From the NCBI GenBank assembly GCA_048885925.1, contig JBHLLG010000022.1, positions 1 to 44,374 of the forward strand: a stretch of DNA of 44,374 bases, read 5' to 3'. The stretch is from Candidatus Hermodarchaeota archaeon (GTDB lineage: Archaea; Asgardarchaeota; Lokiarchaeia; Sigyniarchaeales; SOKP01). The translations under genes were made by a program, and so were the position numbers. Shown piece by piece: positions 1-44,374 of the stretch (within the stretch, counting starts at the first letter, position 1; the number at the start of each line of letters is the position of its first letter). The notes under the pieces were generated by a model. It had not been told where the DNA came from. It did no database searches and was given only the letters and a program-made list of their open reading frames with translations.

Positions 1-650
1 AAAGGACCAGTTCCAACGATATCACCATCAAGTTCAACAATACCACCTGTTATATTATAATAGTCGGGTGATAATATAGTTGAAGCTGTATAGCATAATA
101 AATCCTCGAATGGTGCAAATGGACTATTTAATTCAAATCTTACGGTGTCATCGTCAACTTTAACAACTTGATCTATGATTGGAGTATGATCTGGGAATGC
201 ATATAGTTCATATACATCTGGAACATATCCTGTATTAAGCCCAGTGAAGTTGTACAACCATTCTTGTCTTTCAAAAGTAAAGACAACAGCATCTGCATCA
301 AAATCAGCACCATCATGGAATTTAACGCCTGTTTTGAGATTAACGGTATATTCTGTTCTAGATAAATCCCATGTGCCCATTGCTGTGGCAAGTCTAGGAA
401 CTTTCGGCAAAGCCGGATCAGCGTAATCATAGGCAAATAATCCTTCTACAACTTGATTAACAACATTATTCGAAGCTTGATCCCAGCAATCCTGTGGATC
501 AATGGTAAAAGGAAGATACATTTGTCCAACAGAAAGAGTTACTTCACCTGCGCCTGGTGCTGCTGTCATGAAATATACTACGGCGCCAACAGCGCCTCCT
601 GCGATTGCAACAATTACGATTATTCCTATCGCTAAAGTTTTTCTTTCCAT
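1..650 (-). CDS. ABC transporter substrate-binding protein, family 5 (OppA/DppA-like), 5' part; runs off the window edge
   Basis: Not in the ORF track. Hand translation from ATG at 650: MERKTLAIGIIVIVAIAGGAVGAVVYF (N-terminal anchor)...TIDPQDCWDQASNNVVNQVVEGLFAYD...PRLA...GVKFHDGADFDADAVVFTFER, the family-5 signature. AAGTGA SD 7 nt upstream. Confidence 0.9.
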   Translation of the reverse strand, partial: MERKTLAIGIIVIVAIAGGAVGAVVYFMTAAPGAGEVTLSVGQMYLPFTIDPQDCWDQASNNVVNQVVEGLFAYDYADPALPKVPRLATAMGTWDLSRTEYTVNLKTGVKFHDGADFDADAVVFTFERQEWLYNFTGLNTGYVPDVYELYAFPDHTPIIDQVVKVDDDTVRFELNSPFAPFEDLLCYTASTILSPDYYNITGGIVELDGDIVGTGP

Positions 651-1109
651 ATTATATTCACTTGTAAAAATTTTTTTTTGTTGTTTTCAATTTTTTTTAT
701 AAAATTTTGTGGTTAAGTGTAGATTTTATTCGATTTCCTTATAAGGGTTATTTGAACTTTTTTATTACTATTTAAAATCCTAATATGTTATGTTTTCGTT
801 TTGTGACAAGATAGATTGACAGGAGAGTTATATTCGGATTTATAAATACAATTAATCATTATGATATTAAATTATCTATTAAAAATAAGGATAAGTTTAA
901 TCTAAATTAATTACCTTTTTTTAAATATATGATAAATATTTAGACTTAATAAAAATAAAAAAAGCATAAAAAGTCAAGAGGAAGTAAAGTAAAATAAATT
1001 GAAATTTTTTGTTTTTTCTAGAAGCTTTTTATTATTATTTTTATATTTATTTCATGAATATCAAATTTATCGGGAATTCAAATAAATAATTCATGTTTAA
1101 TATTATACT

Positions 1110-2108
1110 ATGGCAAAAAAAAAAGTCCATCCTGATGAAACAAACAGTAAAGAAATTTTTAGACCAGAATCTTCATATTCTTTGAAAGATTTGCCTGGGG
1201 TGGGTGATGCAACTGTAAAAAAATTGATGGAAGCGGGAATTATTTCTATAAGAAATCTTGCGATGTATCCATTGAATAAGTTAATGGATGAAGCAGGTAT
1301 AGGTGAAAAAACAGCTGAAAAAATAATAAAAGTTGCCCAAGATATTGAAAAGATGGGTTTTAAATCAGCTGATAAAATTTGGGAAAAAAGAAAGACTTTA
1401 AATAAATTGACAACAGGTAGTCAGAACTTAGATGATTTATTAATTGGAGGTATAGAACCTGGATCCGTGACAGAACTCTTCGGAGAATATCGAACTGGAA
1501 AGACCCAGATTGTTCATCAATTATGTGTTAATGTACAATTATCGTATGAAGAAGGTGGTCTTGAGGGAAATGCTTTATACATTGATACAGAAGGAACTTT
1601 TAGACCTGAACGATTAATACAAATGGCAGTTGCTAAGGATTTGGATCAGAATGTGGTTTTAAAAAATATTACAGTTGGAAGAGCTTATAATAGTGATCAC
1701 CAAATGTTATTAGTAAAAGAAGCTCCAAAAATCATTGGTGAAAAAAATATTAAATTAGTAATTGTAGATTCCCTAATAGGTCACTTTCGTAGTGAATATA
1801 TTGGGAGAGGAACTTTAGCTGAACGCCAACAACTGATAAATACTCACATTCATGATTTGTTACGATTATCTGAAACTTATGATGAATTAGCTGTTGTTTT
1901 TACAAATCAAGTATCAGCAAAACCAGATGTGTTTTATGGTAATCCTTTAACCCACACTGGAGGACATGTAGTAGCTCATGGAGCAACTATAAGAATTTTC
2001 TTAAGAAAAGGGAAAGGGGAACAACGAATCGCTAAAATTGTGGATGCTCCACATATTCCTGAAAGTGATACAATTTTTTCTATTACAGAAGATGGCATTA
2101 TAGATTAA
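1110..2108 (+). CDS. radA: DNA repair and recombination protein RadA (Rad51 family)
   Basis: N-terminal HhH (DLPGVG, GIGEKTAEKI), FxxA polymerisation motif (GFKSA), Walker A GEYRTGKT, YIDTEGTFRPER, Walker B LVIVDS, TNQV. Confidence 0.95.
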   Translation: MAKKKVHPDETNSKEIFRPESSYSLKDLPGVGDATVKKLMEAGIISIRNLAMYPLNKLMDEAGIGEKTAEKIIKVAQDIEKMGFKSADKIWEKRKTLNKLTTGSQNLDDLLIGGIEPGSVTELFGEYRTGKTQIVHQLCVNVQLSYEEGGLEGNALYIDTEGTFRPERLIQMAVAKDLDQNVVLKNITVGRAYNSDHQMLLVKEAPKIIGEKNIKLVIVDSLIGHFRSEYIGRGTLAERQQLINTHIHDLLRLSETYDELAVVFTNQVSAKPDVFYGNPLTHTGGHVVAHGATIRIFLRKGKGEQRIAKIVDAPHIPESDTIFSITEDGIID

Positions 2109-2154
2109 TTAATTGGATTGTTTATCATTTTTTGATTTATTAAATCAAAAAATA

Positions 2155-2592
2155 TTAATATTCAAGATTTACTTTTAAATCGATTCCTTCTCTTACAGAT
2201 TCAGAGATGATACAATATTGTTCATAAAATTTTTTGCATTGATCTATCCTTTTTAGCATTTGTGGGTTATCAACTTTAGGAATTATTTTAATATCTATTT
2301 TTTTGACCCTCCAAAAGTTCTTCTCATTTCTAGCAATTGTAACTTCAGCTTTTCCTTCCAAATCTGATAAATAAATATCCCTTTTTAATAAACAGAATTC
2401 AAAACTTGCAGTTAAACAACCTAAAATCGATAATGCTAATAATTTTGCTGGAGAAGGTCCCAGTTTTTCTTTTAAATCTTTATTACTTTCATCAATATAT
2501 AAATTGTGTATTTTTATTCCTCCAAGATCGCATTTATATATCATCTCGTCTTCCTGTTTTAAGCTAACCTTGGTCTTTAACTCGTGAGACAT
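2155..2592 (-). CDS. OsmC/Ohr family protein
   Basis: DE...GPSP..LL...GC motif and C-terminal YCIISESV; about 145 aa. Confidence 0.85.
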   Translation of the reverse strand: MSHELKTKVSLKQEDEMIYKCDLGGIKIHNLYIDESNKDLKEKLGPSPAKLLALSILGCLTASFEFCLLKRDIYLSDLEGKAEVTIARNEKNFWRVKKIDIKIIPKVDNPQMLKRIDQCKKFYEQYCIISESVREGIDLKVNLEY

Positions 2593-2669
2593 ATGAAATC
2601 ACTCTTTTTTGTATTTTTATTTTTAGAAAAATTGATTTTTAACTATAAATACATTTTTTAAAAAAAGAA

Positions 2670-3137
2670 TTATAAATTAATATTTACATTTACTTCAATT
2701 CCATTACGTACAGATTGAGTTACGACACAATATTGTTCAAAAAAGCTAATATCATTTTTTACTTGTTTTAAACATTGTTTTGCTCTTTTAAAGGATTCAG
2801 GATCTTCTATTTTAGGTATAATATCAACATCAATCTTTTTAACTCTCCAAAATCCCTTCTCGTTTCTAGCAGTTGTAACCTCCGCATTAGCTTTTAAATC
2901 ATCTATAGCGAAATTTCTTTTTTTTAAACAAAAAATAAAACTTGCACTTAAACATCCTAAAACGCCCAATGCGAGCAACCTTGATGGATTTGGGCCTAAC
3001 ATATCAACTTCTTCATGATGTTCTTCATCAATATAACAATCTTTTACATTCATATTCCCTAAATCACATTTAAAGATCATTTGTGATTCAGTTTTGGCAA
3101 GGATTATGCCTACATTTGTTTTCATTTCATTTGAGAT
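2670..3137 (-). CDS. OsmC/Ohr family protein (paralogue; probable ATC start at 3137, ORF track starts at GTG 3149)
   Basis: GPNPSRLL..GCL..YCVVTQSV. Aligns with 2155..2592 from the first residue if started at ATC (ISNEMKT vs MSHELKT). Confidence 0.85.
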   Translation of the reverse strand: MSNEMKTNVGIILAKTESQMIFKCDLGNMNVKDCYIDEEHHEEVDMLGPNPSRLLALGVLGCLSASFIFCLKKRNFAIDDLKANAEVTTARNEKGFWRVKKIDVDIIPKIEDPESFKRAKQCLKQVKNDISFFEQYCVVTQSVRNGIEVNVNINL

Positions 3138-3178
3138 AAGGATCACCACCTTATAGATAATTAAGGATAATGAAAAGG

Positions 3179-3703
3179 TTATTTATTCGAAGCTATATTT
3201 GTAAAAATTGAAAATAATTTTTCTTTTTTTAATTTATCGTCTCTGACTTCTTGAAGTAATTGATTAATTTTTCTCAATTCAACTTTATAATATTTTAGAT
3301 CTTCCTTAATTTCCGAGTGAATCACAGATAGTTGAATAGAATCATCAATATCACAACTTTTTTTAACAAATTTTAAACATTGATTAATTCTTTCATAAAT
3401 TAGATTATCGTCAAATAGTCTATTAACTATGATATTTATTTGCTTGATTATCCAATCTCCACTTTCAAGTTTTTTAATTTGAAGTTGAACTTCAGGAAAA
3501 TCTAATTCTTCTCTATTATTTCTCAAACATGTGACTAAGCTAGCATTTAAACAATTGACATAAGTTTTATCGTGTATTATTGGAACAGAAATTGACAAAG
3601 AATTAAGCTCCGCTTCACCAACTTCCTCAAGAATACAATTAAATAGATTTTTATCATTTAAATCACAGCTAAAAGTCTTTTCTTCTTCCTGCATATAAAT
3701 CAT
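3179..3703 (-). CDS. Divergent OsmC-fold paralogue with C-terminal helical extension (likely start ATG 3694)
   Basis: Shares FSCDL, CLNASLVTCL, W.IK.I.I and QCLKFVKKSC with the two adjacent OsmC proteins but lacks the GP.P loop. Confidence 0.6.
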   Translation of the reverse strand: MIYMQEEEKTFSCDLNDKNLFNCILEEVGEAELNSLSISVPIIHDKTYVNCLNASLVTCLRNNREELDFPEVQLQIKKLESGDWIIKQINIIVNRLFDDNLIYERINQCLKFVKKSCDIDDSIQLSVIHSEIKEDLKYYKVELRKINQLLQEVRDDKLKKEKLFSIFTNIASNK

Positions 3704-3767
3704 GCTCAGAATAGATTTAAATTAGAATTAATAATTCAAATTTTTTAAAAAATATATTATATTTAAA

Positions 3768-4376
3768 TTAAAATTTGGCATTTTTATAATCCTCTTCAAT
3801 TTCTCTTAGAGTAAAGTGACGATGCAGATGAAAGTACAGTCCAATAAAGTATAGGAAAATCATAAATAAATATTGAATCGCAAATATTAAAAGCGTGAAA
3901 ATCATCAATAGGAAAAAAAGTATTTCGAACAATAAGCAAATTTTATTGTTGTAATATTTCTCGTCAAAAAAAGAAGCTGGCGTTTTATATTTGTCTAGAT
4001 ATCTCGGTAAATTTTCAAATTCGTCTTTTGTAATTAAGAATTTAAATCCTATTTGTTTATTTTGAAAATAAAAAACATTTGTTCCCCAATCGAAAGTATC
4101 AATAAAAATATGAATAGAATAATTAATGCCCCCAAAAAATAAAGCCGTCCAATTTAATGCCAATCCAATAATAATAATGATTAAACTGGGAATAATTGAA
4201 TGACTAATTAATAATCTGTGATTATGATCTTTCGCATATTTTGAAAAAAATACATCAAAATCACAAATAAATGATAAAAAAACAATTAAAATGAATTCTA
4301 GCATTGTGAGTTCAAAAAGGTAATCTAAAAGAGAAGTTAAAATAAGACCAATTGCTATATGAGTATTAATATGCAT
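3768..4376 (-). CDS. Membrane-bound metal-dependent hydrolase (YdjM/DUF457-like)
   Basis: N-terminal TH, CDFD, HR...SHS, SIHIFID motifs with hydrophobic helices. Confidence 0.7.
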   Translation of the reverse strand: MHINTHIAIGLILTSLLDYLFELTMLEFILIVFLSFICDFDVFFSKYAKDHNHRLLISHSIIPSLIIIIIGLALNWTALFFGGINYSIHIFIDTFDWGTNVFYFQNKQIGFKFLITKDEFENLPRYLDKYKTPASFFDEKYYNNKICLLFEILFFLLMIFTLLIFAIQYLFMIFLYFIGLYFHLHRHFTLREIEEDYKNAKF

Positions 4377-4398
4377 ATTTAATTCCAGAAAAAATTGA

Positions 4399-5382
4399 TT
4401 AATTAATGTATCTCTTTTTTTTCATTCTTTTCAAAACAGTTTTTTTTGTTTCAAACCCAGCAGGTCCCTTTTTTTCAACTAAAAATGAAGCACCGGAGGA
4501 TGCTAAATAAGCAGCTTTTTCTATCGCCTTCCAAGATTTATCAGAATGAATAAATTCATATAAAAAGATAGAAAAATAGACATCTCCTGCCCCAGTTTCA
4601 TCGAGAACCCTTCTAGGTTTAAAGGCAGGTATTTTAAGAACTTCCTTTCTTTTTTTAGTGAGCATGGAACCTTTTTCTCCTAAAGTCATAATGTAGATTC
4701 CGTTATTTTCATAATTAACACAGTGAATCATAACTTCTTTATAATCATTGCATTCTCCTGCAAGAAGATTCATCTCTTCTTCTGATCCTTTTAGTATCAA
4801 TCTATCTCCAACTAAGTTAATAATTTTTTTCATATTTGAGATTATCTCATTATCATAAATGTATGATACTCTACCATTTTCATCAATTTTTCTTATAAAG
4901 CCTTGTAAATCAATACCGATATACGCTTTTGGAAATTGATTTAAAATTAAGGATACATATTCATATGAGATTTCATTACATAATGGTACGAGGACAACTA
5001 TATCTGGAGGATTGTTAAGAATTTCCACGGGGATATCGTTAAAATTGAGATTAGGACTCCTTGATTTAAGAGTTAAAGACCTCCTATGATCAAAGTAATC
5101 TAGCACAAAATTTGTATTGTTAACTTCAGAATATTTTATTCCTCTTAAATCAATATTTTTATTCTTAATTTTATCCAATAATGAATTATTGAAATTTAAT
5201 TTACCAATATGAGAAATTATACTTATATTGATATCCTGAGCATAAGTCCTTAACGCCAGAGAACCGTAAGAAACACTTCCTCCTAAACTAAGTTTATTTA
5301 TACTCTTAAATCGTATAATATTATCAAAAGAAAAGTGTCCAGCAAAGATTATAGAGGGGTGATCTCTTACGAATTTAACCAT
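4399..5382 (-). CDS. PfkB/ribokinase family carbohydrate kinase
   Basis: LGGSVSY N-terminal motif, TLGEKGS, C-terminal signature DETGAGD. Confidence 0.9.
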   Translation of the reverse strand: MVKFVRDHPSIIFAGHFSFDNIIRFKSINKLSLGGSVSYGSLALRTYAQDINISIISHIGKLNFNNSLLDKIKNKNIDLRGIKYSEVNNTNFVLDYFDHRRSLTLKSRSPNLNFNDIPVEILNNPPDIVVLVPLCNEISYEYVSLILNQFPKAYIGIDLQGFIRKIDENGRVSYIYDNEIISNMKKIINLVGDRLILKGSEEEMNLLAGECNDYKEVMIHCVNYENNGIYIMTLGEKGSMLTKKRKEVLKIPAFKPRRVLDETGAGDVYFSIFLYEFIHSDKSWKAIEKAAYLASSGASFLVEKKGPAGFETKKTVLKRMKKKRYIN

Positions 5383-5438
5383 TTTTTATAAATCCTCTTA
5401 TAATGAGAGTGCAAGCTTTAAGATCCCATTTTATTCAT

Positions 5439-6566
5439 TTAGGATGATTTTAATTCTTCAATAATTTTATTTTTTTCTTCTATTAGTATTTTTAACTTAT
5501 TTATTCTATTCTGTAAATCTTCAACTAAACTTGAAATTGGTCCTTCATGAATTATAGGAGGAGCTTCTTGATGTGATTTTAATTCTGCAATCATCAGATC
5601 TTTCTCTTTTAATTGGATTTGAAGATTTTTTATTTTTTCTTCTACATCCGAAACTTTAATTGTTCCTTCAGCTTCTTTAGATTTTTTTTGTAAAGATTCT
5701 TGTATCTGTGAAATTTCTATTTTAAGTTGTTCATTTTCCTTTTTAAGCTCCTTTATATCTTCAGGTTCTAATTTGAATCCCCCATTTTGAATTGCCTGTT
5801 CAAGTTCAGATTTCTCTTGATTTAATTTATCCACTATTTTTTTGTATTTGTTTAGATCACTTTGAAGATCTTGACACAATACTTCTAAAGTAGATGATGA
5901 GGGTTTCACTGATTGTGGTTTTAATACTGATGGTTTTGGGGCTTCTACAGGAACTACGTAATCTATTGGTAGTTTTTTCATTTTTTCTAACAATTGTTTA
6001 TTCAAAGCTTCATTTTCCTCAGTTAAATCTTTAATTTTAGATTCCAAATCGTCAATTTGTTTTTTCTTTTTTGATAATTCAGATTGCAAATTATCAATTA
6101 ATGCTTTTGTAACCACAGTGTCGGCTTCAGAGGTTGGTTTTTCCACTGATTTAGCTGTTGCAGACATAGTTTGTATTTTAATTTGCAACTCGTTTACTTC
6201 TTTAATCCTCAATCCTAATTGGTGTTCTTTCTCTGTTAGATTTTGCTCTAAACTTTTTATTTTGTTTGTAAGGTCGATATTTTTTTGTTGAACTTCACTC
6301 GCTTTAATTCCGCCAGTCATTCCAGCTTGCTTTAGCTCTGTTTTTAATCTTTCATTTTCTTCAAGAGTATTTCGAACAATTTCTTCAGTTTTAGTAATTA
6401 AATCTATATTTGATTTAATTTTTTTACGTAAATCTTCGTTTTCTTTTTCCACTTCTCTAATTCTTTCTAAAGTTGCTCTAATAGCATTAGGTTTATCCTT
6501 TTCAGTTTCCATTTTCTTTTTCCATAAACTAATGAAGTCTTCAACTTTTTCATTATCTTCCGGCAT
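5439..6566 (-). CDS. Long coiled-coil protein of unknown function
   Basis: E/K/L/Q-rich heptads interrupted by Pro-rich linkers; sits in the minus-strand gene run. Confidence 0.75.
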   Translation of the reverse strand: MPEDNEKVEDFISLWKKKMETEKDKPNAIRATLERIREVEKENEDLRKKIKSNIDLITKTEEIVRNTLEENERLKTELKQAGMTGGIKASEVQQKNIDLTNKIKSLEQNLTEKEHQLGLRIKEVNELQIKIQTMSATAKSVEKPTSEADTVVTKALIDNLQSELSKKKKQIDDLESKIKDLTEENEALNKQLLEKMKKLPIDYVVPVEAPKPSVLKPQSVKPSSSTLEVLCQDLQSDLNKYKKIVDKLNQEKSELEQAIQNGGFKLEPEDIKELKKENEQLKIEISQIQESLQKKSKEAEGTIKVSDVEEKIKNLQIQLKEKDLMIAELKSHQEAPPIIHEGPISSLVEDLQNRINKLKILIEEKNKIIEELKSS

Positions 6567-6615
6567 TTTATTTTAAAACCTATTCATTTCTTAATTTTTG
6601 AATATTTAATGTTAT

Positions 6616-7500
6616 TTATTTCATTAATACACATGATAAATAACCAACACAGTAGCCGCTAATATTTCCAGTTCTTTCGGAACTTGTATAATATTTCAAT
6701 AATTTTCCTTTATTTGCATTTAAATTCTTACATATCATCATTAAAGAAGTTATAGTTTGAGGTCCACAAACCGTTGTTTTTGAAGCCGCTTCAAGAGTAT
6801 TTTGTGGCTCACCATTAATAAAAGCATCAATTACTTGTTGATCGCGTTCTTTAAATTTATTTAATTGTTTAGAATCATATACCTCTTTATGTGTCATGTC
6901 AGAAGAGGCAACAATTACTACATCTTTATCATATGATTGAATTGCTTTCGAAACATCATTTGCTAATCTATTTAAGGTATTAAAATCTTTATTGGAAATT
7001 GTTATTGGTATGAATTTAATATCTTTCTCCTGAGCACAATATTTAATAAATGGTAATTGTACTTCGATATTATGTTCTCTTCCAAAAGGAAAACCAATAA
7101 ATGCTGATTCATCTCTTTCTATAATTTCACTATTATCTAGTATTTTTTTAGATAATTTTTCATCAATACTAATATTTCCTAAAGGTGTTTCCCATTCTCC
7201 CTCATCCATTAAACCAATTTTTCCATATCCAATATGATCTGTACCTAAAACTATAACAGTATCCGGAATTCTTTCTTTAAACAAATTTAAATAAGTAAAT
7301 GCTGCACAACATCCAGAATAGACGTATCCTGCATGAGGGGAAACACCACCAATTATAGATCTTTGTTCTAGATTCAAAGTTTTTAGTTCCTCTCCAGGTC
7401 CAAATTCCTTATTGATAAATGATTCTTTTAATATATTGATTAAATCTGGTTTATACCTTGGATAAAAACTACCAGCTACTGCAGCTTTACGAATAACCAT
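6616..7500 (-). CDS. amrB: MEMO1 family protein (AmmeMemoRadiSam system protein B)
   Basis: R.AAVAGSFYP, PHAGYVYSG, EHNIEVQLPF, ASSDMTH, TVCG, VGY motifs. Confidence 0.92.
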   Translation of the reverse strand: MVIRKAAVAGSFYPRYKPDLINILKESFINKEFGPGEELKTLNLEQRSIIGGVSPHAGYVYSGCCAAFTYLNLFKERIPDTVIVLGTDHIGYGKIGLMDEGEWETPLGNISIDEKLSKKILDNSEIIERDESAFIGFPFGREHNIEVQLPFIKYCAQEKDIKFIPITISNKDFNTLNRLANDVSKAIQSYDKDVVIVASSDMTHKEVYDSKQLNKFKERDQQVIDAFINGEPQNTLEAASKTTVCGPQTITSLMMICKNLNANKGKLLKYYTSSERTGNISGYCVGYLSCVLMK

Positions 7501-7585
7501 TTTTTTAACACGAGTAATTTTTTGTTATAATATTAAAATTATTAATATTGAAAATTATATAATATCATCTAATCATTGTAAAATT

Positions 7586-7599
7586 GAAAGATTTATTAA
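7586..7599 (+). promoter_or_regulatory. Putative BRE/TATA promoter of endA (leaderless spacing)
   Basis: GAAAGA-TTTATTAA about 22-29 nt upstream of ATG 7621, no SD. AT-rich background limits certainty. Confidence 0.45.
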
Positions 7600-7620
7600 A
7601 TTATTTTTAATATCTCTTTA

Positions 7621-8217
7621 ATGATGAACCAAGAAAACAACAAACAAATTTCCCTTGAAGATATAGAAGTACCAGATAAAATCCCAGCAAAATTTATAAA
7701 CAATCGAGTTATTGTTTTCAATCCATTGCATGCTTCATATTTATATGTGAAGAAAGGATTCTTTGGTTCGCCATTAGGTATAAATAAACCTAGATTAGAA
7801 TACTTTTCTAAACCAAGCGAGTTATCACTAATCGAAGCTTATTATTTACTAGAAAAGGATGAAATCACTATTTATGATGTAAATGAAAAGAAAAATTTAG
7901 TACCTAAAGAGTTTTATGAGATTGCTAAAAGAATTCATCATAAATTCGAAGAAAAGTATGTTATATACAAGGATTTAAGAGATCGAGGGTATATTCCAAG
8001 ACCGGGTTTAAAGTTTGGAGCAGATTTTGTTATATATCGTCTTGGTCCAGGACTTGAACACTCTCTTTTTATGGTTCATGTTCTGCCCCACGACTCAGAG
8101 ATCTCAGCAGTAGACATGGTAAGAGCTGGACGATTAGCAACATCTGTGAGGAAGAAATTTGTGATTGCCAATCCTCTTACCTGCAGTTATTATTTCTTTG
8201 AGTGGTTTAAACCATAA
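7621..8217 (+). CDS. endA: tRNA-intron (splicing) endonuclease, catalytic subunit
   Basis: LSLIEAYYL, Y..Y.DLR.RGY, GLKFGADFVIY (Tyr), EHS (His), SVRKK (Lys) catalytic triad. Confidence 0.93.
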   Translation: MMNQENNKQISLEDIEVPDKIPAKFINNRVIVFNPLHASYLYVKKGFFGSPLGINKPRLEYFSKPSELSLIEAYYLLEKDEITIYDVNEKKNLVPKEFYEIAKRIHHKFEEKYVIYKDLRDRGYIPRPGLKFGADFVIYRLGPGLEHSLFMVHVLPHDSEISAVDMVRAGRLATSVRKKFVIANPLTCSYYFFEWFKP

Positions 8218-8243
8218 AAAGAAAGTAGATTTCAGAGATACAT

Positions 8244-10067
8244 TTATTTTAATGTTAAAATCCTTAATTTTTGAATTATTTTATCTTTGATTAATTCAAT
8301 TTGTTGAAAATTGTCATTTTCGATAGAGCGACTAATATTTAAAATTTCATTATAAATATCTTGATCCAGTAAATCTTCAATTAAAATTCCTTGGTCTATA
8401 AGATTAATCCCTTCAATATAAATTAAAAGAATAATTTTAATCAAACCTAACATTTTTTTAACACCAGTGAAACTGTCAATGCTATCAAAAGCATTCTGAA
8501 TTAGAAAACCATTTTTAATTAATTTCGAAATGAAAATTACTAGTTGTTGGTCTTCTGGTAAGTTTTTTTCCCCAATTAGTTGAATAATGTATGTCAAATC
8601 TTGTTCTTTGGATAAAATTTCGTTTACTAGTTTTCGACACTCACTCCAATCAAACTCGATTTCTGACCAACTAATATCTTTTTGATTCCACCAATCTGAT
8701 ATCGAAGAAGGATAAGTTGAATAAGAATTCATCCAATTAATGGCAGGATAATGTTTTAAATATGCTAAACTGGAGTCCAAAGCCCAAAAAACTCTTACTA
8801 ATCTCTTTGTTGTTGCTGTTACTGGTTCACTAAAATCCCCCCCAGGTGGTGAAATTGTCCCAACAATTGTTAATGATCCTACTTTTTCTTTTCCTTGATA
8901 ATCTAACCCCATTGTTTTAACAACACCTGCTCTTTCATAAAAGCTTGACAATTTTGATGGTAAATAGGCAGGATATCCTTCTTCTGCAGGCATTTCTTCT
9001 AACAATCCGGAGATTTCCCTTAAAGATTCAGCCCATCTTGATGTACTATCTGCTAAAACAGCAACGTCATAACCCATATCTCGATAATATTCTGCGATGG
9101 TAACTCCAGAAAATAGACTAGCCTCTCTAGCAGAAACAGGCATATTAGAAGTATTAGCTATTAGAATTATATGCTCTATCAAGGGCCTTCCTGTTTTAGG
9201 ATTAGTTAATTCAGAAAATTGATTTAAAATGTTAGCGATTTCATTACCAGGTTCTCCACATCCTATAAATACAATAACATCAACATTGCTCCATTTAGCT
9301 AAAGATTGTTGTATAACTGTTTTTCCTGTTCCGAAACCTCCTGGTACTGCTACAGTACCACCCTTTGCTACTGGAAACAATAAATCTATAGCACGCATTC
9401 CAGTAATTAAAGGAATTGTGGCATTCTCTTTCTTTTTATAAGGACGATTTACTGTGATTGGCCATTTTTGCATCATCGAGAATGAAACTTCTTTTGAATT
9501 TATTTTTAATCTATATAACTCATCCAAAATTGTATAATCCCCTTCTTTTGTGATAAATGATAATCTTCCTGAGGTATATGGATGAATCATAATCTTATGT
9601 TCTAAAAATTGTGTTTCTTGAACAATTCCTATTACATCTCCACCATTAACTTTTTCATTTAGCTTTTTGAGTGGCTGAAAGTGCCATTTTTTTGTTCTAG
9701 ATAAAGGAGGGAATTTTATACCTCGATATAATCTTCCAGAGGTGAGATTCTCAAAAATTATTTCTAATGGCCTCTGCATTCCATCAAAAACATGGGATAT
9801 TAAACCAGGAGCTAATTCCATTGAAAGAGGTTCTTTTAAATTAATAACTTCTTCATTCAATTTTATATTTATAGTATTTTCGAAAGATTGTGCTATTATA
9901 TGATCTGAATATATTTGGATTACTTCTCCTAGTATTTCATGATCTGATATTTTTATTAGATCATGGAGGCGAACATGACCTTCTAATCCTTTAATTTCGA
10001 GAAGTGATCCATTAATTCCTGAAATATAACCATAAGGAATTTCTTCATCAAACTTTAGTGAATTCAT
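8244..10067 (-). CDS. atpA: A/V-type ATPase subunit A paralogue (A'), GER motif altered to GEP
   Basis: Full length and colinear with 15406..17250. GGFGTGKT, ANTSNMPV.AREAS, DSTSRWAE, PAEEGYPAYL present, but GCGEPGNE. Confidence 0.92.
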   Translation of the reverse strand: MNSLKFDEEIPYGYISGINGSLLEIKGLEGHVRLHDLIKISDHEILGEVIQIYSDHIIAQSFENTINIKLNEEVINLKEPLSMELAPGLISHVFDGMQRPLEIIFENLTSGRLYRGIKFPPLSRTKKWHFQPLKKLNEKVNGGDVIGIVQETQFLEHKIMIHPYTSGRLSFITKEGDYTILDELYRLKINSKEVSFSMMQKWPITVNRPYKKKENATIPLITGMRAIDLLFPVAKGGTVAVPGGFGTGKTVIQQSLAKWSNVDVIVFIGCGEPGNEIANILNQFSELTNPKTGRPLIEHIILIANTSNMPVSAREASLFSGVTIAEYYRDMGYDVAVLADSTSRWAESLREISGLLEEMPAEEGYPAYLPSKLSSFYERAGVVKTMGLDYQGKEKVGSLTIVGTISPPGGDFSEPVTATTKRLVRVFWALDSSLAYLKHYPAINWMNSYSTYPSSISDWWNQKDISWSEIEFDWSECRKLVNEILSKEQDLTYIIQLIGEKNLPEDQQLVIFISKLIKNGFLIQNAFDSIDSFTGVKKMLGLIKIILLIYIEGINLIDQGILIEDLLDQDIYNEILNISRSIENDNFQQIELIKDKIIQKLRILTLK

Positions 10068-10092
10068 TTAATTTCCTCTAAATTTTAGTTAA

Positions 10093-10533
10093 TTAATATT
10101 TTAATTGTGCATTACAGAATGGACATTTTTTAACGAAGTTTGGTATAATATTTCCACAATTTTCACATTTATTAATTATTGGTCTGCGATATTTGAGATC
10201 GAGATTAATAGATTTTGGAATTTTCGGTTGGACTTCATGCATTTCTTCTTCCTCTTGAATAGCGATAACTTTCTTTTGATAATTTAGTGTGGCTTTTCTT
10301 TTTCTATTTGGAAACATCCTTGAATAAAGAGATTTTTTATTTTTCCTCAGAAAGGGACTAATAGAGATTAAAAATATGAAAATCAATAATATTATCGTGA
10401 TAAAAGGATGAGCGCCAAATTGAATGAAAAGAAAATAGAAATAAACCATTATACAAACATAACTTATTAATACTATTAATCGAAAAATTAACCGTTTGCG
10501 ACTGTTATCCTTTTCATTTATTTCATTTGACAT
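10093..10533 (-). CDS. Two-TM membrane protein with C-terminal zinc ribbon
   Basis: Two hydrophobic helices, basic linker, CENC-x10-CPFC. Confidence 0.75.
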   Translation of the reverse strand: MSNEINEKDNSRKRLIFRLIVLISYVCIMVYFYFLFIQFGAHPFITIILLIFIFLISISPFLRKNKKSLYSRMFPNRKRKATLNYQKKVIAIQEEEEMHEVQPKIPKSINLDLKYRRPIINKCENCGNIIPNFVKKCPFCNAQLKY

Positions 10534-10576
10534 GAAAAAAACTATTATTTTATGATATTAAATACACTTGAATAAG

Positions 10577-10616
10577 TATTCGAATCTTTTTCTTATATAT
10601 CGCTTAGCTTTATCTA
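10577..10616. repeat. 40-bp imperfect direct repeat of the atpI 3' end (other copy 11066..11105)
   Basis: tattcgaatctttttcttatatatcgcttagctttatcta vs tattcgaatctttttgttatatagttcttagccttatcta; 35/40 identical by manual alignment. Confidence 0.8.
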
Positions 10617-10792
10617 AAATCAATTATTTATGTTTATAATTATAAGAATACAAATATATTGAATTTTAAAAAGAAAAAAAAGATACTTAAAGATTATGGT
10701 TTTCTTTCATAAAATCTTTAAAATGGTTGAGTTGACTCTCTTTACAAATTGCTGAACCAAATTCACTTTAATTCTCAATTATTTGATATTTG

Positions 10793-10826
10793 AAACCCTC
10801 CAAATGAAGCGGTTTTGTGAGGGTTT
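10793..10826. other. Intergenic stem-loop
   Basis: AAACCCTC-CAAA-(TGAAGCGGT)-TTTG-T-GAGGGTTT: 8+4 bp stem with a 1-nt bulge. Confidence 0.5.
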
Positions 10827-11064
10827 AGTCCTAATAGATTTATATACATAAGTATCTGTATATTTCAATAAAAATTTCATAAAAAAAGTTTTTATAAATT
10901 TAGGCAAATACTTTAGGTATTTAAGCTTATTATCTATAAAACTCAAAACTACAAGCGATTTGTGAAATGTGATATATATATGGTTTCTCGTATACTAATT
11001 GTAGTAGGCATTTTTGAAGATTTTTATCTTCCTTATAATTAATTCTAAATTTTTCTAATTTAAT

Positions 11065-13356
11065 TTATTCGAATCTTTTTGTTATATAGTTCTTAGCCTT
11101 ATCTATTTGTTCTTTTATTATTCTTGTTTCAAATTCTTTTTCGATTTCCTCTGAAATAATGTCTTTTTCAATCGCACCTCTAAAATTAATAGACGAATAA
11201 TTATTATCCAGAAAAAAGGGAAAATAATCTTGGCCAGATCCTTGATAAAACTTGAAGAAAAATTCATAAAAATGGAGACGTAGAGAATTGAGAAATACTA
11301 GTAATCCTTCTAAGAGAATTACAATTAAATTCCCAAAAATCGAACCAATAAAAGATATTATCTCTACTCCAAAACCTTCTCCTTGGATCAATGAAGACAT
11401 GGCATTTATAGAGTATAACAATGCAATATGAGCTAATGCCAAGGCTAATAATCGAATGTAAGATGCAACATTGCTCATAACTGATAAAACTGTATCAAAT
11501 GCTTCAATCGATCCTTCACCTAATAATCCACCAATAGTTTCTTTTCTTAAGTATGAAATTTTTAGTGTTTTTCCAAGAGGTTTCAAAAACAATAATAGAA
11601 GCCCTGGGATCAGAACTAATAAGATTGGATATGGAAATGCCATCCAAGTATATATATCAAACCCATAACCAAATATCAAAATAGTTCCGCCTATTAATAA
11701 TAAAATTTTCATAAATGAATCGCTAAATGCTAAATATTTCCTATGTTGTTTCCAATAATTTAAAAATTGTATGAACCAACCTAAATTTATATGAAAAACT
11801 CCAATTAATACGGCAAAATAAAATACAGAAAGGATATTACCTAATGGATTATATAGTGTAATATTGAAAAGAGGGATTGTTACTGGTTCCAAATGGAAAT
11901 AGACTGTTCCAAATATCTCGATTTCATGCTTTCCAAAAAATTCCCCATATAAGAAACCAACAAGTACAGAGGCCCATCCACAAAGAAAGATGATCCAACT
12001 TAGATTTACAACATTTTTACTACGCTTTCTTAATACAATAGCTCCTATCAATCCCGCTAGAATTAAAACTAATCCATGACCTATATCACCAAACATTAAA
12101 CCAAAAAGTAATGGAAATGTGATTGCGATAATAGGAGTAGGATCTATTTCAGAATATGTAGGTGTCCCGTACATTCTTGTGATAGTTTCGAATGGTCTTA
12201 CAAGAAAGAAATTTTTCATGATCGTGGGAGTTTTTTCTCTTAGATCTTCTTTTTCTGTATCGGATTCATTTGATTCAACTTCTTCAATGCTAAGCTCTTT
12301 TAAGGGTTTGACACTTTTTTTTATTATTTTTCCTTTTTCCGATAAAGATGATTCATAACTGGGTCGATTTTTTGACACATCTTGTGTCTCAATTGTTATA
12401 TTTTCTTTAAAGATTTTAAATAAATTCTGTTTAACTTCTTCCTTTTTAGATAAAGGAACAAAAAATTTAAGTAATAATCGATTTAAAGGTAGCCGTTCAA
12501 ATTGTTGTTCAACCCAATTATATTCCTCAATATTTTGAACAATTTCATTAATACCAGCAAATTTTAAGAGATTTTCTTTAGCAATTCGATTTTGTTCTTT
12601 CTTATATCTTGATATTAAATCTTCAATAAATTTAATTTCCTTATCTATTCTTAAAAGATTGATTCCTTCACTTGTCAAATATTTTTTTAAAATTGGAACT
12701 TCTTCAGAATGTAATAAACGAATTCTTCCGTTGAATTCATCCTGCTTATCTTTGGGATAGAATATATAAAAACCTATTCTGTCATCAGATATTTCAAATG
12801 TATCATAAAAATTTGGGAATTCTGAAAATTCAAAAAGATTTTGTAAATTAGGTAAATTCTTAGAAAATGTAGTAAAAACTCGCAAATTAAAGTTTCTCAG
12901 TTTTTCTAAATTTTCTGTATTTAATTCTATTTTTTTTAAAATTTTATAACTTTCTTTTATAATCTTAAGATTTTCTAACTCAATTTTGCCTTTTGATATA
13001 TATTTATTTAATTCTATTGCTCTATTTATATAGAAATCTACTTCTTCGAGAAGATTGTTTATTAATTCATATAAATCTTTAGCTATGAATTCAATTCTTT
13101 CATTCTTATCAATTTTTAAATTTCGAACGTCGTATTCACTAATTTCAAGTCTTTTAAATAAGTTATTTAAATTTTTCCTCAAATCTTTAATTTTTTGTCT
13201 AAACGGGTCTTTTTCGTCTAATTCTTTATCGTATTTAGGCTTTTTCTTCGATTTTATATGAACTATATTCATATTTGATAATTCTATTAGAAACTGATCT
13301 CTATAGCTCTGACTTATTTCTGCTTTCATCAAACAAAACTCGTCTTTTTTTGTCAT
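11065..13356 (-). CDS. atpI: A/V-type ATPase subunit I (a)
   Basis: TPT..N..PFE.IT.MYG.P.Y.EIDPT, FGLMFGDIGHG, SYIRLLAL.LAH (essential Arg), LRLHFYEFF.KFY. Confidence 0.95.
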   Translation of the reverse strand: MTKKDEFCLMKAEISQSYRDQFLIELSNMNIVHIKSKKKPKYDKELDEKDPFRQKIKDLRKNLNNLFKRLEISEYDVRNLKIDKNERIEFIAKDLYELINNLLEEVDFYINRAIELNKYISKGKIELENLKIIKESYKILKKIELNTENLEKLRNFNLRVFTTFSKNLPNLQNLFEFSEFPNFYDTFEISDDRIGFYIFYPKDKQDEFNGRIRLLHSEEVPILKKYLTSEGINLLRIDKEIKFIEDLISRYKKEQNRIAKENLLKFAGINEIVQNIEEYNWVEQQFERLPLNRLLLKFFVPLSKKEEVKQNLFKIFKENITIETQDVSKNRPSYESSLSEKGKIIKKSVKPLKELSIEEVESNESDTEKEDLREKTPTIMKNFFLVRPFETITRMYGTPTYSEIDPTPIIAITFPLLFGLMFGDIGHGLVLILAGLIGAIVLRKRSKNVVNLSWIIFLCGWASVLVGFLYGEFFGKHEIEIFGTVYFHLEPVTIPLFNITLYNPLGNILSVFYFAVLIGVFHINLGWFIQFLNYWKQHRKYLAFSDSFMKILLLIGGTILIFGYGFDIYTWMAFPYPILLVLIPGLLLLFLKPLGKTLKISYLRKETIGGLLGEGSIEAFDTVLSVMSNVASYIRLLALALAHIALLYSINAMSSLIQGEGFGVEIISFIGSIFGNLIVILLEGLLVFLNSLRLHFYEFFFKFYQGSGQDYFPFFLDNNYSSINFRGAIEKDIISEEIEKEFETRIIKEQIDKAKNYITKRFE

Positions 13357-13378
13357 ATCTTTAAACTCAATTAATTCT

Positions 13379-14014
13379 TTATTTTTTAATAATTATATCT
13401 TTGGTTTTTTTCAATCTAATGTAATTTTCCCTTTCAATTTCTTCCAAAATCTCTTTAATTTTTTTAATATTTAACTTTAACTTGGGAATTATTAAATTTT
13501 TTAAACCATTTATCCTACGATTGATCTTTTTAAAATTTATTGCATGTTTTAATAATAAATCTTCTATTTCAGAAAATTGGATTAAAGAATTAAAAAAATC
13601 CTTTAAAGTATAAATTAAATCATCCAGATAATGACTTGTGTTCTCAAACGTATACGCAGGAAGCTTCTCTTCTTGAATTAATTCGTATTTAATCTGAGGA
13701 AATAAAATACCTGCCTTTTTTAGATGAAAAATTTCAATTTTAGGTTTGAATTGAATTCTACTTAATTTACTTACCAAAACGAGTTCATTCTTACCCATCT
13801 CTTCATAGGTTAAATGAAGAATTTTCATTGTCTCCTTGAATAAAGAAAGAAATTCTTTTCTTTTTGAAATAAAATCTTTCCATAATTTTCGAAGCTGAAA
13901 AATTAATTGCTCTCTTCTGAATTCTAGAAAGCTTTCTCCTTTAACTGCAAAAGCTAATCTTTTCTGCAAAGAAATTAAATTTGATTTTGATGGTTTTATC
14001 TCTCTAAAACTTAT
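13379..14014 (-). CDS. atpD: A/V-type ATPase subunit D (probable ATA start at 14014; ORF track starts at TTG 13969)
   Basis: C-terminal RRINGL.N.IIP.L...I...LEE.ERE...RLKK. Upstream in-frame extension gives SFREIKPSKSNLISLQKRL, matching the conserved KPT..L..LK.RL N-terminus. Confidence 0.9.
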   Translation of the reverse strand: MSFREIKPSKSNLISLQKRLAFAVKGESFLEFRREQLIFQLRKLWKDFISKRKEFLSLFKETMKILHLTYEEMGKNELVLVSKLSRIQFKPKIEIFHLKKAGILFPQIKYELIQEEKLPAYTFENTSHYLDDLIYTLKDFFNSLIQFSEIEDLLLKHAINFKKINRRINGLKNLIIPKLKLNIKKIKEILEEIERENYIRLKKTKDIIIKK

Positions 14015-14017
14015 AAT

Positions 14018-15409
14018 CTACACCTTTACTTGAAAGTATTTGTCAATATACTTCTGATGAATTCTGATTAATTGGTTTTGATTTAAATTAGATAATAATT
14101 CCCAGGCGATATCAAGAGATTCTTTAAAACTTCTATTCTCATCTTCTTTTTGGTTTAAGAATCTTTGTTCAAAACCATTTCCGAATTTTAATATATTCTT
14201 TTGTTCGAAATTCAGTCCATCTTCTCCTACAATTGAAATAAGATCTTTAACTTCAATGTACTCAGAATAGGAAGCCAGTAACTGTGAACTAATATCAGCA
14301 TGATCCTCTCTTGTTTTCCCTTTTCCAATTGCATCCTTCATTAACCTTGAAATCGAGGCTAAGGATTCAAAAGGGGGATAAATACCTTTCTTATGTACCA
14401 TACGACTAAGAACTAATTGTCCTTCTGTGATATACCCTGTAGTGTCAGGTACAGGATCAGTGATATCATCATTTTTCATTGTGAGTATCGGAATTTGGGT
14501 AATAGAGCCTTTTTTTCCTTTAATCTTTCCTGTCCTTTCATAAATTGATGCAAAATCTGAATAAATATAACCAGGATACCCCTTCCTACTTGGGATCTCT
14601 TCTTTCGCAGAACTCAGCTCCCTTAATGCTTCTGCATAATTTGTCATATCAATTAAAACAACAAGGACATGCATATCTTTTTCGAAAGCAAAGTATTCTG
14701 CTGTTGTTAAAGCCACTCGAGGAATTAATAGTCGTTCAATTATTGGATCATCAGCAAAATTGATAAAAGAAATGATATTTTGAAGTGTTCCACTTTCTTG
14801 AAACCGGTTTATAAAGTAAATTGCCTCATCTTGGATAATTCCAATACCACAAAAAATTATTATAAATGGTTCATCTGAAGCAACTTTTGCTTGGGTTGTT
14901 ATTTGAGCAGCTAATTTGTTATGGGGTAATCCCTGTGCACTGAAAATAGGAAGCTTTTGACCCCTGATTAATGTAAATAATCCATCAATTACAGATATAC
15001 CTGTTTGTATAACATCAATGGGATATTCTCTAGCAAAAGGATTGATAGGACTCCCATTTATATCTCTGTGAACATCCGTTAAAACATCTGAATCTAAAAC
15101 TGTTTTTGTTTTGATATCAAATGGAATTCCTAATGAATTGAATGTTTGACCGAACATATCATTTGAGATCTTTACTTTAAAAGTATCTTCAGTAAATTTT
15201 ATTTCAGCATTCTCAGAGGATATTCCCGTTGTATCCTCAAATACTTCAACAACAATTATGTCCTCACTTAGTTTTACAACTTGGCCAGTACGTAATTTAT
15301 TATCATTTGTTTTAATTCTTACTATTTCACCATATTGAGCATTATGCTCATTTTTAAGAAATAAGAGTGGTCCGATGATTTGTTGAATTTTTTTATATAT
15401 TACACTCAT
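14018..15409 (-). CDS. atpB: A/V-type ATPase subunit B
   Basis: GQKLPIFS..GLPHN.LAAQI, DMTNYAEALRE, KGYPGY.Y.D..SIYER.G, PD.TGYITEGQ, SRLMK. Confidence 0.96.
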   Translation of the reverse strand: MSVIYKKIQQIIGPLLFLKNEHNAQYGEIVRIKTNDNKLRTGQVVKLSEDIIVVEVFEDTTGISSENAEIKFTEDTFKVKISNDMFGQTFNSLGIPFDIKTKTVLDSDVLTDVHRDINGSPINPFAREYPIDVIQTGISVIDGLFTLIRGQKLPIFSAQGLPHNKLAAQITTQAKVASDEPFIIIFCGIGIIQDEAIYFINRFQESGTLQNIISFINFADDPIIERLLIPRVALTTAEYFAFEKDMHVLVVLIDMTNYAEALRELSSAKEEIPSRKGYPGYIYSDFASIYERTGKIKGKKGSITQIPILTMKNDDITDPVPDTTGYITEGQLVLSRMVHKKGIYPPFESLASISRLMKDAIGKGKTREDHADISSQLLASYSEYIEVKDLISIVGEDGLNFEQKNILKFGNGFEQRFLNQKEDENRSFKESLDIAWELLSNLNQNQLIRIHQKYIDKYFQVKV

Positions 15410-17250
15410 AATTTTTTAAATGTTTCATGGGTTAATTTTAAGGATGCAATTTCATTAAGTAATTTCTTTTTTAACCCTTCTATTCTATCAAAATCTTTAT
15501 TGGGAATAGTATGGTTAATTCTTAAAATATTAGTAATACTTCTAAGATTTTTAATATCTTCAATTAAAAATCCTTGTTTTAAAAGTTCATTACCTTCTTT
15601 ATATAAAAGAAGAATTATTTTAATCATTCCTAAAAGTTTTTTAAAATCTGTATAATTATCAATATCATCAAATGCATTTTGGATTAAAAATCCGTCTTTA
15701 ATTAATCTTGCAATAAATATTGTTAATTGTTGGTCTTCAGGTAGATTTTCCTCACCGATAAGTTGTGTAATGTACTTTAATTCATTTTCTTGGGATAATA
15801 TTTCATTAACTTGCATTCGGCATTCAAACCAATCAATATCTATTTCTGACCAATGAATGTCTCTTTTGAACCACCATTCTAATATATAATCCGGGTAATT
15901 GGAATATGAATTCAACCAATTAATAGCGGGATAATGTTTTGAATATGCCAATCCAGCGTCTAAAGCCCAAATTCCTTGAACGAAATTTTTAGTTGTTGCT
16001 GTTACAGGTTCACTAAAATCACCAGCAGGAGGAGAAACTGACCCTATTACTGTTAATGAACCAATTCTTTCTTTTCCAAATTCATCTTCTCCAAACAATT
16101 TAACAATACCTGCTCTTTCGTAAAAACTAGATAGCTTTGAAGGTAAATATGCAGGATATCCCTCTTCAGCGGGCATTTCTTCTAATAGTCCAGAAATTTC
16201 CCTTAAAGATTCTGCCCATCTTGAAGTACTATCCGCTAAGACAGCAACATCATAACCCATATCCCTGTAGTATTCGGCAATGGTTACTCCCGAAAAAATA
16301 CTAGCTTCTCTTGCGGAAACTGGCATGTTTGAAGTATTTGCGATTAGAATAATCCGATCTAACAAAGATTGACCTGTTTTAGGATCTATTAACTCTGAGA
16401 ATTGTTTCAAAACATCAGCTATTTCATTTCCTCGTTCTCCACAACCAACAAAAACAATTACATCAGCATTACACCATTTCGCCAAAGATTGCTGGATAAC
16501 AGTTTTTCCTGTTCCAAATCCTCCCGGAACTCCAATTGTACCTCCTTTAGTAATAGGAAATAGTAAATCTATAACTCGTATCCCTGTTATTAATGGTTCA
16601 TTGGGAATTTTTCTCTCCTTAAAAGGTCGTGCTTTAGTTATTGGCCATTTTTGTAACATTGAAAAGGAATTTTCTTTATTATCTCTTTTCAATTTATAGA
16701 TTGTGTCAATAATTGTATAATCTCCTTCATCCACAATGAAATTCAATGTTCCCGTAGTATTTGGAGGAACTAATATTTTATGTTTTATCGCAGGAGTTTC
16801 TTGAACAGTGCCAATTATATCTCCTCCATTTACTAAATCACTCTTTTTTTTTTCAGGAATGAAGTGCCATTTTTTTGTTCTTGATAAAGAATCTATTTCT
16901 AAACCTCTTTCTAATCCTCCAGTTTTGAAAAGATCAAAAGCTTTTTGTAAAGGTCTTTGAATTCCATCAAAAATGTTTCCTAATAATCCCGGTGCTAATT
17001 CCATAGAGAGAGGTTCATTTAAGCTAATAACTTCTTCGTTAATACGTAAATTGTCAGTATTTTCAAAACATTGAACAACCACATAATCCTCATAAATTTG
17101 AATAACTTCTCCTAAAATCTTATATTTAGTAATTTTAATTAAATCATGGAGTTTAATTGTTTCTTCAAGTCCTTTAACATTAATTAAAGACCCGTTTATA
17201 GCTGAAATGTAACCATATTGGGAAATGGTCTTAGAACTGGATTTGCTCAT
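15406..17250 (-). CDS. atpA: A/V-type ATPase catalytic subunit A
   Basis: GGFGTGKT, intact GCGERGNE, DSTSRWAE, PAEEGYPAYL, GDFSEPVT; ATGA overlap with subunit B. Confidence 0.97.
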   Translation of the reverse strand: MSKSSSKTISQYGYISAINGSLINVKGLEETIKLHDLIKITKYKILGEVIQIYEDYVVVQCFENTDNLRINEEVISLNEPLSMELAPGLLGNIFDGIQRPLQKAFDLFKTGGLERGLEIDSLSRTKKWHFIPEKKKSDLVNGGDIIGTVQETPAIKHKILVPPNTTGTLNFIVDEGDYTIIDTIYKLKRDNKENSFSMLQKWPITKARPFKERKIPNEPLITGIRVIDLLFPITKGGTIGVPGGFGTGKTVIQQSLAKWCNADVIVFVGCGERGNEIADVLKQFSELIDPKTGQSLLDRIILIANTSNMPVSAREASIFSGVTIAEYYRDMGYDVAVLADSTSRWAESLREISGLLEEMPAEEGYPAYLPSKLSSFYERAGIVKLFGEDEFGKERIGSLTVIGSVSPPAGDFSEPVTATTKNFVQGIWALDAGLAYSKHYPAINWLNSYSNYPDYILEWWFKRDIHWSEIDIDWFECRMQVNEILSQENELKYITQLIGEENLPEDQQLTIFIARLIKDGFLIQNAFDDIDNYTDFKKLLGMIKIILLLYKEGNELLKQGFLIEDIKNLRSITNILRINHTIPNKDFDRIEGLKKKLLNEIASLKLTHETFKKL

Positions 17251-17959
17251 ATAATCTTAAATATTCTGGTATTTTTTCTTTTTGATTTCGTATAAATTTT
17301 TCAAATTCTTTTTCTATTTCCTTAATTTCGGAATCGTTAATTATTTTAGAGATCTCCATCTCAATAAATGAAGATTTTTTATTAATTATATTATCTATTG
17401 TGTAATCATAAAAGATAATTCCTTCTACAAGTGAAATCTTAAAACCTCCTATAAATTCAGACTTAGTTTGATTTATTTCAACTGGATTCTTAAAAATTCC
17501 TGCTATTTGGTCAAAATTTTCAATAAAGTAATTATAATCCTTAGAATTTAATATTAATTCAATTCCTTGAGGTTTATCTATATCTTTTTTGACTTTTTTA
17601 ATTGATTCCAATAGAAAAGTAATATAACCTGAATAATTTTTTTCAATTTTCTCTCTAATTAGATTAACTATACTGGTTTTTAACTCCTTTATTAAATTAT
17701 TTTTTAACTTTAAAAATCTTTCTTTCTCCTTTAAAAGGGTTGATGATAATGATTGATTTAAATATTGGACATAACTTTCAATAAGATGATTTTTTAATTT
17801 TACCGATCTTTCACGGCTTCGTTCTAAATATCTATTCTTAATTTCAGCTTTCTGAAATAAGGTTTTTTGATTCAATTCTTTGACTTCTTTTTCAGCTTTC
17901 TCTATTAAGTAAAGTCCTAAATTACTGATTTTTTTTTTAATCTCTTTTTCTTCGGATAT
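17231..17959 (-). CDS. atpE: A/V-type ATPase subunit E (probable ATA start at 17959; ORF track starts at TTG 17875)
   Basis: Long N-terminal helix, C-terminal L..KD...IGGF.I....I.YD.TI domain, position between F and A. GAGGTGA SD 6 nt before ATA TCC GAA GAA. Confidence 0.82.
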   Translation of the reverse strand: MSEEKEIKKKISNLGLYLIEKAEKEVKELNQKTLFQKAEIKNRYLERSRERSVKLKNHLIESYVQYLNQSLSSTLLKEKERFLKLKNNLIKELKTSIVNLIREKIEKNYSGYITFLLESIKKVKKDIDKPQGIELILNSKDYNYFIENFDQIAGIFKNPVEINQTKSEFIGGFKISLVEGIIFYDYTIDNIINKKSSFIEMEISKIINDSEIKEIEKEFEKFIRNQKEKIPEYLRLYEQIQF

Positions 17960-17973
17960 TTTGATTCACCTCA

Positions 17974-18297
17974 TTAAATTACGATTATACCACCTATTGC
18001 ATCAATGATTTTATTTAAAATGATATCATAATTCTCTATATTTGGTTGAGAAATGTCTGGTAAAATAAAAACAAATGGAATTCTAACATTTTGTTTAAAA
18101 TCCAATAAAAAGTCAATCATCCCATTTGATAAACGTAAAGCTACAATTATCATGCCAATTGAAAAATCATTTTTTAACTCCGTAAACTTTTTTAGGAATT
18201 CTTCTTCATTTCTTACTATAGAACTTTCTAATCCTAAAAGTCCTAACATGGATACAATTTCTTCTTCGCCTAAAATGTGAATTTTTTGATCTACCAT
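17974..18297 (-). CDS. atpF: A/V-type ATPase subunit F
   Basis: KIHILGEEEIVSMLGLLG N-terminus, P.V..LP, C-terminal I..AIG; 107 aa; operon position. Confidence 0.85.
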   Translation of the reverse strand: MVDQKIHILGEEEIVSMLGLLGLESSIVRNEEEFLKKFTELKNDFSIGMIIVALRLSNGMIDFLLDFKQNVRIPFVFILPDISQPNIENYDIILNKIIDAIGGIIVI

Positions 18298-18608
18298 TAA
18301 AAATCAATTCCTAACTCTTTAATAATTACTTTTTGTAATTTTGGTATATTTTTTTTAAATCCAACTTCAATATTTTTAAGACTTTTATCTAAATTTTTTT
18401 CAAAAGTATTAGTTTGAGTGTCAATAGCTACTGCTAAATTACCCAAAGCAGTATTCACGAGAACATTTATTGTAGTAACAAAATTTTCAAATTTAGTGTC
18501 TTGCTCTTGTCGAAAGTCTTCAATTTCTTTCAAATTTACATTCTTAGAATTTTCTATTAATTCGTCATATACTTTTTGAATTTCATCTATCCATTCGAAT
18601 ATATCCAT
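18297..18608 (-). CDS. Probable A/V-type ATPase peripheral-stalk subunit H/G
   Basis: 103-aa all-helical charged protein inside the operon (TAATG coupling to F); the only otherwise missing subunit. Assigned by size and context. Confidence 0.6.
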   Translation of the reverse strand: MDIFEWIDEIQKVYDELIENSKNVNLKEIEDFRQEQDTKFENFVTTINVLVNTALGNLAVAIDTQTNTFEKNLDKSLKNIEVGFKKNIPKLQKVIIKELGIDF

Positions 18609-18654
18609 TTTTTAACCAAGTTGTGATTAATTTTCATTTATTCCAACAATCTCT

Positions 18655-19707
18655 TTATTTCAATCTTTTATATTTCTCATCAAGAATCTCAACTACTTTT
18701 GGTAAAATATATAAATGTATTTCTTTATCTTTCTTGATTAATACTTCAAGAATCTTAAAAATTGCTTGATAATCAACATCTTCAATTTTAATCTCTAATT
18801 TTTTGAAAAAGTATTCTAAATATAATTTCTCAATTGACCATATCAAATGGTTTTTATCAAGGTTATATTTTGATAAAATTAATTTAATTTCTTTCGTTTT
18901 AATTAAATATTGATTAATATTTAAAATAAAATCATTACTATTTGTAAGATCCAATAATTTTAAGATATCTTTTTTATCGAAAAATAAATAAGTGTCTATT
19001 AAAAACTGTGATAATAATTTTCTATCAATATTATTTTTGATTCCCCTATAAATCATATTTAAATTGTAGATTTCTGATATATATTTCAAATAAGGTGTAA
19101 TTATATTTCTTTCCTTTAAACCTAATTTTGAAATTTCATTTTTTAAATTTTCATAATAAAATTGATCAAGAAAAGCCTCAAGTACGAAGATTTCGTTGGT
19201 GTTTTTAAAATATAAAATACCTTCTCTTATTACTCTGTTATATTTTGTTGCTTTCATATGGAATTGTATTTCTTCTAAAGAAGATGTTTCAATCAATTCA
19301 TTTATGAATTCAGTATTGTTCAAATATTCTTCTACTAATTTATTAACTAATAATGATTTATCTGCAATGCTCATCCCTAGTATAGTGCCCAGAATAATAC
19401 GTTTAATATTCATTATTTCATACTTTATCAAATAATTTTTCAAAAAAATACGCATATTTGTTGGAGAAATATATAAAATCTTTCCAATCAACTTAATATA
19501 AGTATGAAATAACTCTCTTTCAATTTCCTCTATAGTATAAGAAGTAAGACTAAGTCCTGGATAATATTTACTAATAAATTCAATAAATTGTTTTATTTCA
19601 TTTATTTCTTCTAATTTTTTTAACGTAATCTCATCCATTATTAATTGTTTTAAAAAACCAATCCGGATAAGGGTAAAAGCATAATTATCAACAATCACGC
19701 TGCTCGT
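18655..19707 (-). CDS. atpC: A/V-type ATPase subunit C (d) (possible ACG start at 19707; ORF track GTG 19698)
   Basis: YA...RI..LK..., YEI.NIK.II, LE..LD..YY, EI.NL...YRG motifs; about 350 aa. Confidence 0.88.
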   Translation of the reverse strand, partial: TSSVIVDNYAFTLIRIGFLKQLIMDEITLKKLEEINEIKQFIEFISKYYPGLSLTSYTIEEIERELFHTYIKLIGKILYISPTNMRIFLKNYLIKYEIMNIKRIILGTILGMSIADKSLLVNKLVEEYLNNTEFINELIETSSLEEIQFHMKATKYNRVIREGILYFKNTNEIFVLEAFLDQFYYENLKNEISKLGLKERNIITPYLKYISEIYNLNMIYRGIKNNIDRKLLSQFLIDTYLFFDKKDILKLLDLTNSNDFILNINQYLIKTKEIKLILSKYNLDKNHLIWSIEKLYLEYFFKKLEIKIEDVDYQAIFKILEVLIKKDKEIHLYILPKVVEILDEKYKRLK

Positions 19708-19762
19708 TACATATTCACCAATAAATCAACTTTAGATTTGGATAAATAATTAAAAAGTTTTC

Positions 19763-20128
19763 TTAAACTGGGGTTGGTATTTTAGTCCAAAGTAAGATTG
19801 CAATGATCAATCCGTAAACTGCTAATGCTTCACATAGTGCAACAACGAGAAATGCTTTAAAGAATGCCTCTTCACGTTCTGAGAGTGCACTTATTGCAGC
19901 TGTTCCAACAGTTTTTATAGCCCAAGCACTTCCTAAAACCGACGCACTGACGGAAATTGCTACTCCAAAAGCTAAAGCTATAGTAGTAGGGGAGTTATAA
20001 TAATCAAATGTTGAAGGAACTTGAGCAGCTACGAAAGAAATAATTCCATTAGATGTAAAAATCACTAAAATTATCAAGAAAACTTGAAATGATACGAGTA
20101 AAAAATAAAATTTTTGTTTACCGTTCAT
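19763..20128 (-). CDS. atpK: A/V-type ATPase proteolipid subunit K (c), single hairpin with extra N-terminal hydrophobic segment
   Basis: GSAWAI..VG.AAI.A..E hairpin and ALCEALAVYGLIIAILL with the ion-binding Glu. Confidence 0.92.
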   Translation of the reverse strand: MNGKQKFYFLLVSFQVFLIILVIFTSNGIISFVAAQVPSTFDYYNSPTTIALAFGVAISVSASVLGSAWAIKTVGTAAISALSEREEAFFKAFLVVALCEALAVYGLIIAILLWTKIPTPV

Positions 20129-20351
20129 ATATCTTACAACCTATGTCTTTATTTAAAAAATTATATTTTTAAATGAGTAAAATAAATTTTTGCGTATAAA
20201 TCTTCTTATTATAATCTGTAAATTAACAGTTATTCTCTTTATTAGAAAAATAAGAATAGATATGAACCAATTAAAATTTAAGAAATTTTATAATTAAAAT
20301 AATAAAATAGAGTACTTGAAATTATAGATTTCAATAACAATTTAGCTCAAT

Positions 20352-20987
20352 TTATTGATAAAGTAAAACCCTAATAAGATCGGCGACATCATGTATAGAA
20401 TCTGCAAGATTCTCAAGTAAAATTATGCTATCTCTTAATCTTAAGAGCAACCTTATTTCTAATTCTTCATTAGAATATAAATATTCAAGGAATTGACGAT
20501 AATTAGCATCTACTTCATTTTCTATCTCATGAATTATGGTTGTATTTTTAAATACTACATCTGGTTTATCTCTAAGGCTTTTAATTGTTGATTTTAAAAC
20601 ATCAGTCATTTTTATTGTATTATTAATTAATTTTTCATATTGCTTTTTTATCTCTTCACTTTTTATCCCATTTAAATTGATTTTCGATAGCATATCTACA
20701 AATTCAAGGGGTAAATTACATAAATTATCCATTTTTAAAATCAATGCAACAAAATCGCCTAAACCTGCTCCTGATTCAGAATAATTTTGGATTAATTGAA
20801 TTTTAATTGCATCTGCATCTTCTTCTGATAATTGCATTTTACTCTTTTTTTTCTCAAGAGAAGTTTTATTTTTCTCATAATTTTCTGCCCATCTATTATA
20901 AAATACACCCATATTACTCACAATAGAGTAAAGTATTCTGGAATGCTCTATTAACATCGATATTATTTCGTCTTTCAATTTGTTCAT
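20352..20987 (-). CDS. DUF47/PhoU-like phosphate-transport regulator
   Basis: Two repeats of E..AD/E.EVD plus D...(MDNL) and LENLAD...D helical pattern. Confidence 0.8.
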   Translation of the reverse strand: MNKLKDEIISMLIEHSRILYSIVSNMGVFYNRWAENYEKNKTSLEKKKSKMQLSEEDADAIKIQLIQNYSESGAGLGDFVALILKMDNLCNLPLEFVDMLSKINLNGIKSEEIKKQYEKLINNTIKMTDVLKSTIKSLRDKPDVVFKNTTIIHEIENEVDANYRQFLEYLYSNEELEIRLLLRLRDSIILLENLADSIHDVADLIRVLLYQ

Positions 20988-21181
20988 AATATTCCATTTA
21001 AATATTTAATTAACTCTTATTATTATAAATGATTAACCTAATAAAAATTTGTATTTAGAGAAATTTTAAAATAGTTTTAATTTAAATTATATAAAAATTA
21101 AAAAATTTTTTTGAGTTCAAATAAAACAGAAAATTTTCTACTTAAAACAAAGAAATTATAAATTAATGTAAATAGTAAATA

Positions 21182-21844
21182 ATGCCAATTAAACAGAAAA
21201 TACAAAAATGGAGAGAATATTCAAGAATATCTGACTTGGGAATTATTGCTAGAAGAAAATTTTTTAATAATGCTTTTGATGGAGCTTTAACGTGTGCAGG
21301 TATTGTAAGCGGTATTTTTATAATTTTTTTAACTGAACCCCTTACGTTTGAATCTCAAGATGTTCTTATAACAGGTTTTGCAACAGCTTTAGCGATAGGT
21401 ATTTCAGGACTTTGGGGTGCATTTCTTTCTGAAGAAGCTGAAAGAAAAAAAAAAGTAATGGATATGAAGAAGGATATGGCAGATTTAGATGAAGATAATG
21501 AAGAATTTGAATTAACACCCGAATTAAAAAATAAAAACTTAAATAAAAAGAGAAAAACTAAAACCTTACTAGAAAAAGCTGAGGGTTTCGCCACTATTGT
21601 TGCTTCATTGGTGGATGGTGGTGCTCCAGTACTTGGTAGTTCTCTTCCACTAATTCCATTCTTATTTGGAGGAGTATTAACTATATTTCATTTCATTTTC
21701 TCTTACATTATACTTGCTGGTTTACTCATCTACCTAGGAATTTTTTTAGGTTCAGTATCTGGGGGAGGACGCTTAAGATATGCCACTCATTTGGTTATTG
21801 CAGGTATAGTAACTCTTCTTGTATCTTTACTACTCGGTATTTAA
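21182..21844 (+). CDS. VIT1/CCC1-like membrane protein (TIGR00267-type)
   Basis: ARR.F.NN.FDG, SG..GA.LSE.AER, G...G...PL.PF, LG..LG; about five TM segments. Confidence 0.8.
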   Translation: MPIKQKIQKWREYSRISDLGIIARRKFFNNAFDGALTCAGIVSGIFIIFLTEPLTFESQDVLITGFATALAIGISGLWGAFLSEEAERKKKVMDMKKDMADLDEDNEEFELTPELKNKNLNKKRKTKTLLEKAEGFATIVASLVDGGAPVLGSSLPLIPFLFGGVLTIFHFIFSYIILAGLLIYLGIFLGSVSGGGRLRYATHLVIAGIVTLLVSLLLGI

Positions 21845-21952
21845 AACTTTAAGGTGTTAAAAAAATCTTAATTTTCAAAAATTCGAGTTGAGAAATAAAA
21901 TATGAATAAATAAAAATTAATTACCTGATTAAAAAGTAAAATTAATAAATAA

Positions 21953-22648
21953 ATGCTTGAAAAATTAAAGATTTACGCTAAAATTACTAATTTATGGGCT
22001 ATTGCGCGACGTTATTTCGTAAATAATTTTTATGATGGAATGTTAACAGTTTTGGGTGTCTTATTAGGTTTTTTTGTAATAATTCTCAAGGAGGGTCAAC
22101 CATTAATAGATAGTCATTTTGTAATTTTAACTGGTATGGGAAGTTCGATTTCTATGTTTTTTTCTGGTATAACAGGATCTTATCTTTCTGAAAGAGCTGA
22201 ACGAAAAAAAATAAAAGATGAAATAAGAAGGGCAATGGTTATAAGTGAAGTTGAGGAAGCATTAGACGATGAAAATTCAAGTGTAGAAGAGATTGAAAGA
22301 GCGATGCTGACGAAATTGAATCATATTATAAATCCAAAAAGAAGAATTAATGAAAAAAAACCTAAAACAATTCAAGAAAAAGCGCAAAGCTTTGCAAGTT
22401 TAGTGGTTTCATTTGTAAATGGTGGTTCTCCATTTTTAGGAGGGGTGGTACCATTAATTCCCTTCTTCTTTGTATCAAATGCTGGTTTTCTAACTTTCAT
22501 TTTATCTTTTTTAATAATTCTTTCGTGTATAATTTTACTTGGTATCTTTTTAGGAGTTGTTTCTAAGGAATCTATTTTGAAAAATATACTTCAAATGGCA
22601 TTTGCATTTTTATTAACTCTTGTTATTTCGATATTTTTGTTAGGTTAA
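21953..22648 (+). CDS. VIT1/CCC1-like membrane protein (TIGR00267-type), tandem paralogue
   Basis: ARRYFVNNFYDG, SM..SG..GSYLSERAER, GG.VPLIPFF. Confidence 0.8.
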   Translation: MLEKLKIYAKITNLWAIARRYFVNNFYDGMLTVLGVLLGFFVIILKEGQPLIDSHFVILTGMGSSISMFFSGITGSYLSERAERKKIKDEIRRAMVISEVEEALDDENSSVEEIERAMLTKLNHIINPKRRINEKKPKTIQEKAQSFASLVVSFVNGGSPFLGGVVPLIPFFFVSNAGFLTFILSFLIILSCIILLGIFLGVVSKESILKNILQMAFAFLLTLVISIFLLG

Positions 22649-22722
22649 TGGATGATAAAATTTAATTTCTGATTTTCATTTTCCTAATTATTATTCCATT
22701 AAACAAAAGAAGCTGAAGAAAA

Positions 22723-23514
22723 GTGAAGACTTGTGGTGTTGATATCGGTAGTCTTGAAACAAAAGTAGTCATATTGGATGATAATATCATTATTGATTAT
22801 CGGGTAGGTCGTTCGACTTTTGATTTTAAACGTGTTGGTAATAACTTATTCAATGAACTACTTGAAATGAATAATTTAAAAAAAAGTGATGTCTATGTTA
22901 TGTCTACGGGATATGGCAGAAATACTATTGATATCGCAGATGATCGAATTACAGAAATTACGGCACATGCACGTGGAGTACAATATTTTTTTCCAGACGC
23001 ACAATCTGTTATAGATATTGGAGGTCAAGATAGTAAAGCAATCTTAATCTCTAAAAAAACAGGTAATGTAATTGATTTTCAAATGAATGATAAATGTGCA
23101 GCTGGAACGGGTCGTTTTATTGAGGTCATGGCTGGAGCTTTGGAGGTTCCTATTCAAGATATTGGAGAATTAGCACTTAATTCTAATAACCCTGCTTCAA
23201 TTAGTTCAACTTGTACTGTATTTGCTGAATCTGAAGTTATATCTCTTTTCGCAAAAGGCTCAAAAAAGGAAGATATTGCTGCTGGAATTCATAAATCAAT
23301 AGCAAAACGAGTTGCTGGAATGGCAAAACGGATAGGGGTTGCACCTTTATTAGTTTTCTGTGGGGGAGTAGCTAAAAATATCGGAGTTAAGAAGTTTTTA
23401 GAGCAAGAATTAGGATTTGAGATTTTTATACCAGTACTTAACGGGAAAAGTAGTGCTCAACTAACTGGAGCGATAGGAGCAGCACTTATTGCTCAAGACC
23501 AAAAGAATAGTTAG
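22723..23514 (+). CDS. 2-hydroxyacyl-CoA dehydratase activase (HgdC/BcrA-D ASKHA ATPase)
   Basis: GVDIGS..TK, TGYGR, EITAHARG, DIGGQDSK, MNDKCAAGTGRF, SSTCTVFAESEVIS, GGVAKN. Confidence 0.95.
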   Translation: MKTCGVDIGSLETKVVILDDNIIIDYRVGRSTFDFKRVGNNLFNELLEMNNLKKSDVYVMSTGYGRNTIDIADDRITEITAHARGVQYFFPDAQSVIDIGGQDSKAILISKKTGNVIDFQMNDKCAAGTGRFIEVMAGALEVPIQDIGELALNSNNPASISSTCTVFAESEVISLFAKGSKKEDIAAGIHKSIAKRVAGMAKRIGVAPLLVFCGGVAKNIGVKKFLEQELGFEIFIPVLNGKSSAQLTGAIGAALIAQDQKNS

Positions 23515-23621
23515 ATAACTTTTGAGAATTTTTTAAAACTTCAATTTTAGGAAATTATAATAAATTTTATGTATAATTAAGTCTTTTTTGATTAATAATT
23601 CATATTTTTTTCATAATTAAA

Positions 23622-24758
23622 ATGGGTAATTTAAAACTTTTATCTGAATACACAACATTTCTACGAGAGCAAAAAGAAGAAGGAAAAAAAGTGATAGCTT
23701 TTATTTCTCATGATAATATCCCAGAAGAGTTACTAGATGCAGCAGGTTTTATCCCTTTAAGATTGTTATTTGCAGGAAACGATGATTTAATGGATGCTAG
23801 CCATGATTACTTACCTCCTTCCACATGTGCTTTTGTGCAATCCTGTATTGGATTATTTTCTCTAAAACCTAGTCAATATGAATTTTTAGAGTTAATTGAT
23901 TACTTTGTAGTTTCAAATCATTGCGTTTCAGATATTTGTGCCTCTGAAATAATTTCTAAATATTTTGGAATACCTCGCTTGAATTTTTACGTCTCCTATA
24001 CTATGAATAAGAATAGTTTGAAATATTTTAAATTAGAATTGATCGATTTTAAAAACCAGTTACAAAAAATTAGTGAAAGTGAAATTAAAGATGAGGATCT
24101 TAAACAGAGTATTAAAAAGTATAATCTATTTAAGAAAAAGATTTTAGAATTTAATTTTTTAAATATTAAAGGATCTGAAAAATTAAAGGTCATTCAAAAG
24201 GCAATGTTATATGGACCTTTATTTCTCCCACAATTAGAGTCATATATTCAAAAATATAAGGCTGAGCAAATTCAAGATTCTATTAATTCAAAACATCTTT
24301 TAATAACAGGCGGTTCTATTTTTATAAATGATTACTTAATTGATTTAATAGAAGAAGGAGGGGGAAATATTATTTTTTTCGATACGTGGGTAGGAGGTAA
24401 CTATTATTCTCAAATCCTTGAAGATAAAATTTTTGAATCAATAGAAAATCCTTATGATTTATTGGTTTATCGTTTTAAAAATAATATTTTTGGAGATCAT
24501 TCTGTTCCCAATTTTTTAGAAAACAAAATATCCCAAATTGAAAACATTTACCAGGATCATTTTAAAAAAACAGGAAGAAAATTAGGAATTATAAATCATA
24601 TTATAAAATTCTGTGATCATATTTCTCTTATGGCACCACATTTGAAAAACAGATTACAGGAGAGAGGAATCCAAGTTTTAAATTTGGAGAGAGATTATTC
24701 AAGAGCTATTCGAGGTCAACTTAATACCAGGATAGAAGCATTTTTGGAGATGATTTAA
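23622..24758 (+). CDS. 2-hydroxyacyl-CoA dehydratase family subunit (HgdB/D-component)
   Basis: PEELL.AAG..P, three cluster Cys (TC, HC, KFCD), C-terminal GQL.TRIEAFLEM. Confidence 0.88.
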   Translation: MGNLKLLSEYTTFLREQKEEGKKVIAFISHDNIPEELLDAAGFIPLRLLFAGNDDLMDASHDYLPPSTCAFVQSCIGLFSLKPSQYEFLELIDYFVVSNHCVSDICASEIISKYFGIPRLNFYVSYTMNKNSLKYFKLELIDFKNQLQKISESEIKDEDLKQSIKKYNLFKKKILEFNFLNIKGSEKLKVIQKAMLYGPLFLPQLESYIQKYKAEQIQDSINSKHLLITGGSIFINDYLIDLIEEGGGNIIFFDTWVGGNYYSQILEDKIFESIENPYDLLVYRFKNNIFGDHSVPNFLENKISQIENIYQDHFKKTGRKLGIINHIIKFCDHISLMAPHLKNRLQERGIQVLNLERDYSRAIRGQLNTRIEAFLEMI

Positions 24759-24760
24759 AA

Positions 24761-26119
24761 ATGAGTCTTATTGCTGATGATATAGTTCGTTTTAGTTCTG
24801 CGTTAAGAATTGCTTATAATCTTTTAACAGGCAGAGACTATTTAAAAAGAAAAAAATTTCGTGAGAAAAAAAAACTAATTTCAGTGGCATTACCATTTTC
24901 TGATTTAGTATATGGCTTTCCTGATTTAGTACCCGTTTTTCCGATTAGAACTCATACTTTTAAAATGCATAATTACCTTACCTATTTAGGCTCTGCTTCA
25001 AATATTTTTGGCTGGCAAAATGTATCAAAATTTTTAGGTTTTGTAAAAAATACTGGAATAGGAGATTTAAGTAAAGTAATTGATGAGATAATTGACGATG
25101 TTATAAATACTGTAAATGAAAAGTATAACGAAATGTATGATATAGGAGTTGAAAATGGTGTTCCAACCGATTTCTGTTATGGTATTAAGACTCTTTATGG
25201 TATGCACGTTTCAAAAGGAAAGAATTACGATGCTAATTTAAATTATACAATAAGATGCAGTGCCTGGAATAAGTATCTAGAATCTTTAAAAACAATTAAT
25301 AATGCATCAAGACAAATTTGGATTGATATACCACCAAGAAACATTGGTAATGCCGATGAATTATTGTTCGAAAATATTTATAATGGAATAAAAGAATTAG
25401 AGAAAATAAGTGGAAATAGTTATGATAGCACCATTCTTAGAAATCATTTCCAAGTTGCTAATGAAATAAGAAATTTTTACAAAATAATTCTTTACGAAAT
25501 AGGTTCAGGTGATTTTTATCCTTGTAATCCAGCTACATTTAGTGAAATATTAGTTATATTAAATAATAGCTTTCAAGATTATAATTCTAATGCAATACGA
25601 TATCGAGATAATATGAAATCTTTAGTAGATGAGTCAAAAGAAAGAATAAAAAAGAAAATAGGTATGGATGTAAGTAAAATGCCCCGAATTTTAATTACAC
25701 CAATGTTTGGTGGATGGGAGCCAAAAAGCCATGAAATAATTTATGAATTGGGCGGTCGAGTATTTTATGCTGATTGGGATCTTTTATTAGCTTTAGAACA
25801 AATCCCTATCAAAAATATATCTGATCCTATTGAAGCATATGCCCATTATTTAATGAATATCACTACTAATGGTATAGGTTTTGATAATGACATATTAACT
25901 GACTCTTATTTACGAATTACTAAAGATTTAAAAGCAGATGGCCTCATATTTAATCAGGTTTTTGGATGCCATTCAATTTCTAATTGCTACACAATGTTAA
26001 AGGAAAAAATTCGTCGAGAACTAGAGATTCCCAGTATTGCTCTCAATTTTAATAAAATTGGTGAGAATGTAGAACAAGTTAAAACACGATTAGGTGCGTT
26101 TATGGAAATGTTCAATTAA
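24761..26119 (+). CDS. 2-hydroxyacyl-CoA dehydratase family subunit (HgdA-like, divergent)
   Basis: DFC, IRC, FGCHS Cys positions; DGLIF; KTRL.AF.EM; 2-bp gap to the previous gene. Confidence 0.8.
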   Translation: MSLIADDIVRFSSALRIAYNLLTGRDYLKRKKFREKKKLISVALPFSDLVYGFPDLVPVFPIRTHTFKMHNYLTYLGSASNIFGWQNVSKFLGFVKNTGIGDLSKVIDEIIDDVINTVNEKYNEMYDIGVENGVPTDFCYGIKTLYGMHVSKGKNYDANLNYTIRCSAWNKYLESLKTINNASRQIWIDIPPRNIGNADELLFENIYNGIKELEKISGNSYDSTILRNHFQVANEIRNFYKIILYEIGSGDFYPCNPATFSEILVILNNSFQDYNSNAIRYRDNMKSLVDESKERIKKKIGMDVSKMPRILITPMFGGWEPKSHEIIYELGGRVFYADWDLLLALEQIPIKNISDPIEAYAHYLMNITTNGIGFDNDILTDSYLRITKDLKADGLIFNQVFGCHSISNCYTMLKEKIRRELEIPSIALNFNKIGENVEQVKTRLGAFMEMFN

Positions 26120-26208
26120 TCTTTTAAAAGAGGTAGGTTTAATAATTTTTAATAATGATTTCTTTTTATAAAACAAGAGATTAATGTCTTGAGTGAGGGT
26201 TAAAGCTC

Positions 26209-27672
26209 ATGTTATTCCATGAAAAAAAAGAAGAACTTGATTATGATCCTTATAAGGAATACCAAGTGCTATGTGGAATAGAAGAAGAATTTCTTATTAT
26301 TAATAAGAAGGGAACTTTAGCTAAAGTTGCAGATGACCTAATGGTAAAGTCAGCTGAGATTCTTGAAAGAGATCAAGATTTTCTGAGTTCACTTCAGGTA
26401 AGAATACGAGGATTAGATGCTGAGCCTTCACCATCACAAATTGAATATGTTACGCTACCATTACCTCCTGCTTCTTTGGAACAAGCTGTTAAAGAAGGAA
26501 GAAAGTTATTAATAGAAGCAGCAAATCAAATTGGAGTTAAAATACTTGCCCAGAGTCTTCATCCTGTGCAGAGTGATCCCAATCCTATATGTGGAACTCA
26601 TATTAATGTATCAGTTCAGAAAAAAGGTAGTCTAATGACTCCTGAAGAAATAAAAGTAGTTAATAATTATATATGGGACTACCTTCCAGAAATAATTGGG
26701 ATCTCAGCAAATTCATATTTATATAGGGGGAATGCAAACAATATTGCCAGCAACCGTTGCGCTAATAGTACTGTTCTTAAACGAAATGGATTTGCAGTAA
26801 TACAGATTCCTGAGAATCGACCAGCTTTGATTCCAATGCGATATTATGGTCGAATGAGATACAAACTTAAAATAGGCTTTGAAGAAGATGAGTTTTCTAA
26901 AAAAGTCATTGCTAATGATCGTGGAGATCGCCTTGTAGATATAACTCCAAGGGGTCCATTTACAAATATCAGTGATGATAATGATGAATTACCCTCAAGA
27001 AATCGAATTGAAGTTCGGATTGTCGATGTGCAATATAATACTGAAGATTTACTTGATGTTGCATATCTATGTTGTGTTTCTGCTCTTCATGCTATAAAAC
27101 TTAATTCAAATGGAGAAATTAGCCAAGATCCATATCATTTAATAAATGTTGAAAATGCTATAGCAAATGGAACTAAAGCGGTTTTTAAGAGACCAAATGG
27201 AGGAATTGAGTCATTAGAAAACAGTATTTCAAGGTGGATTGAAGAAACTAAGAATTATCAGGATTATTTAGGGATTAAAATAAAAAATTTACCTTATAAA
27301 AAATTTCAAATCGATCAATCTCAAAAAGAGCTTAATATTGAATATCAAACTCGAAAAATTGAGAAATTAAGACAACAAGGAAGATCTTATGTTGTAATGG
27401 AATTAGTAGATCCGCGAATTGTAACTGATCGGCAAGGAAATCGTTATAAAATTGAAGCTGGAACGCAAGTTCAAGGCACTTTAGAAGTAAAATACAATTT
27501 TTCTTTTGATGATATGGATGGAATGATTACCAATTTCAATGGGATACGAGTTATTAATAATCTCATTGTGCAGAATTTAAGAATACCATTAATGGAAAAT
27601 GATCGTGTATTAAAAGGACGATCTGAATCAGAGTCTCTAATTGATAGATTATTTGGAGACTTTTTCTTTTAA
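26209..27672 (+). CDS. Glutamate--cysteine ligase family 2 (GCS2/YbdK-like) carboxylate-amine ligase with extra C-terminal domain
   Basis: GIEEEF, QIE, GTHINV, EVRIVD metal/ATP-binding motifs. Confidence 0.8.
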   Translation: MLFHEKKEELDYDPYKEYQVLCGIEEEFLIINKKGTLAKVADDLMVKSAEILERDQDFLSSLQVRIRGLDAEPSPSQIEYVTLPLPPASLEQAVKEGRKLLIEAANQIGVKILAQSLHPVQSDPNPICGTHINVSVQKKGSLMTPEEIKVVNNYIWDYLPEIIGISANSYLYRGNANNIASNRCANSTVLKRNGFAVIQIPENRPALIPMRYYGRMRYKLKIGFEEDEFSKKVIANDRGDRLVDITPRGPFTNISDDNDELPSRNRIEVRIVDVQYNTEDLLDVAYLCCVSALHAIKLNSNGEISQDPYHLINVENAIANGTKAVFKRPNGGIESLENSISRWIEETKNYQDYLGIKIKNLPYKKFQIDQSQKELNIEYQTRKIEKLRQQGRSYVVMELVDPRIVTDRQGNRYKIEAGTQVQGTLEVKYNFSFDDMDGMITNFNGIRVINNLIVQNLRIPLMENDRVLKGRSESESLIDRLFGDFFF

Positions 27673-27698
27673 TTAAAATAAATAAAAGCATTAAAAAG

Positions 27699-28064
27699 AT
27701 GGAAAAATCCAATAAAAAGAATAATCTAAGTCACAATCTCTTCGTATATGGTACATTACAACATGGACAAAGTCGAAATTATATCCTTAAAGGAATAAAA
27801 TATGAAAAAGCAACTCTGTTAAAATATAGAAAGGTAGAACCTATTTCCTTGGGATTCCCATTCATTATTAAAGATAATAACTCTAATGTTAAAGGAGAGA
27901 TATATTATGACGTTGGACAATTTGTTATTAATCAAATAGACATGATTGAAGGAGAAGGAAGGTTATATCATAGAATTTTAGTGAAAGTGAAATTAGATGA
28001 TGGAAGAGAAACAGAAGCCTATACATATTACCCCTCTGAGGTGCTAATTAAAAATTATACATAA
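27699..28064 (+). CDS. Gamma-glutamylcyclotransferase (GGACT/AIG2/BtrG-like)
   Basis: LFVYGTL..G, V.GE.Y, D..EG...Y.R, A..Y motifs with the catalytic Glu. Confidence 0.9.
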   Translation: MEKSNKKNNLSHNLFVYGTLQHGQSRNYILKGIKYEKATLLKYRKVEPISLGFPFIIKDNNSNVKGEIYYDVGQFVINQIDMIEGEGRLYHRILVKVKLDDGRETEAYTYYPSEVLIKNYT

Positions 28065-28084
28065 ATTAGAGAAGGAGATAATGA

Positions 28085-28816
28085 ATGGTTGAAGAAGATT
28101 CGTTTAAAAATGAAAATGTAAGTCAAATACTTCTCATCGATAATTATTCTCGAGGTTTTCCTACAGATAGAATAACACGAATAGAAACAATTATAAATGA
28201 TTGCATAGCCCCAGTAGAGTTAAAAACTGTCCATTTTACTCAATTTAAAAAAGAAATGATAGAAGATTATATTGGGATTATTCTCTCGGGCTCTGAATTA
28301 AATGTCTCTAGCTTTTATTATGATGATAAAGTTAAAAGAAAATTTAAAGCTCAATTAGAAGTAATCCAAGAAACTGATCAAATACCAATCCTTGCATTAT
28401 GCTTTGGCTTTCATTTAGTTGGTTATGCATTTGGAGCTCAAATCAGTAGGATGGGATTGTTTGGATTAGGAGGGAGGATCGTTTTTATTTTACTTAAAGA
28501 AACAGATGAATTAATAACTCAAAAAAACATTCCCGTTAATGTTCATCACCTAGATTTTATTTCTCCTAATGATTGTAAAATTCAAAAAAATTTCAATATT
28601 GTCAGTATTTCTAGAACATTAGGATATAGAATTGTTCAATATATGAAACATTATGATAAACCAATTTTTGCAGTTCAATTTCACCCAGAAACGCATAATC
28701 CTTATTATTTTCATTCAAGCTTATTTGATGAGAGGATTGAAGAAAAAACAAGAACTACTGGAGAGAGAATAATAGAAAATTTCATATGGATGTGTTGTTA
28801 TAAGAAGAACCATTAA
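28085..28816 (+). CDS. Class I glutamine amidotransferase-like (possible gamma-glutamyl hydrolase)
   Basis: LLIDNY, IILSGS, PIL.LCFG (Cys nucleophile), VQFHPE (His-Glu). Confidence 0.85.
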   Translation: MVEEDSFKNENVSQILLIDNYSRGFPTDRITRIETIINDCIAPVELKTVHFTQFKKEMIEDYIGIILSGSELNVSSFYYDDKVKRKFKAQLEVIQETDQIPILALCFGFHLVGYAFGAQISRMGLFGLGGRIVFILLKETDELITQKNIPVNVHHLDFISPNDCKIQKNFNIVSISRTLGYRIVQYMKHYDKPIFAVQFHPETHNPYYFHSSLFDERIEEKTRTTGERIIENFIWMCCYKKNH

Positions 28817-28863
28817 ATCTTTTTATAAGAAAGAATAGAAGAGATTAAATGACAAATAAATTA

Positions 28864-29343
28864 TCATTGTTCTTTTGGAAAGAACAATTTTCTTCCTGAA
28901 TGTACTGATTCAAAATAATCCTTATATTTTTTGATGTCTTCATGAATTTCTTCTAATTCTTCCTTTTCCAACATACTATTGAAAATTTTCTTGGTGGATA
29001 GGTATAATTTAGGAACAAATGTATCTATTTGAGATAATTGATAAGCTAATTCCTTGATGGAAGAAAAGTCTAACTTTAAATTAATTTCTTTTCGTTTTAT
29101 TTTTTCAATTATCTTTTTCTCAAATTTTCTTCTAGATATGTTACTCCATGTTAATTCATATAAGAAATAATTAACAGATTGAACTGTTTCGGTTAAAAAA
29201 GCGGTTCCTGTCGCTATAACAAGGTTTCCTGTAATTAAGTAGACCGTTAAAGTCCCTAGAACTAATGTTATTGATCTATAAATTATACTTTTAATGACAC
29301 TTTCTTTCCACTTAATCTTATATAATTTCTTTTTAGTTTTCAT
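28864..29343 (-). CDS. DUF2061-type membrane protein with soluble C-terminal extension
   Basis: S.IKSI.YR.......V..ITG....A.......YFLYE..W pattern. Confidence 0.65.
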   Translation of the reverse strand: MKTKKKLYKIKWKESVIKSIIYRSITLVLGTLTVYLITGNLVIATGTAFLTETVQSVNYFLYELTWSNISRRKFEKKIIEKIKRKEINLKLDFSSIKELAYQLSQIDTFVPKLYLSTKKIFNSMLEKEELEEIHEDIKKYKDYFESVHSGRKLFFPKEQ

Positions 29344-29580
29344 CTCGTAATAATTATTAATCTAATTTTATAAGAATTAATATTATATCAAAATAATTGT
29401 AGGATAATACACGATATTACAATTTTAAATTCACTTTAAAAATATGAATTATATTAATTGAAAAATCTTTAAGTAAATTAATTAATTCTCATAAATTTAA
29501 ATAGAATTTCATGATTTAATTTAAATTGTAGACTCTTTACTCGCAAAAATAATAATTTAATTTATTAGAGCCCTAGCAAA

Positions 29581-30936
29581 ATGAGCATATACGCAGACGA
29601 TGTCGTAAATTTTACATCTGTTCTAAAAATTGCATATAATTTTTTAACTGGTAGAGATTATTTACAAAAAAAGAAGTCGAAAGAAAGAAAGACGTTAATT
29701 TCGGTAGCTTCTGGTTTTCCTGATTTAGTATTCGCAGCAGATTCGATTCCTGTTTTTCCAATTCGTATGGAAAAGTTTAAGCTCAATATGTATTTACTTG
29801 CGTTAAATTCGGCTACAAGTCTATTTGGGTGGGATCTTACTACTAAATTATTGGGAATTGCCAAACAAGTAGATTTCTTAAAAATAGTTGATAATGTATT
29901 AAATGATGTTATTAATACAATTAATGCCAGATACAATTTACTCTATGGTTTGGCAGTTAAAAAGAATGTATCTACAAACTTTTGTTTTGGTGTTAAATCT
30001 ATCTATGGAATGCATATTTCAGAATCAAATGACTGTAATTATTCACTAAATTTTACGATAAGGTGCAATAAATATAATGAATATCTTAAATCACTAAGAG
30101 CAATAATTCCAAATCAAATATGGGTTGAAATTCCTCAAGTTAAAAATGAAAATGAGGAACAATCCTTAGAAATTATGGTTAATAACTTACAAAATGCTGT
30201 CAAAGAATTAGAAAATGTTACTGGAAATTTGGTGACTGATAACAGTTTACAAAAACAATTTAGAATTGGAAATCAAGTAAAGCGATATTATAAAACAATT
30301 CTTTATGATATAGGTACTTCAAATTTCTATCCTTGTAATCCGGCTACTTTTGCCGAAATTTTAGCCCTTCTAACAATCTCATTCCAAGATTACAATTCAA
30401 ATGCTCAGAGATATTTAGAAAACTTAAGTCAACTAGTGAAAGAAATGAGGGAACGTATTGACAGACATGTTGGGATTGACGTAACTAATATGCCAAGGAT
30501 TTTAGTATCTCCAATATTTAATGGCTGGGAACCAGAAACTCAAGAAATTATCTACCAATTTGGAGGGAAAGTAATTTATTCAGATTGGGATTTCTTAGGT
30601 TTATTAGAAGAAATTCCTGTTTCGAAGAGTTCTGATCCAATTGAAGAATATGCTCGTTTCCTCTTAAACGCTTCAGATAGAGGTTTACAATGTATAAATA
30701 ATTGCGAAATATTAGTCAATTCTTACAAAAATTACATTAAGAAAGCAAGATTTAATGGTCTTGTTATTAATCAATTAACTGATTGCCACATGGGTTCCAA
30801 CTGTTTCGATTTATTAAAAAATAAAATTATGAATGAACTCAGAATACCTGCAATTGGTATCAATTTTAAAAAGATTGGCGAAAATGTTGAAGAGATAAAA
30901 CTTAAACTAAAATCTTTTATGCAGTTATTTGATTAA
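29581..30936 (+). CDS. 2-hydroxyacyl-CoA dehydratase family subunit, paralogue of 24761..26119
   Basis: Colinear: AYN.LTGRDYL, PVFPIR, FYPCNPATF.EIL, SFQDYNSNA.RY, GWEP, KIGENVE. Confidence 0.8.
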   Translation: MSIYADDVVNFTSVLKIAYNFLTGRDYLQKKKSKERKTLISVASGFPDLVFAADSIPVFPIRMEKFKLNMYLLALNSATSLFGWDLTTKLLGIAKQVDFLKIVDNVLNDVINTINARYNLLYGLAVKKNVSTNFCFGVKSIYGMHISESNDCNYSLNFTIRCNKYNEYLKSLRAIIPNQIWVEIPQVKNENEEQSLEIMVNNLQNAVKELENVTGNLVTDNSLQKQFRIGNQVKRYYKTILYDIGTSNFYPCNPATFAEILALLTISFQDYNSNAQRYLENLSQLVKEMRERIDRHVGIDVTNMPRILVSPIFNGWEPETQEIIYQFGGKVIYSDWDFLGLLEEIPVSKSSDPIEEYARFLLNASDRGLQCINNCEILVNSYKNYIKKARFNGLVINQLTDCHMGSNCFDLLKNKIMNELRIPAIGINFKKIGENVEEIKLKLKSFMQLFD

Positions 30937-30941
30937 ATTAT

Positions 30942-31514
30942 TTAGGTACCAAAAAAGTCAGATGGCTTTAAAAGGTGCTGATCCTCTTCTTTTTGCTTCT
31001 TGGCTTTTTCATGGGGATCTACCCATTCAGGTTCGCCTGTTGAAGCTTTTGCTGTTGTAGCTCCAGGGACTTTTAAAATAGGTGGATTCAAACTAATTCC
31101 AGCTGAAATAGGTTCTGGTTGTTGACCTGCCGCAACTGATTGAGGTTGACCAAATATTATACCTCCGGCTTTTAAAACTTTCAATTCGCTTAGGATTTTT
31201 TCTAAATTCATCGTTTGCACACTTTTATTCATTGTATCCATAATTTCTTTTAAAGAGGTTGAGGTTTCTCTTAATCCTTTAGGATTAATTCCTGTAAGCA
31301 GGGAATCTAAGTTAGCAGTAATACTTTCATTTAGATTCTTTAGTGTTTCGAGTACAGTTGCCCAATGTTTATTCATTTGAGATTCAATGGCACTAATCAT
31401 TTTTACAACCTCATTCATGAATGTTACATGTGAATTATATCTTTCCTCATCCTTTGACCTTAAATCGGAAATTAGCATAATAAGCTTCTTTAAGGCTTCT
31501 TTTTCTTCACTCAT
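30942..31514 (-). CDS. Hypothetical protein (helical N-terminus, Pro/Ala-rich tail)
   Basis: Intact 190-aa ORF with AGAGGA SD; no recognised motif. Confidence 0.65.
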   Translation of the reverse strand: MSEEKEALKKLIMLISDLRSKDEERYNSHVTFMNEVVKMISAIESQMNKHWATVLETLKNLNESITANLDSLLTGINPKGLRETSTSLKEIMDTMNKSVQTMNLEKILSELKVLKAGGIIFGQPQSVAAGQQPEPISAGISLNPPILKVPGATTAKASTGEPEWVDPHEKAKKQKEEDQHLLKPSDFFGT

Positions 31515-31740
31515 TAATTATCCTCTTAATTGTTTATCTATTGAAATTATAATTATTTTGAAATTTATACTTTTGTAATAATAACTAATTTCTTTTAAAA
31601 GAAAGTATTTGACATTTTAAATTGGCTAAAAATAAATATTTTCTATATAAACAAGATTAATTTATATTCTGTAGATGTTTATATAATAAAGTAAGAAATC
31701 TGATCTTAATTCAATAAAATGCAAAGTTTTTGATATTAAA

Positions 31741-33231
31741 ATGACATTAAAAAGTAAGAAATGGCCAAAAAATCCTATAATCTATGAGATTAATACTTTG
31801 CCTTGGCTTCATTTTCTTTCTGAGAATTTTAAGAGGGCTATTACTTTAAAAAACATTCCCAATGAAATTTTTAATCAAGAAATTAGATTTTTCGATGCGA
31901 TATGGTTGATGGGTGTCTGGGAGAGAAGTCCTGTAAGTAAAAAAATAGCTCTCGAACATCCAGATTTACAGAAAGAATATAAAAAAGCCATTCCTGATTT
32001 GAGAGATGAAGATGTTGTAGGATCACCATATTCGGTTTTTTATTATCATATAAATAAAAATATTGGTGGAATTGATGGATTAAAGGAAATAAGAAAAAAA
32101 TTATCTGAAAGAGAGATTCGGTTAATATTAGATTACGTTCCTAACCATGTGTCAATTGATTCATTATGGACATTTGAACCAGAATTATTCATTGAAGGGT
32201 CCTTAAAGGATTTAATGTCCCACCCCTATGATTATTTCAGTATAGGAAAGAAGGTATTTGCTTATGGTCGCGATCCTAATTTTCCTGCATGGACAGATTG
32301 CATTCAGCTTAACGTTTTTTCTAAAGAAATGCGTCAAAAAAGTATTAGCACATTATTAAATATCGCTGAATTTTGTGATGGTGTACGCTGTGATATGGCA
32401 ATGTTAATGACTAATAAGGTATTTAGTAGGACTTGGGGCGAAAAATTGGGTCCTCCTCCAGAAAAAGAGTTTTGGGAAGAAATAATTCCAACTATAAAGA
32501 AAGAATATCCAAATTTTATATTTATAGCAGAAGTTTATTGGGATATGGAATGGGAACTCCAACAGCAAGGATTTGATTTTTGTTATGATAAGAGATTGTA
32601 TGACAGATTAGTTCATCAGGATGCGAATACAATAAAAAACTATCTTATGGCTGATTGGGCTTATCAGAGTAAACTTTTAAGATTTATTGAAAACCATGAT
32701 GAATTAAGGGCTATAGATCAATTTGGAGAAAAAAAGTCTATGGCTGCTGCCATTATAACATTAACATTACCAGGAGCAAAGTTAATTTATGAAGGTCAAA
32801 CTCGTGGTCATAAAATAAAATTACCAGTTCAATTAGGAAGAAATCCTTTTGAACAAGATAATAAAACAATTTATGAATTCTATAATGATTTATTAAAATC
32901 AATTCCTGGAAGAGAGTATCAAGGTGCTAGTTGGACTTTATGTAAAACAGAATCTGTTGGTTCCGATGATTCTTCATTTTTAAACGTTATTTCCTATTTA
33001 TGGTCTACGAATAATAAATATCGACTTATTGTTGTTAATTATAGTCAAGATCCTTCAAAAGCTCATGTAAGAATAAAACCATTTCATTTTAATACTTCTA
33101 AATGGAAATTCACTGATCTACTTTCACAGAAATCATATACTTATAATGGAGAAGATTTATATAAATATGGTTTATATGTTGAACTAGATTCCTGGAATGG
33201 TCATATTTTTGATATAGGGAAAGAAAAATAG
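31741..33231 (+). CDS. GH13 alpha-amylase family glycosidase
   Basis: GSPYS, LDYVPNH, DGVRCDMA (nucleophile Asp), AEVYW (Glu), FIENHDE (Asp). Confidence 0.92.
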   Translation: MTLKSKKWPKNPIIYEINTLPWLHFLSENFKRAITLKNIPNEIFNQEIRFFDAIWLMGVWERSPVSKKIALEHPDLQKEYKKAIPDLRDEDVVGSPYSVFYYHINKNIGGIDGLKEIRKKLSEREIRLILDYVPNHVSIDSLWTFEPELFIEGSLKDLMSHPYDYFSIGKKVFAYGRDPNFPAWTDCIQLNVFSKEMRQKSISTLLNIAEFCDGVRCDMAMLMTNKVFSRTWGEKLGPPPEKEFWEEIIPTIKKEYPNFIFIAEVYWDMEWELQQQGFDFCYDKRLYDRLVHQDANTIKNYLMADWAYQSKLLRFIENHDELRAIDQFGEKKSMAAAIITLTLPGAKLIYEGQTRGHKIKLPVQLGRNPFEQDNKTIYEFYNDLLKSIPGREYQGASWTLCKTESVGSDDSSFLNVISYLWSTNNKYRLIVVNYSQDPSKAHVRIKPFHFNTSKWKFTDLLSQKSYTYNGEDLYKYGLYVELDSWNGHIFDIGKEK

Positions 33232-33264
33232 AAAGTCTTTAGGCACTTTACTAAAGAATAGTGA

Positions 33265-33278
33265 GAAGCTTTTAATAA
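33265..33278 (+). promoter_or_regulatory. Putative BRE/TATA promoter of glmU (leaderless spacing)
   Basis: GAAGCT-TTTAATAA about 22-29 nt before ATG 33300, the same geometry as upstream of endA. Confidence 0.4.
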
Positions 33279-33299
33279 AATAATCAATTAATTTCTTTT

Positions 33300-34595
33300 A
33301 TGAAAGCTGTTATATTAGCTGCAGGCAAAGGAAAAAGATTAATGCCGATAACATCTTCTCGTCCTAAACCTATGATACCTCTTGCTAATAAACCAATGCT
33401 AGAATATACTATTTTAGGTTTGAAAAATTCAGGAATAAACGAGATTTTATTAATAGTTGGGTATAAAGAAGAAGTTATTAGAGAATATTTCGGTAATGGT
33501 CAAGATAAATTCAATATTAATATAAACTATATTACTCAAGAAAAGCAATTAGGGACTGGAAATGCTGTAAGTTTTGCTAAAGATTTTGTAAATAATGAGC
33601 CATTTTTGCTTATGTATGGAGATTTAATGATTGATCCTAAAATCTTTAAGGAAGTTTTAGAAAAATTTAATAACGCTAAAATTGAAGGATTAATTTCATT
33701 ATTGGAAGTAAATAATCCTCAAGAGTTTGGAGTAATTTCACTTAATTCTGATGGTTATGTAGAAAGGATTACTGAAAAACCAATTCCAGAATTAAATTTA
33801 GGTAATTTAGTGAATGCTGGAATATATATTTTTGATCCTTTAATATTTAAAGCTATTGAAAGAACAAAAAAGTCGATAAGAGGTGAATATGAATTTACAG
33901 ATTCAATGCAAATTTTAATTGATGAATTAGGTGGAAATATTTTAGGATATATTATAAAGGATTATTTTTGGAGTGATATTGGCTTACCTTGGCAATTATT
34001 TGATGCGAATTCATTCGTTTTAGATCGAATAGAAAGAAAAATTCTCGGAAAAATCGAAGAGAATGTTCATATTTTTGGAAATGTATATATTGGGAAAAAT
34101 GCAAATGTAAAATCAGGTAGCTATATTCAAGGACCATGTTATATAGGGGAAAACACATTAATTGGACCTAATGCCTTTTTAAGACCCTATACTTCTGTAG
34201 GAGATAATTGTCATATTGGTATTAGTGAAGTTAAAAATTCTCTAATTTTCTCTAAATCAAATGTTCCTCATTTCAATTATGTAGGAGATTCAATCGTATG
34301 CGAAAATGTAAATCTTGGTGCTGGTTCAAAAACATCCAATTTAAGATTCGATAATAAGAGTGTTAAAGTTACAATTGAGGGAAAATTAATTGATTCGGGT
34401 AGGAGAAAATTAGGTGCTTTTATTGGTCCGAATGTACAAACTGGGATTAATGCAAGTGTAATGTGTGGGAAAAAGATTGGTGAAAATTCTGTAATAGGAG
34501 CCCACACGTTAGTTGTTGAAGATGTTGCAGCTAATACTCTTTATTATCACGACCCATATGAAGGTATTAAAATGAAGGAAAATCCATTTTATTAA
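33300..34595 (+). CDS. glmU: Archaeal bifunctional sugar-1-phosphate nucleotidyltransferase/acetyltransferase (GlmU)
   Basis: LAAGKGKRL.P...PKPM, EKP, hexapeptide-repeat domain, H..YVGDS, GRRKLGA. Confidence 0.92.
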   Translation: MKAVILAAGKGKRLMPITSSRPKPMIPLANKPMLEYTILGLKNSGINEILLIVGYKEEVIREYFGNGQDKFNININYITQEKQLGTGNAVSFAKDFVNNEPFLLMYGDLMIDPKIFKEVLEKFNNAKIEGLISLLEVNNPQEFGVISLNSDGYVERITEKPIPELNLGNLVNAGIYIFDPLIFKAIERTKKSIRGEYEFTDSMQILIDELGGNILGYIIKDYFWSDIGLPWQLFDANSFVLDRIERKILGKIEENVHIFGNVYIGKNANVKSGSYIQGPCYIGENTLIGPNAFLRPYTSVGDNCHIGISEVKNSLIFSKSNVPHFNYVGDSIVCENVNLGAGSKTSNLRFDNKSVKVTIEGKLIDSGRRKLGAFIGPNVQTGINASVMCGKKIGENSVIGAHTLVVEDVAANTLYYHDPYEGIKMKENPFY

Positions 34596-34598
34596 AAC

Positions 34599-36449
34599 TT
34601 AATGAACTGTAACAGTTTTAGATAGATTGAGTGGTTTATCTGGATCTAGTCCGTGATATAAAGAAGTATAATATGCTAATAATTGTAAGGCAGGAGTAAA
34701 AGTTATCGGACTAAAAATACTATGATATTTGTCTCCAGGTTGGGGTATTCGAATGGATATATCACTTAATTTAGAAATAATATTATCATTCTCAACAACA
34801 AGAGAAATAATTTTACCCCCTCTTGCCTTGAATTCCATAACATTTCCAATTAATCGTTGATAAGTCTCATCAGGGGGAGCTATAAATATAATAGGAAATC
34901 CTTCTCTGACTAAAGAAATTGGGCCATGCTTAGCATGTGCAGCTGAATAACCTTCAATAAAACGGCATGCAACTTCTTTTAGTTTCAAACCCCCTTCTTT
35001 AGCAGTAGCAATTGAGATACCTCTTGCTAAAAAGAAAAAATTTGCACTTTTCTGTAAAGTCTTCACTATATCTTTAATTTGTTCTACATTCGTTTTTAAA
35101 AAGGTTTCAATAATTTGAGGAGTTGATTCTAAAGCTTTTTGATAATTTTTAATTTCTGATTGGGATTCAATCTTTCTTAATTTTGCTATTTCAAGGGCAA
35201 TTAAAGCTAAAGTTAGTACTTGAGTACAATAAGTTTTCGTTGCTGCAACACCAATCTCGGGTCCTGCTTGAGTTACAATAACATAGTCAGAATATCGGGT
35301 AAGAGTAGAACCTACCACATTTGTAATTGTTAATATTTTTACTTTTTTATTACTTTTAGCCCATCTAATAGCCTCTATAGTATCAATTGTTTCACCTGAT
35401 TGAGAAATTGCAATTATTACAGATTCATCTTTTAATGAATTAGATAATTGTGTTTGGAATTCTGAACATTCAATAGCTTGAATATATTTACCCAAAAATC
35501 TTGTAATTATAAATTTTCCAGCTAAAGAAGCGTAAAAAGAAGTTCCTGCTGCAGTAATATAAATATTTTCAGCTGACCATAATATATTCGCAAAAATGTA
35601 TAAAAGATCATTTGAAATTTTCAAAGTACGATTTAGTGCACTTGGTTCTTCATATATTTCTTTTAACATAAAATGTTCATAACCTCCCTTTTCTGCTGCA
35701 TCAATACTCCATTCAATCAACTGTAATTCTTTCTCAACCTTTTTATTAGTTTTAATATCAAAAAATTCAACCTCCCCCGCTTTTAAAACAGCAAGTTCAT
35801 CATCATCCATAATATAGCATTTTCTTGTTAATGGCAGAAAAGCAGGAATATCTGAAGCACAATAAGTTGATTTTCCCTCTTCTATTCCTATTACCAAAGG
35901 AGATTCTTTTCTAACTACTATAATTGAGTTGGGGTAATCACTATGACAAATAGCTATACCATATGCTCCTTCACATAACTTTAATGCTTCAATTACAGAA
36001 TCCTTAAGATTTAAACCTTCCTTCATCTTTCTTTCGATTAAATGAGGAATAACTTCAGTATCTGTATCAGATTTAAAAATATGACCTTCTTTAATAAGAG
36101 CTTTCCTTAATTCTAAAAAGTTGTCTATAATCCCATTATGAACAACTGCAATTTTACTAAAGCAATCTAAGTGTGGATGACTATTCTTTTTTGTAGGTGC
36201 TCCATGAGTCGCCCATCTTGTATGCGCGAGAGCAAGTTTAGAATTATCTGGAACTTCTGTTAAATTTATTTTTTTTTGAATTTCATCAATTTTTCCAGAA
36301 TCTTTTTTTACATATAATTGGGATTTCGAGAGAGTGACAATTCCACATGAGTCATATCCTCGATATTCTAAACGTTTAATTCCTTCAAAAACAAGTTTAC
36401 CTAAAGCGATATTGTCTTGATTAGTTATTATACCAAAAATTCCACACAT
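34599..36449 (-). CDS. glmS: Glutamine--fructose-6-phosphate aminotransferase (isomerising)
   Basis: True start MCGIFG (ATG 36449; N-terminal Cys), LEYRGYDS, HTRWATHG, HNGII, SQSGET, LKLKE, NLSKTVTV. Confidence 0.96.
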   Translation of the reverse strand: MCGIFGIITNQDNIALGKLVFEGIKRLEYRGYDSCGIVTLSKSQLYVKKDSGKIDEIQKKINLTEVPDNSKLALAHTRWATHGAPTKKNSHPHLDCFSKIAVVHNGIIDNFLELRKALIKEGHIFKSDTDTEVIPHLIERKMKEGLNLKDSVIEALKLCEGAYGIAICHSDYPNSIIVVRKESPLVIGIEEGKSTYCASDIPAFLPLTRKCYIMDDDELAVLKAGEVEFFDIKTNKKVEKELQLIEWSIDAAEKGGYEHFMLKEIYEEPSALNRTLKISNDLLYIFANILWSAENIYITAAGTSFYASLAGKFIITRFLGKYIQAIECSEFQTQLSNSLKDESVIIAISQSGETIDTIEAIRWAKSNKKVKILTITNVVGSTLTRYSDYVIVTQAGPEIGVAATKTYCTQVLTLALIALEIAKLRKIESQSEIKNYQKALESTPQIIETFLKTNVEQIKDIVKTLQKSANFFFLARGISIATAKEGGLKLKEVACRFIEGYSAAHAKHGPISLVREGFPIIFIAPPDETYQRLIGNVMEFKARGGKIISLVVENDNIISKLSDISIRIPQPGDKYHSIFSPITFTPALQLLAYYTSLYHGLDPDKPLNLSKTVTVH

Positions 36450-36689
36450 TTTAAAATAGAAATGTATCAAAAGTATTTTAAATTAATCGTTGCCAAAAGA
36501 AATAATCATTAAAGTTTCTATCTAGTTTTTTTAATGTACTTAATTTTTAAAGATAAATTTCTAAAGAGTCTTATCTAAAAATCCATTTATATGCTTCTTT
36601 CAAAAATTAATTCATTAACCTTTTATATGAATAACTTCTTTTTAGTCTAAAACTCCGTTTTACAATTTCAAATAATATGTGGATTAATT

Positions 36690-37646
36690 ATGCCTATTAA
36701 AGTTATAATAACAAAAGATTTTGATCTTATGAGTAAAATAGCTGCTGGAATAGTTAAAGAGAAGATCGTTCAGAAGCTACAAAAAGAAAAAGAATTTATA
36801 TTAGGATTAGCAACAGGAAACTCACCGATAGGTGTTTATAAATATTTGGTCAAAATGGCTAATGCAGGTGAATTTGATAGCTCTCGTATTCGTAGTTTCA
36901 ATCTTGATGAATATATCGGCCTTGTTGGGGAAAATCCACAACAACGTACAATGCATCCAGAGAGCTACTGCTTTTTTATGATTCAAGAGTTTTTTGGACT
37001 CCTCAAAAATAAATTCATTGAAACAGCCTTGCCTTATGGTTCCTTGATTGAACAAGAAAAATTAATAAAAGAACTCAAAAAGCACAAGGAAGATTGGAAG
37101 GAATTAGGTAAATATGGGGGTAAATCAATAATGATTAAAGAAAATCCAAATTCGGAATATTTAAATTGGATTTGTAAAGAAATATTAGAAGGATATGCTC
37201 AAAAAATTGAGAATACTGGCGGTATTGATTTACAAATTATAGGTGTTGGAGGTCGCGGTCATGTAGCATTCCATGAATCTGGAATTCCATTTGAAGGTAG
37301 TAGAGTTTTATTGATAAAACTTGATGATAATACTGTTCAAAATTCTGTTATTGATGGACATTTCTCTTCGAAAGACCAAGCCCCTCTTTATGCCGTCAGT
37401 ATGGGTGCTGAATTAGTTTATAAAGCAAAAACAGTAATACTATTAGCTAATGGAGAACGAAAAGTAGAAGCGGTTACGAGATCATTACTAGAAAATCCAA
37501 CCCCAGATGTGCCAATTTCCTACGGTCAGATCTATTCAAATAAAGGTGGTGATCTAATTTACGTAATAGACAAAATAGCTGGTCAAAAACTTCTCTCCAA
37601 TAAAAGCATACTAGAGCAAAAGGGAATTGAAATTAAAGAATTATGA
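36690..37646 (+). CDS. nagB: Glucosamine-6-phosphate deaminase (NagB family) with internal insertion
   Basis: LGLATGNSP, FNLDEY, HPESY..FM, GGIDLQI.GVG..GHVAF.E, A.SMG. Confidence 0.85.
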   Translation: MPIKVIITKDFDLMSKIAAGIVKEKIVQKLQKEKEFILGLATGNSPIGVYKYLVKMANAGEFDSSRIRSFNLDEYIGLVGENPQQRTMHPESYCFFMIQEFFGLLKNKFIETALPYGSLIEQEKLIKELKKHKEDWKELGKYGGKSIMIKENPNSEYLNWICKEILEGYAQKIENTGGIDLQIIGVGGRGHVAFHESGIPFEGSRVLLIKLDDNTVQNSVIDGHFSSKDQAPLYAVSMGAELVYKAKTVILLANGERKVEAVTRSLLENPTPDVPISYGQIYSNKGGDLIYVIDKIAGQKLLSNKSILEQKGIEIKEL

Positions 37647-37765
37647 TTATGTAAAAGAGTTTTTTATTTTTTACTTAGTTTTTTAATTAAATTATATTAT
37701 TGAATTATTTATATTAAAAAAATCCTATAAATGAATTTTTGACTCTAAAAATTAGAACTGAAATT

Positions 37766-39193
37766 TTAGATTAAATTCAATTTTTCCATCTTTTCCTTTG
37801 TCAATTTGTTCATTTCTTCCGAATCATCTAAATTAACGCTAGATTCACCTGAAATTCTTAAATATGGACTTGTTCCGGAGCGTCTAATTAAGATCCAACC
37901 GTCATTATAATCAAATCTAACTCCATCCATTTTATTGATATTAGCTATTTTTTTTCCTAGACTATCCAACGTTTCCTTCATTTCCTCAATGATTTTTTTG
38001 TTTATATCTTCAGTAAATGGAATATCTTTCTTTAATCGAAATTTAGTTTCGCAAAAGGGGTATATTGGAATATCTTTAAGCAGATCTTTTAGAGTTTTTC
38101 CTGTTTCTACCATCATATTAAGTACATTAGCAATAGTTAAAATTGAATCAGGTCCTAAATGTGTTTTAGGCCATATATAAGTACCTGACGTTTCTCCACC
38201 TAAAAATCCTCCATGGTCTTTTAATGCTATTGCTACTTTTATATCTCCAACTTCAGTTCTGATTACTTCACAACCTAGTGGATTCAAAATATCTTCAAGT
38301 AAGCTTGAAGAATTTATTGCTGTTACAACTTTCATATCTTCTTGAGTCAATGTAGTGTTTTTATATTTATTTATATAATGTTTAGCCAAAAGTGCTAAGA
38401 GTCTAATAGGATCCACAATTTCTCCATCTTCACTTAAAAATATAACTCTATCAGCATCACCATCAAGAGCGATCCCTATGTCATCTTGATCTGAAGTTTT
38501 AAGGAATTTTGACACTTGTATCAAATTTTCTTTATTCGGTTCTGAATGACGCCCTGGAAATTTACCATCCATTTGTGCGTTTAATGTCATTATATTAACA
38601 TTATAAGCACTCAATAACCGTGGAACGATTTCACAACCTGCCCCATTTCCGGGATCAACTATTGCATTTAGATGTTCTCCATTAAAACTTATGTTATTTA
38701 TAATGTCTATAATATGGGTTTCATTAATATCTTCAATGTTGCTAATTCTACCAACCTGATCCCAGGAAATATTAATAAAAGCCTTCTCATTATATATTCT
38801 TTCAATTTCGGTTTCTTGTTCTGGTGTATATCCCATACCTGAAGGATTCCAAATTTTTAATCCAATGTACTCAGGAGTATTATGACTGGCTGTAATCATA
38901 ACACCCGCCTTAGCATTTAAAAAACGCAAAGACATAGCTAAAGTTGGTGTGGTTACAATTCCTAGAGCCTTTACAGTACATCCAGTACTTACAAGTCCAG
39001 AAATTAGTGCATATTCTATTGGTAAAGCAGAGGTTCTAATGTCTTTACCGATTATAACGTTACCTTCGCCACTTAAATATGTTCCTAAAGCAAGACCAAC
39101 ATCTAAAGCCATTTGAGGTGTAAACATAACATCTGATTCACTATAATTTTGAAATACTCGACGAATGCCAGATGTACCGAATTTTAATCCCAT
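37766..39193 (-). CDS. glmM: Phosphohexomutase, probably phosphoglucosamine mutase
   Basis: FGTSGIR, ITASHN (phospho-Ser), DGDADR, GGETSG, R.SGT; amino-sugar cluster context. Confidence 0.85.
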   Translation of the reverse strand: MGLKFGTSGIRRVFQNYSESDVMFTPQMALDVGLALGTYLSGEGNVIIGKDIRTSALPIEYALISGLVSTGCTVKALGIVTTPTLAMSLRFLNAKAGVMITASHNTPEYIGLKIWNPSGMGYTPEQETEIERIYNEKAFINISWDQVGRISNIEDINETHIIDIINNISFNGEHLNAIVDPGNGAGCEIVPRLLSAYNVNIMTLNAQMDGKFPGRHSEPNKENLIQVSKFLKTSDQDDIGIALDGDADRVIFLSEDGEIVDPIRLLALLAKHYINKYKNTTLTQEDMKVVTAINSSSLLEDILNPLGCEVIRTEVGDIKVAIALKDHGGFLGGETSGTYIWPKTHLGPDSILTIANVLNMMVETGKTLKDLLKDIPIYPFCETKFRLKKDIPFTEDINKKIIEEMKETLDSLGKKIANINKMDGVRFDYNDGWILIRRSGTSPYLRISGESSVNLDDSEEMNKLTKEKMEKLNLI

Positions 39194-39528
39194 AAAATAT
39201 TCACTTTTGGTTGAAAAATGATTCTTTTGTTAAGAGATCGTTTTAATTTAAGATAATTTGAATTAATGAAGGTTTTTAAATATATTTTTCTGAATTTTTC
39301 GAAAATTAAACTAAAAATAATTAAAATACTAACCTTATTTTGAATACCTATTAAATTAAATTGAGTAGAAGTATGCAATAATTAATTCCTAAACAATTTC
39401 TTGTTTTTCAATTGTTAATAATAATTTGCTACATAATTAAAAAGAATAAAATATTAATTTACTCTAATTCTTTATAAATTAATAATATACTATGTTAAAA
39501 CTCGTATAGAGTTCCAGTTTATTCTAAA

Positions 39529-41007
39529 ATGATTTTTCAAGGATTATTTAATATTTTAGATTTATACTTCAAAGAGATTGATCTTTTCTATAATAATATT
39601 GATCAATATTTCCGGGAAAAAATTACTAGTCATTTTGAAGATACTCTCATAAATAAGAATATTATTCAACAAAAACTTGAAGATCTTACAACATATCTTA
39701 AACAAGTCTTTGAAGATATAGGATTTGAAAAATCTGAGATTGAAAATGAATTTTTGGATCCTTTTTTAGAATTAAGAGATAGAGATTTTGAGAGTATTAC
39801 ATCTTTAATAGAGCTTTATGAACGAAAACTTGCTCCCATAATTTATGAAATATTTTTAGAAATAATAGTTGATTATCTAGTAGATATTAAAGTAGCGCCC
39901 TTAATGTTAAATTTAAAGTCTGAAGGATTTCTTTCCATTGAATTTATAGTTGCATTAAGGAATTTGAAAGATTCAATCGAAAAATTTCCAGAAAAAAGGG
40001 AGAACTTAAAAAAGTATATTCAAATTCAAGAAAAAATAATTGATAAGTTTAATAGAAATAAAGAAAAAATTGAAAGCCTTGAGGATTTAGAGGATCCTCA
40101 ATTTAAACTTCAACTATTATATTTGATTTATAGAATCATTAATTTTTTCCATCTTCAAAAAATGTTTGATTTTTCTCATATAAAATTATATTTAGAAGGA
40201 AATGTAGATGAATGGCTAATAGATGTCCCAATGGTCAGTTTAAAAAATCCTGATATTTACTTCTGTGGAATCTATTTAGCTAAACAATTTAATGTTATGT
40301 TAGATGAGGAGAAAATTACAAAATTTTTATTGGATTTATATGAAGAAGCTAAAGACAGATATGAGTCTCCCCTAATTGAAGCAACGGATGGAGCTTACTA
40401 TTTTTTTAAATCTACTGAAATGATGAAATTGTGGTTAGATTTTGAGAAAGTAAATAATATTATTAAGTCAGATCCCAAATTTTTTGAATCAAATTACTTG
40501 AAAAATTTGGAAACCTCTCAATTGGTAGTAATTCTAAAATTATACCGTTATTTAGGAGTTACCAAACAAGAACGTGAAATAAGAGCTATCTCAGAAGAAT
40601 TAGAATCAAGAATTACTCCAGAAGGGATAAAACAGTTTCGAGATGGATTTGTTTCATCAGAAGCCACCTATTATGTCATATTTAATCATTATATGAACAA
40701 CACACTTGAAAAGCTAAAAGAGTATGATCTTTTAGAAAATATTGTATCTCGAATTTATAGAAATTTGGAACTTCTTGATTTTTCAACAGATACGAATTAT
40801 GATTTAGTGAGTGAATTGTTTTATTCAATTGAAAGTTTGAAACTATTTAATTGTATAGAAACGCAAGAAATGATAATTCATTTAGCAAAATATTTATTTC
40901 CACAGGAAATATATGAAACAATCTCAAGCAGTAAAGAAATTACTAGAGAAAGAGCGCGATTCAGGCATTTAAAGGTAAATCGAATAACAGGAGAAACAAT
41001 CTATTAA
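39529..41007 (+). CDS. Hypothetical alpha-helical protein (C-terminal half possibly alpha/alpha-barrel-like)
   Basis: Intact 492-aa ORF; recurring aromatic helices (DIYFCG, GAYYFF, ATYYVI, LFYSI). Confidence 0.65.
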   Translation: MIFQGLFNILDLYFKEIDLFYNNIDQYFREKITSHFEDTLINKNIIQQKLEDLTTYLKQVFEDIGFEKSEIENEFLDPFLELRDRDFESITSLIELYERKLAPIIYEIFLEIIVDYLVDIKVAPLMLNLKSEGFLSIEFIVALRNLKDSIEKFPEKRENLKKYIQIQEKIIDKFNRNKEKIESLEDLEDPQFKLQLLYLIYRIINFFHLQKMFDFSHIKLYLEGNVDEWLIDVPMVSLKNPDIYFCGIYLAKQFNVMLDEEKITKFLLDLYEEAKDRYESPLIEATDGAYYFFKSTEMMKLWLDFEKVNNIIKSDPKFFESNYLKNLETSQLVVILKLYRYLGVTKQEREIRAISEELESRITPEGIKQFRDGFVSSEATYYVIFNHYMNNTLEKLKEYDLLENIVSRIYRNLELLDFSTDTNYDLVSELFYSIESLKLFNCIETQEMIIHLAKYLFPQEIYETISSSKEITRERARFRHLKVNRITGETIY

Positions 41008-41131
41008 TTCTAATAACTCTTATCTTTGATCTAATTATTTTTTGAAGTTGATTTTTAACATCCTTAAAACTAAAAATTATTAATTAATCTTAATTATTTA
41101 ACTAAGTTACCGAAAAAAACTATTGATTTTT

Positions 41132-42601
41132 ATGGAATTAGAGGATTTTGAGTTAATTTATAAAGAAAATCGATGGGAATGTAAAAACAAAAAGAAAATA
41201 GAAGATAAGTTGAGAGAAATTGTTGGAGAAAACAATATTTCTTCAAAAGCAATTGATTTATTAGCATATACAAAAGATGCGACATTAATTGGATTCAATT
41301 GGACACTCCAAGGAAAGATTGCGGGATTGCCAGATTTTATAACATGGCCAGAAACTATAGAACAACTAACAGAAATTTTAAAGTTTGCTAATCAAGAGAA
41401 TATTCCAGTAATACCTTATGGAGAAGGATCTGGAGTTGTTGGGGGCGCTATACCAGTTTATGGGGGAATAATTATTGATATGAAAAAATTTAATAAAATT
41501 CTTAATATAAATGATAAGGATCTGACAGTTACAGTTGAATCTGGAATAAATGGAATGAATTTAGAACGATATTTAAATGCACAAGGTTATACTCATGGAC
41601 ATATCCCTCAGTCTCTCAATTATTCTTCTGTAGGCGGATGGATTGCTCATAGGTCCGCAGGACAATTCTCAACTAAATATGGTAAAATTGAGGATATGGT
41701 AATGGGTATGGAAGTAATTTTACCACAAGGAGATATCCTAAAATTTAAGACTATTGCTAGAGCATCAACCGGTCCTCAATTTGAGAAGCTGTTTATTGGA
41801 GGTGGAGGTACACTGGGGATTATAACAAAAGTCACACTAAAAATTTGGCCTTATCCTGAATCGAGAACACTTATTTCTTATGCTTTTCCTACTATCGAGG
41901 ATTCTTTAGAAGCTACAAGACAGATATTAAGACAACAAATATATCCTGCGGTTATCCGGATTTACGATGTTGTTGAAACAGTTAGACACTTTCCTCATAT
42001 AGATAAGGCTAAGGATAAAGTTTTGGTCATATTTGTATGTGAAGGGATTAAAAGACTGGTCAATCTTGAAGAAGATATTACTAAAGAAGTATGTGAAAAG
42101 AACAGTGGTATTAATTGTGGAGAAAAACCAGTTGAACATTGGTTTGAAACTAGATTTAATGCAACTGAAACATCACACGGGCCAACATTTGGGATGGTTC
42201 TTGATACCATCGAAATTGGATTTTTATGGGATAAAGCGGCAGAAATGTATCACTCTGTACTAGATGCAGCAAATAAAGTAAAAGGGTTATTATTTATAAC
42301 CGCACATGTTTCCCATTTTTATTCTAATGGAGTAGGATTTTACTTTTCCTTTTCTGGAATACCTCCAAGAGAAAAAACCGATCTTGAATTTTATCAAGAA
42401 GTATGGAATACAGTTATTAAAACAGTAGAAGAATGTGGTGGATCAATTGGACACCATCACGGTATTGGAATCAATAGATCAAAATGGATGTCAGTAGAAT
42501 GGGGAAAAGCTTTTGATTCTTTAAAAAAAATAAAACAATTGCTTGATCCCAATAATATTTTAAATCCAGGGAAAGTTTATGAGAGTCTTTGGAAAGAATG
42601 A
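41132..42601 (+). CDS. FAD-linked oxidoreductase of the VAO/PCMH fold, alkyl-DHAP-synthase-like
   Basis: P.G.GSGV.GG, H.PQS...SSVGGWIA.R..GQ.S.KYG.IED, HVSH.Y, GHHHGIG, DP.NILNPGK. ORF track start TTG 41123. Confidence 0.85.
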   Translation: MELEDFELIYKENRWECKNKKKIEDKLREIVGENNISSKAIDLLAYTKDATLIGFNWTLQGKIAGLPDFITWPETIEQLTEILKFANQENIPVIPYGEGSGVVGGAIPVYGGIIIDMKKFNKILNINDKDLTVTVESGINGMNLERYLNAQGYTHGHIPQSLNYSSVGGWIAHRSAGQFSTKYGKIEDMVMGMEVILPQGDILKFKTIARASTGPQFEKLFIGGGGTLGIITKVTLKIWPYPESRTLISYAFPTIEDSLEATRQILRQQIYPAVIRIYDVVETVRHFPHIDKAKDKVLVIFVCEGIKRLVNLEEDITKEVCEKNSGINCGEKPVEHWFETRFNATETSHGPTFGMVLDTIEIGFLWDKAAEMYHSVLDAANKVKGLLFITAHVSHFYSNGVGFYFSFSGIPPREKTDLEFYQEVWNTVIKTVEECGGSIGHHHGIGINRSKWMSVEWGKAFDSLKKIKQLLDPNNILNPGKVYESLWKE

Positions 42602-42613
42602 GGTGAGAATTAA

Positions 42614-43882
42614 ATGAGTGAACTTTTAATGAAGTATAAATGGATAGGACCGGCTATTGAAAAAATGGATCGCGACATTAAAAGGATCTTTCTGAAAAAT
42701 TTCCGAATGCGCGATAAGAAATATTTCCCAGAAGGGGATTATAAAGCTGATATAAAGAACTTAGTGAACTGTATGCTTTGTCCAAATGTGTGTAAATTTG
42801 ATTGTGGGACACTACAAAGTTCTTTAACCGAAACAATGAGCCCTGCTTATAAGGCTCGAATTGGTTATTATTTAACAACAGGAAAAATAGATCCAACGAA
42901 AGGTGAAAATAAAGATTTTATTGACCTCATGTATAAATGTTCTAATGAGGAAAATTGTAAAATTTGGTGCCCTTTTGAATTTTCTGTTGTATCACTTTTA
43001 GAAACTGTGAGAGAGGATTTAAATGATAAAGGGATGATGCCAGATTACTGCAAACAACAGATAAGTAAGTTAAAAAAAACTAATACTATAGAAGATTACA
43101 ATATATTCGAAACTTATAAAGAGAAAGGAATAGAAAATATAGAAACTGATGGTAATGATGAAGTTTTCTACTATATAGGTTGCGAATCAATGAAATTCCC
43201 TGAAGTAATAAAAGCAAATATAGAAATATTAAAAAAAGCAGGAATTAAGTTTTCGACCAATCTTGATAAAAAAGTATGTTGTGGAGGTCCTGCATTTAAT
43301 ATAAGGGAAATGGAAACTGCGAAACAGTTTGCCGGGAAAAATAAAGAACTCATTGAAAATACAGGCGCAAAAATTATCATTTCAGACTGTCCTGGGTGTA
43401 TTTTGACTTTAACTAAAAGATATGAAAAAGCTGGGATTAAAATTGAAAAAGAAATAATCCATATAGTTCAATATTTTAGAAATTTAATTGATGACGGCAA
43501 ATTGAGATTTGAAAAAAGTATTCCAGAACAATTCAGAAAAATAACAATCCACGATCCTTGTCTCATTGCGAGAAATTTAAAAGACACTGAATCAATTAGG
43601 TATATTCTTAATAAAGTTCCAGATTTAATGATTATTGAACCTATTTATAATAAAGCTTATGTTCATTGTTGTGGTTGGAGTGGTACTGCCCATTGGGCAG
43701 ATAGAGACTTAGCTATTAGGGAAGCACGAAAAAGAATTAATGAATTAAAAGAAACTGGGGTAAATAATTTCATATCAGCTTGTCCTCTCTGTGAATTAGG
43801 TTTGGCATATGGAATTGAAGAATCTGAAAAAGAAAAATATAAAATACTAGATATATCTGAATTATTATTAAAATTACTTTAA
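42614..43882 (+). CDS. Fe-S oxidoreductase with two CCG domains (GlpC/HdrD/GlcF-like)
   Basis: N-terminal ferredoxin-like Cys motifs; GC..CCG..CPGC and HDPC..CCG..ACPLC; GAGGTGA SD 7 nt before ATG. Confidence 0.88.
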   Translation: MSELLMKYKWIGPAIEKMDRDIKRIFLKNFRMRDKKYFPEGDYKADIKNLVNCMLCPNVCKFDCGTLQSSLTETMSPAYKARIGYYLTTGKIDPTKGENKDFIDLMYKCSNEENCKIWCPFEFSVVSLLETVREDLNDKGMMPDYCKQQISKLKKTNTIEDYNIFETYKEKGIENIETDGNDEVFYYIGCESMKFPEVIKANIEILKKAGIKFSTNLDKKVCCGGPAFNIREMETAKQFAGKNKELIENTGAKIIISDCPGCILTLTKRYEKAGIKIEKEIIHIVQYFRNLIDDGKLRFEKSIPEQFRKITIHDPCLIARNLKDTESIRYILNKVPDLMIIEPIYNKAYVHCCGWSGTAHWADRDLAIREARKRINELKETGVNNFISACPLCELGLAYGIEESEKEKYKILDISELLLKLL

Positions 43883-43910
43883 TATTTAAATTGATAGTTT
43901 AAGTGATTAT

Positions 43911-44374
43911 ATGAGCGATTTAATTTGCATCTTTGACGTTGGAACAACAGGAGCAAGAACAATTGTATTTGATATCAATGGTAAAGAAGTTGCTAAAGCT
44001 TACGAGGAATATCCTGTTATAAAACAACCAATAGGGGTTTTTGAACAAGATCCAAAAATTTGGTGGAATGCTGTTAAAAATACATGTAATAAAGTGGTAA
44101 GAACTATTAACATTGAAGATATAATTGGTATATCTGCAACATTTCTTCGGGCAGCAGTAACCATTATTGATAAAAGTGGTGAAGCACTCCATCCTGCTTT
44201 AACTTGGATGGATGAAAGACAAGAAGATACAGCAATAGAATGGAAAAAGGATGTGGATCTCAGAAGATCGATTCCTAAAATACTCTGGGTTAAGAATAAT
44301 AAACCAGATTTATTCAGTAGAGCTGATAAAATTATCCACACTGATTCTTATATATATATGAAATTATGCGAAGA
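43911..44374 (+). CDS. FGGY family carbohydrate kinase (xylulose/glycerol kinase-like), truncated by the window end
   Basis: Not in the ORF track. Hand translation from ATG 43911: MSDLICIFDVGTTGAR...EQDP..WW...W.DER...PKILW.K...P. Confidence 0.9.
   Translation, partial: MSDLICIFDVGTTGARTIVFDINGKEVAKAYEEYPVIKQPIGVFEQDPKIWWNAVKNTCNKVVRTINIEDIIGISATFLRAAVTIIDKSGEALHPALTWMDERQEDTAIEWKKDVDLRRSIPKILWVKNNKPDLFSRADKIIHTDSYIYMKLCE

Follow-up and report, generated by a model that had tools for sequence, protein, structure and literature searches.

A conserved second subunit A with proline at the site of the phosphate-binding arginine accompanies the only A/V-type rotary ATPase of an Asgard archaeon

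We find that an Asgard archaeon encodes a second full-length copy, A', of the catalytic subunit A of its only A/V-type rotary ATPase, and that this paralogue is maintained by selection with a proline at the site of the phosphate-binding arginine of the GER motif. By analogy with arginine mutants of other enzymes, we judge it somewhat better than an even chance that A' binds nucleotide, joins subunit B in the head and hardly turns over, and that it so modulates the motor. The genes and sites concerned lie in the window, i.e., the whole 44,374-nucleotide stretch of contig JBHLLG010000022.1 that was analysed, as follows.

8244..10067, minus strand: A', second full-length subunit A gene, 607 aa (ORF and translation, Pfam, alignment to A)
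8757..8759, minus strand: Leu437 codon of A' (Ser or Ala in A), three residues before Tyr440 of HYPAINW
9114..9116, minus strand: Leu318 codon of A' (Ile in A), four residues after Arg314 of SAREAS
9249..9251, minus strand: Pro273 codon CCT of A', site of the phosphate-binding Arg of GER, within TGT GGA GAA CCT GGT AAT GAA at 9260-9240
9318..9341, minus strand: Walker A/P-loop of A', residues 243-250, GGFGTGKT, intact (coordinates computed from the start at 10067)
10093..10533, minus strand: 146-aa ORF with two membrane helices, an LYSRMFP motif and a C-terminal CxxC...CxxC zinc ribbon (no Pfam match)
10577..11105, no strand assigned: 489-bp insertion between I and the 146-aa ORF, bounded by a 40-nt direct repeat
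11065..13356, minus strand: subunit I, membrane stator (PF01496, E 6.7e-39)
13379..13969, minus strand: subunit D, central stalk (PF01813, E 7.1e-30)
14018..15409, minus strand: subunit B, sole non-catalytic head subunit of the genome (Pfam)
15406..17250, minus strand: operon subunit A, 614 aa, GERGNE (ORF and Pfam)
16432-16434, minus strand: Arg273 codon CGA of operon A (translation)
17231-17875, minus strand: 214-aa ORF, E-like by position and size only (no Pfam match above cut-off)
17974-18297, minus strand: subunit F (Pfam)
18297-18608, minus strand: 103-aa ORF, H-like by position and size only (no Pfam match above cut-off)
18655-19698, minus strand: subunit C (Pfam)
19763-20128, minus strand: subunit K/c (Pfam)

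The two subunit A genes share a strand, with 5.3 kb between them, and pairwise alignment of their products is colinear, with 401 of 595 residues identical (67%) and 0 gaps, in agreement with the initial annotation, which had described two full-length colinear genes about 5 kb apart. The A' frame is open throughout (8244-10067, minus strand), without an internal stop, and the motif at residue 273 reads GCGEPGNE in A' and GCGERGNE in A; the codons previously assigned to this residue, CCT at 9249-9251 and CGA at 16432-16434, were confirmed. The further observations that Walker A, the catalytic Glu and Walker B are intact without frameshift, and that both copies carry a W-rich segment, also stand, as GGFGTGKT, Glu272, the Walker-B stretch (VLADSTSRWAESLRE) and the W-rich segment are common to A and A'. 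All four subunit A Pfam domains (PF02874, PF16886, PF00006 and PF22919) score above cut-off in both proteins, and those of A' follow the subunit A order of N-terminal beta-barrel, A-specific barrel-sandwich insert, nucleotide-binding domain and V/A C-terminal domain. The closest solved relative of A' is P. horikoshii subunit A (3M4Y/1VDZ; E 1.7e-181, residues 13-577), and the fold of A' is clear because it is about 50% identical to solved A subunits. An assignment of A' as a B/alpha orthologue was rejected, since its match to subunit B is weak (E 1.1e-14, 33% over residues 220-443), it keeps the P-loop and Glu, and it groups with A copies in trees.

A genome-wide search of the 95% complete assembly recovers A', A and B as the only head-subunit homologues, and the organism therefore has one rotary ATPase and one B. 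On the minus strand the genes run c/K, C, 103-aa ORF, F, 214-aa ORF, A, B, D, I, 146-aa ORF, A', followed by a tRNA-intron endonuclease gene and a Memo-like gene, and A' is preceded by a GAGG-like ribosome-binding site of its own. The upstream operon genes (17231..20128) stand in the same order in relatives, the order A-B-D-I-small ORF-A' is conserved with A' usually the final gene of the row, and every A' locus examined in genera g1, g12, g19, g21 and g22 shows the succession I-small ORF-A'-EndA-Memo. In relatives only about 30-60 nt separate I from the small ORF, and the 489-bp insertion at this place is specific to the window; its bounding repeats (10577-10616 and 11066-11105, 88% identical, spacing 489) duplicate the 3' end of the I gene, and we rejected a repeated mobile element, as the genome holds no second full copy. 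No RNA record containing A' was listed, and a search of four metatranscriptome contig sets against 7500-20300 at 80% likeness returned 16 records (9+1+2+4), with the shown pieces 18-52 nt long and most less than 90% alike.

A homologue of the 146-aa ORF lies between I and A' in every operon-linked A' locus examined. The small ORF also occurs where A' is absent, in genome G012 and, as a 171-aa two-ribbon form, in G037 of another family, and it therefore predates A'; on the same evidence we rejected it as an A'-specific partner.

We find that the proline is a property of a whole lineage. A search of 40 related genomes, with second copies fetched, gave 20 A' sequences from the window's genus and 31 other copies (operon A and outgroups); residue 273 is Pro in all 20 A' orthologues and Arg, as GER, in all 31 others, and all four proline codons are used (CCT 13, CCA 5, CCC 1 and CCG 1). 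Among the 120 top-ranking database clusters, 110 have GEP and the remaining 10 are GER copies; CCGEPGSE and GEPDNE occur as motif variants in a few. The source labels of the A' proteins vary (Loki-, Prometh-, Thor-, Odin- and Hod-archaeota), and all A'-bearing genomes examined belong to one family of Lokiarchaeia, f1 in the grouping of the genome collection. In a scan of 160 genomes of the class, 79 have a coding match to CGEPGNE, each a single one; all 79 belong to f1 (7 of its 13 genera), and the 26 genomes from other families have none. Across the phylum, 56 of the 188 genomes at least 90% complete have a single match, all in f1 (56/88), and the 100 genomes from 22 other families have none. 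The reversed pattern gave 0 matches in both scans. The counts are minimum values, since the pattern passes over motif variants, e.g., the GEPGSE of G232, a real A' variant; the GEPGSE coding pattern occurs in 2 of 399 genomes, and the other match, G169 of family f2, was rejected as A', being outside any A homologue and probably due to chance. The concern that GEP might be unique to this assembly or a read error is thus contradicted by its presence in 20/20 orthologues and in 79/160 class genomes against 0 for the reversed control.

Within the family, A' is not indispensable, as G012 and genera g16 and g23 do without it. Each genome checked in g16 and g23 has only one copy, with GER; in G012 (99% complete) the locus is intact and the A' slot is filled by a 349-aa ORF on the opposite strand, with no A' remnant in the slot by tblastn at E up to 10. 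Its position can also change: in G006 the row is split, with E-A-B-D about 860 kb from I-small ORF-A', and the A' of genus g17 is found outside the operon, on its own among unrelated genes. With the query used, neither A nor B was found in G016 (98% complete).

The fixed differences between A and A' in the genus amount to five sites only, R213K, R273P, D279N, I318L and S437L. As A' copies of genus g12 retain R213 and D279, the markers common to the A' seen are P273, L318 and L437 only. Site 318 is Leu in 20/20 A' and in the g12 A' copies, and Ile in 31/31 GER copies; site 437 is Leu in 19 of 20 A', with one Gln, and also in the g12 copies. Lys249, Glu272 and Asp340 (the Walker B Asp of VLAD) are conserved in 20/20 A', and so is the P-loop GGFGTGK[T/S], with Ser in 2 (T250S) and GTGKS in the g17 copies. 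Other sites that are invariant in A are loosened in A', with T342I in 7/20, W428L in 5/20 and a variable N444.

Arg314 of SAREAS is presumably the counterpart of the second Pi-binding arginine of F1 beta, and we take the Arg of GER to correspond to E. coli beta-R182. Tyr440 is probably the adenine-stacking aromatic, equivalent to E. hirae F425 if a four-residue insertion is allowed. P273, L318 and L437 would then all lie within the nucleotide (adenine) or phosphate pocket, since Leu318 is near Arg314 and Leu437 near Tyr440. The spacing from Lys to Glu is 23 residues here (K249, E272, then P273), the same as in E. hirae, whose subunit A is numbered in PMC6371843 with the P-loop Lys at 238, the catalytic Glu at 261 and the phosphate-contacting Arg at 262. 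There, A-R262 is described as touching the terminal phosphate and adjoining E261, the initiator of hydrolysis (PMC6371843).

A' is under purifying selection, at a level of constraint close to that of A, and relaxation is greatest in its nucleotide-binding and C-terminal domains. In the 25 genome pairs whose A copies have the lowest dS, dN/dS (NG86) is 0.09-0.20 for A' and 0.08-0.20 for A; dN(A')/dN(A) has a median of 1.24 and ranges over 0.79-2.10 (153 pairs, 18 genomes). By domain, the A'/A ratio of p-distances is 1.23 for the N-terminal barrel, 1.06 for the bulge, 1.40 for the nucleotide-binding domain and 1.35 for the C-terminal domain (15 genomes, three with fragmentary copies dropped), and invariant sites of the C-terminal domain fall from 34 in A to 16 in A'. 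A weaker coupling to the rotor could be another meaning of this relaxation. The initial annotation had asked whether GEP is conserved with dN/dS below 1, which is the case (20/20 orthologues, 0.09-0.20), and had offered neutral evolution as an objection, which a dN/dS in the same range as that of A rules out; with GEP widespread, no read error and A' evolving non-neutrally, none of the sequence-level objections it raised applies.

The within-lineage duplication proposed from the sequence is supported by our tests; A' probably arose by duplication within one family of Lokiarchaeia, and its gene tree misfits a simple single early event. In the genus tree (51 rows), A' forms one clade (SH-aLRT 99) whose internal branching mirrors that of A; in a tree of wider genera (46 rows), A' lies on one side of a branch with support 60, nested among the A copies of f1. 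A single early duplication followed by vertical descent was rejected, as the 16 operon A copies do not form one clade and forcing them to be monophyletic gives an AU p of 4e-5 with an lnL difference of 62 (LG+G4). This conflict arises partly because of concerted evolution, which is shown for G174: there the identity between A and A' is 82%, compared with 67% to other A', and the dS between the two is 0.47, against 1.24 in the window's genome. The G174 A' retains P273, L318 and L437 despite this partial homogenisation with A, and G174 is thus a natural experiment in which homogenisation failed to erase the three pocket changes.

How might such a subunit act? A proline offers phosphate neither charge nor hydrogen bond. 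In the reading that we favour, A' would pair with B and occupy one or more A positions of the A3B3 head, where its site would bind nucleotide but hold neither Pi nor the transition state, so that turnover would be very slow or absent. A head with A' would have fewer working sites, ATP-driven reverse rotation would be slowed or blocked, and the ATP made per turn could drop (a higher ion/ATP ratio). Protein brakes on rotary-ATPase hydrolysis are familiar from bacterial epsilon, Paracoccus zeta and mitochondrial IF1. The initial annotation had likewise proposed nucleotide binding, no turnover, entry into A3B3 and a brake on ATP waste, all of which we infer from arginine mutants of other enzymes and from the operon place of A'. 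A more specific form of the proposal, possible though doubtful, is that mixed heads with one or two A' subunits serve as a gear change and a one-way ratchet. As a ratchet, gradient-driven rotation would pass the idle A' freely and ATP-driven reverse rotation would stall at it; as a gear change, fewer ATP per turn and more ions per ATP would permit synthesis at a lower membrane potential.

A different arrangement, which we regard as unlikely, is that A' builds separate heads of its own (A'3B3) on the same stalks and membrane part, as a resting or plugging form that would hold the rotor or stop an ion leak when energy is scarce. Conservation and linkage speak for such heads as they do for mixed ones, as do the single B and the single set of stalk genes, and the ribosome-binding site of A', together with the 489-bp insertion, would allow separate control here. 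The short gap of about 30-60 nt between I and the small ORF in most relatives suggests, however, that A' is co-transcribed with A, and the sequence gives nothing to tell mixed from pure heads.

It is slightly less likely still that A' is a competent enzyme with altered chemistry, in which P273, L318 and L437 would tune another nucleotide or phosphate preference, or the rates of synthesis and hydrolysis. The P-loop, catalytic Glu and Walker B kept in 20/20 A' would be superfluous in a purely structural subunit, and the specific fixation of Leu at 318 and 437 resembles re-tuning and not decay. Against this, Pro gives phosphate no charge or hydrogen bond, the fixed changes (K, P, N, L, L) bring in no new basic residue, and sites invariant in A have loosened in A' (T342I, W428L, N444). 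A precedent in favour is E. coli beta-R182K, which has residual ATPase activity (PMC3268026).

We give even less credence to a role outside the ATPase, with A' as a nucleotide sensor, a head assembly helper or the partner of another protein, and its operon place a relic of tandem duplication. The solitary A' of genus g17 fits this idea, as does the loss or replacement of A' in some lineages that keep the ATPase. All four domains are, however, constrained near the level of A, including the N-terminal barrel (1.23) and the bulge (1.06), for which we know of no role outside the complex, and five genera share the placement of A' after subunit I. Finally, that A' is an artefact of sequencing or assembly, or a pseudogene in decay, is excluded by the full-length open frame, the change in 20/20 orthologues and in 110/120 best database clusters, the synonymous turnover at the Pro codon and a dN/dS of about 0.1-0.2.

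To our knowledge, all known rotary ATPase heads have one catalytic and one non-catalytic type of subunit, and the split between the two is older than the last universal common ancestor. A' is a candidate third type of head subunit that has arisen recently and been long kept in a whole Asgard family, with only the arginine that grips phosphate taken away. Its entry into the head, which we favour, would make it a natural system for studying how a catalytic subunit turns non-catalytic, what the behaviour is of rings in which fewer than three sites work, and how organisms near the energetic limit of life regulate or re-gear ATP synthesis. If the gear change is true, it would be an undescribed way for energy-starved cells to tune ions to ATP via the head and not the c-ring, and a living replay of the first origin of non-catalytic head subunits. 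The article texts covered by our literature search give no account of an additional subunit A in any Asgard archaeon, and the excerpts consulted of two works on ATPase evolution, PMC10656485 and the preprint 10.64898/2026.10.01.756066, do not mention one.

Among known systems, solved A subunits (P. horikoshii 1VDZ/3M4Y, T. thermophilus 3A5C/7VAI and E. hirae 3VR2) show full-length colinear homology to A', with E from 1.7e-181 to 1e-159. A' shares with the A/V-type subunit A (AtpA/NtpA) the four Pfam domains, the A-specific barrel-sandwich insert, the P-loop, the catalytic Glu and Walker B; unlike AtpA/NtpA, it has Pro for the Arg of GER(G)NE and Leu for Ile318 and Ser/Ala437, and it is a second copy alongside a normal A in the same genome. 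The B subunit of A/V-type and the alpha subunit of F-type enzymes are paralogues of the catalytic subunit that lost catalysis and are still selected, presumably in the ring, and are the ancient precedent for the possible role of A'. In the B of this organism the canonical P-loop, Glu and Arg are all lost (GIGIIQDE), whereas A' has lost the Arg only, is young and is confined to one family. The duplication history of the head subunits is told in PMC10656485.

[quoted passage not shown] As reported in PMC3268026, ATP synthesis is absent in both mutants, their ATPase activity is low, Pi does not bind and the binding of MgADP is unaffected; beta-R182K keeps some ATPase activity. Hybrid F1 with a single slow beta(E190D), an engineered mixed ring used in rotation assays (PMC2755722), would be the laboratory analogue of the proposed mixed A/A' head; it differs from A' in being artificial, in the residue concerned and in being slowed rather than without phosphate binding. 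Epsilon, which blocks hydrolytic rotation according to the preprint 10.64898/2026.10.01.756066, would have, like zeta and IF1, a possible outcome in common with A', the limiting of wasteful ATP hydrolysis. These three are small inhibitors that jam the rotor or head, whereas A' would be a built-in defective subunit of the motor itself.

Features of the ATPase row and its surroundings in the window are:

10093-10533, minus strand, a conserved 146-aa protein that carries two membrane helices, the motif LYSRMFP and, at its C terminus, a zinc ribbon
10577-11105, between subunit I and this small ORF, a 489-bp insertion with a 40-nt direct repeat at its bounds
20352-20987, minus strand, a PhoU_div/DUF47-family gene directly upstream of the ATPase row

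We find that the small ORF (10093-10533), which matches no Pfam family, is always preceded by subunit I in f1, the family of A′-bearing genomes, and that G037, a genome of another family, carries a 171-aa form with two ribbons; the 146-aa protein may represent an accessory of Lokiarchaeial ATPases that has yet to be described. The repeat that bounds the insertion is a duplication of the I gene's 3′ end, and its two copies are 88% identical; the gap in relatives is only ≈30–60 nt, and no second full copy of the insertion is found in the window's genome. A GAGG-like ribosome-binding motif (within 10068-10092) lies ≈8 nt ahead of the ATG of A′, the GEPGNE paralogue of subunit A, while most other genes of the row have no such motif in the 35 nt upstream. 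The PhoU_div/DUF47-family gene also lies upstream of the row in the genomes G012 and G007, and weakly so in G037.

On a single contig of G006 (loci L053/L054), the row is in two parts ≈860 kb apart, E-A-B-D versus I-small ORF-A′-EndA-Memo, and in genus g17 (L075, G190:C8; L082, G189:C35) A′ is solitary among unrelated genes, with no ATPase gene within ≈8 kb, and has the motifs CCGEPGNE and, as Walker A, GTGKS. In G012 (L055, G012:C2), the usual A′ slot (12293-13382 of the locus) holds an oppositely oriented ORF of 349 aa and no trace of A′. A search of G016, a 98% complete genome of the window's genus, with A as query and E allowed up to 0.001, returned no homologue of either subunit A or subunit B; either the genome lacks the ATPase or its operon is unassembled.

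In G174, both copies lie in one locus (L074, G174:C41:17000-28700):

1655-3484 of the locus, A
8309-10114 of the locus, A′

The pair is 82% identical (dS 0.47), which suggests that the two have evolved in concert or undergone gene conversion. Residues 273, 318 and 437, which mark A′ versus A, still differ between them, and A′ copies of this genus retain the A-like R213 and D279.

Subunit A occupies a single open frame of ≈1140–1160 aa in four genomes:

G206:C71:88192-91599, subunit A gene
G185:C188:30124-33525, subunit A gene
G277:C5:42187-45594, subunit A gene
G033:C65:18573-21905, subunit A gene

In each, ≈500 extra residues part the two halves of A near residue 250-265. This insert is probably an intein that lies near the classical position just ahead of CGERGNE.

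Follow-up and report, generated by a model that had tools for sequence, protein, structure and literature searches.

Near-cognate start codons behind Shine-Dalgarno motifs in the ATPase operon of a Lokiarchaeial archaeon and across its family

The ATPase operon of Candidatus Hermodarchaeota archaeon (contig JBHLLG010000022.1; the window, that is the whole stretch of DNA analysed, comprises its positions 1 to 44,374) raises the question of where translation of three of its genes, atpD, atpE and atpC, begins, and whether the codons used there serve to set the proportions of the subunits. The original prediction placed these starts at ATA, ATA and ACG, respectively, each behind a Shine-Dalgarno (SD) motif, and proposed that weak initiation limits the output of low-copy subunits. 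The presence of these codons behind SD motifs is confirmed, and the near-cognate starts are borne out by relatives and family profiles, whereas control of stoichiometry is supported only in part, being neither shown nor specific.

Start sites of atpD, atpE and atpC

The genes for K, C, F, E, A, B, D and I lie together as an A1AO/V-type ATPase cluster:

19763..20128, minus strand: atpK (proteolipid c/K), first gene of the operon; ATG start; Pfam ATP-synt_C, E=6e-15
19715..19719, minus strand: GGTGA, SD motif of atpC, complementary to the 16S rRNA 3' end GATCACCTCC
18655..19707, minus strand: atpC (A1 subunit C / V-type d); most likely start ACG 19707-19705; Pfam vATP-synt_AC39; NCBIfam AhaC, E=6e-23
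18297..18608, minus strand: 103-aa coiled-coil protein, taken as stalk subunit H/G from its operon position only; ATG start
17974..18297, minus strand: atpF; ATG overlapping the stop of the preceding gene; Pfam ATP-synt_F, E=7e-8
17966..17974, minus strand: ATG-AGG-TGA mini-ORF holding the SD motif GAGGTGA (17966-17972), its TGA in frame with atpE
17231..17959, minus strand: atpE (242 aa); predicted start ATA 17959-17957; NCBIfam V-type subunit E, E=1.4e-5
15406..17250, minus strand: atpA; ATG start
14018..15409, minus strand: atpB; ATG start; TAG stop 14020-14018
13379..14014, minus strand: atpD (211 aa); predicted start ATA 14014-14012; Pfam ATP-synt_D and genus alignment
11065..13356, minus strand: atpI (a/I subunit); ATG start; Pfam V_ATPase_I

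Pfam matches above cut-off were obtained for K, C, F, D and I, plus a second copy of A; atpA and atpB were assigned by sequence and orthologue alignment, and the best profile hint for the 103-aa H-like protein was V-ATPase_G (E=0.057). Wherever the genus alignment reached residue 1, the genes for K, H, F, A, B and I begin with ATG (the H-like gene in 16/16 loci, atpK in 15 of 16), the sole exception being a TTG at atpK in one genome (G015). With that exception, the observation that K, A and B use ATG holds across the genus, as does the accompanying caveat that single-copy F and I also use ATG, at every genus locus that could be resolved.

The atpD frame, which stays open between 14017 and 13379, contains no ATG, GTG or TTG ahead of TTG 13969. 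At its upstream end atpB terminates as ...AAGGTG TAG, such that the last atpB codons, AAG GTG (14021-14026), constitute the SD motif of atpD; the ATA lies 6 nt past the GGTG and 3 nt past the atpB stop, and is followed by AGT. Re-reading of the sequence thus upheld both the lack of a canonical codon before the conserved N-terminus and the spacing from AAGGTG. The match to the Pfam ATP-synt_D profile (positions 1-195) begins 4 residues ahead of TTG 13969, and in TIGR00309, whose cut-off atpD exceeds, position 3 pairs with residue 5 of the ATA-started protein. All 20 aligned genus genomes have ATH at this column (ATA 10, ATT 6, ATC 4), as against ATG in 6 and TTG in 2 of the eight atpD loci resolved in sister families, and five other genera of the family display ATT, ATA, ATC, ACG and, once, ATG (g12). 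Within the genus the codon ahead of the start is unconserved while those downstream change synonymously, and (A/G)GGTG stands immediately ahead of the atpB stop in 17/20 loci, the rest having CAGGTG, GGGTG or TAGGTG.

The atpE frame is open from 17965, bounded by the TGA within GAGGTGA (17972-17966), and its earliest canonical codon is TTG 17875; the ATA at 17959-17957, 6 nt past GAGGTGA and 14 nt past the atpF stop, was found exactly as predicted. The NCBIfam match lies below cut-off and pairs profile position 17 with residue 19. The N-terminus ISEEKE... is kept among relatives with synonymous changes, its first codon being ATT at 11 of the 16 genus loci and ATA at 4, with 1 unclear, ATT in 4/5 other genera of the family and ATG in sister families; the SD motif is weaker (GAGTTGA) in most relatives. 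The ATG-AGG-TGA mini-ORF overlaps the atpF stop (TAATG), and ATG-AGN-TGA, ATG-TGA or ATG-TAG precedes atpE at 10/16 genus loci, while at least three (L033, L036, L040) have no ATG at this site. We read it as belonging to the ribosome-binding site and not as the atpE start.

In atpC the ACG at 19707-19705 lies 7 nt past GGTGA (19719-19715), again as first described, and relatives have GGTGA or GGTG 5-7 nt ahead of ACG. However, GTG 19698, only 3 codons downstream, fits the AhaC profile (a match below cut-off) equally well, making atpC the weakest case of the three in this genome; its relatives L031, L046 and G057 have an in-frame stop immediately ahead of the ACG and hence no canonical alternative upstream. 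The codon is ACG at 14 and TTG at 2 of 16 genus loci, ACG in 5/5 other genera and in 19/21 family genomes overall, and ATG in 3/3 sister-family loci.

Several observations apply to all three sites. The 16S rRNA 3' end, GATCACCTCC in a genome of the same genus (G021), is complementary to AAGGUG, GAGGUGA and GGUGA, and the distances from GGTG to the D, E and C codons (6, 7 and 8 nt) fall within the 5-10 nt used by ATG genes; the ATG comparators named at the outset (GAGGTGA-7-ATG at 42614, AAGTGA-7-ATG at 650 and 39193) do exist. The orthologous-operon alignment suggested with the prediction yielded ATH or ACG (for atpC, TTG in two) and never ATG at the three sites in the genus, with the near-cognate codons aligning with canonical starts of orthologues, and for D and E no canonical codon lies ahead of the N-terminus that the protein needs. 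For all three proteins the family profiles cover part of the added N-terminal stretch. Contigs from the sequencing runs of four other studies span the three sites, and none of the 40 differences listed (343 further ones exist) falls at 14012-14014, 17957-17959 or 19705-19707. On this sequence evidence we place the starts of atpD and atpE at AUA and, most likely, that of atpC at ACG.

Near-cognate starts in the genome and the family

We then surveyed the whole genome, considering in long ORFs the codons ahead of the first canonical start. GGTG occurs 6-8 nt upstream of 68 of 4878 ATT, ATA, ATC, ACG and CTG codons versus 99 of 26541 other sense codons (odds ratio 3.8, p=4e-15), with 18 expected, so that about 18 of the 68 candidates are background. 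At the level of long ORFs, 65 have such a codon behind GGTG, against 76 with a canonical one; the former amount to 65/3319, or about 2%, of the long ORFs. The proposed tally of codons behind GGTGA likewise bore the pattern out: 6 nt past this motif (n=69) are ATG 14, ATT 14, ATA 11, TTG 7, AAA 6, and ACG, GTG and CAA 2 each, with smaller counts for the remainder, and the same codon survey found no excess of ATH behind control motifs. The SD-led near-cognate genes (n=57) begin with ATT (31), ATA (19), ATC (4), ACG (2) or CTG (1), and an upstream ORF ends within 40 nt of 11 of these 57 versus 36 of 77 ATG genes with an SD motif.

The ratio of canonical to near-cognate starts is 76:65 in this genome (G000), 10:17 in 800 kb of a genome of the same genus (G006) and 24:2 in 800 kb of one from a sister family (G031; GC 30.8%) (Fisher p=3.5e-5), a contrast between lineages that comprises this one sister genome and 400 kb of another and in which kin are not independent. 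Orthologues checked against G006 and G031 gave ATA and ATA for uS10, ATT and ATT for TFB, ATT, ATC and ATG for eL21, and ACG and ATG for uS8, while five further pairs match in ATH or ATG; within the genus, ATG and near-cognate codons interchange in uS8 (ACG/ATG) and in c12 and c64 (ATA/ATG). The pattern in the ATPase operon itself reaches five further genera of the family. Since uS10, uS8, eL21, TFB, MetRS, small GTPases and aIF1 share the weak starts, the sequences compared show near-cognate initiation to be a habit of the whole Lokiarchaeial (Promethearchaeota) family, and no device peculiar to the ATPase operon.

We propose that SD pairing would bring the weak codon into the P site, where the ordinary initiator Met-tRNA (anticodon CAU) would pair with two of the three codon bases, the protein thus beginning with Met at a rate below that from AUG. 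The initiator tRNA gene has the usual features, namely A1:U72, three G:C pairs and the anticodon CAT.

Comparable weak starts are found in bacteria, in infC of E. coli (AUU), ccpN of S. aureus and B. subtilis (AUA), and cvfC1 (AUU), citZ and infC (AUA) of S. aureus. As in these cases, AUU or AUA takes the place that AUG has in relatives or mutants, and a strong, well-spaced SD motif is conserved alongside; in S. aureus reporters AUA or AUU behind an extended SD reached about 10-30% of AUG, according to PMC13009471. Unlike them, the host is an archaeon with initiation of the eukaryotic type (aIF1, aIF1A and aIF2, but no IF3), and near-cognate starts appear not in a handful of genes but in about 2% of long ORFs, making up almost half of the GGTG-led starts; ACG and CUG are among the codons, and those for ribosomal proteins and TFB among the core genes.

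Tuning of the ATPase and other readings

The reading that we consider very probable from the sequence comparisons is one of SD-anchored near-cognate initiation as a lineage-wide setting of output, possibly permitted by a self-limiting aIF1 that starts at AUU. In the ATPase operon, selection would keep the three weak starts so that less of C, E and D is made than of the products of the neighbouring ATG genes for K, F and B, which we regard as moderately likely. Two findings temper this: ribosomal proteins, required in large amounts, carry near-cognate starts as well, and the interchange of ATG with near-cognate codons in uS8, c12 and c64 would also fit drift.

An adaptation specific to the ATPase, in which weak starts were selected on C, D and E because fewer copies of them are required than of K, A and B (textbook A/V-ATPase values), is a tentative possibility. 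In its favor, the gene-specific pattern of starts is stable over six genera; weak starts occur in 3/9 operon genes versus 65/3319 genome-wide (P=5.8e-4, post hoc); atpC retains ACG in those 19 of 21 genomes although one C-to-T change would yield ATG in a genome of 29% GC; many-copy K precedes C and three-copy B precedes D; and the 10-30% output of AUA and AUU in S. aureus (PMC13009471) is of the right order for a 3:1 to 10:1 ratio. Against this, one-copy F and I and the two-copy H-like gene use ATG, two-copy E is weak although it lies behind single-copy F, and atpD has returned to ATG in genus g12; furthermore, the same device occurs on uS10, uS8, eL21, TFB, MetRS, GTPases and aIF1, and SD-led near-cognate genes are mostly not internal to operons, as the distances to upstream ORFs indicate. 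The E. coli atp operon and archaeal termination-reinitiation similarly involve adjacent cistrons of one mRNA whose subunits are needed in unequal numbers. In the known cases SD strength, mRNA structure and coupling, and not near-cognate start codons, determine these ratios; in the present operon weak codons are found on only 3/6 low-copy subunits.

Neutral decay, by which AT pressure and lax proofreading would turn ATG into ATA or ATT in those genes where a strong SD still sustains enough initiation, the weak codons having no regulatory role, is rather unlikely. The 29% GC content, the great excess of ATH over ACG and CTG among the SD-led starts, the swapping of start codons between species in several genes and the free choice among ATH codons at atpD speak for it; yet the sister-family genome with nearly the same GC content has a ratio of 24:2, ATG is missing at atpD from all 20 genus genomes although one mutation away, and there is little or no variation in the ACG of atpC or the first ATT of aIF1, in contrast to neighboring Ile codons.

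Starts at the next canonical codons (TTG 13969, TTG 17875 and GTG 19698), with the upstream stretches as untranslated leaders, are what standard gene callers deliver, and for atpC the GTG is just 3 codons in and agrees with the AhaC profile. This is nonetheless very unlikely, as 16-20 genomes keep the protein sequence of the upstream stretches while the codons change synonymously, the downstream start codons are unconserved (TTA, CTA or ATG in place of TTG; GTT or ATC where the window has GTG) and lack an SD motif (GGTGA lies 16 nt before GTG 19698), and with such starts about 13 positions of the D profile and about 26 of the E profile would go unmatched. A discrepancy between the DNA and the mRNA or code is highly improbable. 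Assembly error is opposed by more than 20 independent assemblies sharing the letters and by the agreement, among the differences listed, of the four other studies' contigs. Editing to AUG is known for ACG starts as C-to-U conversion in plant organelles, but ATA, ATT and ATC would require three different edits. ATH read as Met conflicts with internal ATA, ATT and ATC codons, which align to I, V or L (235/523 to Ile), and against a second initiator tRNA stands the single initiator, with anticodon CAT, found in the incomplete tRNA set of this metagenome-assembled genome (31 by ARAGORN, 23 by Rfam). Finally, recoding, either as a B-D fusion through TAG read-through or as atpE beginning at the ATG of ATG-AGG-TGA and continuing past the UGA, perhaps by way of selenocysteine, is scarcely credible: B, TAG and D share one frame in the window and ATG-AGG-TGA is in frame with E, but the atpB stop is off the D frame in G001, G015, G005 and G022, the ATG before E is missing or out of frame at other genus loci, and the D and E N-termini align with ATG-started sister-family proteins.

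aIF1 and the significance of the weak starts

Returning to SD-anchored near-cognate initiation as a lineage-wide trait, the gene for aIF1 is itself of interest. The factor is present and well conserved, and in 21/21 readable genus genomes its gene has no canonical start ahead of the CPxC knuckle; the common start region reads ...GGTTGTGATAA-NAG-AGY-ATT, its first ATT invariant while neighboring Ile codons vary, and its SD motif is imperfect and distant. Standard copies in four other genera (g12, g14, g15 and g16) start with ATT or ATC in 18/18 cases, and an AUU, AUC, AUA or CUG start is kept in several Asgard families. By the account in PMC4705826, AUU is rejected by aIF1 in a Sulfolobus system in vitro, infC and eIF1 autoregulate, and the bacterial fidelity factor's own gene uses a near-cognate codon, as aIF1 does here. 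Thus, as with infC (AUU) and eIF1 (AUG in poor context), the gene for aIF1, a homologue of eIF1, starts at a site that the factor itself disfavors, and relatives keep it. In light of this, we posit that aIF1 possibly restricts its own synthesis through its AUU start, in the manner of bacterial IF3 and eukaryotic eIF1, and that start-codon proofreading would be set low in this lineage, which would explain its tolerance of near-cognate starts. Unlike for eIF1 and infC, the feedback is here drawn by analogy, and its genome-wide link rests on three sampled lineages; our literature search found no paper on feedback for any archaeal aIF1, nor on Asgard ATH starts, an AUA start of atpE or near-cognate starts of aIF1.

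A bolder extension, speculative and on balance doubtful, is that proofreading relaxed by a self-limited aIF1 gave rise to a second, graded class of start codons that was then selected to set output; it would comprise AUU, AUA, AUC, ACG and CUG behind a precisely spaced SD in about 2-3% of genes, including three ATP synthase subunits, ribosomal proteins and TFB. If true, the archaea most closely related to eukaryotes would possess an equivalent of the non-AUG initiation that eIF1 controls.

As gene callers accept only ATG, GTG and TTG, N-termini are likely to be clipped or missed in dozens of genes per genome of the family: in the window, standard calling removes 15 residues from atpD and 28 from atpE, and uS10, uS8, eL21, TFB, MetRS and aIF1 are affected as well. 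Such errors enter structure predictions and the phylogenies of proteins used to place eukaryotes. For the ATPase, the falsifiable hypothesis emerges that the class of start codon contributes to the K:C and B:D ratios. In this family, near-cognate initiation would form a regular and conserved element of gene expression, the first such case among archaeal lineages, and, as this habit appears coupled to a weak start of aIF1, the origin of eIF1-type stringency control would become directly testable in Asgard archaea.

Start sites of atpD, atpE and atpC

The rotary ATPase operon occupies the minus strand of the window, which is contig C22 of a metagenome-assembled genome (G000) of 3.9 Mb and 29% GC. 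Its genes are listed below, together with the zinc-ribbon membrane protein and the second paralogue of A that come after them.

Rotary ATPase operon and the two genes after it (window coordinates)
20128-19763, minus strand: atpK
ends 18655, minus strand: atpC
18608-18297, minus strand: H-like gene, 103 aa
18297-17974, minus strand: atpF
ends 17231, minus strand: atpE
17250-15406, minus strand: atpA
15409-14018, minus strand: atpB
ends 13379, minus strand: atpD
13356-11065, minus strand: atpI
10093-10533, minus strand: membrane protein of 146 aa, zinc ribbon at the C-terminus
8244-10067, minus strand: second full-length atpA paralogue, GCGEPGNE versus GCGERGNE in the main copy (Arg to Pro)

Neither E nor the H-like gene matched a Pfam family at E<=0.001. 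At loci aligned through residue 1, the subunits K, H, F, A, B and I start with ATG (K once with TTG). In a complete same-genus chromosome (G006), the 9.4 kb examined (C1:2191500-2200900, L038) contains A, B and D, and no match to K, C, H, F or E was found in the 9.4 kb upstream of its atpD; the operon may be split at this locus.

The atpD gene had been noted to lack any ATG, GTG or TTG ahead of its conserved N-terminus, and the sequence and the comparative data bear this out. The frame opens directly past the B stop (...AAG GTG TAG ATT ATA AGT TTT AGA GAG ATA AAA CCA...) and its first canonical codon is TTG 13969; the Pfam D profile begins four residues ahead of that codon, and position 3 of TIGR00309 aligns with residue 5 of the ATA-started protein. 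Matches to the D protein were recovered in 35 of 40 related genomes, and the N-terminus xISFREIKPTKTNL is kept, with synonymous changes, in all 20 genus genomes having the gene (the window included). In these the codon at the isoleucine is always ATA, ATT or ATC (collectively ATH; 10, 6 and 4 cases, with ATG in none), where the sister families have ATG or TTG: eight of their ten D loci could be resolved, with ATG in six and TTG in two exactly at the start position (MSF...). The codon preceding this position is not conserved across the genus, and the position of TTG 13969 is TTA, CTA or ATG in many of its genomes. In the window atpB and atpD share a frame with only TAG and one codon between them (14012-14020, minus strand), an arrangement resembling a read-through fusion. 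Such a fusion is excluded as a general mechanism by the B stop lying in another frame in four genomes (G001, G015, G005 and G022).

The proposed ATA start of atpE is likewise borne out by its relatives. The TGA of GAGGTGA closes the frame upstream, with ATA 17959 lying 6 nt downstream and the earliest canonical codon being TTG 17875; the NCBIfam subunit-E profile, matched weakly (E=1.4e-5, below cut-off), aligns at its position 17 with residue 19 of the ATA-started protein. Fifteen of the 16 genus loci have ATT (11) or ATA (4) at the start, and the last is ambiguous, with TTT at the aligned place and ATA two codons upstream. The sister families have ATG at the start (MSLREDFKD...). At 17966-17976 (minus strand) the atpF stop overlaps, as TAATG, the ATG of a two-codon mini-ORF, ATG-AGG-TGA, the letters of which also make up the GAGGTGA Shine-Dalgarno (SD) sequence of atpE. 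Ten of the 16 genus loci have an element of the form ATG-AGN-TGA, ATG-TGA or ATG-TAG before E, and at least three have none; the mini-ORF is most likely part of the atpE binding site. Its in-frame ATG was rejected as the E start, since three or more loci of the genus lack it.

For atpC, ACG 19707 sits 7 nt past GGTGA, and the codon is ACG at 14 of 16 genus loci and TTG at the other two, with an in-frame stop immediately before ACG in two of them; at the three sister-family loci it is ATG (3/3). Since the window's GTG lies only three codons past ACG, both starts fit the AhaC profile. The leader also holds an ATG-TAA start-stop (19707-19712, minus strand), 2 nt past GGTGA and overlapping the first base of ACG, which was not seen in relatives.

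The pattern extends to five further genera of the family, with ACG at C in 5/5, ATT at E in 4/5 (g13 being unclear), and ATT, ATA, ATC, ACG and once ATG at D. In the comparison of orthologous operons called for by the original prediction, weak codons recur at D, E and C across the genus. The DNA occurs in runs of at least five studies; four studies other than the window's own supplied contigs that span all three start sites, and among the 40 differences listed (343 more exist) none falls on them.

Near-cognate starts across the genome and its relatives

As 16S rRNA was found neither by motif search nor by Rfam SSU in the window's own assembly, nor in G006, the anti-SD was taken from the same-genus genome G021 and from the sister-family genome G031. 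The 16S 3' end in G021, GATCACCTCC, implies the SD sequence GGAGGTGATC. GGTG lies 5-10 nt upstream of only ~6% of clear ATG starts. Among codons before the first canonical start (ATG, GTG or TTG) of ORFs of >=120 codons, GGTG 6-8 nt upstream supports 68 of 4878 near-cognate codons (ATT, ATA, ATC, ACG or CTG; 18 expected) versus 99 of 26541 other sense codons (p=4e-15), and AAG and AGG codons have no GGTG excess in the same test. The proposed survey of codons behind GGTGA yielded, 6 nt downstream in 69 ORF heads, ATG 14, ATT 14, ATA 11, TTG 7, AAA 6, ACG 2, GTG 2, CAA 2 and the rest fewer; scrambled motifs gave few matches and no ATH excess. Of 3319 long ORFs sorted by the first GGTG-supported codon, 76 fall in the canonical class, 65 in the near-cognate class and 84 in a class of other codons, taken as background. 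The signal emerges only once a long ORF is demanded downstream: within the window GGTGA-N6-ATH has two matches versus 3.8 expected, which is uninformative at that scale.

Among the candidates are genes of the core information-processing machinery whose near-cognate starts follow GGTG(A), along with those for IMP dehydrogenase, for small GTPases and for response regulators.

Information-processing candidates in G000 (C1 and C2 offsets are script coordinates on reverse-complemented contigs)
C1, offset 50747, minus strand: uS10, ATA
C8, 64525, plus strand: uS8, ACG
C2, offset 18288, minus strand: eL21, ATT
C79, 3649, plus strand: TFB, ATT
C87, 1864, plus strand: MetRS, CTG

Near-cognate starts are thus not peculiar to the ATPase. 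Operon-internal coupling was rejected as a general cause, as most near-cognate genes do not lie inside operons: another ORF ends no more than 40 nt upstream of only 11 of 57 SD-bearing near-cognate genes, versus 36 of 77 SD-bearing ATG genes.

We compared these genes with 800 kb each of G006 and G031, using pairs with cleanly aligned N-termini; many other candidate matches were paralogues or unaligned there. Six pairs keep the codon class (uS10 ATA and TFB ATT, both unchanged in G006, eL21, which is ATC in G006, and three others), and seven have ATG at the same place (uS8, c12 and c64 in G006; eL21, c16 and c37 in G031; c21, one codon off). The canonical to near-cognate ratio is 10:17 in G006, 24:2 in G031 (GC 30.8%; loci L103-L142), where near-cognate starts behind GGTG are few, and 4:5 in 400 kb of G029, from another sister genus (Fisher tests on small numbers and non-independent kin: genus versus G031 p=3.5e-5, G029 versus G031 p=0.006). 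With GAGG at 7 nt, 30 ORF heads of G031 include ATA in five and ATT in three; a lower level of the habit may therefore exist there in another SD register.

Stoichiometry, genetic code and RNA editing

The weak starts had been read as a possible control of subunit stoichiometry. Textbook copy numbers give B:D = 3:1 and K:C ~10:1. In Staphylococcus aureus, AUA and AUU behind an extended SD yield ~10-30% of AUG (PMC13009471). Output of this size would plausibly fit either ratio. Tuning of the ATPase by its start codons is favored by a pattern stable over six genera, by the retention of the atpC ACG in 19 of 21 genomes, and by weak starts in 3 of 9 operon genes versus ~2% genome-wide (P=5.8e-4, post hoc); however, ATG is the start of F, I and the H-like gene, the weakly started E lies behind F, and ribosomal proteins carry the same device. 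Weighing these points, we regard ATPase-specific tuning as a rather doubtful possibility, and propose that the SD-anchored near-cognate starts are quite probably real and a lineage-wide habit. The literature searched, mostly without subscription journals, yielded no account of such starts in Asgard archaea or Lokiarchaeota.

A change of the genetic code is opposed by the internal ATA, ATT and ATC codons of A and B, which align to I, V or L in sister-family orthologues, and by the initiator tRNA found, which carries A1:U72, three G:C pairs and the anticodon CAT; since the recovered tRNA set is incomplete (13 without and 31 with introns by ARAGORN, some doubtful; 23 by Rfam), a second initiator tRNA may exist. 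The initiator gene (G000 C24, complement 31211-31314) has a 25-nt intron that ARAGORN places after position 40 and not at the canonical 37/38. RNA editing would demand three different base changes at the ATH sites; no RNA run was listed as covering the ATPase locus, and one RNA run is nearly devoid of its sequence words.

The start of aIF1 and possible feedback

The gene for the proofreading initiation factor aIF1, considered as a possible cause, itself lacks a canonical start ahead of its CPxC zinc knuckle; this holds for each of the 21 genus genomes that could be read (the N-terminus in G006 being masked as N).

G000 contig C24, ~8650-8950, plus strand (locus L153, outside the window): aIF1 (SUI1) gene

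Loss of aIF1 was rejected as an explanation, since 34 of 40 relatives, among them 21 of the 23 other genomes of the genus, carry PF01253 (SUI1/aIF1). Across the genus the leader is almost invariant (GGTTGTGATAA-NAG-AGY-ATT-AAA-GAC); its first ATT never varies, the following Ile codon does, and two genomes carry a stop one codon ahead of the ATT. Judged from these alignments, aIF1 of G000 must start at this ATT. In the other genera of the family the start is ATT in all 12 standard copies of g14, plus one paralogue, in g12 (3/3) and in g15, ATC in g16 (2/2), and in g13 either ATA or a GTG that lies four codons farther upstream. The starts in sister families are TTG (4), GTG (1-2), ATG (2) and ATA, the last in the genus of G029 and G033, the same one whose 400-kb sample showed near-cognate starts. 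In all, at least five further Asgard families in the sample have aIF1 starts of the near-cognate kind (ATA or CTG). Elsewhere in the phylum sample CTG is seen in f6 (2/2) and f9 (G091 and G147, the others having GTG), and ATA in f11 and f17 (2/2); the remaining starts, apart from two loci (f8 and f18) that did not resolve, are ATG or GTG.

No account of aIF1 autoregulation in archaea was found in the literature, again mostly without subscription journals. In published work, aIF1 is described as making the Sulfolobus 30S complex reject AUU (PMC4705826), and autocontrol is described through AUU in infC and through poor context in eIF1 (PMC4705826; also the discussion of PMC6237735). By analogy with these precedents, we infer that aIF1 in this lineage might exert feedback on its own weak start.
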